Of a stretch of 64,000 bases of DNA, positions 1-64,000 are shown in pieces (the first letter of the stretch is position 1; every line of letters starts with the position of its first letter). The notes below the pieces were generated by a model, which saw nothing but the letters and a program-made list of their open reading frames with translations, was not told where the DNA came from and did no database searches. The position numbers were made by a program, and so were the translations under genes. Origin of the DNA: Cladosporium halotolerans (lineage: Eukaryota); assembly GCF_011745625.1 (NCBI RefSeq), contig NW_027191459.1:620001-684000 (forward strand). Direction: 5' to 3'.

Positions 1-43
1 GAAAGGACAGGGAACAAGGACAATTGCTTACACTGCGGCGCAG

Positions 44-410
44 ACAAGAAGTGCCCCTTCACTGGTCTCGTCTCCATCCGTGGCCGTATCCTTACCGGCA
101 CCGTCGTCTCCACCAAGATGCACCGTACTCTCATCATCCGCCGCGAGTACCTGCACTTCGTCCCCAAGTACTCCCGTTACGAGAGGCGCCACAAGAACCT
201 CGCTGCCCACGTTTCCCCGGCTTTCCGTGTCGAGGAGGGTGACCAGGTTACCGTTGGCCAGTGCAGGCCCCTCAGCAAGACCGTACGTTACAACACCGCG
301 CATACCGAAAACCTGGAGCACAAAATACTAACAGGACATAGGTCCGTTTCAACGTCCTCCGCGTGCTCCCCCGCACCGGCAAGGCTGTCAAGGCTTTCCA
401 GAAGTTCTAA
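44..410 (+). CDS. RPS11: 40S ribosomal protein S11 (uS17), 3' part; gene starts before the window
   Basis: Exons 44-282 and 342-410 (intron GTACGT...CTAAC...TAG) translate as [52 protein letters not shown]...[15 protein letters not shown]...FQKF*, the uS17 signature. Confidence 0.97.
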
Positions 411-1583
411 GCGCATTTTGCGCGCGACGTTGAATCGGAGAATCGGGCAGACATGGGAGTGGTAGGCGGCGGCTTTGCTTTAAGAAAAAGAGCACTACCA
501 CGGACGGCGTTGGTCATGCAAAATTAGCGAAGGTCGAGAGACAGGCTGGCGATGTATCCACGCTGAGTCTCGATTGCATAACGCTTTCCAGTCAATGTCA
601 AGTTTTCGCCAAAGGGTCACAGATACTCGTCAATCTCACATGTAGCTCGCTTTCGAAGCCATCGCACACGCCGTTCATGAACCACCTTTCGACCGAAAAG
701 CACGACGACGACGACGTCTTCGAAAACGTACCATTCTGGAATACAAAACGCGCTGCTGTGCCGTTGCTGTGTCTGCGAACCGCTCGATTTCCCGGAAACA
801 TCAACTTCAGCTTCCCAAGATGCATTGGTATTCTGATACCATTTCCACGCCAACAGTGCCCAGTCTGCAGCATGATAAGCGCGACCATCGCCCAGTCAAC
901 CCATCAACTCCCCGCTTGTAAACGTGATTCAAGTCGTCATAAATGACATGTAAAGAAGTCCCATACCATGCGTTCAATGCCTAGCCTAGCGTGAACAACA
1001 GAAACAGGAGGATGAACGTACCTAGGTACGCATGGGGAATAAATCTCGAACCCCATTGAGCCTAGCCTGAATCCCTGCATGCGTGAGTCTGTGCCTGCCA
1101 ATCCGTCTTGCGAGCACATGCCATCTAGGTAATTCAGAACGAAACGATAAGTCCAGTGCATCATCTTTTATTCCATGAGCTTTGCCAAAACCCACATGCA
1201 ACCGGCGTACTGTACGTGAACCTCATATCGCCGGCTAGTTGCGTGCTGCACGGACGCTAGAGTGCAACGCTTGTGGCATCTGGAGCTGGCCAGCGCCGCC
1301 ACTGCCTCCAACGCGCAAACAGCGAACACCGGGATCTTATTACTGCGGTCCGGGGCGCATGGAAACACCAAAACACAGCTCCAACATACCTTTACGCGTC
1401 TTCGGCAGATCATCAAAACAGGCGCACGTCAACGTGACCCTACGCGTGGCGCCATATACGCTCTTTGACCATCACTTCACCTGCGCGCTGGTTTCGCTCG
1501 AACGGCACAATTCATAGCGACTATGTATAGCTGAGGGCAACCACACATATCGCATTCCGCTGGAGATATTCAAAAACAATCCA

Positions 1584-4500
1584 ATGGCCTCCAGGCGGGT
1601 GTCTGAAATTATTGAATTGGGCGACAGCGACGATGATGTCGCAACAAGCATCCAAAACACGCGTCCCAAAGCTTTTCGAGCTGGTACTAAGGCTTCACGA
1701 CTCAGTAAGGCTCAACCAGTGGACACCATCGACCTAACTGGAGACGACACCTCGAGTCGCACCGGACGTTTGCTATCCGGGAAGGCCCGAGGCAAATCAC
1801 CAACAGGATTGTTGGCTCGCATGCAATCGATCATAACCCCTCGGGCCGTTCGAGAAACGGAACATGCACCCGCGACTTCGAAAGCAGCGCCTCGCGTAAT
1901 ACAATCTAGCGATCACGAGGATGAAATGCCCGCGGAGTCCGCTTCTGTAGGCTTGTCTGGCTTCCGAGATGCTCGTCGTGGCGGGCATGGCTCCCAAAAC
2001 GAATCTTTGAATTCAAGCCGGCTCCCGTCGCCCAAAAAGCGTTCGCGAGATCATAGTGATGATCGCTCACGGTCTCCCAATCATTCTGAGAAGCGTCGTC
2101 GCGTTCTCGACCAAGGCAAAAACGGTCGGTCATCGCCATCCGGCGTCTCTCGCTCAGCGATTTCAGCGAATGATTCTGGAATCAATTCTTTACCGGCTGA
2201 GAACGCAACCGAGCCGGGACGAGCTAGATCTCGCGAAATTCCTAGTGCAAATTCAACATCTGACATTCGTGAATTAGCTGGTGCCACCCGGTCGAAGGAG
2301 GACGGCACCCGATCTGCGAGATTTGTCTATCCGGTTGTCTTGAAGGACAGATATGGGGCTGTCCGTTCGAGCAACGAGACTGCCCAACCCAAAGCACCGG
2401 AACATCATGGCTCACGCAAGGGTACAGATCAACCACGAAACGGTTCGCGACCCGACGAAAGATCAACTGAGTCATCTAATTCAAGGACAAATCCACCGCC
2501 AGAGAAGACTATTGATGGAGACCATGCCTCAGGCGGAGCTTCGCCATCGTCGCAACTGCACGAAGAAATCCAGGTGGTACAGCAGCCTGAGATTGACTCC
2601 AAAGCTCAGTCGCCTTCGGAGCCAGTGGCCGATTCTGTGAAACCCCAGTACACAGCTTCAGCTGCGACTGGTGAACCTATGACACCCAGTTTTTCTTCAT
2701 TGCCTCTGCCGCAACAGGTCGAACGTGTAGTTGGAAAACACATGCAAGAGATGCGAGATGACACAGACTATTTCACGAAGGCACTATTGAGACGCTCACG
2801 GCAGTCAATCGAGATGTACAAGCAGAAATCGAGCCCATTCCGACCGGCAAATGAAAAGACGGCGCGCAAGTCGGTGGCTTCTGAAATCTTTTCACGGCAT
2901 CGCAAAGCTGCTACCCTTCAGAAGTCGGCACTAAATTCTAATGGAAAATCTGCATCTCAAAGCGTGACTTTCAATGTCGAGGTGTACAAAGACAAGGGCA
3001 AAAAGCCTACCAAGGAGCAATTCAAGGCAAAGCCGAAGGACTCAGATACCAGGTCTTTAATCAAAGATGTCCCGGGCTACGCGCACTACGTAAGTCTGAA
3101 TTCTAACATCCTCGCACCGAACACGACCACGATGACTGTGTGGCCTTATTTCGGAGATGACGAGCCGAACCCGGATGAGTTTGAGGATTACTACTACATG
3201 GACACGAAGCAAAGACAACGCAAGATCCGCCGGTTACTACAGGCACAGAAAGCACAAGAATATATGGAAAGTGCATTACAGGACCTGCACCTCGAGTGGG
3301 ACGATGTTCTGCGCTTCCTTCTCGATCCGATCCCAGACGTTGGAAGTCTGCCTGCTGCTAAGATAGCACTGCGCAACAAAGCTACTCACATGGAGGACTT
3401 CCCGAATATCTCCAAAGGCAAGAAATGGGCCACCTTGCTGTCTACTCTGGCAAAATCCGAGACAGAGAAGCTAGCAAAAGCAGGTATTCTCTGCGATAAT
3501 TTTCAAAGGATGGCAGGCTTTCCATTATGGCACGTCGCGCGGCGTTGCAACACTGTACAGCAGGCACTGAAAGCACAAGAATCAGAACCTTCGTCTATGG
3601 AGTCAAGGACGTGCCGAATCTGCCTCAAGTTCAACTGCACCCAGCATGGCGAGCTTCGTGAGGAGTCCAGGACTTGCCGGACCTGCCTCAAATCCAACTG
3701 TACGCAGCACGTCAGCCAGCAAGAGGAGAACAACGACAGTGATTCCGGTGCGGAAACTGACGAGGCTGTCGCGACTGATATATTATACCCTCTAAAAGTG
3801 AACTACCGGAGACGGATGGAGTTCCCACGAAGCCCGCCTCCGAGCGACGAAGGTGGAGAGTCGGTAATCTCGTTAAAACAGAAGAAGATGCCGAGCTATT
3901 GGGAGAAAGGGAACTACAGCAAGGCGGGAGAATGCGGACCGTTCTACCCGTGTCACCATCCCGGCCTGAGCTGTGCCAAAGCGAACTGCTCTTGCGTGGT
4001 GAACAAGACGCCATGCGAGAAAAGCTGTGGCTGCTCCGCTGATTGTCCGCGCAAATTTCAAGGTTGCTCCTGCTCGCAGATCAGGAACAGGAAAGGAGCC
4101 GACTCGGTCTGCATGAGAGACTCTTCGTGCGCATGCTATCAGATGGGCCGCGAGTGTGATGCTGACTTGTGTGGAGCATGTGGAGTTTGCGAAGTGCTCG
4201 ACCCGGTGAATCGCCAGGAAGACTTGAAATCCAAGTGTCACAACGCTAGCATCCAGAGAGGCGTGCCGAAACACACTCTGCTGGGTGACAGCGGGGTTCA
4301 CGGCATGGGACTGTACGCGGGTCAATCTATCAGGGCCCACGAGTTCATCGGCGAATACAAGGGTGAAGTGATCACAAGGCAGGAGGCAGATCGCCGTGGA
4401 GCGGTGTACGAATATCAAGATAATTCCTACCTCTTCTCCCTCAACACTACGCAGGAGGTTGACAGCACCCTGTACGGCAACAAAATCCGCTTTATTAACC

Positions 4501-5219
4501 ACCGGGGCAGAGACCGGGCGAATGTGTACCCTTTGATCAGACTGGTTAATACCGTTCACCGGATCGGGCTCTTTGCCGCAGACAACATCAAAATTGGAGA
4601 AGAGCTCTTTTTCGACTACGGGCCCAAATTCCCCGAAAAGCTCCTAGGCGGTGAGCAAGAGGCAATGGTCGCCTCCACACCCTACGTCCGCAACTCCAAG
4701 CAGATGGAACGGTTCTACGAGGTCGAGGACGAAGAGGACGAAGTGGGCAATAGGCGCGCTAGGAAGGCGGCTGCTTCCAGCAACGCCCGCGGCCGCTCTC
4801 GCAAGACCGATTCCGCAGCCAAAACCGCGTCCGCGGCCGATGCCCAGAAACCTAAGAAGAAAATGGGCGGTGCGCGGCCGGGCGCTGGCCGCAAGCCGGG
4901 GAAGAAGAAAGTGCTCGCTGCGCAGGAGGCGCAGAAGGCGGCTAGGGCCAAGGCTAAGGAGTCTTTGGCTTCTGGCGTTGGACGAAACCATGATCAATAC
5001 ATCCCTTCCCAGGATCGGCTGGCGGCTTACAATATCTCTCAGGAGGATATGGTCGTGGGGGATGACGGCGAGGATGATGAGGATTTCGTCCCGGATGGTG
5101 GAGGTGAGGGCGCGAGTGAAGCGGAAAGCAGTGAGGAAGATGAGTACGGGGACGATGAGAGCGATGGTTATGTGAGGACTAGGCGTGGGCGAGGTCGTCC
5201 GAAGAGGTTCGATCTTTGA
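1584..5219 (+). CDS. KMT6: Histone H3K27 methyltransferase, EZH2/E(z) homologue (PRC2 catalytic subunit)
   Basis: 1211-aa intronless ORF. Cys-rich CXC domain (PCHHPG...CEKSCGC...GCSC...CACYQMGRECDADLCGAC) followed by a SET domain (GMGLYA, FIGEYKGEVI, EADRRG, YLFSLN, RFINH, ELFFDYG) as in E(z)-family enzymes. Confidence 0.93.
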   Translation: MASRRVSEIIELGDSDDDVATSIQNTRPKAFRAGTKASRLSKAQPVDTIDLTGDDTSSRTGRLLSGKARGKSPTGLLARMQSIITPRAVRETEHAPATSKAAPRVIQSSDHEDEMPAESASVGLSGFRDARRGGHGSQNESLNSSRLPSPKKRSRDHSDDRSRSPNHSEKRRRVLDQGKNGRSSPSGVSRSAISANDSGINSLPAENATEPGRARSREIPSANSTSDIRELAGATRSKEDGTRSARFVYPVVLKDRYGAVRSSNETAQPKAPEHHGSRKGTDQPRNGSRPDERSTESSNSRTNPPPEKTIDGDHASGGASPSSQLHEEIQVVQQPEIDSKAQSPSEPVADSVKPQYTASAATGEPMTPSFSSLPLPQQVERVVGKHMQEMRDDTDYFTKALLRRSRQSIEMYKQKSSPFRPANEKTARKSVASEIFSRHRKAATLQKSALNSNGKSASQSVTFNVEVYKDKGKKPTKEQFKAKPKDSDTRSLIKDVPGYAHYVSLNSNILAPNTTTMTVWPYFGDDEPNPDEFEDYYYMDTKQRQRKIRRLLQAQKAQEYMESALQDLHLEWDDVLRFLLDPIPDVGSLPAAKIALRNKATHMEDFPNISKGKKWATLLSTLAKSETEKLAKAGILCDNFQRMAGFPLWHVARRCNTVQQALKAQESEPSSMESRTCRICLKFNCTQHGELREESRTCRTCLKSNCTQHVSQQEENNDSDSGAETDEAVATDILYPLKVNYRRRMEFPRSPPPSDEGGESVISLKQKKMPSYWEKGNYSKAGECGPFYPCHHPGLSCAKANCSCVVNKTPCEKSCGCSADCPRKFQGCSCSQIRNRKGADSVCMRDSSCACYQMGRECDADLCGACGVCEVLDPVNRQEDLKSKCHNASIQRGVPKHTLLGDSGVHGMGLYAGQSIRAHEFIGEYKGEVITRQEADRRGAVYEYQDNSYLFSLNTTQEVDSTLYGNKIRFINHRGRDRANVYPLIRLVNTVHRIGLFAADNIKIGEELFFDYGPKFPEKLLGGEQEAMVASTPYVRNSKQMERFYEVEDEEDEVGNRRARKAAASSNARGRSRKTDSAAKTASAADAQKPKKKMGGARPGAGRKPGKKKVLAAQEAQKAARAKAKESLASGVGRNHDQYIPSQDRLAAYNISQEDMVVGDDGEDDEDFVPDGGGEGASEAESSEEDEYGDDESDGYVRTRRGRGRPKRFDL

Positions 5220-5238
5220 ACGGAGCATCGAAGGCGGC

Positions 5239-5240
<2 letters not shown>

Positions 5241-5280
<40 letters not shown>
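5241..5280. repeat. (GATT)10 microsatellite just downstream of KMT6
   Basis: Ten consecutive GATT units read directly. Confidence 0.95.
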
Positions 5281-5615
5281 CCTAGACGATGAGATACCCA
5301 CGGTGGCTGGGCTAAAGCGCTCTCGCAAGGCTTCTAGGCTCAAGTAGACATCCAGTCCAAATACTAGCTACGTACTTGAGGCCTTCTCACAATTTCATTA
5401 ATCATGTCAATGCTGTTGGTGTGCTGAATCTGCCTCCCGCAACCCATCTCAGGCAGCTATGGCCCGGTTGGGTTTCTGGTCCGATTTTGTCTGTTCAACA
5501 CGCCTACAATCGTCCGACTTCTTCGTTTTCGTCTCGTACGGATGGCGGAAATGGCGGGCGACATGGAAAACGCTTTATGTGAGACACACACAACTAACTT
5601 TCTCGTGATTTCACA

Positions 5616-5711
5616 GGTTCTGTAGTCTAGTGGTTATGACGTTCCCTTTACAACAATGCCGAAGAGCTTCGTGATCGGGAAAGGTCTTGGGTTCAATCCC
5701 CGACAGAACCT
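5616..5711 (+). tRNA. tRNA-Val(TAC) with 23-nt intron (5653-5675)
   Basis: Acceptor GGTTCTG/CAGAACC, D-arm AGTGGTTA, anticodon stem TTCCC/GGGAA around TT-TAC-A|C, T-loop TTCAATC, followed by a T-run Pol III terminator. Confidence 0.92.
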
Positions 5712-5843
5712 TTTTGTCACTTTTGTCATCCTTGATTGAGGTGAACAATGAAATTGGCATGTTTTTTGGTGTGAACACCTTGTGAGCAAATTGGCGGCGA
5801 GATACGTGCTGCGGCGTGCGCAAATTCCGGCGGCAGACGCTAC

Positions 5844-5860
5844 CCCTAACCCTAACCCTA
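5844..5860. repeat. Short interstitial telomeric repeat (CCCTAA)~3
   Basis: CCCTAACCCTAACCCTA read directly. Confidence 0.85.
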
Positions 5861-6366
5861 TCTACCCCTTCGTCGCTTGTCTCGAGGAACATCGACAGCG
5901 AATATGTGGTCAAGATTGCTGTTGCGACATAACAATTTCGCGTCTCATACATATGTAAACTACATGATGATCAATAACGAGTAAGGTGCTGCTAAAAGTA
6001 TCTCACATGATTTTGAATTTGTCGTCTATTGATCCGCAGCAAATCTAGTGATGAAGCTTGAATTCAACATCTGCTCTTGTAAAGCTACGAGCCTATGTTT
6101 GATGGTTCATGAGCTCGATGCTATATTGCAATACATCAATATGAACTACAATGTCCTGACTACATGTTGAGACAAAAACGGCAAGACGGATGGTCGTCGA
6201 ATCAAATGGTTTCTAATCGAGGTCGTCGAGGCGTCGAACATGCAAACCTCACCATTACTCCATGAGCAGGCTTTCCAATCGTCCAATGAACGCATGGTAT
6301 GCCAGAAGCTACAGCTGTATCGACTCATCCATGAACCAACGACTCAACACAATGCTCACACCAACT

Positions 6367-7222
6367 CTACGGCCCCGTTTCCCACCTCTCCGCCGCACCC
6401 AAAACGACCTCCGCAACAACATCCGCATGCGCCACAAAACCACAGTGCCCCACCTCCCTCTCGACAACCTCCCACTCCACCCTGGACCCCTCGATAAACA
6501 GTCCCGCCAATTCCGGCGGAAACGTCGCGTCCAGCATCGCTTTCAGCCACACCCGTCGGCCGTCGAGCGCGCGCTCCGCCCACAGCGGCGGCAGCACGGG
6601 CGTCGTGAGGATGCCCGTTGCGTGCGGGAGCGCCGTGCGGGCGAGAGCGGCTTGCTCGGAGGGAGGGGCGTCGTTAAAGAGGTGGGGGATGACTGGGTCG
6701 AAGACGAAGAGGCCGGGGGAGGGCTGTGTGGGGGAAGGTGTTAGTTTCTTGCTTGTTTGCTTGCTTGCTAAGATGAGGGATGCTTGGCTGGGTGAGCGGA
6801 CGTACTGTGTCTGTTTTGACGAACGGCGGCAGCGCGCCGCCTAGGAAGTTGAGCTGCGTTGTGCCCGCCGGCACGGGCGCGCAGCTCATGTAGACTATGC
6901 CGATGACGCCGCCTTTGAGGCCTCTGGCTTCGCGGGCGAGTTTGGTCCAGGAGGGTCCGTTCGTGCCGGTCTGTGAGCCACCGGAGGAGTAAGCGTAGAC
7001 AAGGATGTCTTTGCCGGCGTCGAGGAGGGGTTGGACGTAGTTCTGTTCTACATTGAGAGCCATCGTCTCTGCGGTGTGCGCGAAGGGGTCAGTTGGGTTC
7101 GCGCTGGGGTGTGATACGGCGACGGTCTCGTAGCCTGCGTCGTGGAGTAGGGGGCGCAGGCGGTCGAAGCAGGTTGCTTCGGTGCATGCGCCTGGGATCA
7201 GGAGAATTGTGGGCTTCGTCAT
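6367..7222 (-). CDS. Alpha/beta-hydrolase fold protein (Abhydrolase_6-like)
   Basis: Exons 7222-6806 and 6723-6367 (intron GTACGT...CTAAC...CAG). N-terminal KPTILLIPGA, nucleophile elbow AYSSGG, GGVIGIVY and C-terminal GHCGF His motif. Confidence 0.85.
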
Positions 7223-7513
7223 TGCCGCTTGTTGGTGTGTCGACCGCTGTAAGGTATGTAGGCGTTCGACCAGATGATCGCACCTCGAATATTCGATCCT
7301 CAAGAGCCCGGTGTATCCGAGGTCGGACGTCCATACCTAGCTGAGGGCGCTCCCAGCATCTGCTGACTGCATAACGGATTACGCTAGCAGGATCAAAATT
7401 TGTCAGCTGAATGAGACGTTCAGCTCGCGACAAACCATAGCAAATAATCAATGGTTTTCATTACTGAACGCAGCACCCAGCGCGACAGTTAGTGCGGTGT
7501 TGCATCCAACCCG

Positions 7514-8935
7514 TCAAACCATCACCCTCCTCAACCCACTAGTCCCCCCGAGCACGCGGCGCCCAGTAACAGCATCCCGCCCAGCACCGCTCTCCCACTT
7601 CCCAACCCTGCTACCCCCAGCCTCCTCCAGCCAACCCCTCGCACCCTCCTCTTCCTCCGCGCCCGCGCTGCCTTCCATGAACGCCTCCTGCCGCGGGTGC
7701 TCGCCCTCGATCCACTTGAAAATGCACGTGTAGCAGTACACGAAGCCCGTCTGCGCGGCAGTGGCGGTTTTGATCTCGGAGACGCAGATGGGGCAGAGCG
7801 CGCTGGTGTTGGAGGTTTCGTCTGTTGCTCGCGCGGGCGCGGGGACGGTGAGGATGGGGAGGTGCGTGGTGCTGGAGATTGGGGGCCCGGCGAGGCCGGA
7901 GTCGCGGCGGAGGGCGGGCTTTTCGGAGGGCTGTTTTTCGCTGTCGTTTTGTTCGGCGGGTTTTGGTGGTCGGGACACCGGCAGGCCGGTGACGGTGGGA
8001 GGAGGGAGATCGAGGGCTTCGTTCGAGCGGCGGGAGAGCTGGCGGGCAAAGTCTGAGTTGTACCACCATTCGAGGAATTTGAGCGCGAAGATGGAGGTTG
8101 GTAGGAGGACTTTGAGACTGCCGAAGATGCTCGGCATGATGGTGTCCGTCACGGTTCGTCGGCTGAAGATCGAGTTTGTCTGCCCTGGTCTCGCGCCAGG
8201 CCGTGCTGTGGGAGCCTTCGGCTGCGTCGCTAGATCAATCGCTCGGTAGTCCGCTCCATTCATGCGCCGTATGCGCGAACCAATGATCCACAGGAAAGGC
8301 GAGTGGTATTTCGACCCGTCGAAGAGGTAAGCCAGGTTGAAAGCCAGCATCGTGAAGTAATACGCCGCGTTCACGCTGGGATACACTCTCCTCAAAAACC
8401 ACTTGTACAGCCATAGCAGCCGCTGCTTCACTGTTCCCTCAGCTGGATACCGATCGCGGTCCTGGTACGACGGGCCCAGCAAATTCACACCCGAAGCGTG
8501 CACCTCGTACGCCTCGTCCAACTTCCTCTTCACGTACGGCAGCCCCACCATCACCGCCAGGTTCTTCCACACATCGCCCTCCCTTAGCCTCAACGTCTCG
8601 CGCACCTCGTTCGGCGCCCCCAGCTGCGCCCTCGGCACCTCGCCGCCTTTCACCCGCAGCACTTTCTCCCGCTTGAGGCCATAGAAGTTCTCCGTGAAGC
8701 CCCCGCCGTAGGTCTTGAGGTAGTAGCGCTCGACGAGCAGCGAGAGCAGCGCGTACAGCTCGTCGAAGGAGTTCAGGACGCGCAATAGATATCGTGGGTG
8801 GCGGTGCGTCGCGACGGCGAGCAGGTAGCGCAGCGAGGGCGGGATGAGGCCGTTGAGCTGCTGCTCGGAGAGGACTTCGAAGAGCGACGGTTTCTGGTCG
8901 TCGATGCCTCCTTGTAGGGAGGTCATGAATTCCAT
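7514..8935 (-). CDS. PEX12: Peroxisomal RING peroxin Pex12
   Basis: MEFMTSL...[52 protein letters not shown] and degenerate RING CPIC...TGFVYCYTC...VTGRRVLGG...LRRVMV. Confidence 0.95.
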
Positions 8936-9160
8936 CTTGGCTATCGCGGCGTGGGCATGTTTTGGTGGGAAGGTGTGGTTTGTTAGAGTTCTAGAGAGAG
9001 AGGTGAAGGCTGGGCTGGCATCCAAAGCCCGAGCAGAGCTGCCTCGGCTCTTTGGGCTTGCTGACTCGCGCGTGGCGTCGGGCTGGCAGACAACATCACA
9101 GTCCACCGCCCGCCAAAATGCGACTTGCTGTCTTGGGCTCCAGGAGGGTTTGCACATACA

Positions 9161-9482
9161 ATGGCTTCCACGAACGGTGCTTCCGGCGAAAAATCGTATT
9201 TCGAACAGCAGCGTGAGCTTCTAGTCGGGGATGTGGCAGCGAGTCTGGAGAATGTGCTGCAAAACATGAACAGGCTGAATCGCAGTCTCGAGGGCGTGAT
9301 AGCGGTAAGCGAGAGTCGGGGGTATGGAGCTTTGGGAGGGCCTACGTGCTAATATCTACAAGGTTGGAAACGAATTCAGCCAAGTCGAGGGCCTATGGTC
9401 GCAGTTCGAGAACGTCATGGCCAAAGAGCCAGAGGCGCCGAAGGAAGACACCAAGGAAGGAGCACAGAACGACCGCTCATGA
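9161..9482 (+). CDS. DAD1: DASH/Dam1 kinetochore complex subunit Dad1
   Basis: Exons 9161-9304 and 9363-9482 give [56 protein letters not shown], the Dad1 signature. Confidence 0.93.
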
Positions 9483-10011
9483 GAACGCAACTAGCAAGGA
9501 AGACGCGACATGCCGCTGATTAAAATGCTACGCGATGGAAGAAAAGATAATGCACATGCTTCTCATTATGGCCGTCACACACAAAGAAAACTGTCTGGAA
9601 GAGGCTTTCGGCGCGTTTCTGGCAACCGGCTGCTGCTGCTTGCTTGCTCGCTGCTCTCCTTCCTGCCCGTCCGCCCGACCGCCTGCCCTTCGTCACAATG
9701 GAAAAGGAAAAGAAAAGAAGAATTCTGTCGCTCGAGCTCGAAAAACAAAAAACAAAAAAACCAGCAAATCCCGCGTATACCGATGCCCTGTAATCAACGC
9801 CCGAAACCCGCCCAAAGATAAGCCCTCATGCTGCGCACCAGCAAGCGCAGGTATCCAATGTCTCGCGAGAGCGCCGTTGGAGCTTCGACTCTGTCGTCGT
9901 CACCTACTCGGTGCAAAGACGGTGTGTCAACGAAACTGCTCCAACGCGAGGGGAACGACTCACGGGGGCGGGGAGGAAAATTCAAAGTGTCTCACGTGCC
10001 GCACGCTCTGC

Positions 10012-10933
10012 TCAGAGGATGCTGCACATCTTACTTCTCTTTTTCCGCGCCGGCATGGGCGTCTCGCCGGGTTTTGACGACGAAGACGACGAGGTCTGCG
10101 CCACGACGTCTTGCCCGCGCACGGTGATGTCGATGGCCGTGTCGAAGATGTCGTGCACGCCCGTCATCTCCTTGGACGAGCACTCCATGTACTTTGCGCC
10201 CATCTTGGTGGCAACCGCTTTCCCCTGCTGCTGTGTGACGGGCGTCAGGCCTTGGGTCTTCAGGAGCTCGATGCAGGTGCGCTTGTGTCGGAGGTCGGAC
10301 TTGAGGCCACAGAGGATGATTGGCGTGGTCGGGCAGAAGTGGAGGACTTCGGGGTACCACTGGGGAAAGTCAGTCATTTTTATCTGGTAGTGTTGAATAG
10401 AATCTGCCTACCTTGTCCAGGACGTTTTCGAGCGAGTTGGGGCAGTCAATGGCGAAGCAAACGAAGAGCAGGTCTGTCTCCGGGTATGATAGAGGTCGTA
10501 GTCTGTCGTATTCTTCCTGGCCGGCGGTATCCCATAGGGCGAGCTCGACGCCCTTGCCCGTGCCCTTGTGCTCGACTTGCGTGATGTAGTTCTCGAAGAC
10601 TGTGGGTACGTATCGCTGTCGCGGGGGTCAGCTATCGCGGTCATTGAGCGCAACTTCTCATAATGTACATACCTCCGGGAATACTCCCTGGCTGTAGCTG
10701 ATCAAAAGGCACGTCTTTCCGCATCCACCATCTCCGACCACGACGAACTTCTTGCTGTACTCCGGCGGCGCCGTGATATTTGTGCGCGCGCTGCTCGAGG
10801 CAGTCGTGTTCACTGTGCCGTCGGATCCCCTGGTGCTCCGCCTGTTGTAGCTGTCGGTGCGTGTGTGGTAGGAGCGGGCGTTGCTGTTCTTGCGATGGAC
10901 ATTGTCGTAATTCTGCACGGCTGACACCGACAT
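10012..10933 (-). CDS. RHO4: Rho-family small GTPase, Rho4 type
   Basis: Exons 10933-10673, 10615-10412, 10359-10012. [53 protein letters not shown] (CSIL), plus the N-terminal extension typical of Rho4. Confidence 0.9.
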
Positions 10934-11793
10934 GGTGGGCGGGCAGGAGGGCGTGGAGGTGGGAGGAGGTATAGGCGGTTGCGGAGGCTGGTACGGGTCG
11001 CTGGAATGAGAATGCTGGCTAGGCCGTGATGGGTGGTGTGTTTCTGGAATGCTGCGATAGTGTTGAAACGAATGTTTCTGGTGGTTCGCGGTGAGACGGC
11101 TCGGCCGATGTCTTGTGTGCGGCCAGAGGCAACAACTGCGGTTGCCGGGCAACGCTGGCGGGTTGCGTCAGGCATGGGGGCGACCCATGTTGGCCGATCG
11201 CGCCCAGGCCACCGACGACGTTATTACGCCGTGGCTGAAACGTGGTATTTCCTCGCATCGCCGGTGCCCGATTCAGGGCGCGGATGGGCAATCGCGGATC
11301 GGGGTGGCTCGGTGTGTAGATATCGATGTTGGCCGCATGCGCTTCACTGCCGCGTCTCCCACGCGCAAGCCCTCGCAGCCTCACAGCGTGGCGCGCGCAG
11401 CTGCCGATCAGCACACGGAGCGATCTGCCCCAGCTCTCAGCGCCGCTGGCCATGCTCGCCTGGCGCTGGCGCTGGCTCCAGCCCGCACCGCACAGCCCAC
11501 AGCCCACGCCAGATGAAATGCTCCTCGCCCGAATATTGTACATACTATAACCCGCTCGAGCCATCCGCCCTGCCGTCATCACCACCGCGCCCGCACCGCC
11601 GCTCCCACGCGCACCTGCCATGGCCGCATTCTAGCCGCCTGCATCTGCCTCGCTCGGTGCTCGCGTGTGTCGCCGTCGGCTCCTTGCACTGCACACGTGC
11701 CGACCCAGCCCATATCGGCCTGGCCTTATCGACATCCCCTCCTGCGCCCTCCGCCGCAGGCTTCAGATGCCCCGCTAGCCATCCACCACCTAT

Positions 11794-13504
11794 ATGTCCG
11801 GAGACAGGAGCCATGAGCGCGCCTGGTCGCGGACCCCGTCGCCTTTCAAAGCCCCCGACGCGGGCTTGAAGGGCGTCGACCACTATCAAACCCGCCTGCC
11901 GCGATGGCGCTACCGCCTCCGACAGTATCTGATCCCGATCGTCAGAAGTGAAACGCCTTCCCTGGCAAAGGTTCAGACGACATGTCGCTCCTCCGTGCTG
12001 GACTCGTACTTCGCCATGACCGCCAATCTGGGCACGCACACTTTTTTCATGGCCGCCCTCCCGATCTGCTTTTGGTGCGGTTTTCCAGGCGTTGGCATCG
12101 CCCTCGTGCACATGCTGGCCTTGGGTGTCTACTGGAGTGGCTATGTCAAAGACCTGCTGTGTCTGCCACGTCCTCTCTCGCCGCCCTTGCAGAGAATTAC
12201 GATGTCTGGCTCGGCCGCGCTCGAGTATGGCTTCCCGTCGACGCACACCACCAATGCTGTGTCCGTGGCACTTTTCTGCCTCTATCAGATCCAGGCTGCC
12301 AAAAGCGAGCTGTCGCCGCTGACCTACACCCTCTTGTCTGGAGCGTTTTACTGCTACGCGATCTCGATCAGTATCGGCAGGATCTACTGCGGCATGCACG
12401 GCTGGTTTGACGTAGTGTTTGGAGGACTACTCGGAGCGCTGATCACCTGGCTGAGGGTAACTTTTGGCCCCGCGCTCGATACATGGATTATCAGCGGCGA
12501 CTGGGTTCGACCGGCGACGGCAATTCTCGTGCTTGCGCTCGCAGTCCGTTTTCATCCCGAGCCGGCAGACAATTGCCCCTGTTTCGACGATAGCGTTGCT
12601 TTCATTGGTGTGGTGATGGGCATCAAGCTTGGCGTCTGGCATTACAGCTCAGGCGACGTTCGCTCTTTAGACAACGTGACCGCTCAATATGTGGCCGAGA
12701 CGACTCGTGCAGACGTTGGCAGAGGGGTGGCAAAGGTTCTGCTGGGCATCCTAATAATCTTCCTGTGGCGTGCGGCCATGAAACCTTTGTGCTTGCGGTG
12801 CCTGCCGCCAATCTTTCGCTTCGTAGATCACTGGGGCTTCAGGCTTCCCCGACGCTACTTTTTGCAAGCAAGGTATGTGAGATGTCTCAGAGTCTATCAA
12901 TCAGCTGTTAATGCTCCAAAGGTATTACAAGAACGTTCCACCCCTTCGCAAAGACGACAATGTGCTCCCGCCCGCCTCGGAAATCCCTGCAATGCTGTCT
13001 AAGACGCGCAAGCGAACCATCTCCGTCGGCCCACAATCTGAAGCAGACGTGAGAGAGTACATCGCCAACAGAGAGCAGAAGCGAAGAGACAGCCTCTCCT
13101 CCAGCACCACAGGCCACCGCCTGAACCGCAGCAATTCCAACGACGAGTACCTACGAACTCCTGGATCTAAAGACGGTGCTTTCAGCGAGACCGCAGACGG
13201 ACACCTCAGCCCGGCTTTATCGTCCGCTTCACGAAACAACAAGAAAAACATCTCGGGCCCTTCTCTGCAGCTCAAAGTCCCCGCGGACGAGGCTCCCGCG
13301 CCCTCGACGTCCGGCAACAGCAGCCCTTCGAGCGACAGCGGCAAAGAGGACGAGCAGAAGGACCGCCAGATGTTCTCTGCGCTGGAGAAGCCGCGCATCC
13401 GGTACGACGTTGAGGTCATCACCAAGCTGGTCGTTTATGCGGGTATTGCTTGGCTTGCCGTTGAGGGCAATCCGCTGTTGTTCGAATCGCTGGGTTTGCA
13501 GTAG
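11794..13504 (+). CDS. LCB3: Long-chain-base (dihydrosphingosine-1-phosphate) phosphatase, PAP2 family
   Basis: Exons 11794-12872 and 12922-13504. PAP2 motifs KDLLCLPRP, EYGFPSTH, GRIYCGMH; HPEPADNCPCFDDS; C-terminal RYDVEVITKLVVYAGI. Confidence 0.92.
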
Positions 13505-14499
13505 ATAGTTGTATATCTGGAGAAGACGAACTAATGTGCTGCCGCCGAGTTGGACATGTTCATAGCGTAAATTCATAGTAGAGGTTGGTCTACCGTAATC
13601 TACATAATCACAGCGTTTGATCACCGCCTGGACGTACGACCCTGTCGTGGAATGCTACATGTACCTGAGCTTAGTAATCATGCAAGTTTTCCCGCAGCGG
13701 TCACAGCCTACAGAACCATCGACCATTTACCGGGCTCGTGTCAAGCACATGTGTGACATTTGAGCATAGATGCCATTCGGTTCACCATCTGCATCCATCA
13801 AACTCTATTAATGACTGCGGAGGTAGGCAAGCAAGTCATGACGCAAAGCCAAACGTCATGCGTGGTCTGTCAACACTGCCCGCGCTCCACCGCACCACCG
13901 AATAGGAAAGGCAAGCCACCAGGCCACCCCATGTGCTGCGGTCAGAAACGCTAATGTCAGCGACAATTACAGTCAGCGAGAGCGAGACGGGCATTTGCAA
14001 ACAGCATTGGACATTTGAAATCATGCCGGACCACGGACGCGAGAAAAGCGCGCAGCTCGATTTGGTCTGGAACGCGTGAGCACGATGGCCTTGGGCGTAG
14101 CGAATGCGGCTACCTCGGCCGGCTCTTCTCTTCCACGCCATGCCATCAAGGGTTCCATTGACGGGCGAGACGGGCAGCTCTCCGCTCTGGCACGGCTTTG
14201 CTTCTGATTAGTTATGCCGCTCGCTGCCTGAGCCATTACGCTGCTATTACAAACTGCCGCGGAACTCTCTCCTCATCACATCCACAAGCTGGCATCAACC
14301 GCGTTGCCCAGGCACATGTACAGGCATTACTGTCACTCGACCCTGACCCTGCATCAGGAAAACACAAACCACATTCACACGCACTCCCTATAAACACCGC
14401 TGCCTTCTCCTACCTTGTTCCTGAACCCTGACGTAACCCTCCATCTCTTTCGTGCCCATTGAGTGCTCTCGCGTGCCTTTCGTCACATCCCGCGCGAAG

Positions 14500-17416
14500 A
14501 TGGGCTCCATCACCAACCCCCGCGCCGACTCCCCGCAAGAGGGCACGCCGAACATCATCGACATCAGGTCCGACGCCGCCAGCATCGAGCTCAAGCAACT
14601 CATCCTCGACGGCCTGCGGTCCGGGGAGCATGCTGGGGCGGAGAAGATTCTGCCCACGCTGCTGCTGTACGACAACGCCGGCCTGAAGCTGTTCGAGCGC
14701 ATCACGTACCTGGACGAGTACTACCTGACGGGCGACGAGATCGAGGTGCTGCGCAAGCACGCGGCGCAGATCGCCGAACGCGTCCCGGACAATGCCATGG
14801 TCGTCGAGCTGGGCAGCGGGTAAGGCTGTCTTTTTCTTTTTCTTGCGTTCCGTTCTCCTTCCCTTCTTTTCGATGGATGTTGCTCTCCTCCCGCTGGCGC
14901 GACGCGATTCACTGACCCCGTACAAGAAACCTGCGGAAGGTCAAGGTCCTGCTGGATGCGCTGGACGCCGCGCGGAAGAATGTCTCCTACTTCGCCCTCG
15001 ACCTCATGCAGTCCGAGCTGGAGCGGACTCTGGCCGCTATCCCCGAGGGCACTTTCAAGCACGTGAAGTGCTTTGGTCTCTTGGGGACGTACGACGATGG
15101 TCTCGAGTGGCTCAAGCAGGAAGAGAATGCCGCTCGACCGAAAGTCATCTTGTCTCTTGGTTCTAGCATTGGCAATTTCGATCGCCAGGACGCTGCCGGG
15201 TTTGTCAAGCAGTTTGCCGACATCTTGTCGCCTTCGGATCGTCTTCTCATCGGCGTGGACGCTTGCCAGGAACCGGAGAAGGTCTACAAGGCCTACAACG
15301 ATTCCGAAGGAGTCACGAACGAGTTTACCCTGAACGGCTTGAAACACGCCAACAAACTGCTGGGCCACGAAGCTTTCGCGCCAGGCGTGTGGGAAGCCAT
15401 CGGCCACTACGACGAAGAGGACGGCCGACACCAGGCATTCGTGTCTCCGAAGCAGGACGTCACAGTTGAAGGCGTGAAGATTCGCGCAGGCGAAAAGGTC
15501 CGCATCGAGGAGAGCTACAAGTACAGCCCCGCGCAGGCCGCGGAGCTGTGGCGGGCTTCCAACGTCATCGAGGGCGCAAGCTGGACCAACGATTCTGGGA
15601 GCTATCGTAAGTCGCATATTCACTCTTTTCTTCTTTAGAAAATTAAGCTTTCGTCGATCGGCACTTATCTAACATGTGCGTGATCGCTCGCAGGGCTGCA
15701 TATGCTTAATCGTCCCTCCGCCATGTTCCCCCGCGCCCCCGAGCAGTATGCCGCGCACCCCGTCCCGAGCATCGAGGAATGGACGAATCTCTGGAAGGCA
15801 TGGGACACTGTCACCAGGCAGATGATCCCCGACGAGGAGTTGAACGAGAAGCCCATCAAGCTTCGCAACGCCTGCATCTTCTACCTCGGCCACATCCCGA
15901 CCTTCCTCGACATGAAGATCGTCGAAGGCACGCAGCTCCCGCCCACGGACCCGGCCTACTACACCCAGATCTTCGAGCGCGGCATCGACCCCGACGTCGA
16001 CAACCCGGAGCAGGTCCACGCGCACAGCGAGGTCCCGGACGAGTGGCCACCGCTCGCGGAAATGCTGGACTACCAAGCCCACGTCCGCCAGCGGGTCAAG
16101 GACCTTTACCAAAGCGGCAGAGCGTACGACGAGCCCTGGACCGGCCGCGTGATGTGGCTCGGTTTCGAGCACGAGGTCATGCACCTCGAGACGCTGTTGT
16201 ACATGCTGCTGCAGAGCGACAAGACCCTGCCGCCCGCGGGCACGGTCAGGCCGGACTTCGAGCAGCTGGCTGTGCAGGCGGGGCAGGCAGCTGTGGAGAA
16301 CGAGTGGTTTGATGTGCCGGCGCAGAGGATCACGATCGGGATTGATGATCCGGACACGGCTGATGGACCGCTGCGCCACTTTGGGTGGGACGTTGAGAAG
16401 CCTGTTCGAGAGGTGGACGTGAAGGCTCTCAAGGCGAAGGGAAGGCCGATCACGAATGGAGAGTATGCTCAGTACCTGGTCGGCACTGGCAAGGACGCCT
16501 TGCCCGCGTCGTGGGGTTCTGGCGAGCAAGCCAATGGTTCGAGCAATGGCGCTCCGACCAACGCGAAGAACCTGGAGGCCTTCTTGCACGGCAAGACCGT
16601 TCGCACCGTCTACGGCTCTATCCCGCTCAAGTTCGCTCTCGACTGGCCCATGTCTGCCTCTTACGACGAGCTCGCGGGCTGCGCGGCTTACATGGGCGGC
16701 CGCATCCCGACCATGGAAGAGGCCCGCAGCATCTACTACTACGCGGACAGCATGCAGGCGAAGGAGGCGTCGCAGAAGCTTGAAAAGACGATCCCCGCCG
16801 TCAACGGGTAAGCAACACCCTGCGTCCCATCTCTACGATTCAAGAAGCACGCATCCACTAACACCCTTCCCAGCCACCTCGTCAACGACGGCGTTGAGGA
16901 ATCCCCGCCCTCTAAGCCTTCTCCCAACGGCTCCTCCAGCGCCGCAGCAGTCCCCAATCCCAACACCCTCTTCGTCAACCTCGAGAAGACGAACGTGGGC
17001 TTCAATCATTGGCACCCCGTGCCTGTCACCCAGGACGGCGACAAGCTCGCCGGCCAGGGCGGCATGGGAGGCCTTTGGGAGTGGACTAGCTCGGCGCTGA
17101 AGAAGCATGAGGGATTCGAGCCGATGAAGCTATACCCTGCTTACAGTGGTGAGTTTAAGTCGTGTTTTCTGAGACCGGAAGGGTTGTTGCTGATTGTTGG
17201 GTAGAGGATTTCTATGATGACAAGCATAATGTTGTGCTGGGTGGGTCGTGGGCGACTCACCCGCGGGTTGCTGGCCGTAAGACATTGTAAGTGCCTCTTG
17301 AGTGGATCATCCATCGTCTTTGTTAAGCCTCTGAGCTAACGCTATGTAGTGTCAACTGGTACCAGCGCAACTACCCGTATGCCTGGGCTGGTGCCCGTCT
17401 GGTCAAAGATCTGTGA
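14500..17416 (+). CDS. EGT1: Ergothioneine biosynthesis protein 1 (histidine methyltransferase + hercynine sulfoxide synthase)
   Basis: Six exons (introns 14820-14926, 15607-15693, 16808-16873, 17149-17204, ~17287-17349). EgtD domain (LLYDNAGLKLFERITYLDEYY, ELGSGNLRK, LGSSIGNF, IEESYKY), DinB-type FYLGHIPTF and HEVMH metal motif, FGE-sulfatase tail (GGLWEWT, GGSWATHPR, NWYQRNYPY). Confidence 0.95.
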
Positions 17417-18181
17417 TTACCCGTGCATAAGCCGTCCATGATCTAATTGTGAATGGGAAAAAAAGAATAACAGAATGCAAACAACCTAATTGGAAGGCTG
17501 AAGGAAAATCTACTGAGGGTTGATTGGCGTCTTGGGATCCTGGTATTGACCCGTTGTCCGTAACAATAACGAAGCACACGAACATTCACTGACAATAACA
17601 ACTTCAATGACAACCACACCTGCTTTCACCGCGAATTCCACGTGCTCAACAAAAGCCGCGCTCCCCCTTGTGCGTATTGAAGCCCCAGACTGTGCATTGT
17701 GACTGCTGTCAACCGCCTAAGGCCGCGCGCTCTCCCGAGACTCTTTTTCTAAAACACCGACGTCACCTTTGTAAACGCATTCTGTTTACAACTCGCACCA
17801 ACTGCTGCGACCACTCTTACCACATAACCTTCGCCTGTCTGGAGACATCTTCTAACACCACTCCACAACCAAGACGGACTCACCACCAGTCTGGAAAACG
17901 GACCAGGAACCATCTGCCATCACTCTAACTTCAACAAACACTCTTCGACTCCCGCTCCAACCTGCACTCTTCGCTCCAGAAGTGAAGTCTTATATACGCT
18001 AAGAAAACCTTGAACCCACACAAATATGAACAACACCCTCTCCCTTTTCAACATCCACTACTGCACCACCTCCGTCGAAGCAAGGCCGATTCGCATCCTA
18101 CGCAACATTCAACGAAGCGTCTTCACCAAAGCACCAGCAAGAAGTCTATTCTCATCAGAACTAGACGTCCGTTAAGCTACG

Positions 18182-19544
18182 ATGCCTATCGATTTCTTTC
18201 GCTGGGAGGAGGGCGGCGCCCTGGGTAGGTCCCTTACCGCTTTCTTCCTCCTCTTTCAAGGCCTCCATGCTGACTATCCAAACAGTCCACCACTGTCCGC
18301 AATGTCAAACTCCCTTGACCAACAAACGCTCGCAGCTCCGCTGCCTCGGACACCACGTCGAGTGGTGCAAGAACTACCACTGCCAACTGTTTAAGATCGG
18401 AGGCAGCTCGGTCTGCATGGGCTGCAACGGCAGCGACGAGCAAAGACTCAAGCGACACAGAGAGATCGCTGAACTAATCCAGGAGCTAGAACAACTCAAG
18501 AAGAACAGCCAGAATAAGTCAACACCCGAGACTCCCGTCAACCAACACATCCACAAGCCCGACCTCAACGGCTCATCGACCAAAAAAGCCCGCAAGGAGG
18601 CCAAACGCGCAGCCAAAGCCGCCGAGCGCGAGCCCATCGTAACCTCAAAGCGAATCGCAGAGATCAGCCACATCCTGCAACCCGAAGACACCGTCGACGA
18701 CGAGCGCGAATTCGCGCGCTCCCTGTTGCTCGACAAGAGCATCGAGAACAACGTCTTCTACCACGCCGGCACCGCCAACTCCCGCGAGATGCGCCTGCGT
18801 TTCATCAGCCAGGAGCGCAACGGCTTCTCGGAGCCCAAGCTGACCGACGAGGAGTTGGACAAGATCCTGGTAAAGCTGGAGGTCCCGGGCGCGGAGGGCA
18901 AGAGCCAGCGCGCGATCACGAAGACGCTGCGCGAGAAGATCGCCGTTGATTTTGAGCACAATCATCGCGAGGAGCAGGGGATGATGAGCCGCAAGGCGGG
19001 TTTCTGGCGCTGGGCGAGCCGCAAGGCGTATAATCGCCTCGTCGAGCACGGAAGTATCTGGGACCACAAGAGTGGAGCGAATCTCGCGCCTATTGGCGAG
19101 AATGAGGCGGAGAATGCCGCCGAAGCAGAGATCGGGCCCGAGGAGACAGCAAATGCCACAGCTGTCGAGGGCGCTGGCGACCATCAGATTGGCGCCATAG
19201 ATGATGGCCAGAGCGCGAAAACCGCTCCCACCACGGAGACCGCGGGCTCAGGAACTGCCACTTCCTCGAGCACATCCCGCGGTACTCCTCAGTCACCAGA
19301 TTCACGTGCTGGTGACTCGGCCACCGAGGAGAGCGGGGCCACTATCCGCAAGCCGAAGGCAGCCACGCCGAAGGCTACATTCAAGATGTCTGCAAATGGC
19401 GGCCTGGGCCATTTGCACAATATGGCGCCCAGGATGCTGCCTGACCTTTCTTCGCTCGCGCTCTCTAATGCTGGAGTGAAGCCAAAGATGGTGAAGTATG
19501 TTGAGGCCAAGCCGCCGAAGACTTCGCCATGGAAGGCTGTATAG
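18182..19544 (+). CDS. Hypothetical protein with N-terminal Cys/His-rich putative Zn-binding region
   Basis: Exon 18182-18224 splices (GTAGGT...CTGAC...CAG, 18225-18285) in frame into the 425-codon ORF; codon usage is gene-like. No family recognised. Confidence 0.8.
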
Positions 19545-19649
19545 CGGCCTTGAAATTGACGTCTGCGAATTGTGTTCTCATTGGAATAGGTCTGTAGCAA
19601 TAAAATTTGAGGGTTGAAGTCGGTGCACATGAAAACAGTAATGCCTAGG

Positions 19650-20014
19650 TTATCTGTGACGATCGCAATCATTGTTTCAAGCTTCAAGAGGTCGTTTTTG
19701 ACGTAAAATTGGGGCGTGATCGAGGTAAAGGTAGGATACGTTACTTCAGCTTTACAGGACATATCGTTATATATGAGAATGGTGATACCTGACGATCGTA
19801 TTCAATACCTGAAGCTTGGAAAAGCCGCTTCTAACGTAGTTTAGAGCGTAATTGAGTTAGGATATATTACTGCAGCTTTGTAGGCGACATCCGTATATAT
19901 GAGAATATCAACACCTGAGGATCGTATTCAATATCTGAAGCTTCATGCAGCCGTTACCACTTAGATGGACGTGGTCGAGGTAGGATATGTTGCTCCAGTT
20001 TTAGAGGCGACATT
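19650..20014. repeat. Degenerate tandem repeat, period ~123-126 bp, about 3 copies
   Basis: TAGGATA recurs at 19732, 19858 and 19981; GATCGTATTCAATA.CTGAAGCTT recurs at 19794 and 19920; TATATATGAGAAT occurs twice; a more decayed copy lies near 19660. Confidence 0.8.
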
Positions 20015-20449
20015 GACAGGTCGAATCTTGCATGGTTGATGCAATTGTTCGCTCAAGTCTTCGTAGCAAACAGGGAATGATGTCTGGTAGCATAGTGGGA
20101 GAGAGTTGTGGGCGTCTTGATCACATGCGCTCGGTATCGTTGATCATCATTCGATGGTAGAATCGATCGATTGAAGCCTTGTGATCATTGTCAACACTCT
20201 CGTCGATATGAGCTCTAAGAATTGATTGATTCTGGGGAAATAGATAAACAATCTTCATTTGACCCCTCGTGCCCCTCATTCTTGACCCCTCCATCGCAAA
20301 CAAGCTTTCTTCGCATGACTCGAAATTTGCCCTGTCCCTCCTCTCGTCAGAACATCGACCTACGTCCCGCACCGCTCTAGATCGAAGATGTGAGAATACC
20401 ACCCAACGTGTCCCATACCCAGGACCAAACTCCAAAAATTCATCACACA

Positions 20450-21499
20450 ATGGCTACACCACCCGCCGCCGCGCCCCGCGCGCCCAGCAGCGGCGCCTTC
20501 GACGTCGCGGAAGCCTACACGAAGCTGCTGGCCGAAGACCCCGACCTGACGATGCCCGTCGCGGCCATCGAAGCGCTCATCCTCGGTCTGGCCAACACGC
20601 CCGCCTCCACCGTCAGCGAAACCCTCGACCTCGTCTCCGACCTCACGGCCCGCCTGAAGCGCAGCGTCGCAAACCCCATCTCGCTCTCCGCCGGCACCGA
20701 CCTCTTCCAGCAGTACCTCATCAGCATCTTCCAGAAACCCTCGGCGCACGGCGACTTCGACCAGGTGCGCTCGCACCTCGTGCAGAACGGGCGATTGTTC
20801 GTCGAGCGCGCGAAGGCGGCGCGCGAGACGATCGCGGGGTTCGGGAAGCATTTCATTCGCGATGGGAATGTGGTGCTGACGAATGGCGGGTCGCGTGTGG
20901 TCGGCTCGCTGCTAAGGAGCGCGGCGGAGTCGAGCAATGCGAGTGGCCGCGGGAGTATCAGGTTCAAGGTCATTTATGTTGTGAGCGGGGAGGACGCGGA
21001 GGCGCAGGAGAATATTGCGGCGCTGAGGGAGAGGGATATCCCCGTTGCGACGATCCCGCCAACGGCGATTGCGTACTGCATGGATAGTGTTACGCAGTGT
21101 TTTGTGGGAGCTGAGGGTGTGGTGGAGAACGGCGGCATTGTGAGCCGGATGGGCACTTACCAGATGGGCATGCTGGCGAAGGCAACGGGCAAGCCGTTCT
21201 ACGTCGTGTCGGAGAGCCACAAGTTCGTGCGTCTGTATCCGCTCGGGCAGCGGGATTTGGGGATCGAGCAGAATGTGGTGGATTTCAGGACGGCGAAGGG
21301 GAAGGAAAGCGAGGATGCAAAGGAGGACGAGGGTGTGGCGGATATGGATGGCGCGAGCGCAGCGGGCGGCAAGGCGTTGTCGGGCGTGCAGGAGGCGGTC
21401 GATTACACACCGCCCGACCTCATTTCGGGCATCATCACGGAGTCTGGTGTGCTGCTGCCCAGTGCAGTCAGCGAGGAGCTGATCAAGATTTGGTTCTGA
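20450..21499 (+). CDS. GCN3: Translation initiation factor eIF2B alpha subunit
   Basis: DPDLTMPVAAIEAL, ISLSAGTDLF, LTNGGSRVV, VGAEGVVENGGI, ESHKFVRLYPL, DYTPPDLI...PSAVSEELIK. Confidence 0.95.
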   Translation: MATPPAAAPRAPSSGAFDVAEAYTKLLAEDPDLTMPVAAIEALILGLANTPASTVSETLDLVSDLTARLKRSVANPISLSAGTDLFQQYLISIFQKPSAHGDFDQVRSHLVQNGRLFVERAKAARETIAGFGKHFIRDGNVVLTNGGSRVVGSLLRSAAESSNASGRGSIRFKVIYVVSGEDAEAQENIAALRERDIPVATIPPTAIAYCMDSVTQCFVGAEGVVENGGIVSRMGTYQMGMLAKATGKPFYVVSESHKFVRLYPLGQRDLGIEQNVVDFRTAKGKESEDAKEDEGVADMDGASAAGGKALSGVQEAVDYTPPDLISGIITESGVLLPSAVSEELIKIWF

Positions 21500-22036
21500 G
21501 GTGTGGACTTGATTGCTGTTCTTGTCTGAGGTGGCATGCTGCATTACCGAAGACGAGAGCTACACATTCACGCAAATATCAAAAGGCACGACATTGCTCA
21601 CGGCCTGTCGACGTCCAGAGCATCTACAGAAGATGTACGCTGAACGAAAGACCAGTCTGATCCTCCTTGAAGCCATGCATGCGCATCGAGGGCAGTGAGA
21701 GGATCAAACAGACCAGGTCCAGTGGAAGTACGAAAGTGGAACGTTCACACGAAGATCATGGTAAGCAAAACCAAGTAGAGAATTGAAAAAAATCCATATG
21801 CATACAGGAGCTTCTTATTCCCGTGTCTGGTATCATCAATGCCAATCTCTGCCGTGAACCGCGATGCATTTTCAGCTGCAAACTCTCCCTGGACTTCCCA
21901 CCAAACTGTTCCGGTAAAATATTGAGACTGGGTCCTTTCGAACAGTAACGCCTTGCGAGAACGTGCTCCTTCGTCTTCGTACTGACAACCTTCGTACATT
22001 GCATTATCGTATCGCCTTCGCTGCTTCTGGGCCAAG

Positions 22037-23642
22037 TCAATCTTCGCCACCCAGCGCAGCGAGCTCGCGTTCGTTCTCCAGCAGCATTCTGCGCATCTTC
22101 TCCGCCTCGGCCTGCAACGCCGCGCGGCGCGCCTCCTTGTCCCTCTGCTGTGAGCTTTCGGCAGATGGCTCACGATTCCGGGCTGGCAAAGAAGGATCAA
22201 TGTTGTCGTTATTGGCAGATGACATGTTCTGTGCATGCGCGTAAGGCTCGACATGATCTCCAGCAGCAGCGGAGAAAGAGCGTTTGCGCGGGTTCGGAGA
22301 GGTTCTGGTGGCCTCGCCTTGTGGCAACGGTTTTCGCGAACGGAATGTGTCTGTGAAGTCCACTGGTATGGGGCCTCCAGCCATTCGAATGTCGGATTTG
22401 CTGTCTTGGTTGTGTTGAGTGGCGAAGGGAGGGCTTGGGACGTCGCTTGGTGCCATGGAGCGACGCTCTTCTTCAGCGGTTTCCGTAGTGTAAACGCTGC
22501 TTTGGTCGTCGGCGACGAGATGGTTTGGAACAACGCGTTTGCGACGCTTGATTTCGGCTTTCTTCATCTGGACTGGGCGATGGTGGCCATGGAGTTTGTG
22601 GTAAAGTCCTACAATATCGCGTCAGTCTTGCTTCGGCATGGTTCCGAGAGATCAAGGAAACTTACCGCAAGCGTTGCAAATGGTGTTTCCTGCTTCATCT
22701 CTTCTCCAAAGCGGTGTAATGGTGGTGCCGCAGTTTTGGCAAGCGATCATAACACTTTGTTGCACAGCTCCACCTTGTGTCTGCGAGCCTTCTCCTTGAC
22801 CCTGCTGGCCAGGCTCACGACTAGCTTGCCTCAGTGCAACTTGCGCTGTTTTCGATATACGGTTGTTGTAAGCTGGGCACCCGCTGCATCCGTCGTGTCC
22901 TCCTGTACCATTGCACCTTCCGCCACCAGGACACGTTCCTGCCGAAGTCTGGTCTGCTGAGACATACGTCGCGCCTCCTTGAATCGCGTTCGGTGAAGTG
23001 CCCCTCTCTTGTGTCTGGTTATCTGACGAGTATGTTGTGGAAGCTGCTCCTCTTTTTAGGCCAACAGGTCGCATCTGGTTGCGTGCTTTGTAGTAGAGAC
23101 CGCAGGCATTGCAAATAACGGCGCCGGTTGGTGATCGCCTCCAAAGTGGTGTTTTTGTGGTCCCGCAGTTGCTGTTGAAGTCAGTTAGGATGGTCGTGGT
23201 GCCTCAGTGATTCAGCCAATACATACCTGCACACCTGCCCACCTCCACCGCCGCTCACGTTCGGAGACTGTTGTGGTCTGGGCTGCTGTTGCTGGAGCGG
23301 TGTGAATTGCGCGACGGGCTGGTATGGACTAGGCGGCTGCGCTTGTGCTTGTGCTTGCGGTTGTGGTTGTGGTTGTATGTCGCGTGGTGTCTCGTCTGCT
23401 TTCTGTTGTTGCGGGCCATCGCTTAGAATCTGGCTCAAAGACTGAGGTGCTGGCTGCGCGTTGCCTTCTGGTCGCGAATTCTCGTGTGAAGGAACGCCCT
23501 GCGACTGGAAGCTCTGGAGTTGCCTGGCAATCTCGAGGTCTTGTTGCGACGGCTCGCGGTTGAGGACGGCGGGCATGTTGGCAGGTGGCGCGGACGCAGG
23601 AGTCGGTGTCGATGCAGGAGACTGCTCTGCTGCGAGCGACAT
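22037..23642 (-). CDS. sreA: Iron-responsive GATA repressor (SreA/Sre1/Urbs1 type)
   Basis: Exons 23642-23227, 23171-22666, 22608-22037. Two GATA fingers (CSNCGTTKTPLWRR...CNAC; CQNCGTTITPLWRR...CNAC) flank the Cys-rich GTCPGGGRCNGTGGHDGCSGCPAYNN iron-sensing region; C-terminal coiled coil. Confidence 0.95.
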
Positions 23643-23840
23643 GTTGGAACGGGTTGCTTGGTAGACTTGTTATTGGCACATCGAGTGGGCGCGAGTGGTC
23701 GAAGGAGGAGAGATTGTCGTTGAGCAGGGAAGTTGAGTGGACGTCGTGCTCCGCGAGTCCAGGCAGCCAGTTGCGCCTAACACAAACGGCACAGGCGATT
23801 GACCGGCGGGGGTGTATTCACAGAGATCTCAGCGGCCGAG

Positions 23841-23849
23841 TTATCAGAT
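23841..23849 (-). promoter_or_regulatory. Candidate SreA-binding site ATCTGATAA in the sreA upstream region
   Basis: Plus-strand TTATCAGAT is an exact match to the ATCWGATAA consensus, ~200 bp upstream of the sreA ATG. Motif match only. Confidence 0.45.
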
Positions 23850-24058
23850 GGGACTGCGTCACGTAATAACCGCAACGGTACGCGGATGTTGGAAGGGCAA
23901 AGTACGAGGGATATCTGATCTGGAGGAGGTGAAGTCGGAGCCGTCCTCGGATTTGCTATCGCTCGTGATCTGCCTAAAGAAACGGGACGCGATTCGCCTC
24001 TCCGATGCGATGCGGTATGAAGTACCTCCGCGTTTGAGAAACGTAAGGAAGGAACGCG

Positions 24059-24084
24059 GTCAGCAATAAGCAGCCTTTCATTGG
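24059..24084 (-). promoter_or_regulatory. Candidate CBC:HapX bipartite site (CSAAT-N12-RWT plus TKAN)
   Basis: Minus strand reads CCAAT-GAAAGGCTGCTT-ATT-GC-TGAC upstream of sreA, a known HapX target in Aspergillus. Motif match only. Confidence 0.5.
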
Positions 24085-24583
24085 CCGAATCATTAAGGTT
24101 CATCTGCGCTTACCATTAGCGCGCCAATCGGCCGGCGCCCCGTCTGATATCAGATCGCGCCTGAGTTGGCCTGGCCGCCGTGCTTGAATCGCAACTATAG
24201 ATCGGTCTTGCGCTTATTCCTGCATTTTAGTTATTTAGTTGATTTGACCCAAAAGCTTTATTAATCTGCTGGGAAACCGAAAATGTATGCTTGTGCTCAT
24301 CGGCTGCAGCGTTTGCATCTTGAGATCTACTAATCGATTCGTACACACTACATACGTACATCGCATTCGTGCCTAGCGCTACAATCGGATAGCAGCAAAG
24401 ATGCCAGTCTCCACTCGCTCCCACTCTAATCCCACATCGTCGAAGATCATGTCCGTGGCGTCATAATACCCGCGTGCTGCAAGTCCAGACTAAACAATAG
24501 TCTTCGGCCAAGGTGTGCAACAGCAGTCGTCCGTCACGCCTTCACCGCAGCAACGTACGACTCTTGATCACTGGATCAGCTGT

Positions 24584-25403
24584 TTACACCTGCTCGGCAC
24601 CCCAGCCGGCATCGGCGTCCCTGGACAGGTCAGCGACCAAGCTCTGATGTGTGCGACAGACCGGATCAAACGTACCTCATGTTCGCGGGAGGCTCGATCG
24701 AGGGGACAAACTCGAGAGCAACGTATGCAAGGCCGACAAGGGCGATGATGGAAGCCGAGATGTAGGTATACCACTTGTCACTGATCAGGACGCAGCCGAG
24801 GAAGAAGTAGACTGGTGCGCTGTCAGTTACGATGTCCATGTCCCGGCTCTTCGCTATTCGCATTTTCGCAGTATGAACGACATTTTGGTTCTTGGAAATA
24901 ACGTACAGACACCGCGGCCGATAAAGCTGAACATGAAGGAGGCGTATCTGGCGACCTGAGGAGGGATCTGGAACTCTGCGACGGAGTGTAAGCTCGGAGG
25001 CGCGCTTCTGATGGATTTGTCGCAACATACCAAGCATGGCGGTAGCTGTGAGGATTGTGTCAGCCTACTGTTGCAGAAAGAGCTCCGGTATTCATGTATC
25101 TTACCAAGACCGAAAATGATCGAGTAGACGCCGACGATAACATGCTGGCTGTACGCGCGCAATCGCCAAGTCAGTGATCCAGTATTGTTGCCCGCGAACC
25201 GTTCCCGCATTCGCATTCGTTGGTCGCTACTCGCTTACATGGTGATTGAGAGGAAGAACTGGCCGATGCCACCAAGAACCAGGAAGACACCAATCGCCAG
25301 GTTGACAATACGGCTGCAAGGAGAGGCAGGTCAGCTAACTTGCGACGGCCGGCCGCGAATCGCATTGCGCGTGCGGTACTGACAATGCGTCGGAGAAGTC
25401 CAT
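24584..25403 (-). CDS. TVP15: Golgi membrane protein Tvp15 (COPI-associated family)
   Basis: Seven exons joined at GT...AG introns give MDFSDAFRIVNLAIGVFLVLGGIGQFF...LEFQIPPQVARYASFMFSFIGRGVFYFFLG...LEFVPSIEPPANMRDADAGWGAEQV*. Confidence 0.9.
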
Positions 25404-26128
25404 GATGTGGGCGGTCAAGGTTGTGTGTTTGGAGAGGGTTTGATTGTTGCGACAGAGGAGTTGTCGTGATGTTTAGATGAAGGTCGGCAGGTATTGGAGC
25501 TGCCTAGGCCAGGCTGCGCGTTGCGCTGCACCTCCTCCGAGCTTCGACGCTTGGACAGCTTGCTTGCACGCGACTTGGCAGCTGCATACGTCATTAGAGC
25601 CCTCAAGGGAAAGCAAGGACCCCGAAGAGTAACAAGGAAATACATATGTGTGTACGTAAAAATGCCTGCTAACTGCCATGGCGAAAGTGCCGTTTGCACA
25701 AGGATGTGCACACGTTTTGCATTGAATCGTATAGCTGCTTTATTTCGGAAAACCATGAAGTGACACATGCGGCAGTGTGGGATCACCTTTGCTCAGAGGT
25801 GTGGCGCAACCTGATCCAGAAAACGTTTTCTCGCGAAACAAGAACATGCTCCTCATCTCCCAAGGCTGGTTTCCGACATTGCAGAACACTGTGGCGGACC
25901 GCCTCGTGTGTATCTTGGTTCTGAGCGGACATTCCCCTTGCGCCGCCAAGAAAAAGCTCGGTGACACCGATGTTAGGTGCAGGAGCGAGCACATCGCGCT
26001 GAGACGACTCATCACAAACGAAGACTTCTCCCACGTCTGAATTTGGACTTCAGGTCGTTGTCATCAGGACCACCGATCAGTCACGGCAATCTTGCGACAT
26101 CTTATCGGTCGGCCCTGAACCAGGCGAA

Positions 26129-27016
26129 ATGTGGGAACCAGTGGCCCTACCATTCGAGAACTATGACATCCCACCGTTACCCAGCGCAGCAGATATTCGC
26201 GAGTGCACAGATGTGCTGAAAGAACGCTCTACCGCCAAAGTCGTAGCCGTAAACGACAACATCATCGTCAAATATGGTGGCGGAGTTCGAGCATGGGAGG
26301 GCCAAGCTCTTATCTATCTTGAAAGGGAGGTGCCTGATGTCCCCGCGCCTCGATTATACGCCATGTACTATGAATCTAAGCAACTCTTCCTGGTCATGCA
26401 GCGCGTTCCCGGCGTTCAACTGGAGTCCGTCTGGAGCTCACTAACCAATTTCGAAAAAGCATCCATCACGACTCGGCTTCAATCCGTGTTTCAGGCCATG
26501 CGGACAGCAGAATGCCCATGGCCAAACTTCATCGGAAGCTTGGATGGAAGTGGTGTGCATCACTACTTGTTCTACGATCAGAAAGGTAGCGGGTCTCACC
26601 TTGGCCCGTTTACCAGCGAAGCAGCTTTCGCCGAGGGACTGGTTAGCAACTTCCGCGCTCTAATAGAGGAGAATCACCGACCCGACTACAAAGCCCGCTT
26701 CTACGAAAAACACCTGCCCGAAATGCTGCGAGGCCATCGGTCTACACTCACTCATGGAGATGTGCAAAGACGAAACATCCTGGTGACCGAGAGTGACAGC
26801 GGCGCTGATGATCAGGGAAACCGTTCTTTCGACATTGCGCTGGTGGACTGGGAAATGGCGGGATGGCTCCCGGACTGGTGGGAATTCTTCTCAGCGTCAT
26901 CACTCTTCGACATGATTTCTTGGGACGAGGATTGGTGCTGGCTCACGGAAGAATTTCTGCAAGTGCGTGCTCCCGAAGTCGCACTTATGCTAATGTTCGA
27001 CAAGGATGCGCGATAG
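26129..27016 (+). CDS. Aminoglycoside phosphotransferase / choline-kinase-like protein
   Basis: 295-aa ORF with IIVKYG, EGQAL...VPAPRLY, LVMQRVPG, Brenner-type THGDVQRRNILV and LVDWEMAGWLPDWWE motifs. Confidence 0.9.
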   Translation: MWEPVALPFENYDIPPLPSAADIRECTDVLKERSTAKVVAVNDNIIVKYGGGVRAWEGQALIYLEREVPDVPAPRLYAMYYESKQLFLVMQRVPGVQLESVWSSLTNFEKASITTRLQSVFQAMRTAECPWPNFIGSLDGSGVHHYLFYDQKGSGSHLGPFTSEAAFAEGLVSNFRALIEENHRPDYKARFYEKHLPEMLRGHRSTLTHGDVQRRNILVTESDSGADDQGNRSFDIALVDWEMAGWLPDWWEFFSASSLFDMISWDEDWCWLTEEFLQVRAPEVALMLMFDKDAR

Positions 27017-27328
27017 TTCTTCAGCATCTCATCATTCATTGCTCCGGCATTGCTGTGCACGGATCTTGTGAGTACTCATTTCACTGGAGTCTTATCATCC
27101 CGGCACACCATCAAGCCCGCACGGAACCTCCAGAAATTTTTCCAGACAACAAGAAAAGGGAAAATGAGCGACCATGCAAAGTCTCAAATCGTCTGGCTTT
27201 GATTCTTTGACATCAATCTATGTGAGGTCCAATTAAAAGAGGGTCTGCACACGGTCTTTCAAATCGTCCCTACGCCGCGCCATCGGCTTTTCTTGAAGAA
27301 CGGTTGTATCGAAAGGGAGTCCAGGGAA

Positions 27329-27838
27329 TCATGGTCGAGGTGTGCTGCAGAGTATGCCATTAGAGCGAAGCGTTGGAATTGCGTAGTCCGCCGTCCACTC
27401 ATTACACTTGAAGACAGGCCTGCGCTGTTCGTCTGGTCCGTATAGCTCTCCGTTCTCCTTCGTCCAGGTCAGCTCATGTCTTCCGGTAACTCGGTCTGCT
27501 TGCCAGAAGTTGATTCCCTGTTGTCTGGTAGGCCTGGGCAAAGCTCGCAGCAACGCGTCGATAGCACCCGAATCGTAATGTCGCTTCTGGACCCATCCGA
27601 CGAGGGTTGTTCGGTGCAGACGACTACTCTGGCCGGGCTCCCAATTTCTCTTGATCTCGTATCTCATTCCACCCGCAGCAATGATATCTCCCGTGACGTG
27701 GAAAAGCGTTCCTACTCCGGTGTCAGGGTTCGTCTCGACGAACACGCCATCGTGGTATCGTTTGACGGGATCCAAGACATCATGTGCGACAGAGTCCAGC
27801 TCTGGTTTGAAGACTCGAAACCATTGTTCTTGTTGCAT
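27329..27838 (-). CDS. Small fungal protein, DUF6540-like
   Basis: 169-aa ORF with RYHDGVFVET...GTLFHVTGDI...GMRYE and C-terminal KCNEWT...IPTL...GIL. Family assignment is from memory. Confidence 0.7.
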   Translation of the reverse strand: MQQEQWFRVFKPELDSVAHDVLDPVKRYHDGVFVETNPDTGVGTLFHVTGDIIAAGGMRYEIKRNWEPGQSSRLHRTTLVGWVQKRHYDSGAIDALLRALPRPTRQQGINFWQADRVTGRHELTWTKENGELYGPDEQRRPVFKCNEWTADYAIPTLRSNGILCSTPRP

Positions 27839-28543
27839 AGCCCTCTATTCTATGTTATACGACTGTCTAAAGGAAAATGTAAGAATGCGTTGATAATATA
27901 TGCAAAGAAGTAATGTGACTAGATTGTGCGAATACTAATGAACAATCAATCGCTCATCAGATGGGACTTTATATGCCATGGCCGTGTGCAAAATAGAGAC
28001 AACACGTTTCTGGGTAGTCGGCGCGTAAACGCGGTGGACGCAAGCGCTGGGGTGCGACGCCGCATCGCTTGCTACATCCTTGCATCAGCGTAAGGGCTCC
28101 GTCTCCCAATCGCTTAGAGCTCTGCGACGACGTCGTCTCAGGCTATGTTGGCTTGAAGAAGCATAGCGGCTGGTTATTTTTACATATGGCAAGACAGCGT
28201 TTGCGAGATGACGAGTACGCATGGGTGAAACAGAAGTTTGCAACATCCCTCTCAAGTTGATTGCGTCGCAAGCCGAGATCAGGGCGATGCAAGGCCGTCA
28301 AAGAACAATAGCGTCGAGACGACAACACGAGTCCTGTTGTCTAGCCTCGAAACACATTGAATAGCCGCAGCTCTTCCGTACCGAGCTCGGGATCGAAAGG
28401 CAAGGACATCACAAATAGATTCGAGATATTGGTGACTTTTTAGCGCATCTTGGGGGCGTGCGGAATATCGAATCATGCAGATGCGTGCACGTCTTGCACC
28501 GTTGCATGATCGAGAGACAGAGTACTGTGCCAGACCACGCCGC

Positions 28544-29733
28544 TCACAACCTCGCCTTCACCCCCACCGCCTCCCCAACCAACCTCACCACCTCCTCCGA
28601 ACACCCAAACGCCGTCTGATACCCATACCCCGCGTGCCCATAATTATGCACGACCTGAACGCGCCTGACAACCTCCCTCTCAACCCTAATCCCCTCCTTC
28701 CTCATCGGCCTCAACCCCACCCCATGCCTAACAACATCCAGCGCCTCAATGCCCTTCCCCTCCGGCACAAGCGCCGGGCAAAGCTCGACCGCGCGCTTCA
28801 TAATCCGCACCGCCAGGCTGGGATCGACCTGGCTCTCCCAGTTGCCGACCTGCAAGCAGCCGCCCAGCACGGTGCCGCCGCCCGCGGCGCGGTGCATGAT
28901 GTAGCACGCCTCGTCGCCGCCGTCGTCCGTCCCCGACGTCGAAGCCATGAGGCCCGGGTCGTTGCGCACGATCGTGATCTGCCCGCGCGCGGGGTACATG
29001 GATTTGTCCTCGACACCGCCGAGCGTGAGCGACGAGAGGCCCGTGGCGTTGACGACGGCGTCGGCGCGGGCGCCGCTGGCGTGCAGGGCGGCGGCGTCCG
29101 CGACGTGCGCGACGACGCCGCGGCGGATGGTGGCGCCGTGCTTGAGGCACTGGGAGGCGAGCCAGGGGAGGTAGAGGGCGGTGTTGATGCAGACGGAGGT
29201 GAAGGCTGTGCCGCCGTCCATGCCCGGGGGGAGCTCGGATTTGGGCAGCACGCGGAAGTCGGGCAGGACGTCTTTGAACCAGGCGTCTTCGCGCACGAGC
29301 TCGCGGAACCAGTCGCCGACGGGGGAGGAGGCGTCTTTGGTGCGGCGGTAGATGTAGTTGTCTGGGTAGATGTTAGTGCTTGATGTGAGGGAGGCGGGGA
29401 CAGGCGCGTGTACTCTGGAAGTGGATGCCGGATTCGGGGACGTCTCTTGCGAGACGCTCGAGTTCTCTCCAGGTCACGGTCTCGTATGTCTGCTGTTTGG
29501 AGTTCGGTTTGCCAACGGGCAAGCTGTTGGCGCCGGCCCATGGGCTGGCGTATTCTATGTCATAGTCTCCGGGCATGTGTTTGGCGATGATGGTGACATT
29601 ATGGCCTTGATCGCGGGCGAGCAGCAGTGCGGTTGTGAGTCCACTCACGCCGGCCCTGTGATGGATCAGCTTATGGAAATCCAATGGCAGCGACGTGGCC
29701 AACGTACCCAAGGACGACGATATTTGACGGCAT
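28544..29733 (-). CDS. DAO1: D-amino acid oxidase, peroxisomal
   Basis: Three exons. FAD-binding IVVLGAGVSG, YASPWAGAN, VVNATGL, RGQ, VGLRP, HNYGHAGYGYQ; ends in the PTS1 ARL. Confidence 0.93.
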
Positions 29734-31152
29734 GTTGGTGTATAGAGATCAAAAAAACGATTCCTGCGAGAACTCGATGACGAGCAGCTACGACTAATCA
29801 TCTCTTTATTACTGTGAGGTTACATGGCAGTCAGTCATGCTCGGTATAGATAAGGTTCCGAGGATAGCTCGCCGATGATCGGAGAAGTTAAGCCGACGTT
29901 TGTAGTACAGTACAGTATCTGATGTACAGTACCTGGGAGGGCGAGGCACGCGAGCAACGAATACGGTAGGTGATCTCATTGGCGGCATCGTTCTAAAGCT
30001 GTTATGCACGTGTGTGAGCTCGACAGTACCTATTACTTAGGACTACCGAGACTCCACCATCAACGCATTATGGGTCAACGATATCGCACAGCTTAAATCG
30101 TCTCCAAGACACGGCAACCACCAAGGCAGCAAACAGCACAAAGCGATGACTCCGATTGCAAGACCACAGATCTGGTGGGCTCTAAGCCGGGATGGCCCAG
30201 AGCGCATGCGGACAGGCCATGCGAGCAGTGAGGACTGGTGCATTAGCGGTGAATCCTGGCGGCGCAGTGGGTCACCAGTCGGCGGTCAAGCGTGTGGGCG
30301 GAGGAGGATGATGAGTAACAGGCGCGTCGATCACGGGGCGGTGGTGCAATACACGGTGCATCATAGGAGCGCAGGACAAAGGCGTCACGCATCTGCCAGG
30401 AGGAACGGACGGAACGGGGTGAAAAGCTTGATGCAGGACGCAGGAGGGGAGGGCAGTGGAGGGCTGCAAAGCGCGTGCCGCTGTTCGTCCAGCAGACCCG
30501 GGATCCGCGCGCGCGTCCACTTGTCCCTGAATTCACGCGCAGCCAGCCAGGGCAGCCAGCCAGCCCGGTCGACGGTCGACGGTCGACAGCTCGCCCCGCC
30601 AAGCCCCAGGCCCAGCTGTCGTTTTGCCCGCCAGCGCCCGCGGTAAGTGAATGCCCGTGAGAGTCGCAGCGTGGCAGGCAGGCAGCACCGCAGCCGCCGC
30701 GTGCATGCATTGTCGCCTTGGTCGCACCGCCGAACGAGACACCAGTCTATTTATTAATCGACTACTGACCAAATCCCACCGCACCCGAAACACACGGCAT
30801 GCCGCGGCGCGAAAGAGCCTTTGCAGAAGAATAGTGTAAGTCAAGGCAGAGCATGATACTAGCGCCGCCTCGCCCGCCCCGACCGCCGGCGAACGAGCCG
30901 TCATCATAGCTTGCAGCAGCTACGACTTACCGGCCTTTCTGTTATTTTTGCTCCCGCCCTCACATGCTCACATGCCTCTCTTTCCTCCCACCATGGCCTC
31001 TGTTTAGCCGTCGTTGTCGCCTCGCAGCCGCCGCATGTCCTCCCAATGACTGCTGCTAATATATCTCCGTTCAGTGCTGCTGCTGCTGCTGCTGCTCCGC
31101 ATTTCCCACATCCAGCGGCCCTCCGCGCCCACCAGGCCGCCTGCGCGGGACC

Positions 31153-32667
31153 ATGGGCGAGAATGAATTCCCAGGGCTGTCTGCTTTAGGCCTCTATGCT
31201 TCCGACATCCGCGGCGATGGTATGGCTCTCGCTACCTCCCTCTCCTCCATCTCGCTCTTTCATATATCCCTTCCCTCTCTGTCGTCGCTGCCAGCCGTCC
31301 GTCCATGTCCGTCCCGCCCCTGTTCACTTGCACGCTAACACCTCCCCTCCGTAGGCAACTGCCTGTTCAACGCCCTCTCCGACCAGATCTACGGCGACCA
31401 AACCTCTCATGCCGCCATCCGTGCACAAGTGATCTGTTACATGCGTGATCATGCCGCCTACTACAAACAATTCATCGACGTGCACCCCGGAGGAGGCACG
31501 CGACGCAACCCGAAACGAAAGAATGCCGGTGCATTCAATAGCCCGGCCGCCATAGCAACGCCGTCCGAGGCCGACATCGACAAGGTGTTCGAGGGCCACC
31601 TCGACGTCATGGCAAAAGGAGGCACGTACGGAGACAACATGGAGATCACGGCGTTCAGCAGTGCGTTTGGCGTCGATGTCAAGATCTACCAGAGAGACTT
31701 TGCGTACATGGTGTCTGGAGCGGGCGAATACAACGATCAGAGCGATCGACCCGTGGCACACATTGCGTATCACATGTGGGAACACTACTCATCGATCCGT
31801 AACTTGGACGGTCCGCACACTGGTCTGCCAAACGTCACACCCAAAGTGCTCAGCCCAGAGGAGGAGCTCAAACAGAAGCAAAAGCTGGCTGCCACACCCT
31901 ACGTACAACCCTGGCAAATTGACGTAGTGTCGAATTGCCTGCCCTTCCTTGCGGACAAGCCCACAATCAAGCGTGCGCTGGAAGCATCGAAAGGCAACAT
32001 CGACGCCGCCGTCTCGAATCTGATGGACGCCGAAGAGAACGGCAGCGGTTCGTCAGCACAAGAAAGCTCAAGCGTCGAACGCGATCAAGACAGCGACGAC
32101 GACGCCAATACCGGCCCAAATAAGAAGCAAGACCGCCGCATTAGCCGTGCCGCCAAAAAGAACAGCACCACCAAATCCCGTTCAGCCGAAACACGGCATG
32201 CCCTCTCGCAACTCGAAACCGCCGACGGCTCGCAAGATTCCTTCGCCAGCTCCAACGGCGACGACAGCGAAGCCTCCGCGTTCCCCGACTCGTCCCAACA
32301 GAGTACCACATCCATCACATCAACAGCCACCACGCAATCAAGACCGCCCATACGCCTGAAACTGCACCCGCCCAAACCGCCTCCCGACTACGACCCGCAT
32401 CAGTCGAAGTCCAGCAGCAACAAAACCTCGCAATCACAACCCGGCCCGCGCATCTCCGCCCGAGATAAAAAGGACATCAAAAAGCAGGCTCAGAAGGCCG
32501 CGCGGAAAGAACGCCAGCAGGCCGCCGCTACGTCGAAGACGGGCAGCGACAAAGCCGGCACGCCTGATCCTGAGGCTGCTGCCACCGCGGCCGCGGGCAT
32601 GGCGCTGCGGAAGCAAGGGTTGACGCAGACTCCGCCGGTCGACACGCTGCGGACGCTGTACATATGA
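31153..32667 (+). CDS. OTU-domain deubiquitinase with CUE/UBA-like segment
   Basis: Exons 31153-31219 and 31355-32667. Cys-box IRGDGNCLFNALSDQ, GTYGDNMEI, His-box AYHMWEHYSSIR, then IKRALEASKGNIDAAVSNL. Confidence 0.9.
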
Positions 32668-33461
32668 CGATCCGAAGGCGGGCTTGATCCTCTTCTTGGT
32701 GCGTGTGTTTTTGCATGGCGAGCGAAAGGATACCCCTTTTTCTTTTTGATCAACATGAAGGTCTGATCGATCAATTTTTGGGCGTGGAGTTCACGGCTCA
32801 CGACCGTATTTTCCGATGACCGGAAAGGTCACAGATGATTTGCATAGCGCGGTGAACGGACATGACGGGTTGGTACACGGCAAAAAGTTCGAGCGGCGTG
32901 GGCCTGGTAGCATACGGCCCTGATTTTTCCTCTTGCCTTCTCCTCACGCCGCCCTCGCTTTATTATCCCGCGAACGAAAGGCGGCGTGAGTGTTCAGCCG
33001 GGAGACATCGACAGCTGTCTTGTCTCCCAACTCGATGCGAGGCATAGCGACGGCGTTGCTCTTGGAATCTTCCATCTCGGCGAGAAACAAGTCCACGACT
33101 TCCTCCGCCTGACGGCGTTTTTACGGCTTTTACGATTTTTGGGGTCCAGCTTGGACATTGCGCGGCGATTTGGCGCTGCATTTGCTACTTGTTTTTTTCT
33201 CTTTCTACATACTGCGCCAAGGTGCATCGCGCGTGCGGCAAGGCACTCGGTCGCTGCTGGATAGAAGTACCAGAAGACAAAACTTTCTCACGTGAACTTC
33301 TTGTTCGTCCTCCCACCGTGGCGTGAATCTTGTGGCTTTTGGAACAGTAACACTAAGCGTATGCTTCTATGAACCCGAACTTTTTTCTCTTCGAACACAC
33401 GCTCTGATCTATATCGACCAAAAAAACAAAACCCACGGCTCAAACCACACACCCAACAAAT

Positions 33462-34528
33462 CTACTTCAGCTCCGGCGCAACCTGCACACTAACCCCTCC
33501 ATCCTCCATCCCAAAATACGCCGCCACGGGCTTCTGCCCGCCCTTCATGCCCGCCGCCTGCGTCTGGTCCCCATTCATGCCGTAAAACAGCCCCACCTCC
33601 AACACGCCCGTGATGCGCTTGATCCGCTCCGCGAGCGCCGACACCTCCCAGACACCGCCCTTGCCAGACCCGTCCGCGCCCTCCGCCACATCCTCCGGCG
33701 TCAGCAGCTTCGCGAACGGCGCGTCGATGATGTAGAAGCTCTGGTCCGTCTGGATCGGGCCCGCTTTCGCCAGCGTGTGCTCGCGGATCTTGGGGCCGTT
33801 GGATCCCAAGAGCTCCAGCTCGCGCAGCACGCTGACGTGGCCGATGGGCGCGACCTCGATCGGGATGCTGGGCCACTGGGTCAGCAGGCGGCGCTGCTGC
33901 TTGCGGTAGTCGGCGATGCAGATGAAGCGCTTGCTGCGCGTCGCGACGAGCTTCTCCTGGAACAGGCAGGCGCCGCCGCCCTTGATGCAGTTGAGCTCGG
34001 CGTCGACCTCGTCGGCGCCGTCGAAGCAGACGTCGAGCATGGCGTCGCCGGGTAGGGAGTCGAAGTTGATGGGGACGAGCCCGGCCTCCTCGATGACCTT
34101 GCGGGAGTTCCAGCCGGTCGGCACGAACCAGTTCATGTGGTTTTGCGGGGGCGGGTTGGTGGAGAGGTGGTGCTTGATGGCCTCGACGCCGTAGACGATC
34201 GTGCTGCCGCTGCCGATGCCGACGAAGTTGTAGCTGCTTTTGAAGTGGTCCTGGACGGCGCGGAAGGCGGCTTTGCGCTTGGCGGACTCGATTGCGTCGA
34301 GGGGTTTGGCGGGCGGGGGGATGGAGTCGGGAGTGGCCATGGTGGAGAGGAGTCTTGTGAGGAGTTGGGGGGTTTGGAGGGGTGTCGTGGGGAGTCTCGA
34401 GGCTCGGAGGGTGCGGGTGGTGAGTGTTGGGATGCGGCAGGCTGGAAGTGTGTATTAGCAGGTGAGATTAGAGGGTGGAGGAGGGTTTTATGTGCTGGCG
34501 GAATGCGCCGTGACTTACAGACGAGCAT
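33462..34528 (-). CDS. RKI1: Ribose-5-phosphate isomerase A; core ORF 34340-33462 plus a predicted long isoform starting at 34528
   Basis: GIGSGST, FDGADEVD, IKGGGACLFQEK, PIEV, GVLEVGLF. Upstream exon 34528-34519 and intron 34518-34442 extend the frame by 37 codons (see findings). Confidence 0.95.
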
Positions 34529-34907
34529 GTGCGGGATGTATCAAGGCGGAGTCAGCAGGTCGTGCAGGCCAGTGGAGATGTTTTGCTCGCAGCAAGCTGC
34601 CGTCATAGCACCGCCGCCGTCTTCGGGCTGCTCCCAGCTGCCAATGGAGGAAGCCGACTTTGCCCATACCGTCTCCACTCTCGCGTCTCGCGGCCTCTTT
34701 ACCCCGCCACCGTCTCACACGCGCCACAGTCGCGGGGCTGCTGTGGCTGCGAGCTGCGGCGTTTGCCCATGACGAACGTCGGCCGCCAGCCGGACGCGAC
34801 ACAGACACACCAGCACGTGAAACCGGACATCCTCCCCGTCTATCTCACGACCTCACCACTCCTTCGGAGACCCTTCGGCTCAGACACCTGTGCATATCAA
34901 GTCCACC

Positions 34908-36668
34908 ATGGCGCCCAAACGGACAGCCACACCGCCACCCCTCCACGACCTGCCCACCGCCAAAGAGAAGAAGTACGATCGCCAACTGCGCTTGTGGGGA
35001 GCCAGTGGACAGCAGGCTTTGGAAGAAACGCACATCCTTCTCATCGACAATGGATCAGGCGTGACTGGTACTGAGGCGCTGAAGAATCTGGTCTTGCCCG
35101 GGATCGGCCAATTCTCCATCCTGGATCCGGCTGTTGTGACGGAGGCCGACTTGGGCGTCAACTTCTTCCTGGAAGACGAGAGTCTGGGCAAGTTTCGGGC
35201 AGAGGAGACGGTGCGACTGTTGGTGGAGCTGAATCCGGATGTAAAGGGCACTGCTGTCAAAGAGGTAAGTAGACTGATGACTCTGAAGAGACGCTCTGCT
35301 AAAATGTCTGGACAGCCTCTAGAAACATTCCTTGCCAAAGACGGCGTTTTCACACCATATACCCTTGTGCTAGTCGCTGCCCCAATCGAGCCGACCAATC
35401 TCGCACAAATTCAAAAACACACCGCCGCCCTCAATATCCCCCTTTTCTACCTTCACTCGGTAGGATACTACGCCCACTTCTCGATCCAATTACCTCCCGC
35501 CTTCCCGATCGTCGACACACATCCTGATGCGACTGCCCTCGACGACCTGAGAGTACTCAAGCCATGGCCAGAGCTGATCAAGTTCTCGCAAGAGAAAACA
35601 AATGGCATACAGTCAATGAGCGCACACGAGAAGGGTCACATACCTTACGTCTGCCTGCTGTTACATTACGTCGACAAGTGGATGGCGGAGAATGACGGAA
35701 AGCTACCAGAAGCATACAAGGACAAGACGGCTGTCAGAAACATGATTCGCGCAGAAGGAGGAGACGAGGAGAACTTCGAAGAGGCGTATGGCGCTGTCTT
35801 AAAATCGCTAAACCCACCAAAACCATCATCGTCAGTCCGCGAGATTCTGACCGCACCCGAAACTCAACAACTGTCTCCCAACGCGGCCTCCTTCTGGTTC
35901 ATCGCAAGAGCGGTACAAGAGTTTTACAACAAGCACGGCGTTCTGCCATTGCCCGGAGGCTTGCCAGACATGAAGGCGCATTCCAACGATTACATCAGTC
36001 TACAGAAGATCTACAAAGAGAAGGCTCGTCAGGACTTCGCGGAAGTAACATCTACCGTTCAACAGCTAGAGCAGACTGCCGGACACTCCAAACCCATCAT
36101 CGACCCCAAGGAAATCGAAAACTTCTGCAAGGGCGCCGCGCACATTCATCTCGTCCGCGGCAGGCCTTTGCAGATCGCCCAGCCGGGCGCAGACGTCAAG
36201 TTTAACGACCGCGCGAAGGCTTTGGCGAACGAGCTCACGAACCCAGAAGGCTTGATGGGGCTGTACATCGCCTTCCTCGCGTTCGACGACTTTGTCGCAA
36301 CTCACTCGCCACCCACCACACAAGCCGACGGCACGTCATCGCTCATCGCCCCCGGCGAGCCTGGCGCAGACCACGAAGCAGACGCGGCGAAACTCACCGG
36401 CATCGCGCACAAGATCGTCGACAACCTGATCACCGAAGCCGGGACAAGGATCGAGGACCCAGAATACTCCGAGCTGAAGGAAGAGATCGAGCGACTTTGC
36501 ACTGAGATCACAAGAGCGGGCGGCAAGGAGCTGCACAACATCGCTTCTCTGGCGGGCGGTATGATCGCGCAGGAGATCATCAAGGTCTTGACGGCGCAGT
36601 ATATTCCCGTGCACAATTGCTGCTTGTTCGATGGGATTGCGAGCAGGAGCAGTGTGCTTAGGATCTAG
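34908..36668 (+). CDS. ULA1: NEDD8-activating enzyme E1 regulatory subunit (APPBP1/NAE1)
   Basis: KYDRQLRLWGASGQQALE, EALKNLVLPGIG, DLGVNFFL, ELNPDV, IVDTHPD, HIPY, ENFEEA, LPDMKA, ELHNIASLAGGMIAQEIIK...QYIP. 51-nt intron at 35265-35315. Confidence 0.95.
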   Translation: MAPKRTATPPPLHDLPTAKEKKYDRQLRLWGASGQQALEETHILLIDNGSGVTGTEALKNLVLPGIGQFSILDPAVVTEADLGVNFFLEDESLGKFRAEETVRLLVELNPDVKGTAVKEVSRLMTLKRRSAKMSGQPLETFLAKDGVFTPYTLVLVAAPIEPTNLAQIQKHTAALNIPLFYLHSVGYYAHFSIQLPPAFPIVDTHPDATALDDLRVLKPWPELIKFSQEKTNGIQSMSAHEKGHIPYVCLLLHYVDKWMAENDGKLPEAYKDKTAVRNMIRAEGGDEENFEEAYGAVLKSLNPPKPSSSVREILTAPETQQLSPNAASFWFIARAVQEFYNKHGVLPLPGGLPDMKAHSNDYISLQKIYKEKARQDFAEVTSTVQQLEQTAGHSKPIIDPKEIENFCKGAAHIHLVRGRPLQIAQPGADVKFNDRAKALANELTNPEGLMGLYIAFLAFDDFVATHSPPTTQADGTSSLIAPGEPGADHEADAAKLTGIAHKIVDNLITEAGTRIEDPEYSELKEEIERLCTEITRAGGKELHNIASLAGGMIAQEIIKVLTAQYIPVHNCCLFDGIASRSSVLRI

Positions 36669-37202
36669 ATGATGTGGTTACGATTTCGATGGGGGAGTAT
36701 GAGGAGTCGCAGAAAAGCATGGAATGAAGGCGCTAGATTCGCGAGCATGCATACACCACCGCTCGTAGTACCTGAATCGTAGGGCTACCGTTAGATAGGC
36801 GTGACGATGCAGTTTGCGCAAGGTCGGGGGTTTCAATAAAAGAAACCAATCCTATCTCATATCTTCGCCGCAATGCTAATAGAGACGCCCATACAACGAG
36901 AGGAATTGAAAAACATCATCAGTCACCGCAGCTCTTGACGCCTCGGCTCGATGCTGATGATAAGGCGTCGTTGCCAACAATCGCGCAGGTGGAGACTTCA
37001 CTTTCGTGATCAACGTTACCCCACGATTACTGAACAACATTGACGCCATCGCAACGGAGCTCCGAAACGATCAGCCCCACCTCAATGGATTGTGTAAGCA
37101 ACGGTGTGTAAGCTCGTCACGCGTTCGCATATAACAAGAGCCTTGCCCCTTCCTGATTGCATCCTCCATACAAAAATCTCATCAAACCACGAAAAAACAA
37201 CA

Positions 37203-38055
37203 ATGCCCCCCTCCCCCATCGCCATAGTAGCCGGCGTCGGCCCCGGCACAGGCGCCGCCGTCGCCCGCCGCTTCGCAAAGGCCTACCCGATCGCGCTCCT
37301 CGCCCGCTCGCCCGCCAACTACGAGTCCCTCGTGTCCGAGATCAACGGCTCCGGCGGCAAGGCCATCGGCATCAGCACGGATGTCTCCAGCGAGGAGAGC
37401 GTGAAGGCCGCTTTCGACAGGATAAAAAAGGAGTACGCGGGCGCCGGGTGCGCGGCGGCGGTGTTCAATGCCAGCGGGCCGTTTAGTCGCAAGCCGTTGC
37501 TTGAGATGGGGGTTGAGGAGTTTGGGAAGAGTTGGGAGGTTAGTTGGTAAGTGTCTACCTCATACCTGTTGGGAGTGAACTCGCCGATTGATCGACACGC
37601 CTCTCGACATCCATGACATCCAAAGAAACATCTACTAACAACCCCCCAGCAAAGGCGCCCTAATCTTCTCCCAAGCCGCCCTCCCCCTCCTCCTCCAAAG
37701 CACCCACACAGCCTCCACGCCCTCCCCTCACCCGCCCACGCTCATCTTCACCGGCGCGACCGCCAGCATCAAAGCCAACGCGCAAATGTCCTCTTTCGCA
37801 GCCGGCAAATTCGCCCTGCGCGCGCTCAGCACCTCCATCGCGAAGGAGTTCGGGCCCCAGGGCGTGCACGTCGCGCACGCGGTGATCGACGGCGTCATCG
37901 ACATCCCTAGGACGAAGGAGTGGCTGAAGGACATGCCGGCGGAGGCGAAGATCGGCGCCGAGGATATCGCGGAGAGCTATTGGAATCTGCACACGCAGAG
38001 CGTGAGGTGTTTTACGAATGAGATCGATATCAGGCCGATGTTGGAGAAGTGGTAG
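37203..38055 (+). CDS. Short-chain dehydrogenase/reductase
   Basis: Exons 37203-37546 and 37650-38055. AGVGPGTG cofactor motif, VFNAS, IFTGATAS, FAAGKFALRAL, EFGPQGVHVAHAVIDG. Confidence 0.9.
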
Positions 38056-38173
38056 GATGTTCTGTATTGATGTATAATTGCAACGGGCCTGTGTGGGATG
38101 GACAAGCGGGGTATCTCGTGAGAAACAGAAACAAATAATGTACAAGCAGTGCTTTCGCTGTGAACGCTGGAAA

Positions 38174-39289
38174 TCAGAAAAGGAATGTTGGGACTTCGAC
38201 GGTGGTCTTATCCTTCGCCTTACGCTTCTTCTCTTCTTCTTCTCTCTTCTGCTTGCGCTTGTTCAGGTAGCTTGGGCTTTCGTCTTTGACGCTTGGCTGG
38301 AGAGGTTCGAAGTCGTCGGTTGAAGTCGAGAACGGGGTTTCGCTTGTCGACTTCCTGGTATGACTTGCAGTTGAGCTCCGCTTGCGGTTCTCGTGGTGAC
38401 TGGTGCTTGCAGTGGACAGCTTATCGCTTGTAGCGCGAGGCCTTTCCCCAGGTTGATCCTTGGAGACAGCTGAAAGCTTGTCCATAAAAGACGTAGAACG
38501 ACAAGTATCACCTTTGGAATTGTCCGCCCTGGCAGCACCAGACCCGCTCCGCATCCTCGACTTGAGCGCCGGACCATCAAGGTCGTCGCTCTCGGCTTCC
38601 GAAAGACCATTCCCCTCCACATCCTCCTCACCATCAACAATCCTCCCCGTCGTCCTCCTAATCTTCTCCGGACTCCTCAAAAACCCCTTCGCGGCCCTCG
38701 TCCCCGACTTAACCCTCCCCAGCCCCTCCAAAACCCTCCCCATCCTCCCCGAATCATTCATCAGCGCCCCAAGCACCGGATCAGCCACCTCGTCCTCCCC
38801 ATCCTCCTCCCCAAACACCTCCCTCATTACTTTCTCCCGCCCCTCCCTCTCAACAGCCATCCCATCCCTCGCCGTAACCCCATCCGTCGCCCTCCCCATG
38901 CCCTTCAGCACTTTCGCGCCCCTCGCCTCCGCCCGTCGCTTCTGCTCCGCGTACGCCGCGCGGTGCACCGCCTGCGTGTACAGCGCGGCCGTCGCCGCGA
39001 ACTCGTCTTCGACCATCATCCAGGCGTCGTCGGCGGCGTAGCCGGGCTGCATGTATGCTACGCTTGGTGGTGCCGGAGGCGGGGAGGAGGAGGGAGAGCG
39101 GGAGGGTTTGGGGTTGGTTCGCGGTGGTGGAGTGTTGAGGGGGTTGAGGTCTGAGTCGACGAGGTTGTCGTCGTTGGCGGAGGTTGGTGGTGGGGTTTTG
39201 GTGCGTTTTTGGCGCTTGGGTGCTGGGGAGGAGGAGGATGCGGGTGGTTTGGAGGGCGCGGTGAGCCAGGGGATTGTGCGCGGGGGCAT
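38174..39289 (-). CDS. Hypothetical protein (low-complexity, conserved-looking DDAWMMVEDEF segment)
   Basis: 371-aa intronless ORF with ATG in good context; starts MPPRTIPW and ends VPTFLF. No family recognised. Confidence 0.75.
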   Translation of the reverse strand: MPPRTIPWLTAPSKPPASSSSPAPKRQKRTKTPPPTSANDDNLVDSDLNPLNTPPPRTNPKPSRSPSSSPPPAPPSVAYMQPGYAADDAWMMVEDEFAATAALYTQAVHRAAYAEQKRRAEARGAKVLKGMGRATDGVTARDGMAVEREGREKVMREVFGEEDGEDEVADPVLGALMNDSGRMGRVLEGLGRVKSGTRAAKGFLRSPEKIRRTTGRIVDGEEDVEGNGLSEAESDDLDGPALKSRMRSGSGAARADNSKGDTCRSTSFMDKLSAVSKDQPGERPRATSDKLSTASTSHHENRKRSSTASHTRKSTSETPFSTSTDDFEPLQPSVKDESPSYLNKRKQKREEEEKKRKAKDKTTVEVPTFLF

Positions 39290-39663
39290 TTTGGGTGGTT
39301 GCGATCAAGGCGTGATATGTTGTCGCAGGAGATTGTTAGTTCAAGTGTTGTGGAGGTTGTGCGGGCGCGTGCGTCTTGTAGGCGCGGGTCCGCTTCTGCT
39401 GCTGATTTCGCGTCGGAAGCGAATTCGCGGCATCTCGCGTACCTTATTGCTCGAGACCGGCGAGCCAGTAGGAGTGTGACGTCTTGTATGAATGATGTGA
39501 AGTGAAAGGAAGATGCATGAACGTGGATGGTCAAGAACCCCACGTTGACTTGCCCGCTTGGAAGCTTTTGCAGGCACGTCAGAGGGCAGAGGGACAGAGC
39601 TTCTTCACAACCGCAGGGATCGGACGCAGGTAGCAACACCAAAGAGAAAGTAATCCTACAATC

Positions 39664-40386
39664 ATGCTCGCTCTCGCACTCAAAGCAGAACTCGAGGGGT
39701 GAATACCATTGACGCCTCCATATTAGTACGAAATGATCAAGGCTGACCAATCTCCAGAGTCACCGATCTCCAACCTCAAGACACCGACGATGCGCCCTTC
39801 CACTACACATTCAAAGTGCAGTGCACCTCATGTCGCGAGGTTCACCCGAACTGGGTGACAGTAAACCGTCATGTACGGATCAGAGACAGCGCGCAGCAAA
39901 ATCAAGGTTCACTAACACGCCACGGTAGGAAATGAACGAGCAACAAGGCAGCCGGGGAGAGGCGAACTTTGTCTGGAAGTGCCAGAACTGCAAGGTATTT
40001 GAGGATTCGATGCAAAACCCGTTGGGTTTGTTGGTATCTGACAAATTGCTACAGAGACAACACACAGCCAACGTCCTCGAGGCTCCCAAGGCGTACCCTC
40101 AGCAGGAGCCCGCAAAATTCCAGAACATCCTCACAATCGACTGCCGTGGATTGGAGTTTGTTGAGTTCAAGGCTGAGGTAGGCTATGATGTCCATATTTA
40201 CATCTCGTGATTTAAGTCCCTGGCTGACCATCCTACTTGTAGGGTGACTTCAAGGCTTCCGGCGTCGAGTCGAACTCTCAGTTCACCGGCATCGATCTTA
40301 CGGAAGGCGAGTGGTTTGATTACGACGAGAAGGCCGGCGAGGAAGTGAGCATTAAAGACATCCAGTGGGAAATCCGCCGTGCTTGA
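39664..40386 (+). CDS. DUF866 / CXXC-motif zinc-binding protein (CZIB-like)
   Basis: Five exons give MLALALKAELEGVTDL...FKVQCTSCRE...GSRGEANFVWKCQNCK...DCRGLEFVEF...EWFDYDEKAGEEVSI. Confidence 0.92.
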
Positions 40387-40662
40387 AGCTGCTGATCATG
40401 GATCGAGCGGTCGATGTTGATTGTGATTGGACGCGTTAGGGTTTGCAGAGGACATGTAGCAGAATTACGACCGTATGCTTGCAGATTCAAATGCCCGACG
40501 CCGGAAAAAGCAGCTTCACCTGATGTTGCTGTTCATTGGCGTATTAGAACGGATTGCTTTGAAACATTGCAGATGCGATGCGATCCGCACAGGACAAAAG
40601 CGCGCAGATGCGCGCATATCGTAGTACAATGCGCCAATAGTGGAAAATGCGCTCTAGTATGT

Positions 40663-41958
40663 CTATTTGAGCTTCCAGTCCTTGTAGCTCCATTTTTCTT
40701 TCCTCTCCGTCTTGGGCTTCTTCTGCTGGCCCAACCGGTTGCGGACCTCCACCTTTCCGTTCAGAAGCATATTTCTGTATCGGTCCGTCAGGAGGTTTCC
40801 TTGGGGCTTCAACCTGCGCAGCGAGTCCTCAAGCTCCTCGGGCAGCTGCACTTCCAATGGTGCTGCAGGCATCTGCGTCTTGCCAAATCTTCTGGGCGCA
40901 AGCTTTTCCACTCCATCGTCCGACTCATCATCTGAAGAGTGATGCTGCACCTTCAGAGCCAGGTTCTTCTTGCCCTTGTCCTTTGCCGACATCTCCGCCG
41001 CGATCTCCTTGATTCGTGCCTCCTGCGCATCACGTTCTTTCTGCTTCCGCTCCCACGTTTCTCTTTGCTCGCGTTCCTTGCGCGCCTTGATCTTGTTTCG
41101 CTCTGCAGGGGTCTTTCTTCGCTTCTGCTTTGTGCTGTAGTTCTGGTCCTCCGCTTCGCTCTGAATGCCTTCCCACTCGCTCTCGTAGTCTGTCGCAACC
41201 TCTTCCCGTTCAGCGGCCTCAACCTTCTTTCTCTCGAGCTCAAGACGCTCTTCCTTTGCCCTCTCCGCTGCTTCAGCAAGAATGCGAGCCTCCTCCTTGG
41301 CGACAGCCTCGGCACCTTCACGCTCCAGTAGCGCAGTCCATTCGCCAACAAGAGGGTTGTAAGATTTTCCGCCTTCAGGCTTGCGAACGGCAGGGATAGG
41401 CTTGCCGTTGGCAGCGAGAGAGACAGGCGCTTGACGGAGCGATTTGGGCTCAACCTTCGGCTTCTTCTCCTCGAGGAAATCCAGGTTCGCGTGCTTCCAG
41501 GGCGAGGGGGCAGCCCAAGGGTCGTGTGCGGCAGACTCTTCGACTTCGACACCACCAGTCGTGTCGGCAGCCTTCTTCAATTTCTTCAGCTCGTAGTTCG
41601 AAATGTATTTCCCATCCTTGGGCTTTTTGCCAGTGCTTTCTCCAATCACAGGTCCAGCGGCTTTTCTCTTGCGCGGCTCCAGTCCAGGCACAGCCGAGCG
41701 TTGAGCAACGATTTCGTCGGCCTTCAAGAGCTTCTGGCCCTTCTGCTTGCGGCCGACGTTCTCATCACCAGCAATGTCCACCGAGAAAAGATCGTCCGCA
41801 GCCCTCTCGGCGATAATGCCACCGTTGATCACTTCGTCCCGGGTGTCCTCAAGGCCCTTCTGAACCTCCGTGACGTCGACATTCTTGCGCCACGCCTTCT
41901 TGCCTTTCCTAGAGGGCTGCTTGTGGGTCGCCGGAGCGGTCTTGGTCGGCTCCGCCAT
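40663..41958 (-). CDS. NOP53: Ribosome biogenesis protein Nop53 (GLTSCR2)
   Basis: QPSRKGKKAWRKNVD, AIM motif LFSVD, GKSYNP, LPEELEDSLRRLKPQGNLLTDRY, EKWSYKDW. Confidence 0.95.
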   Translation of the reverse strand: MAEPTKTAPATHKQPSRKGKKAWRKNVDVTEVQKGLEDTRDEVINGGIIAERAADDLFSVDIAGDENVGRKQKGQKLLKADEIVAQRSAVPGLEPRKRKAAGPVIGESTGKKPKDGKYISNYELKKLKKAADTTGGVEVEESAAHDPWAAPSPWKHANLDFLEEKKPKVEPKSLRQAPVSLAANGKPIPAVRKPEGGKSYNPLVGEWTALLEREGAEAVAKEEARILAEAAERAKEERLELERKKVEAAEREEVATDYESEWEGIQSEAEDQNYSTKQKRRKTPAERNKIKARKEREQRETWERKQKERDAQEARIKEIAAEMSAKDKGKKNLALKVQHHSSDDESDDGVEKLAPRRFGKTQMPAAPLEVQLPEELEDSLRRLKPQGNLLTDRYRNMLLNGKVEVRNRLGQQKKPKTERKEKWSYKDWKLK

Positions 41959-42330
41959 TTTTGTCGTTGTTGGTGCTGCAACAGAAAAAAATATCACAAT
42001 TCAACCCTCGGCAACCGAAAGGCCCTGTCCCAGAAAGTGGAAATTGTAAAATCTGGGCCAGCCGATAGCGTTGCGGATCTACCCGCCGGGCGCCCGCGGG
42101 CCCTTCACAGCCTCCCCCAGACTCCCCGAAGTGGACGTGAACAGTTGTGGCTCGGCCTCAGGTCTCTCCTTAACAATGAGCTGACCGTTTCCCCCGCCTC
42201 TACCCTCATAAACAGACTATACCGCCCATTCACCGCGCCGCATTCGACTACACCTCTTTCCACATAGCGTTCCGTACATCTAGACCAGCAGATCGCATTA
42301 CGCATCCTCCGAGGCATTGATCGGGACGTC

Positions 42331-43143
<813 letters not shown>

Positions 43144-43665
43144 TGATGGAGCGGAGGCAGATAAACGCGCCAGCCACGTGGTATCCGTTTCTTGGTGGAG
43201 GAAAGGCGGTATCTGTACAGAGGCGGATAGGCGGGGTCTGCTTGAGGGGCGGGTGTCATCAGAGGGGAGGGAAAGAGGCGAGGGTGCAAGCGCAAGCATT
43301 GCATTGTATGCATGTTTCAGTACGGGTGCGAGCGCGGCGTTTGATGATTGGAAATTCATTCTTGCCTCGAAGGAAGCAAGGTGGGATGGCGAAGGCCGAG
43401 TGCAGGCTGCAATGCCAGATCCAGCTAGCTGCACGTGTGCATATGTTCTATGACTAGAATTTTTATTTTCGAAGCGAATTGAGAGATGTGAATGATTATG
43501 GAATGCTTTCATCTAGAACCTAAGACAAGTCGTACTCATATTAATCTTACTGCACAGTATGTCTAAATGGAACCATAGAGCGCAGGTGCCCCTTCCAGCA
43601 CTAATTACCCAACTCCTAGTCGCCCAGCATGCTATTCCACATACTCTATCCAAGATCTTACAAGC

Positions 43666-44704
43666 TCACTCAGGAACCTTGTTGTTCTTCGCAGAAGGCG
43701 GCGGAGGCGGGCCAGTGCCGCTCCTCGCTCTCCTCTCCCTCTCGCCGACACCAGGCTCGGGAACCTTGATTCTCAGGTCCTTCCTGCCGTTGAAGCGGCC
43801 GCTAGTGGAACGCACCCAGTCGTTCTCGCCCTCGTTCTCCTCACGACCCAGCCAGTAGCCCTTGCTAGGGAACTTCATCATCGCGCGGCCCAGCTTGCCC
43901 TTCCAGCCCTCTCCCTCTTCTCTTCCCTCACGGAACGGGTTTTCTGCCATGGTGGGGTCGTCGCTGTGCGTGTATCCAGTTGAGGTCGTGAGCACGTAGG
44001 AGCGAACGACGCCGCGCGCGTAGGAGAGAACGACCAGGCAGAAGTAGATGCGGAGGATCCAGAGGGAGCCAATGACAGTCAGAGAAGCCATGGAGCCGGA
44101 CTCGAAGACCGCGCTGGTGAGAGTGACGCCGCCTTCAGTGGGGTATGCGGTGGCGACCTGGCCGGGCATCGCACCCTCGGCAGGAGTGGCGATGACTTCG
44201 ACCTTGGAAACATTGTGCTCGGGGCTCGTGAAGCCGGCTGTGTCCTCAATAGTGCCGGCACCGGGCACGTTGTCGTCCACTTTTCCCTCGTTCAAGTGTT
44301 GCGCCAAGACGATGAACCAGCTTGCGCCGAAGAAGCTGGTGTAGATTGCGTTGATGAGGGAGTCCAAGATCAGGAGGAATGCGAGACCGACCACCTTAAG
44401 CGGCTGCTCGGGCTGGCGGATGGCGGCGAAGAGCCATGAGATCAGGCCGAGAACAATGAGAGAGTAGACGTAGTGGCTGAGCTGGAGCGCGTTGAGCTCG
44501 TAACCGGTGAAAATCGCGAGGATGCCGTAAAGGCCGGTGACTTTGTTGAAGAGGAGGGTGAGGAAAATGAGTTCGGTGGCGGAGCGAAGGGTGATGAAGC
44601 CTAGGACGGACTGCGTGGATGTCAGTTTGCGCATGGGTGAGAGGGCATGCGACAGTCTGACTGACCTTGGGTTTAGGGACGCGGAAGAGCGAGGGGAGCG
44701 CCAT
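43666..44704 (-). CDS. KEI1: Inositol phosphorylceramide synthase regulatory subunit Kei1 (DUF1753)
   Basis: Exons 44704-44666 and 44610-43666. PKSVLGFITLRSATELI...NKVTGLYGILAIFTG...QLSHYVYS, RIYFCLVVLSYAR, GWKGKLGRAM. Confidence 0.88.
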
Positions 44705-45153
44705 GATGGGCGGACGCGCAGTCGCTGGTGTGGGACGGGGTGAAGCAAAACGCGCCGTATCGGTTCAGCAAGGTCCGGCTGAGATATGTCGAAAACGTGG
44801 AGTCGTAGTCGGTGATGGCAGAGTGTGAAGTGAAGCCTGGAGGGCAGGGAGCGAGAATGCCTTGCCAGCCCTGCCTCGCCCGGCAACGGGCGGCAGCTGC
44901 GCGCTGCGCCCAGTGGCCATCTGCAGCCTTTCGTAATTTCACTTCAACAGGCGCTAACCGGCAGCGGCTGGTCCCGTGATCCGAAACGTTAGACTTGACA
45001 GCTCGGCCAACGTGCAAGCCATCCGAACATGCGAGTTTCATGCGTTAAACATTCTTATGCTATGCCCCATGTATGATGCATGGCTCTCCAAGAATCACTC
45101 CTTGCCTCTGAGATGGAGCTGACATATGAGATATGTAACAAGCCTCGACCTGA

Positions 45154-46409
45154 TCAAAAGTTGTATCCAGGCTGCGAGGGCCGCTCCTGAAGATCGCTCT
45201 CGACGGTCACACTCCAAGATTCTTTTCTTACGATGCCTCCGCCTAATTCGGTACTGCCATCGCCTGCGCCCCGCTTGACAAGCTCCACGTCGCTCTCTCT
45301 ACGCATCTCATGCGTCGATTCTGCCTTGCCTCGAGCCGTGCTACTCGTGCCATAAGGGCCCTGCTTCCGCGAGACTGATATAGCGAGGGTCCTTGAGGGC
45401 CGTATATTACCTGAATATGGCCCTGTAGACTGGTCCACTTGAGTCTTTCCAAGCATTCGGGCCAGGAGAAAGCTAATGGGTTTCTTCAATATTGGCAGGC
45501 AGGCATTGACTATGCCCGCATTTGCCTCGACCAACGTCCAAATGCCTCGAGGTATGAAGTTGTAAGTGACGTCTGCTTGCTTGGACAAAGAACTTCTCAC
45601 TGCGACTGTACGCATAATGCCCGCAACAACTACGCTAAAGCGATGTCAACGGACTGCCAACCTCTAAGTGCCTGGGATCAGGTCTGGGTTCATGACTTAC
45701 AATCCACCAAGAGCGAAGACGCTGCAAAGCATCACTTTCTCACGCGGCCTCAGCTTTAGCTTGAGTACCTGTGGGATGGGCAACACCAAGACCAATACAT
45801 CGCTGAGGATATTTCCGACCGCGTATGCTGTCCAGAACGCATCGGAATCAATGCAAGTGGCCTGGATTGTTTTGTCCCAAGAAGCCTGAATTGGAACACA
45901 CTGCCATATTGTTGCCCCGACTGCGCCGGCACCCCACCCACCAATTATGCCGATACAAAGCCAGCAAATTGCCTGAAACCCTTTGCCGACGAACAGTCGC
46001 TGGTAGAAGAGCACGGCTGATATCTTGTTCAAGCAAACGACGACTTTGTAAGGGGTCTGAGCGACGAAGAACCATCGTAGAGCCTCGATAAGCTCAGTCC
46101 CCTCGAGGTCTGCTTTATGCATTCCATAGCCATTTTCGACGGCGAGCTGAATTGCCACAGAAAGCACGATTGAAAATATCTGCAAAGAGCTGCGGTGTTA
46201 GATATCAATTCTAGCGATGCATCGAGAGTTCTCACCAAAGAGCAAATGATGACATAGTCATCGCGTCCAAATTGGCCAGTGTGCAGGCGTGTTGCGCATC
46301 TTGCAACAGTTGTGAGTCCAGCAAATATGACCATACAAAGAGACGTGATGTACAGCTTCCATCCCTGGTTAGAGAGTCCGTCGTCCGGAAATCCCAACCC
46401 TCGAGACAT
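45154..46409 (-). CDS. PTH11-like (fungal rhodopsin-domain) integral membrane protein without CFEM
   Basis: Three exons. GRDDYVI, GYGMH, KISAVLFYQRLF, QCVPIQASWD...C, NILSDVLVLVLPIP, FALGG, WTLVEANAGIVNACLP. Confidence 0.88.
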
Positions 46410-47004
46410 TTCGAACACACAACGATAATTTCTCGCGCAATAGGAAGGGCATTTTCGCTGGTTTCATACAAGAGCCTTTGAGGATTCCAACCCTGCTGAG
46501 GTGATTGATTAGTGGTCACGCATACGACATAGTCGATGTGGACGCGCGGCGATCGCGGTTCGGAAGGTATGATCGAAATGCTCAAGTGAATAACCATATT
46601 GGGCAATTTGTTAGGTCGTACTGGGACGCCTAACGCTAGACTTCATCACGAATCCATTTAGTGAAGCGAGTCAATCACAAGACGCGGGGAGTTTAGCCGC
46701 TAGTTTGTGATCCTTTGATCGGCGCACTGAACCCGGTCAAGCTATGCAGGGTATTGCTAGGGCAAGAATTACGGCGATAACAGTGCCCTGATCGCCCATG
46801 CTGCAAGTGGATTCAGCTTTGCCGTGAGGCCGATTTCTCCAAGCGAGATTGTTGAGGGGCACCTCAGCCGAACGTGCATGCCGGAGACGATACCAAGCCT
46901 GGCATTCGTGGATTGAGAAAAGAGCAGGTCAAGCATGTCTTCACCCTGCTGTAGCATGGTCTGCAGACTCAATTCGTTCCTGCACCTTCGGTTATCGTGA
47001 AAAC

Positions 47005-48792
47005 ATGCACGGGTCAGCGCCTCTCCGTCTCTTTTTGGCGCTTTCGGCGGCGTTGCTGTGTCTCCGGACTGCCGAGGCAACCGGTTTTAACGAAGTCGTT
47101 ACCACGAACGGCGTCGTATCTGGACATATCGCGCCGGACAGAAAGAACACTGTAGAGTATCTTGGTATCCCATATGCGCAGCCTCCTGTCGGAAAACTTC
47201 GCTTTGCTCCTCCGCAACCGATTGTGAAGAAACTGGATTACAACGCATCGAAATGGGTGAGCTATGCCCAATCGAACCGTACGTCGATGAAATGCCAGCA
47301 AGACTTACTGACTTGACTAGGGCTTGTACGTACACACGGGCACGCTGTTACTTACACCGTTGTCGTACTGATACGCGTCTAGTGACTGTCCGCAGAGTGT
47401 ATCTGGCAATGCATCTTACCCTGGCCTGACACCACAAGCACAAGGTATCATCAATGCCTTTGCTGGTGGAGGTGGCAACCAGCAGAGTGAGGATTGCCTG
47501 ACACTTAATATCTGGGCGCCATCTCATACGGAAAAGAAACGACCCGTCCTAGTATTCTTTCATGGTGGACGTATGTGTTTTGAGATCCCGAGACTCCTAA
47601 AGCAAGCCGTATACTAAGACAAAGCTCAGGCTTCTCAATTGGCAACTCCAATTCAAAGTTCTACGATGGCAGTCGCTTTGCTGAAGCTACCTCCGCTATC
47701 ATAATCACACTGACCTACCGGCTCAATGTATTCGGATTCCCAGGAGCCCCGGACAGCAGTCAAAACTTAGGCCTGCGGGACCAAAGACTCGCAGTGCAGT
47801 GGATCCACGATAACATTGCCGGATTCGGTGGAGATCCAAGCAAGATCGCCGTCTTCGGGCAATCCTCAGGCGGCGTTGCTGTCGATTGGTGGACTTTCGC
47901 ATATCAACAGGAACCACTTATTGCTGGGATAATCTCTGAGTCCGGCAATGCATTGAGTTTCCCGCTCAACACAGCAGAGCGACAAAAGCAGAATTGGTAC
48001 AATGTTTCGACTACCCTTGGCTGCGGCTCCTCTGGGGACACCTTGGAATGCGTCCGCGGCAAGGACTGGAAGGATTTGCTGGCTGCTGCTGGTAGGTTAC
48101 CTGCCGCTCCGGGTGGTAACCCAGTACGTTCTACCTCCGCTTTCTATCCGATGATCGACAACGAGACTGTGTTCTCTGATTATCGTCCCTTACTGGAACA
48201 TGGTAAATTCGCCAAGATCGTAAGTATCAGCATCAATCTTTCTTGCTCGCTAGCCGTCAAAGCTGACTAAACTTGACAGCCCCAACTCCTGGGCAACAAT
48301 AACAACGAACAAGGTTACTACGTGATCCCTGCGTTTGGTAAAGGCGTTAACGCCACTAAGGAACAAGGAGACCAATTCTTACTAGAATCTTTCACTTGCC
48401 CAAACGACATCGAAGCAAGGGCGCGCAGCGCTCAAGGCGTTCCTACTTGGCAGTATCGATACTTCGGCGACTGGCCGAACACCCGCTTGTACAATTCCAG
48501 TGGCGCATACCATGGAACTGAGCTTGAAATGCTCTTCGGCAACTCTGGAGACGTGAGCGGGATAGCTCCTTCTGAAGCTCAGGAGGAGCTTACGAAGGTC
48601 ATGCAAGATGCTTGGGTTGCGTTCGCGGAAGACCCGAAGAGGGGGCTGGAGAAGTACGGTTGGCCAAGATTCGATCCTTCTGAAGACACTTTGGTACGCT
48701 TAGGATATGAAAACAGCCCAGTGCCTGATTTCGTACGGCCTAGTCTGTATAGTGGTGATTGTGCCAACATCACTGTCGGAGCCGATGGGTGA
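47005..48792 (+). CDS. Secreted type-B carboxylesterase/lipase
   Basis: Signal-peptide-like N-terminus, YLGIPYAQPPVGKLRF, SEDCLTLNIW, FFHGG, NLGLRDQ, FGGDP, catalytic GQSSG, NNNE and AYHGTE. Four introns, including a pair flanking a 5-nt exon. Confidence 0.92.
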
Positions 48793-49208
48793 TTGTACGC
48801 CTTTACCCAACAGACGCATCGCAGTTGCGGGATGCAGACGGCGACCAAGAAGCTTTTAGCCTTTGACGTCGAGTAGTCTCATCATGCGAGAAAGAGGATT
48901 GAGGCACCAGATAAGGCAGAGCGTATCTAGGAAACAATCTCGATCAACCCTTTCAAGGCTGCTATCAGCCAGCGTATGAAGCATTTGACCGTGAAATGAC
49001 ATGGAGAGATCATTTGGAAGCAAATTTTTATTTACTGACAGCCCAGTAATACCCAAAAAACGAACGTGAGTCTAGTATTGAGGTGTCTTCGAAATGGCAA
49101 CATCCACTGCATGAAAGCATTTCTTATCGATAAGAAATCCTGCGAATGTTGACGAGATGGACTGGACAGGCCTTGCCCCTACATAACCGCATAACAAACC
49201 TTCCGAAA

Positions 49209-50241
49209 ATGGCCGACAGCGATATCTCAACAAATGCCCTCCTCACCCGCTTCAAATTCCAAGAGCTCCTCAACCAAGACCAAGGCGGCCGCCGCACAGT
49301 CCTCCAAGGCACGATCGGCGGCGAGCCCGCGCTCCTCCTCGCCGAGCGAGCAGCCTTCAGCAACGACGAGTCCTACCTCTCGTCTTTCTCCCGCCTCATA
49401 ACCCATGTAAAGAACCTCGGCGCCAATGACATCTACCATTGGTACATGGCCAACTCCCTCCCGGACGGCACGCTCGACCAGCCCACGCCACCGGACCTCA
49501 AGGTCAACCTCATTTACCCTTGCAAGGACAGCCATATCAGGAAGTATTCTTTCCAACAGGCTCGCGTCGTGCTAGAGACGCCGGAAGTCTACGCCAAGTA
49601 TGTCCGGCCGTACATGCAGAGCTACCGCGAGGAGGGCAAATTGAACTGGGTTTTCAATATCCTAGAGGGCAGGAAGGAGCAGGAGAACGTGCTCTACCGG
49701 TCGAAGGAAGCTGATCCCAAGGACGACTTTCTGTTGCTGCCGGACCTGAATTGGGACCGTACGACGATTGGAGGATTGCACTTGCTCGCTCTCGTTGAGA
49801 GGCGCGATATTTTGAGTGTGCGGGATCTGAAGAAGAAAGACGTTCCGTGGCTCCGGCACCTTCGCAGTACGCTTACGAAAGCGGTTGAAGGGCTTTACGA
49901 GGGTGTGGAGAATGATATGCTTAAGTTTTATATTCACTGTAGGTCAAGCTCAATGTTCCTTTCCGGTGACCAATTGGCTGACAGATATCCCAGATCAACC
50001 CACATACTACCATTTCCACATCCACGTCGTCCATGTGAACCTCGATCCCTCCGCCACGCAGGCCGTCGGCAAGGCATTGGCGTTGGACAACGTCATCTCC
50101 CAGCTGGATACCATGGGTGGTGGCGACGAGGCGAGCATGGCAGACGTCGAGCTTTCATACACGCTTGGTGAGGCGAGCGAGCTGTGGACTAAGATCTTCT
50201 TGCCGCTGAAGGAAGGCAAGGAGCCAGGCGTCTCTAGCTAG
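49209..50241 (+). CDS. DCS1: Scavenger mRNA decapping enzyme (m7GpppX diphosphatase)
   Basis: Exons 49209-49938 and 49994-50241. NDIYHW, NLIYP, HIRKY, ETPEVY, WVFNIL, LPDLNWD, SVRDL and HIT motif HYQPTYYHFHIH. Confidence 0.94.
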
Positions 50242-50462
50242 CACCCTACCTGCACTGCTGCAAGGAATCTCCGCATGAAGAGTTACGACGTATATACCAT
50301 TGCATTCCCGATACAATGTTGCCCATGCCAAAAGGATTCTAGATCTTGAAGCATTTCCCCTCCAAAGCCTCAGAAGGAATTGGTCGCAACGCGGCTCACC
50401 TAAGATCCACGGACAAAACAAAAGACCCGCGACGTCTCTGGACAGCCTTCAGACAACAAAAA

Positions 50463-50561
50463 TGCATCGGCCGGGAATCGAACCCGGGGCTGGCCGACAT
50501 CCGTAGGCCTCGAAGTGAGGTCTGATGGCAACGGCCAATTTTACCACTAAACCACCAATGC
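50463..50561 (-). tRNA. tRNA-Gly(GCC) with 28-nt intron (50525-50498)
   Basis: Minus strand GCATTGGTGGTTTAGTGGTAAAATTGGCCGTT-GCC-A[intron]TCGGCCAGCCCCGGGTTCGATTCCCGGCCGATGCA followed by TTTTT. Confidence 0.95.
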
Positions 50562-51174
50562 TTGATGAGTAAGCGAAAACTTGTGTCGACCATGTACCTT
50601 GCAAAAAACGAGCGGCATGTACGGCCTAAGGAGCGAGCAAGATGATATTGCTGGCAGGGTAAAAATGAACACCGAAATAAGAACTGAGCAGAACAACCTG
50701 ACTCGTGATGAGAAATGAGAGGCTCGGACAAAACACTAGCGCGGAAACGCTTTTTTTCTTCAAAGCCAGGAAAACCAAAGCAATGTACTAAGGTATTTGT
50801 ACCGAGTTATCGCAAACAATGCATCGCTATACAAAAACTGCACAGAACCAAACGCGTAAGAGGGCCATTCGAAACAAGGCAAGGCGGGCTCGCGAAGCCC
50901 AAAGGAGAGAGATAGATAGGCGTAACAGTTTAAAGCAGCGCGCGCAAGAATGAGACGGCATTACTTGAGAGAATGCGGCGGTCTTGCAATCTCGCCATGA
51001 TGCTTTTGTCGTCTTGATGCCGTTTAGTGTGTCAAGCGAGAAATAAATGCAGAGAGGAACATGCACGCTTGCAGTCATTCTTCTTGTTTTGATCGGGCTA
51101 TTATGCAAAAAGCCCGGCGTCTCAATGTGTAGACGCCCATTCCTGTGATTATTCGGGCAGAGCCCGTCCGCGTT

Positions 51175-53013
51175 TTAATGGCCGTGGCCATGGCCGTGGC
51201 CATGGCCATGGCCGTTCTCGACAGCCGAATCCTCCGCAGGAGCCCGCAGCTGCTGAGAAGGCGTCCTGTGCAGGAACGAGTTCTCCACTTCCACGGGGCC
51301 AACGTGCTTCCGCGGAATGAACGGCAGCTGCAGGATGCCGACCACCGCGGCGCCCGCGATGGTGAACCAGGCGGCGCCGGACCCGCCGTAGCTGTACACG
51401 ATACCGACCAGAGGTGGCGAGACGGTCCTCGCCAGACAGCAGCCGGACATGGCGAGGCCGTTGACTTTGCCGAGGACCTGGGGCGAGGGCGTGGCGTCTT
51501 TGAGCAGGATGAGAGCCGCGGGATAGATGATGATGCCGACGAAGCTCTGCATGATGAGCGAGACGTAAATGAGCGCGGAAGTCATGTTCTGCGGGCCGGC
51601 GCTGATGAACGGCAGCATTAGGTAGGGGATCGGGAAGAGGACCACCATGGAGATGAAGGACTTCCAGATGCCGACCTTCTCGATGAAGATGGGGAAGATG
51701 ATGCCTTGGATTAGGAGGCCGATGGCGCCGTTGACGGCGAGGTAGACACCGACGTCGTGGACTGTCATGCCAAGGCCGCCGAACAGATCGAGGTGCTGCA
51801 CAGCTGCTTTAGGCTCGTCGAGGATCCAAGTGGGAAGCAAGCTGAGGTAGGCCATGGAGTGGAAGGACACGATCACCAGGGCGATTGTGATCATGATGAT
51901 AGTGTAGTTGAAGGCCTTGCCGGTGTACTCGGCAGTAGGACCAGCACGGCTTGCGCCACGGCGAGGCTCCGGCCGGCTCTGAGCGACATCGCGGCGAATT
52001 TTATTGGCCTCCTCAGGAGCAAAGCGGATGGAGTGCACGGTGGCGAAGGAAGATTTCCTGATGTCGAAGTACTGGCCGACAGATCCAGGGAGACCTTCCT
52101 CGATGAACGAAGGCCTGGGTGCGCGGCTAGCCTGGGAGCGGCGGCGCATAGATCCACCAATGCTGGCGCGAGGAGCGAGGAGAGAAGAGGTTTCGTCAAA
52201 GACGCTGGCGGCATCGTCCACGGCTCCGTCGTCGGCGACAAGCTCCTTAGGGTTGGTCTCCTCGAGGAAGAAGATTCCCTGGATGATGGCCAGAACGATG
52301 ACAATAACAGCAACAAGATTTGGCAGCAGGTAAGGGTAGGTGGCCCAGAAGCTGTCGGGAGAGAATAATCCAGGGTAGAAGCGAGCAGGCTGAGCGAGGA
52401 AGCCGCCCATGGCAGATCCAATGATTCCTCCCAGGGTCCAGACGAAAGGCTGCACAGCATACGCCTTGGCTGTGAGGAGTGTCAGCAACGCCTCGTGAAC
52501 TGTCAATCTCGGCGGTGGAACTCACGCTCGTGCTCCGGTTTCTTGACCATCTCCGCCACCATAGTCTGCATGACGGCAACGTTACCGTTCAAAGCTCCTC
52601 CAACGAAACGCGCCAACAGTGCAACCCAGTACTTCTTGGCCAGACCGAAAATCAAACTAGAAATAGCAACGCCTCCAAGCCCGATCAGGACAACAGGTTT
52701 TCGGCCATAGCGATCCGAGAGTGCGCCCCAACCCATGGCAGTGATAGCTTCCGCAACAGCGTAGGCGGAGACGAGGAGACCAGCGTAGAAAGACGCATCT
52801 GTCTCATCGCCATCGTGCAGGTCCTTGACCATGGCATATGTATATGCCAGGATGGAGTTAAACGCGATGGGCTCGGAAAAGCGACATATCGCTGAGTGGC
52901 AGTCAGTATTCGCCGTCGGCTGCAGTTTGCTGAGACGTTGCAGGTGGTAACTCACCGAGAATGGTGAGTTGGCGGACGGGGAACGCCTCCGGGTCGTCTT
53001 TGAGGGAGATCAT
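51175..53013 (-). CDS. Major facilitator superfamily transporter (ZIFL/TOM-like DHA-type) with (GH)6 tail
   Basis: Three exons. FPVRQLTILAICRFSEPIAFNSI, motif A WGALSDRYGRKPV, GGALNGNVAV, YPYLLPNL, LGKVNG, ARTVSP. Confidence 0.92.
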
Positions 53014-55524
53014 GGTGTCGGATGAATGCCAATGCTGCGCCTATGGGTCTCCACGTCGACGGCGCACGAGATAGGTGATGGGGCGAGGCAAGACGGAATA
53101 TATCAAACAAACGCAACAGCTGAGGGCGCTGTCTCTCGCACTCGGGCGCAATGAAGCGTGACGAGCAGAGGATGATAGAGACAACTCTCCGTCAGCACGA
53201 GACGGGAGAGAGAAATCTCAGTGCGGTGTGGTGGCAAGCGATGAAGGGATCTGCTGCGCTGCTCGCTGGGCGGGCCGTAGCCCCGGAGTGTTTCTTGACG
53301 TGCTTGACCAACGGCGGACGGCGCATCAGCGTGGGCGTGGCAGGCGGCGGCAGGCGGTTACCTTACCTTTACTAGACTCGCCAGATCGCAGATCGGAAGT
53401 GCCAGCCGCCACGGCACAGGCGCTTTCGAGGCCGTGCCATCTCGTTTGCAAACACGTTTGGAGCCGCTGGTACATACGATCACCCTTGCAACCCACCCCG
53501 CCCGGCCGCCGAGTCATGATGATATCGCCGGGAGAAGCGCCTGCTGCGCCTGCGTAGCGGACGCCGCCTCCAATTCCAACCTGGAAGGCCAGCCGCGGTG
53601 ACATCGCGCCACAGTGGCACCAAGAGCACATGCAGCCTCGCACACATTCATGCAAGTGCAGGCATCGCGGACGCCGCCCCGATGCATGCTATCGCTTCTC
53701 TCGTGCAGGCCCGCCCAGGGAGACGTACAGTATCTCGATGTATCGCAGGCCTTCGCACCATCCCAACTCGGCGGTTTCAGCCCTCGCTTCATTGAACAAT
53801 AATTACCCAGTACACCAACGTCGAACCATACACACCCATGGCCGCCTCCCCGGGCACAGACATGCCCGTGGCGCGCACTTCCCCATCGAAGTGGGGATCG
53901 CAAACTGATAAAATCTGCCCGGTCGAGTGGTAAACTCGGCTAGGGACCGCGTGGCTGGATGGCGCGTCCATGCTTCAAGCCACGCTCCCGGGGCGCTGGC
54001 AGGGGTGTTTGGGACCGAGTCGTCAGAGGTATCGAGTCCTCCTCCATCTGATGTTGTGTGTGTTTGGATTTCATATGATCTGCCTGGTCAGCCACGTGCA
54101 GGATGACAGCTTCGTGGCTGAATGTCTAGTTGCATCGCTCGCGCACGCCTCGCAATCTACAATTTCTGCGCGAGTCACGAAGTCCGTCAGCACAGGCATC
54201 GAGGTCTCAGATCCCGCCTGCGCTGTCAATGCTCCCGACTTCAATCTCGCGCGAGCCCATGGCTCGCGCGCGTACAGTAGCCGCATGCGCGCAGACGCAT
54301 GTCTCGAATGCATGCAAGATGGCCGTTCAGGAAGTGTCGGTCGGGTTGGGTGCATCAACATTGCGTGCTGCAGGCGTCTTCTTTCCACAGAGGAGAGCGA
54401 GCACGCGTGATCTGAGCTGATATCTTCTCCATCTTCGTGGCCACTGCACGCTCAGCTCGCGTTTTGCTGAATGCATGAGGTGTATGTATGTACCTTGTAG
54501 CTGGGGTTACGCGGTTTTGCTGTCGCCGCAGCTCACCATTTGCAAACGCGTCACAACTCCATTCCACCTTGGTGTCCTCAGGCTGAATATTTGCGACAAT
54601 ACAAAAGTCAATGCGACCCGCCGAAGGCGCCGCAGTAATGTCACCCAAGCACTCCCCGAAAAGCCACATCCTCGGTTGGCTTGCCACGTGGTTGCCGCAT
54701 CTTCACGCCGACAGTACCTTAGTGCTTTCCCCCTCTCGTGTGGCGTGCTGCTCCGATGCTTTCCAGGTTGGTATCAAATAAGCTTGGAAATCTGGCGTGT
54801 CATCGTTCCTCGCCCTCGGAGATCCGGATCGCTCGCAATGGTGAAATTTCCTGTGGGCCGTCCACCCACGTAGCCGTACCGCAAGGATTGCTCGCGCCAA
54901 TTATTGTGAAAAGAAATATGTAGCAACAACGAGTGCACATCTTGCAACATCCCAAGCAGATCACTTGCAGCTCATCTGTGGCAGCTCGGGTTGAGAGCGT
55001 CTCGCGCTGTACATGGCATTCCGACTATGCCCTCATTAATTTCGCCGGCCTGGAAATCTGTTCAAGACGCCGTCAAACCGATCCGTCGAGACTCACATGC
55101 GATATGACTGACCTAGAACTTCTCTACTGGTGCATACATTCTCGCTCAGTAACACTATAGCAGTCAATCTCATGACTCAGTATCGTTCCATTAGACAATG
55201 CAGTCAGAATAATCAAGACCAAAGCCGGAGTTCGGAGTCGGAGTCATGTCCGAATATCCATCACCTACCTTAGCTTCCGGTAGGCCCCAGTTTTCCGGGG
55301 TCCCTTTACCACCGGTATCTCCATAGTTCGAGCTAAGCGCGCAAGCGCAAGGGAACGACGATGGTGGATGTTGGCAGGCCTGGATGTTGGATCTGCATGA
55401 TGACAAAGTGGCGGCATGCGGGCCATGCGTTCCATGCATAGCAATTGCCATGCAAGTGTGATCCGCCTACACCTCACAACTCTCGCGCGCGACCGCTCCT
55501 TCGGCTCGCATTTCTTGCGTTCAA

Positions 55525-58500
55525 ATGAATACACCCGAGGCAAACGTCAAGCAGCAGTCTCGGCGTCAACGTTTGCGCCGGGGCACGTCCGACCTCAAGA
55601 GTCTCCCCGTGGGCACAGAGAGCGTTCGCGAGCGAGACGCCCTCCGCCATCTGCACGCGTGGATTGATATTCACCAACCTGCGGCCATCCATTACAACCC
55701 CTTCGCTACCGGCAGCAGCGGTAAGAGAGGCTCTGAGCCTTGCACCGACGCAGCCCTCGCCGCGTTCGCTCAGCTGTGCGCGCTTCGTCTCAATGCTCGC
55801 CGCGTCCTCGCCACCCTGCTGTCCACCAGCGTCGAATACGTCCTTTCGGAAGCCTCGCGCACAACCTCGCTCCAGTACGATACGTTTGAAGACCCTAAAG
55901 ACTTTCTTTGGATAGGGACCTGCTCTTTTCCGAAGGACTACGGCTTCAATGGCCCCAACCTGAACACATGGCGCAAAGCTCGCCGTTTCCGCGACATTCC
56001 TCCAGATGTGGATCAGCACTATTATACTGAGGGTCAGTCCCCACATTGGTGTATTGTAAGAGCCCACCCTCGTCGGTTCCCTCGCCTCAAATGATATGTG
56101 TCGTTGCTAACGCGCGCTCCTTCCGTGATCAGGTCAACGATGTCCGCAGCAACCCTGAATACAACCAGGTCATCATGGCCAAGCATGCGCCTTGGCTACG
56201 ATTCTATTGCTCGATACCAATGCGAAGTTTGAACGGCTCTGTTATCGGTACCGTGAGCGTCCTAGACGATAAGCCGCGCTACGGCATCAGCGCTGGTGAA
56301 ATGCTATTGTTGGAGGACAGCGCGGACAATATCGCTGAACACTTGGAGGCCTCGATCGTACGTTCGCAGCGACAGCGGAGCGAGCGCCTCATCCAGGCTC
56401 TCGGAATTTTCAACAATGGGAAGGGAACGCTCCGGGACTGGTGGCTCGCGAGGGACGATGAGCGCATCGAAAGAGGTGGCCGACACGAGAAAAGCAATGC
56501 GGATGCCAAAGACCAAAGGGACAGGGCGGACGCGGAATTTGGCGTGCAGGATGCCTACATGTCCGACTCTACCGTGTCTTCCAGACGCATGATGCACAGG
56601 CAGACGTCGGGAGATCCTACCTCGGACGGCGAAGTGAACTCGATTCGAGGATTTCGGCAATCCTCTATAAACGGTGACGACGTCCACGGTGTCTCGGATG
56701 CGGACCAAAAAGCAGGCAGCGACAACGCGACGTCAACGCAGCCTTCGGCTCAGAAGCGGCCGCCCATGTTCAGCGCCGACACAACGGCAAAGCTCGAGCG
56801 AAGTTCAGGAACGACTCGTGAGAATGCAAGGACCCAGAGTCAGGGCGCCGAGCAGGGAGTGAGCAGCATGGATTTCGACCCGGGGCCCAAGGAATCCGAC
56901 GCAAAACCTGCTCCCAAGTTCGTCGGGGAAAGCAGGCCCAACCCCCCAAGAACGATGAGCGCCGCACGCCTCGCCCAGAAGCAGAGCTCAGCGGCTGCGG
57001 AGCAAAAGTCGGCATCTGAAAACGCCGCCCCGTCGCAGGACGTGTACGCAAGAGCGTCCAACCTGATGCGAGAGGCTCTGGGCGCCGAGGGCGTGGTTTG
57101 CGTCAACGGCACCGCAGTCTCTGCGCGCATCAAGAGCGACAAGAACCTCGCCGGTGACAGTACCTCGGGCGCCACCAAAGCGAAGAGCGACAGTAGCGGC
57201 GAAGACGCCGCGACGACGACGTCAGACACTGATTCCGACGCAAGCAGTCGCGCAGCAAGGCTCTGCAAAGTCCAGGGCTTCTCCACGCGCAACAGATCAT
57301 CGCTTACTGGAACTCGGCCGGAGAGACAAAGGTTCGGCCTCACCGAGCAAGAGCTCCACAAGCTGGTCAAGACTTTCCCGCGCGGCAAGATTTTCAATTT
57401 CGAGGAAAGTGGCAATCTCTACTCGAGCTCTGGCGATGAGTCCACCTCCGGGTCGAATGAAGATGGGACGAGGACCAACAAATCCTCTTCGGACCGTGTG
57501 AAGTCGAAGCAAAGCCGCGCGATGCTGCGCTTGGGCAAGGTGATGGTGGGCGCGCGCTCGATTGCTTTCTATCCCATATGGGACGAGCAGTCCGAAAGCT
57601 GGCCTTCGTGCCTCTTCGTGTGGACTACCACGCCGTTGCGCCATTTCGATTCAGCTGAAGACCTTACTTACCTCGCCGCTTTCGCGCACAGTCTTTCAGC
57701 CGAGATCAAACGAGTCGAGACTGTCGCTTCCGACACCGCGAAGGCCACTTTCATTTCGTCCGTGAGCCACGAGCTTAGGTCACCTCTGCATGGCGTTATG
57801 GCAGGCATTGAAATGATTCTGGACTCAGAGCTTACTCCTTTCCAAAAAGAAATGGCGCTCAATGCCGCTGTTGCTGGACGAACGCTTCTAGACACGTGAG
57901 TGGCGCCATCTGGTTTGTCCGGTCGTTACTGACTTTCACTAGAATCAACCACATCTTGGACTTTTCGAAGATCAGCAACTTGACAAAGACGCAGCGCAAA
58001 GAGCAAGCCGACGCAGACTCCGAGAGGAACCGCAGGCCAGGAAGTCAGCAATCCAACGGGCCGCAGGAACGTTTGAGTGTGGACTTGGCTCGCCTCACTG
58101 AGGAGTTCGTATCCACACTTCCTCTTGATTAAGACACTTGGGCACTGACTCCTTTTGCAGGGTCGTGGAAACTGTTGTATCCGGGCACAGATATCACGAG
58201 CTTTCGAGGAGGGGATCGCTGCCACGCGACGTAGAGAAAAGGCAGACTGTGGAGCCCACGAACGACTCGAAATCACTTTGCGTGACACTCGACATCGGAA
58301 AGTGTGACTCCTGGAACATCGACATGGCGCCTGGGGTGTGGACAAGGATCATCACCAACGTCCTCGGTAGGTGTCCATCTGCGAGACCACAAGCGAGGCC
58401 GCAACGCTAACGCCATACTCTCAGGCAACGCTCTAAAGTACACCGAGTCAGGCACAGTTTCGGTAATACTGAGCGCGCGGGAAGCGGCCGCCGAGCAAGA

Positions 58501-60113
58501 TCGCCACAATGGTGTCGTGACGCTCGAAGTCCGAGACACTGGAATCGGCATTTCGCAAGACTTCCTCGCAAAGCACATCTACACGCCCTTCAAGCAAGCC
58601 GACTCGCACTCGGCTGGCACGGGTCTTGGCTTGAGCATTGTGAAGAGGATCGCAAGAGATCTCCGCGCCGACCTGAACGTAGAGAGCGAGTTGGGAGAGG
58701 GCACGGCCGTAAGCCTGACGTTCGCGACCGTCTTTGAGCACACCGCCAAAGCGTTGGAGGATCTGGACGAGCTGTCCAAAGCCGCGGCGCCCAACCCCGA
58801 CTGCGGCTTCCACTTGATCAACCTTCCGGCCGATATGGAACACCAACACTCGGCGCTGGCGAACACTGTTGGGAAGAACGCTTCGCGCATCGCTTCTGCC
58901 TGGCTGGGCTTCGCTCTCAGCTCCGGCCTCAGTCTGCCGCCCGAGGCCAAGGATTGTGTTTGCGCCATCTACGAGATGGATCTTGTTCACCTCAGGGTGC
59001 ACGAGACTGACTTGATGTCAGAGCTCCTGTCAGAGATCGCCACCCGGCGATTCCGTCTTATTGTCTTCGGGTATTCGGCAGGCGCTATATCGACGAGATC
59101 GTTGGAGGGCTTTCCTGTAAAGCCGATTTTTGTTCAACAGCCGTAAGTTTCTTCAGACCACCGCACAACTTTGCGTTATTTGAGATCCCGTCTGTGGCTT
59201 TTATCGGACGCGTCTCTCGGTCCGTCGATGACCCATGTGTTCGGGTGCTGACCTGAATCTCCAGGCTGGGACCCCGAAAGATGCTGCGAGCGATTCAATC
59301 CGCCGCCGACCTATCTACACCTGTGACCCTGAGGGATCATGCACTTTACAACCGGGCTGGACCACAGACCCCGCTGGCGAACCTTCGCGAGGAAGGGCGC
59401 GAGGCAGAGTCCGGCACAGACTACTTCCCTGCTCAGTCTGACCGACAAGATCAACAAGCTACTCCCCAGCGTTCGAAGAGCTCTCCAACTCTGCCGATAA
59501 GGCAGACCTCTGATAAGCCCGGCAACACAAATGGCTCAGAACAACAGACGTCTCCCGCTTCGCCGGCCGTGATGACGCCTTCCGTCCTTGCTGAGCAAGG
59601 GCAGGCCGGGCATGACGGGCAATCCGAGGCAGACTCGACCGTGCTCCTCGTGGAGGACAACGATGTCAACATGAAAGTAGGTGCCCCCACCTTTTGCCTA
59701 ACGCCAACCCTCCCAACGACCATGCTAACTAGGTTCTCCCTCCACAGCTCCTCCAAGCCCTCATGCGCAAACTCCACGTCCCCTTCCAGTGCGCCTCCAA
59801 CGGCCTAGAGGCCTTCACCATCTACTCCGCGCACCCGCGCGACTTCTTCCTCGTCCTCATGGATGTCGACATGCCCGTCATGGACGGCAAGCAGGCCACC
59901 GCCAAGATTCGCGAGCTCGAGCGCAAGCAGCAGCTGCCGCGGACGTGTGTCGTCGCTCTCACGGGCGTCACGAGCCAGTCTGCGCGCCAGGAGTGCATGG
60001 ACTGCGGCATGGATAGGTTTTATACTAAGCCCATCCGCATGAAGGGGTTGAGTGCGCTGGTTACGGAGACGAGGCCGGCGCTGCCGGATGGGAAGGGGGA
60101 GGAAGGGGGATGA
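55525..60113 (+). CDS. Hybrid sensor histidine kinase (GAF - HisKA - HATPase - receiver)
   Basis: Seven exons (introns 56056-56132, 57896-57942, 58105-58160, 58367-58424, 59143-59264, 59677-59747). GAF-like LRFYCSIPM...IGTVSVLDDKPR, H-box SHELRSPLHG, N-box GNALKYT, DTGIGI, GTGLGLSIV, receiver LLVEDN...LMDVDMPVMDG...TKP. Start codon less certain. Confidence 0.92.
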
Positions 60114-61001
60114 GAGGCTTGAGTGCGTTTTTCGAGCTTGAGTCTTAAGAAGAGGCCATTGGCTTTGAGGGAGGAGCAACAGAACCGCAGCCCACAGCAA
60201 TCCAGCCTCGCAACGGTGTGGCAATTCGAGATTCGCCACAGGTGGCCGACCAGGACTCATTACACGAGTAGATGGACAACAAAAGCGCGCCCGACGGCAC
60301 TCAGCAATCCTCAGCCTCCGCCACTGCAAACTGAATATCTATTGTTCGTCTTTTGCGCGGCCAATACACGAGACGTCTCATGTCGAACGCTTCATCAATA
60401 GTCATCTCTGATCCGGAAAGAGTCCAGCTCTCGTGCCGTACCGGCCACGCGGAGAGAGGAAATCCCACGCGTATTCACGGCACATCCCAATGCTTGCCGC
60501 CACCGCTTGGAAATACATAGTCACCTTGCCGCCCGGCCGGCAGCTGGCTTGGGATGCTGATAGTAAGGCGATGCGCACTTCTCGCAACTGCGCCGGGGAT
60601 CTTGGATGTTGTGCTGATAAAGGGACAACAAGTCGGTGGTGTACGAAGGTATCGGTCGATAGTAATACTGAATGAACGGAGGCTTGGAAGGAAGACTTAT
60701 CCTTCCAGGATGGGCTGTGAATCCGGATTGGTATGGCTTGACCTCCTTGTTCATCCTCATAATCATTATATCGGTGACTTGTGTTGTGTTGTCATCTGCA
60801 ATCCATGTCCACAGTGTTGCTTGCGCTGTGAAGCCGAAGCCGCAGAACATTGTACCGTTCACCAGAACAGACCCCTATTCTGTGTACTAATCATTCTCAT
60901 ATTACCTTGAGCATATCGGTTTTTGGCCCGCTGCCCTCATTGAGCTGTCCAGGGGGTGAAGCTCGCCTTGCCGGTGCCTTTGTAGGGTATACCATTTCAC
61001 A

Positions 61002-61020
61002 TTAGGGTTAGGGTTAGGGT
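61002..61020. repeat. Short interstitial telomeric repeat (TTAGGG)3
   Basis: TTAGGGTTAGGGTTAGGGT read directly. Confidence 0.85.
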
Positions 61021-61437
61021 AGCTAACCCCAAGCGCCATTTCGGCGTTGCAAATCCTCCATAGGCGTACTTTGATAAGGGTTCCCACCATCTCTATGATT
61101 TACTGACTGGTTCGTCATATGTTACTCCACTGATAGGAACGTTGAAAGGTGCATTGATTGCACGTTGAAGGCTTTCGTGTATTTAAGCAAGCGCTCACTG
61201 GTTGCCGAAGAGGACATGGTACGAGAGGGAGTCAATGGATGCCATGGCTAACATTCACCGCTCGCTAGAGACCGCTTTAAAGAGTAGGCTAACAGCTGAC
61301 CGCTATGAGAAGCACTGGATTACAACAGCGTCGAAGAAGAAGAGAAGACGCAATTCCTAATGCCCGTCTGTCCAGAACAGAAAACGCCGCGCTAATTCAC
61401 ACTAGAACACACACTCTCTGCCTTGCTCAACCCTGTC

Positions 61438-63417
61438 CTAGCCCCAAGGAGACTGTTGCTGTTGCGGCTGCGACGTGCCGGGCCGAGGGAAGACGGGGAC
61501 GGTGTTCATTTGCTCAAAGCCTCCCATCGTCGCTTGCGGCGCGTTCTGCCAGCCTTGACCGGTTTGCTGGTTCATGAACATCGATTGTCGGAAGGGGTTC
61601 GTGCCGGTGGCTTGTACTGATAAGGGAGAGAGGTTCTGTTGTTGTTGCGATGTCGCGGTTTGAGGTCGTGCGAAGGGATTTGTGCCTGTTGCTTGGGATT
61701 GCAAGGGTTGCAGGCCCGTCGGCTGTTGTTGCTGTTGCTGACCGAAAGGAGAAGAAGATTGGGGCTGATTTTGAGCGTTACCGTCCTCGGGTATCGATTG
61801 CACCTGGAACGAGGGCGTTTGTTGCTGCGTGTGCTTGGCGAAAGGGTTCGTTGACTGTCGCTGCAAGCCACCAGTATTGTCTGTGCTGCTCTGGCCACCG
61901 AAAGCACCCATTGACGACCCAGTGGCCATCATGCTTAGCCGGAACGGATTCGTTTGTTGCGCCTGCAGTTGTGCGGGCGCCTGTGCGGGCGCCTGCGGCG
62001 CAGGATTCCCGAATGCCTGCTGAGTGTCTTGTGGAAACGCGCCTCCGCTTGTGAAAGACTGCTGCTGCGGTTGCGGGCCGTATCCTCCGAATCCAGCACC
62101 AGTGTAGTTGGTCTGGACCGGCTGCAATTGCTGCTGTTGCTGAGGCATAGCTTGCTGCTGCGGCTGACCAAATGGGTTGGTCGATTGGTCGAAACCATTC
62201 ATGGGCTGCTGTTGCTGTTGCTGCTGTTGCTGCATGAACGGATTTGTCGATGCATCGTTACCCATGAAGCCATTTGTGGGCTGCTGCGACTGCTGAGGGA
62301 AACCCTGCATCGGTTGCTGGAAACCCAGTTGCGGCGCTCCAAAGCTCGTTTGCTGTGCAGTGACGAAGCCTTGTTGCTGCTGTTGCGGATACTGCTGTAC
62401 TTGCTGTGCCATTGGCTGCTGTTTTTGCTCGATGCTGTCGAAGAAATCGATAAGATCAGGAGCCGGACCTTTGGCCTGTGCAGCGGCGGCTGGCGCGGGT
62501 GCTGTATCGTTTGGCTTGGAACTCGCAGGCTGGCTACTTTTTTGAGCTGCTGGCTTTGAGAACGGCTTGCCAGATTTCTTTGCTTCTTGCTCTGCCAGAT
62601 ATTGCCTCCGGTTGATATCAAACTCCTTGTCGTCCAAATACTCCTGCAAGCTGGCTGCGAGACTCGTAGGTGCATGCTTGATCTTCGGAATCTCCAATCG
62701 CGTCGCATGCTCAAATTGGCGTGCAACACCAAGAAATTGTACCACCAAATCCGTCTGCTTGCAGAATGTCTTGTAGATCTTGATGGCCCGCTCCGCGTCC
62801 GGTTTCGACATCTCAAAATAGTGCCCAAGAACGTTCATTACCGCCTCATTTTCCGCCGCGTACAAGTCAAGCAGATCCCTGGTGAGTAGACGGAATGCTG
62901 TCAGGGATATCTCGTTCTCCAAGTCGTTGTCCAGCATGTTGCACTTCACAAGCGCTCTGACCTGCATCTGAATGATCTCCGTCTCCCTCAATAAACCCTT
63001 ATCCACCGACAACCTCTTCACATGTGCCTGTCCTTCCGCGACAAAGTCGCATTTTGCCGCCTCAAACGCCTGCGCTCGAGCTAGAAGGTACTCAGAATAC
63101 CGCCTGATGTTGTGCCCTTGGGTCTGTACATCGGTGAAACTGTTAATTGCCAGTCGATGTGTTGGTGCGGCACTTAGGTAGCTCAGGGTCACGTTAGGCG
63201 CGCCCTCTTTGATCATCAGGTGGACAATGATCAGCGACTTGAAGGCTACCGTCCATGTTGAGTCGCGAAGTCGATGGGTCAAAGTCCGGAAGACTTCGGC
63301 CACGCCAGCCTCGCCGGACTGGGTCGCGAGCAGGATATGCTCGACATATTTCGATTTAGGCGGCGCGAGCTTGACCTTGGTGCCGCCCTTGACGGACTTC
63401 TCGAAGGAGCTGGACAT
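61438..63417 (-). CDS. YAP1801: ANTH-domain clathrin adaptor (AP180/CALM)
   Basis: MSSSFEKSVKGGTKVKLAPPKSKYVEHIL, WTVAFKSLIIVHLMIKEG, YFEMSKPDA, clathrin-box DLIDF, Q-rich tail with six NPF motifs. Confidence 0.94.
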   Translation of the reverse strand: MSSSFEKSVKGGTKVKLAPPKSKYVEHILLATQSGEAGVAEVFRTLTHRLRDSTWTVAFKSLIIVHLMIKEGAPNVTLSYLSAAPTHRLAINSFTDVQTQGHNIRRYSEYLLARAQAFEAAKCDFVAEGQAHVKRLSVDKGLLRETEIIQMQVRALVKCNMLDNDLENEISLTAFRLLTRDLLDLYAAENEAVMNVLGHYFEMSKPDAERAIKIYKTFCKQTDLVVQFLGVARQFEHATRLEIPKIKHAPTSLAASLQEYLDDKEFDINRRQYLAEQEAKKSGKPFSKPAAQKSSQPASSKPNDTAPAPAAAAQAKGPAPDLIDFFDSIEQKQQPMAQQVQQYPQQQQQGFVTAQQTSFGAPQLGFQQPMQGFPQQSQQPTNGFMGNDASTNPFMQQQQQQQQQPMNGFDQSTNPFGQPQQQAMPQQQQQLQPVQTNYTGAGFGGYGPQPQQQSFTSGGAFPQDTQQAFGNPAPQAPAQAPAQLQAQQTNPFRLSMMATGSSMGAFGGQSSTDNTGGLQRQSTNPFAKHTQQQTPSFQVQSIPEDGNAQNQPQSSSPFGQQQQQQPTGLQPLQSQATGTNPFARPQTATSQQQQNLSPLSVQATGTNPFRQSMFMNQQTGQGWQNAPQATMGGFEQMNTVPVFPRPGTSQPQQQQSPWG

Positions 63418-64000
63418 GAGCTGGACGGATGTGGATCGGGCGGGATGGCGAGAGGCACGGTGTTCCTGGTCTGATTTGATGCGCGATTCAAGGCGGCAGT
63501 GAGAGCATTGTTCAAGGGAGGGGAGTTGCAGTTGCGCGGTGTTTGGAAGGCTGCGGGGGAGTGGTGTACGCCCAAGTCGTCAAGGGAGATTGCCTTGGGC
63601 TTAGCACGTTGTTGGCTGCCGCGCTGTCCCAGCTCGGCCGAAGGCAGCCTTGAAGCTCCGGCTTGGCGATCCGATGCATGCCATCATGGCGGCTTTGAGA
63701 GCGGGAAGAGCAAAGCACAGTACATACTACGCAGCATTCCCTGGTGGGTTGACATTAGAAAATCACGCGCGACCCAGGTGATATATGAGGTCAGTTATGA
63801 CTGCGATCTCCAGGGTTTACCAGGGTCATTAGCGCTTACAACTCCGAACGTGTCAACCACGTGTTTCACTGGGGACGAATACTGTCGCAGTATTGTTACA
63901 GTCAAGGCAGCATTGAATGGCTGGCCTCAACTTGTTGATACGGCTTGACTTTGATCTACCGCGTCGAGGTGCAGAAGGACTGGAAAATGATAACCGGCCC

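Follow-up and report, generated by a model that had tools for sequence, protein, structure and literature searches.

A conserved presequence-type extension, probably mitochondrial, predicted upstream of ribose-5-phosphate isomerase A in Cladosporium halotolerans

Dual-start genes in fungi and the locus considered here

A layout in which a weak AUG is followed by a targeting sequence and then by a strong AUG is common in Cryptococcus and has been predicted in Neurospora (Wallace et al. 2020, PMC7049704). In the portion of that work drawn on here, the examples are mainly aminoacyl-tRNA synthetases, and in some of the cases alternative transcription starts back up the layout. Other routes to a second location have also been described. 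Fungal 6-phosphogluconate dehydrogenase carries a hidden peroxisomal targeting signal of type 2 (PTS2) in its 5' leader, reached by non-AUG initiation (Kremp et al. 2020, PMC7214817); in yeast, N-terminal extensions upstream of annotated AUGs give rise to cryptic mitochondrial isoforms of supposedly cytosolic proteins (Monteuuis et al. 2019, PMC6582344).

The gene for ribose-5-phosphate isomerase A (RpiA) described here lies on the minus strand of a 64,000-nt stretch of Cladosporium halotolerans DNA, referred to below as the window, from whose first letter all positions are counted. Like the genes treated in PMC7049704, it has a weak upstream AUG, a basic, acid-free stretch within their range of 30-110 residues, and a strong AUG at the conserved start of the enzyme. 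It differs from the aminoacyl-tRNA synthetases that make up most of the examples seen there in encoding RpiA, and it differs further in that splicing would also be required, because a 10-nt exon of its own holds the upstream AUG. With the system of PMC7214817, as far as the part of that paper used here describes it, the locus shares the outline of a fungal pentose-phosphate enzyme that would gain a second location from a signal hidden in the annotated 5' leader. There, however, the destination is the peroxisome, the signal a PTS2 and the start a non-AUG codon, whereas here the start would be an AUG and no PTS2 occurs in any of 41 extensions. The yeast extensions treated in the corresponding part of PMC6582344 likewise start at non-AUG codons, unlike this one.

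Term searches found no occurrence of "ribose" in the text and one supplementary file of PMC7049704, and none of RKI1, "ribose" or "pentose" in the main text of PMC6582344. A literature search whose coverage left out most subscription journals found no report of mitochondrial RpiA in fungi and none on the localisation of long RpiA models. In the portions considered here, a diatom paper (PMC2173943) lists the RpiA enzyme in a legend only, and an N. crassa sugar-model paper (PMC13158570) mentions rpi-1 only for its low expression.

The RpiA gene and the sequence upstream of it

The core open reading frame belongs to the ribose-5-phosphate isomerase A family: Pfam PF06026 (Rib_5-P_isom_A) matches residues 72-256 with an E-value of 1.2e-42 and 145.9 bits, against a cut-off of 26. 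Orthologues in the protein search are 60-99% identical, the top match being a 292-aa protein at 99%. The best named match is from Cladosporium fusiforme (88% identity), and this nearest named model, of 294 aa, begins at the core Met. The enzyme itself is of balanced charge, with 30 basic (R+K, 10.3%) and 34 acidic (D+E, 11.6%) residues of 292. Upstream of RpiA, 379 nt away on the opposite strand, lies a ThiF-family gene.

The features proposed between these two genes are collected in Table 1, together with the core coding sequence.

Table 1. Positions in the window of the RpiA gene and of the features proposed or noted upstream of it
Feature	Positions	Strand	Remarks
Core RpiA coding sequence	33462..34340	minus	292 aa plus stop; starts at strong-context ATG 34340 (CACC ATG G)
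Exon-2 part of the extension, proposed	34341..34441	minus	101 nt, stop-free, continuous with the frame of ATG 34340; made up of 33 whole codons and 2 nt of a split one
Intron, proposed	34442..34518	minus	77 nt, phase 1; GTAAGT 34518-34513, CTAAT, CAG 34444-34442
CTG at the position of the relatives' branch-site ATG	34459..34461	minus	placed by alignment of the clade loci
TATA-like CATAAAA	34486..34492	minus	inside the proposed intron; not conserved in aligned relatives
Mini-exon, proposed	34519..34528	minus	10 nt; ATG 34528-34526 in weak context (C at -3, C at +4)
TGACTC	34549..34554	minus	21-26 nt upstream of ATG 34528; TGAGTCA/TGATTCA-like words at the aligned place in relatives

Introns of filamentous fungi typically have a consensus 5' site, a branch site 10-30 nt before a terminal YAG, and a length of about 50-100 nt. 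The proposed intron has all of these signals (GTAAGT, CTAAT and CAG within 77 nt); CTAAT occurs in it twice, at 34471-34467 and 34458-34454, the second copy standing 13 nt before the intron end. Four codons upstream of ATG 34528 there is an in-phase stop (TGA 34543-34541). ATG 34528 and ATG 34340 share a frame in this genome only once the intron is removed. The joined reading then gives a 37-residue extension with five Arg and neither Asp nor Glu, ending in R-L-L-S-T before the core Met; its exon-2 part is basic, lacks acidic residues and abounds in Ser, Thr, Leu and Pro. The core ATG has A at -3 and G at +4.

A preliminary description of this DNA, made from the sequence alone, had set out the upstream ATG, the 10-nt exon, the intron and the 101-nt open stretch, together with the arginine-rich, acid-free composition of the product and the CATAAAA word within the intron. 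On the minus strand every one of these is present at the coordinates given in Table 1. The same description observed that a list of open reading frames would miss the extension, and this is the case: at this locus the list holds the 292-aa RpiA frame and, unspliced from ATG 34528, a 131-aa frame in another phase.

How far composition alone could account for the pattern

The upstream region is of unusual composition. C makes up 52% and G 7% of the 150 nt that precede the core ATG, and upstream of it each of the three frames stays open (38, 42 and 66 codons). An open, acid-free frame in this single sequence is thus weak evidence, since a leader so rich in C and poor in G leaves every frame open. 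In the two other frames, the nucleotides 34341-34441 of this genome encode 2 and 3 acidic residues.

The chance of meeting the whole arrangement was gauged with a search rule that demands a consensus 5' site, CTRAY, YAG, an in-phase ATG and an open frame to the core ATG. Elsewhere in the window the rule places a candidate before 2 of 28 other open reading frames of at least 200 aa, and when the 349 nt that lie upstream of exon 2 undergo dinucleotide shuffling, 68 of 2000 shuffles (3.4%) yield one. The mini-exon pattern is uncommon by chance, at about 3-7%, yet possible; taken alone, this locus exceeds chance only moderately.

These figures leave room for an explanation in which the leader or promoter reads as open and acid-free through its base composition and is translated in no species. 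The long open frames on all sides, the scarcity of G and the 131-aa frame that an unspliced reading from ATG 34528 produces in the wrong phase are all of the kind such an artefact would yield, and most gene callers do start RpiA at the core Met. Comparison with relatives is what bears on this explanation most directly.

Coding behaviour in relatives

A scan of metagenome contigs returned 16 loci, of which 13 include the upstream region (L009, L010 and L016 lack it). Duplicates of L001 and L006 (L002, L007 and L008) were left out of the counts, and L013, which has an open basic frame and no in-frame ATG, was counted in the frame test and left out of the motif test described below. In tblastn, the matches of relatives extend to query residues 2-20 of the exon-2 stretch.

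In 11 loci one and the same set of nucleotides was read in each frame: that of the extension contains 2 acidic (D+E) and 69 basic (R+K) residues among 514, with no stops. The other two frames hold 19 acidic and 36 basic residues with 6 stops, and 31 acidic and 33 basic residues with 20 stops; the bias of the extension frame is significant for both charges (Fisher p = 2.6e-7 for acidic residues, 2.6e-5 for basic). It persists when each of 8 lineages is represented by one locus (acidic residues 2/356 in the extension frame against 37/712 in the others, p = 3.7e-5), and in 7 of the 8 lineages the extension frame has the highest net charge. Across the aligned Cladosporium-clade loci, the length of every gap run in the extension is divisible by three (15 of 15); the intron has 9 such runs among 26, and the stretch farther upstream 11 among 16. 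An in-frame upstream ATG is present in 9 of the 11 loci examined, and the distant Dothideomycetes loci L011, L012, L014 and L015 each have an uninterrupted extension with an ATG of its own. Poly(A) was looked for in the L015 contig and none was found, so that this contig is not callable as a transcript.

Substitutions among the relatives show no excess at third positions, and non-synonymous changes outnumber synonymous ones; between this genome and L003-L005, 13-15 of 30 aligned codons differ non-synonymously. As there is no third-position excess and amphipathicity does not rise above that of shuffled sequences (see "Presequence character"), it is composition, together with a few positions, that seems to be constrained, which is the usual pattern in presequences. 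Frame-specific charge bias and frame-keeping gaps together support the view that the 101-nt stretch behaves as protein-coding across relatives, as judged from aligned sequences.

Long RpiA models across Pezizomycotina

Most public RpiA models begin at the core Met, and the Cladosporium models among them do so unlike the long models found in other Pezizomycotina. Among the best 120 protein matches, 19 are at least 315 aa long and 18 of these have extra N-terminal residues; the additional length of the remaining one (P0110) is C-terminal and was not counted as an extension. Among 66 near-full-length representatives of clusters at 50% identity, 30 have at least 30 extra N-terminal residues, and most of these extensions are basic. 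Long basic N-termini are found in the Neurospora crassa OR74A model named "ribose 5-phosphate isomerase A, variant, partial" (364 aa) and in FGSG_02480 of Fusarium graminearum PH-1 (388 aa). Other named long models come from F. oxysporum, Dactylonectria, Trichoderma, Colletotrichum, Pyricularia grisea, Podospora and Copromyces, and further ones from Zymoseptoria brevis, Baudoinia and Recurvomyces. P0096, which has an acidic N-terminus and in which the script found no core Met, was left out of the counts, as was P0108, a near-duplicate of P0080.

The long models resemble the reading proposed here in that a basic, nearly acid-free extension ends at a Met aligned with the start of the short models, and among close relatives elsewhere in Pezizomycotina long and short models stand side by side. 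They differ in detail: the other extensions are gene predictions of 35-113 residues and are unalignable with this one outside the clade. Long N-termini are kept within Nectriaceae and across classes.

The preliminary description had suggested a search for similar extensions among RKI1 orthologues. Such extensions are kept in the clade loci, and long basic models exist in N. crassa, F. graminearum and others. Its accompanying description of fungal RpiA as a cytosolic enzyme is centred on yeast, because public models with long basic N-termini are present across Pezizomycotina (among them those of N. crassa, F. graminearum, Pyricularia, Podospora and Zymoseptoria).

An artefact of base composition fares poorly against this record. 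It would not be expected to leave the other two frames of the relatives free of charge bias, to hold all gap runs of the extension to multiples of three, to supply in-frame upstream ATGs in most loci, to enrich an Arg motif beside the core Met, or to preserve long N-termini within one family and across classes. We regard it as already strongly disfavoured and very improbable.

Presequence character

A basic, acid-poor N-terminus is a hallmark of matrix-targeting presequences, and the 37 residues read here have that character. So do the extensions taken together: over 41 of them from Dothideomycetes and Sordariomycetes, 352 residues are R or K (13.5%) and 20 are D or E (0.8%) of 2612.

The R-3-like cleavage motif pointed out in the preliminary description can be recognised at the level of sequence. 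R-L-L-S-T adjoins the core Met and places an Arg at -2/-3 of a possible processing site, which we take to be of the R-3 type. More broadly, 18 of 26 extensions have R-x-[FLIYVM]-[SATHCNF] no more than 16 residues from the core Met, where shuffles lead one to expect 4.6; with one extension per lineage the figures are 13 of 21 and 3.8, and none of 20000 simulations reaches either 18/26 or 13/21. Since the motif was chosen after the data had been seen, these numbers are a lead rather than a clean test.

Amphipathicity is less distinctive. The maximal hydrophobic moment of this extension is 0.73, a value that 12% of shuffles reach (p = 0.12), and in relatives p ranges from 0.06 to 0.80; the measure is a crude, home-made one, with an 11-residue window and an angle of 100 degrees.

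Signals for other compartments were looked for as well. The PTS2 pattern has the form [RK][LVIQ]xx[LVIHQ][LSGAK]x[HQ][LAF] near the N-terminus, and the type 1 signal (PTS1) is an SKL-like C-terminus. PTS2, strict or loose, matched 0 of the 41 extensions, and the C-terminus of RpiA, APELK, is not a PTS1, so a peroxisomal signal was rejected. No hydrophobic run of the signal-peptide kind was found among the 41 extensions either, the longest being of at most 7 residues.

It is also conceivable that the extension is coding and conserved, and serves some role outside mitochondria, for example as a regulatory or degradation tail, as a signal for another compartment or as a disordered linker. The unremarkable hydrophobic moment would be compatible with such a role, and so would the many prolines, along with the N-termini of P0010, P0080 and P0096, which are Pro-rich or contain acidic residues. 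Against it are the strongly basic, nearly acid-free composition of the 41 extensions, the lack of peroxisomal and signal-peptide-like features among them, the enrichment of the Arg motif just beside the second Met, and a two-AUG layout that, in the part of PMC7049704 considered here, is that of fungal mitochondrial/cytosolic pairs. We consider a non-mitochondrial role improbable. What the comparisons point to is a real, conserved presequence-type extension, probably mitochondrial.

Intron signals and start codons in the Cladosporium clade

Within the clade the upstream alignment is scrambled except for three islands of identity, which correspond to a 5' splice site, to TGCTAAY and to a YAG at the same codon phase. 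The 5' site reads GTAAGT in this genome, L003 and L005, GTATGT in L004 and GTAAGC in L001/2, and L006-8 have a GTATGT near the aligned position. Candidate introns across L001-L008 are 62-107 nt long. As far as aligned genomic sequence can indicate, the Cladosporium clade has kept all three splice signals (5' site, branch site and 3' site).

The branch-site island has a second property. In all clade relatives the base before TGCTAAY is A, which creates an ATG (ATGCTAAY) in frame with the extension. This branch-site ATG occurs in six related sequences (L001/2, L003, L004, L005, L006-8 and P0004, the last judged by its N-terminus), and the public protein model P0004 starts there. The CTA Leu codon of ATG-CTA-AYA is invariant among the six diverged sequences, which suggests added constraint as a branch site. 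From this ATG to exon 2 the distance is 19 or 22 nt in relatives, which is in frame, and 20 nt here, which is out of frame. The relatives' start has thus been lost twice in this genome, by the change to CTG and by the shift of frame, and the mini-exon ATG is the only AUG able to open the extension.

Upstream ATGs in relatives share the weak context seen here: the base at -3 is a pyrimidine at 9 of 9 of them and A at 9 of 9 core ATGs. A weak upstream AUG and a strong core AUG separated by the extension are thus found throughout, in frame here after splicing. In L003-L005 an additional in-phase ATG lies in exon 1, 22 nt before the aligned 5' site, while L001/2 and L006-8 have no such ATG and their extension starts at the branch-site ATG. 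Because most relatives do without a mini-exon, the mini-exon ATG of this genome could be a coincidence, the prior odds of a phase match being about 1/3.

The main rival to a functional long form takes up this last point: it holds that the stretch is a recent relic, coding in relatives, and that this lineage has lost the long form. Transcription would then start downstream and give the 292-aa enzyme alone, and an in-phase mini-exon ATG would lie by coincidence beside a conserved intron of the 5' leader. It can appeal to two disabling differences from relatives within the 20 nt between branch site and exon 2, to the existence of the intron in L001/2 and L006-8 with no in-phase ATG in exon 1, and to a contig from one sequencing run (X2; see "Transcript evidence") that is unspliced at the 3' site. 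The odds of a matching phase, and the recovery of the whole pattern in 3.4% of shuffles, are on its side as well. Against it, the 33 codons are still free of acidic residues and frameshifts and retain five Arg and the R-x-L-S-T ending, in spite of strong divergence from L003-L005. Exon 1 of those three loci, too, holds an in-phase ATG ahead of the aligned 5' site. Moreover, wherever the intron is spliced from a transcript that bears exon 1, ATG 34528 is necessarily in frame with RpiA. On these grounds the loss of the long form seems to us unlikely, though it is the reading that most needs to be kept in mind.

Conserved words of the form TGA(C/G/T)TCA lie 20-35 nt upstream of the 5' site; in this genome the counterpart is TGACTC, presumably resembling a Gcn4/AP-1-type site. 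If these words are promoter elements, they would favour transcription starts downstream of exon 1.

Transcript evidence

Contigs from four sequencing runs (X1, X2, X20 and X21), none of them recorded as RNA, were compared with the locus. Such contigs show presence and not absence, and they can show neither transcript starts nor a lack of rare forms. Among them no junction between 34519 and 34441 and no record holding ATG 34528 was found.

The four runs differ in kind. X1 covers every bin and looks like DNA. X20 and X21 (99-100% alike) cover the RpiA body and the neighbouring gene and leave 34420-34785 and 34420-34846, respectively, without cover. This pattern of covered gene bodies beside an uncovered intergenic stretch leads us to take both runs for RNA-like. 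Over RpiA, the contigs of the two runs end within the extension, at 34404 and 34405. X2 (95-99% alike) contributes a contig, 33697-34468, that reaches the 3' splice site and continues unspliced for 27 letters into the intron, short of the 31 letters that a bridging record needs; it ends at 34468, 18 nt downstream of CATAAAA. Taken together, the contigs fit transcripts whose start lies within the intron or downstream of it and whose only product is the short enzyme. A scan for bacterial promoters and terminators found nothing, a method that has no relevance to a fungus.

The X2 contig also invites the idea that the extension is opened on unspliced transcripts beginning within the intron, from a near-cognate codon such as the in-frame AUC of R-I-P-T-L, with the mini-exon unused. 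The extension frame is open from 34454, and cases in which a non-AUG start adds a targeting signal are known from fungi (in the parts of PMC7214817 and PMC6582344 considered here). The AUC, however, is in poor context (C at -3), and AUG is used by 9 of 9 relatives with an extension. A near-cognate start is in our view doubtful, and less probable than a role outside mitochondria.

A proposed two-product gene

We prefer, with modest confidence, to see the locus as a gene with two products: a form with a mitochondrial presequence, made by way of the spliced mini-exon, and the 292-aa cytosolic enzyme. The 101 nt upstream of the core ATG would be the body of a translated presequence of matrix-targeting type. 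With the ancestral in-frame ATG at the branch site gone from this genome, the extension would be opened instead by the AUG of the mini-exon and joined to it by removal of the 77-nt intron. Long, spliced transcripts would then start translation at the weak mini-exon AUG and give a precursor with the presequence, which may enter mitochondria and be cleaved beside the second Met, where an Arg stands at -3 of the likely site. Leaky scanning past the weak AUG could yield some of the short form from the same transcripts. Transcripts starting inside or after the intron, probably the majority, would encode only the cytosolic enzyme. For this strain we hold the mini-exon model to be plausible and unproven; transcription and use of ATG 34528, splicing, import and cleavage are all steps that we infer.

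A wider proposal can be built on this two-product gene, and we put it forward tentatively, as one that may well fail. It combines a conserved mitochondrial isoform of RpiA in Pezizomycotina, acting in matrix metabolism of ribose 5-phosphate and ribulose 5-phosphate (R5P/Ru5P) or in some second function, with control of localisation by the intron, in opposite polarity in sister Cladosporium lineages. In lineages with ATGCTAAY, retention of the intron would give the mitochondrial form and splicing would remove it; here, as part of the same joint and tentative proposal, splicing would create it. The hint of mitochondrial pentose-phosphate metabolism, raised in the preliminary description, is speculation.

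Significance

Since alternative starts for dual targeting are well known, no new mechanism is established here. Although of more interest than an error of annotation, the finding falls within a known kind of dual-start gene. Yeast RKI1 is essential for reasons that the pathway does not fully explain (PMC11817168, in the portion considered here), so a second location of RpiA would be of interest.

For annotation, a functional N-terminus that depends on a mini-exon or a weak upstream AUG may be missing from short RpiA models, and probably from models of further genes whose leaders are C-rich. If the two-product reading holds, a large group of moulds, among them plant pathogens and model species, would possess a conserved organellar form of a core pentose-phosphate enzyme assigned by textbooks to the fungal cytosol. 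It would then have to be asked what role ribose-5-phosphate isomerase plays in mitochondria, a question that the long models of Neurospora and Fusarium make testable.

Reading frames and promoter-like words around the proposed RpiA mini-exon

The ATG of the proposed mini-exon, upstream of the ribose-5-phosphate isomerase (RpiA) core, lies among other reading frames and short sequence words (Table). The 21-codon upstream ORF matters only if transcription begins further upstream; its stop codon is in phase with the mini-exon ATG and four codons ahead of it. Left unspliced, the same mini-exon ATG opens a second frame, which differs from that of RpiA and overlaps the RpiA start. This ORF is most likely a by-product of C-rich composition; on a long transcript left unspliced, the core ATG would face competition from it.

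At the places aligned to the TGACTC word of this genome, the Cladosporium-clade relatives (L001-L008) carry TGAGTCA, TTAGTCA or TGATTCA, and across this genome and the relatives such words precede the conserved 5' splice site by 20-35 nt. They look like Gcn4/AP-1-type sites; if they are promoter elements, their position is oddly near the proposed first exon.

Table. Features in and around RpiA, elsewhere in the window and in a distant relative
Feature	Position	Strand	Description
ORF, 412 aa	31429-32667	+	downstream of RpiA
ORF, 131 aa	34133-34528	-	Pro/Ser-rich; unspliced reading from ATG 34528
Upstream ORF, 21 codons	34606-34541	-	ATG 34606, TGA 34543-34541
TGACTC	34549-34554	-	this genome
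Hidden-exon candidate	42529	+	upstream of the long ORF at this position; intron 96 nt, 34 codons added
Hidden-exon candidate	52410	-	upstream of the long ORF at this position; intron 56 nt, 122 codons added
TATAAAA	L015 125-131		inside extension-coding stretch of distant relative

RNA-like contigs at the locus and its neighbors

In the two RNA-like sequencing runs, the RpiA contigs end at nearly identical positions within the leader (34404 in X20, 34405 in X21). The same place is reached by a further 2324-letter contig (X21 record 23), which matches the leader over 30 letters only (34376-34405), with unlike sequence beyond; a branch of the graph, a repeat present at another genomic site, or chimerism could explain this partial match. 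Over the start of the neighboring ThiF-family gene, X20 record 21 (34812-35000) carries 271 letters ahead of 34812 without a match to the window stretch compared; either a 5' exon located far away or chimerism in the contig could account for them. Downstream of RpiA, the 412-aa ORF has a long low-complexity tail rich in Ser/Thr/Lys.

Possible hidden exons and internal promoters

The rule that describes the proposed hidden RpiA exon also yields the candidates upstream of the long ORFs at 42529 and 52410; these may be true upstream exons, each in a gene with several exons. In the more distant Dothideomycetes locus L015, the TATAAAA word falls 61-67 nt ahead of the core ATG and parallels the TATA-like word within the intron of this genome; internal promoters driving the short form may be a recurring feature.
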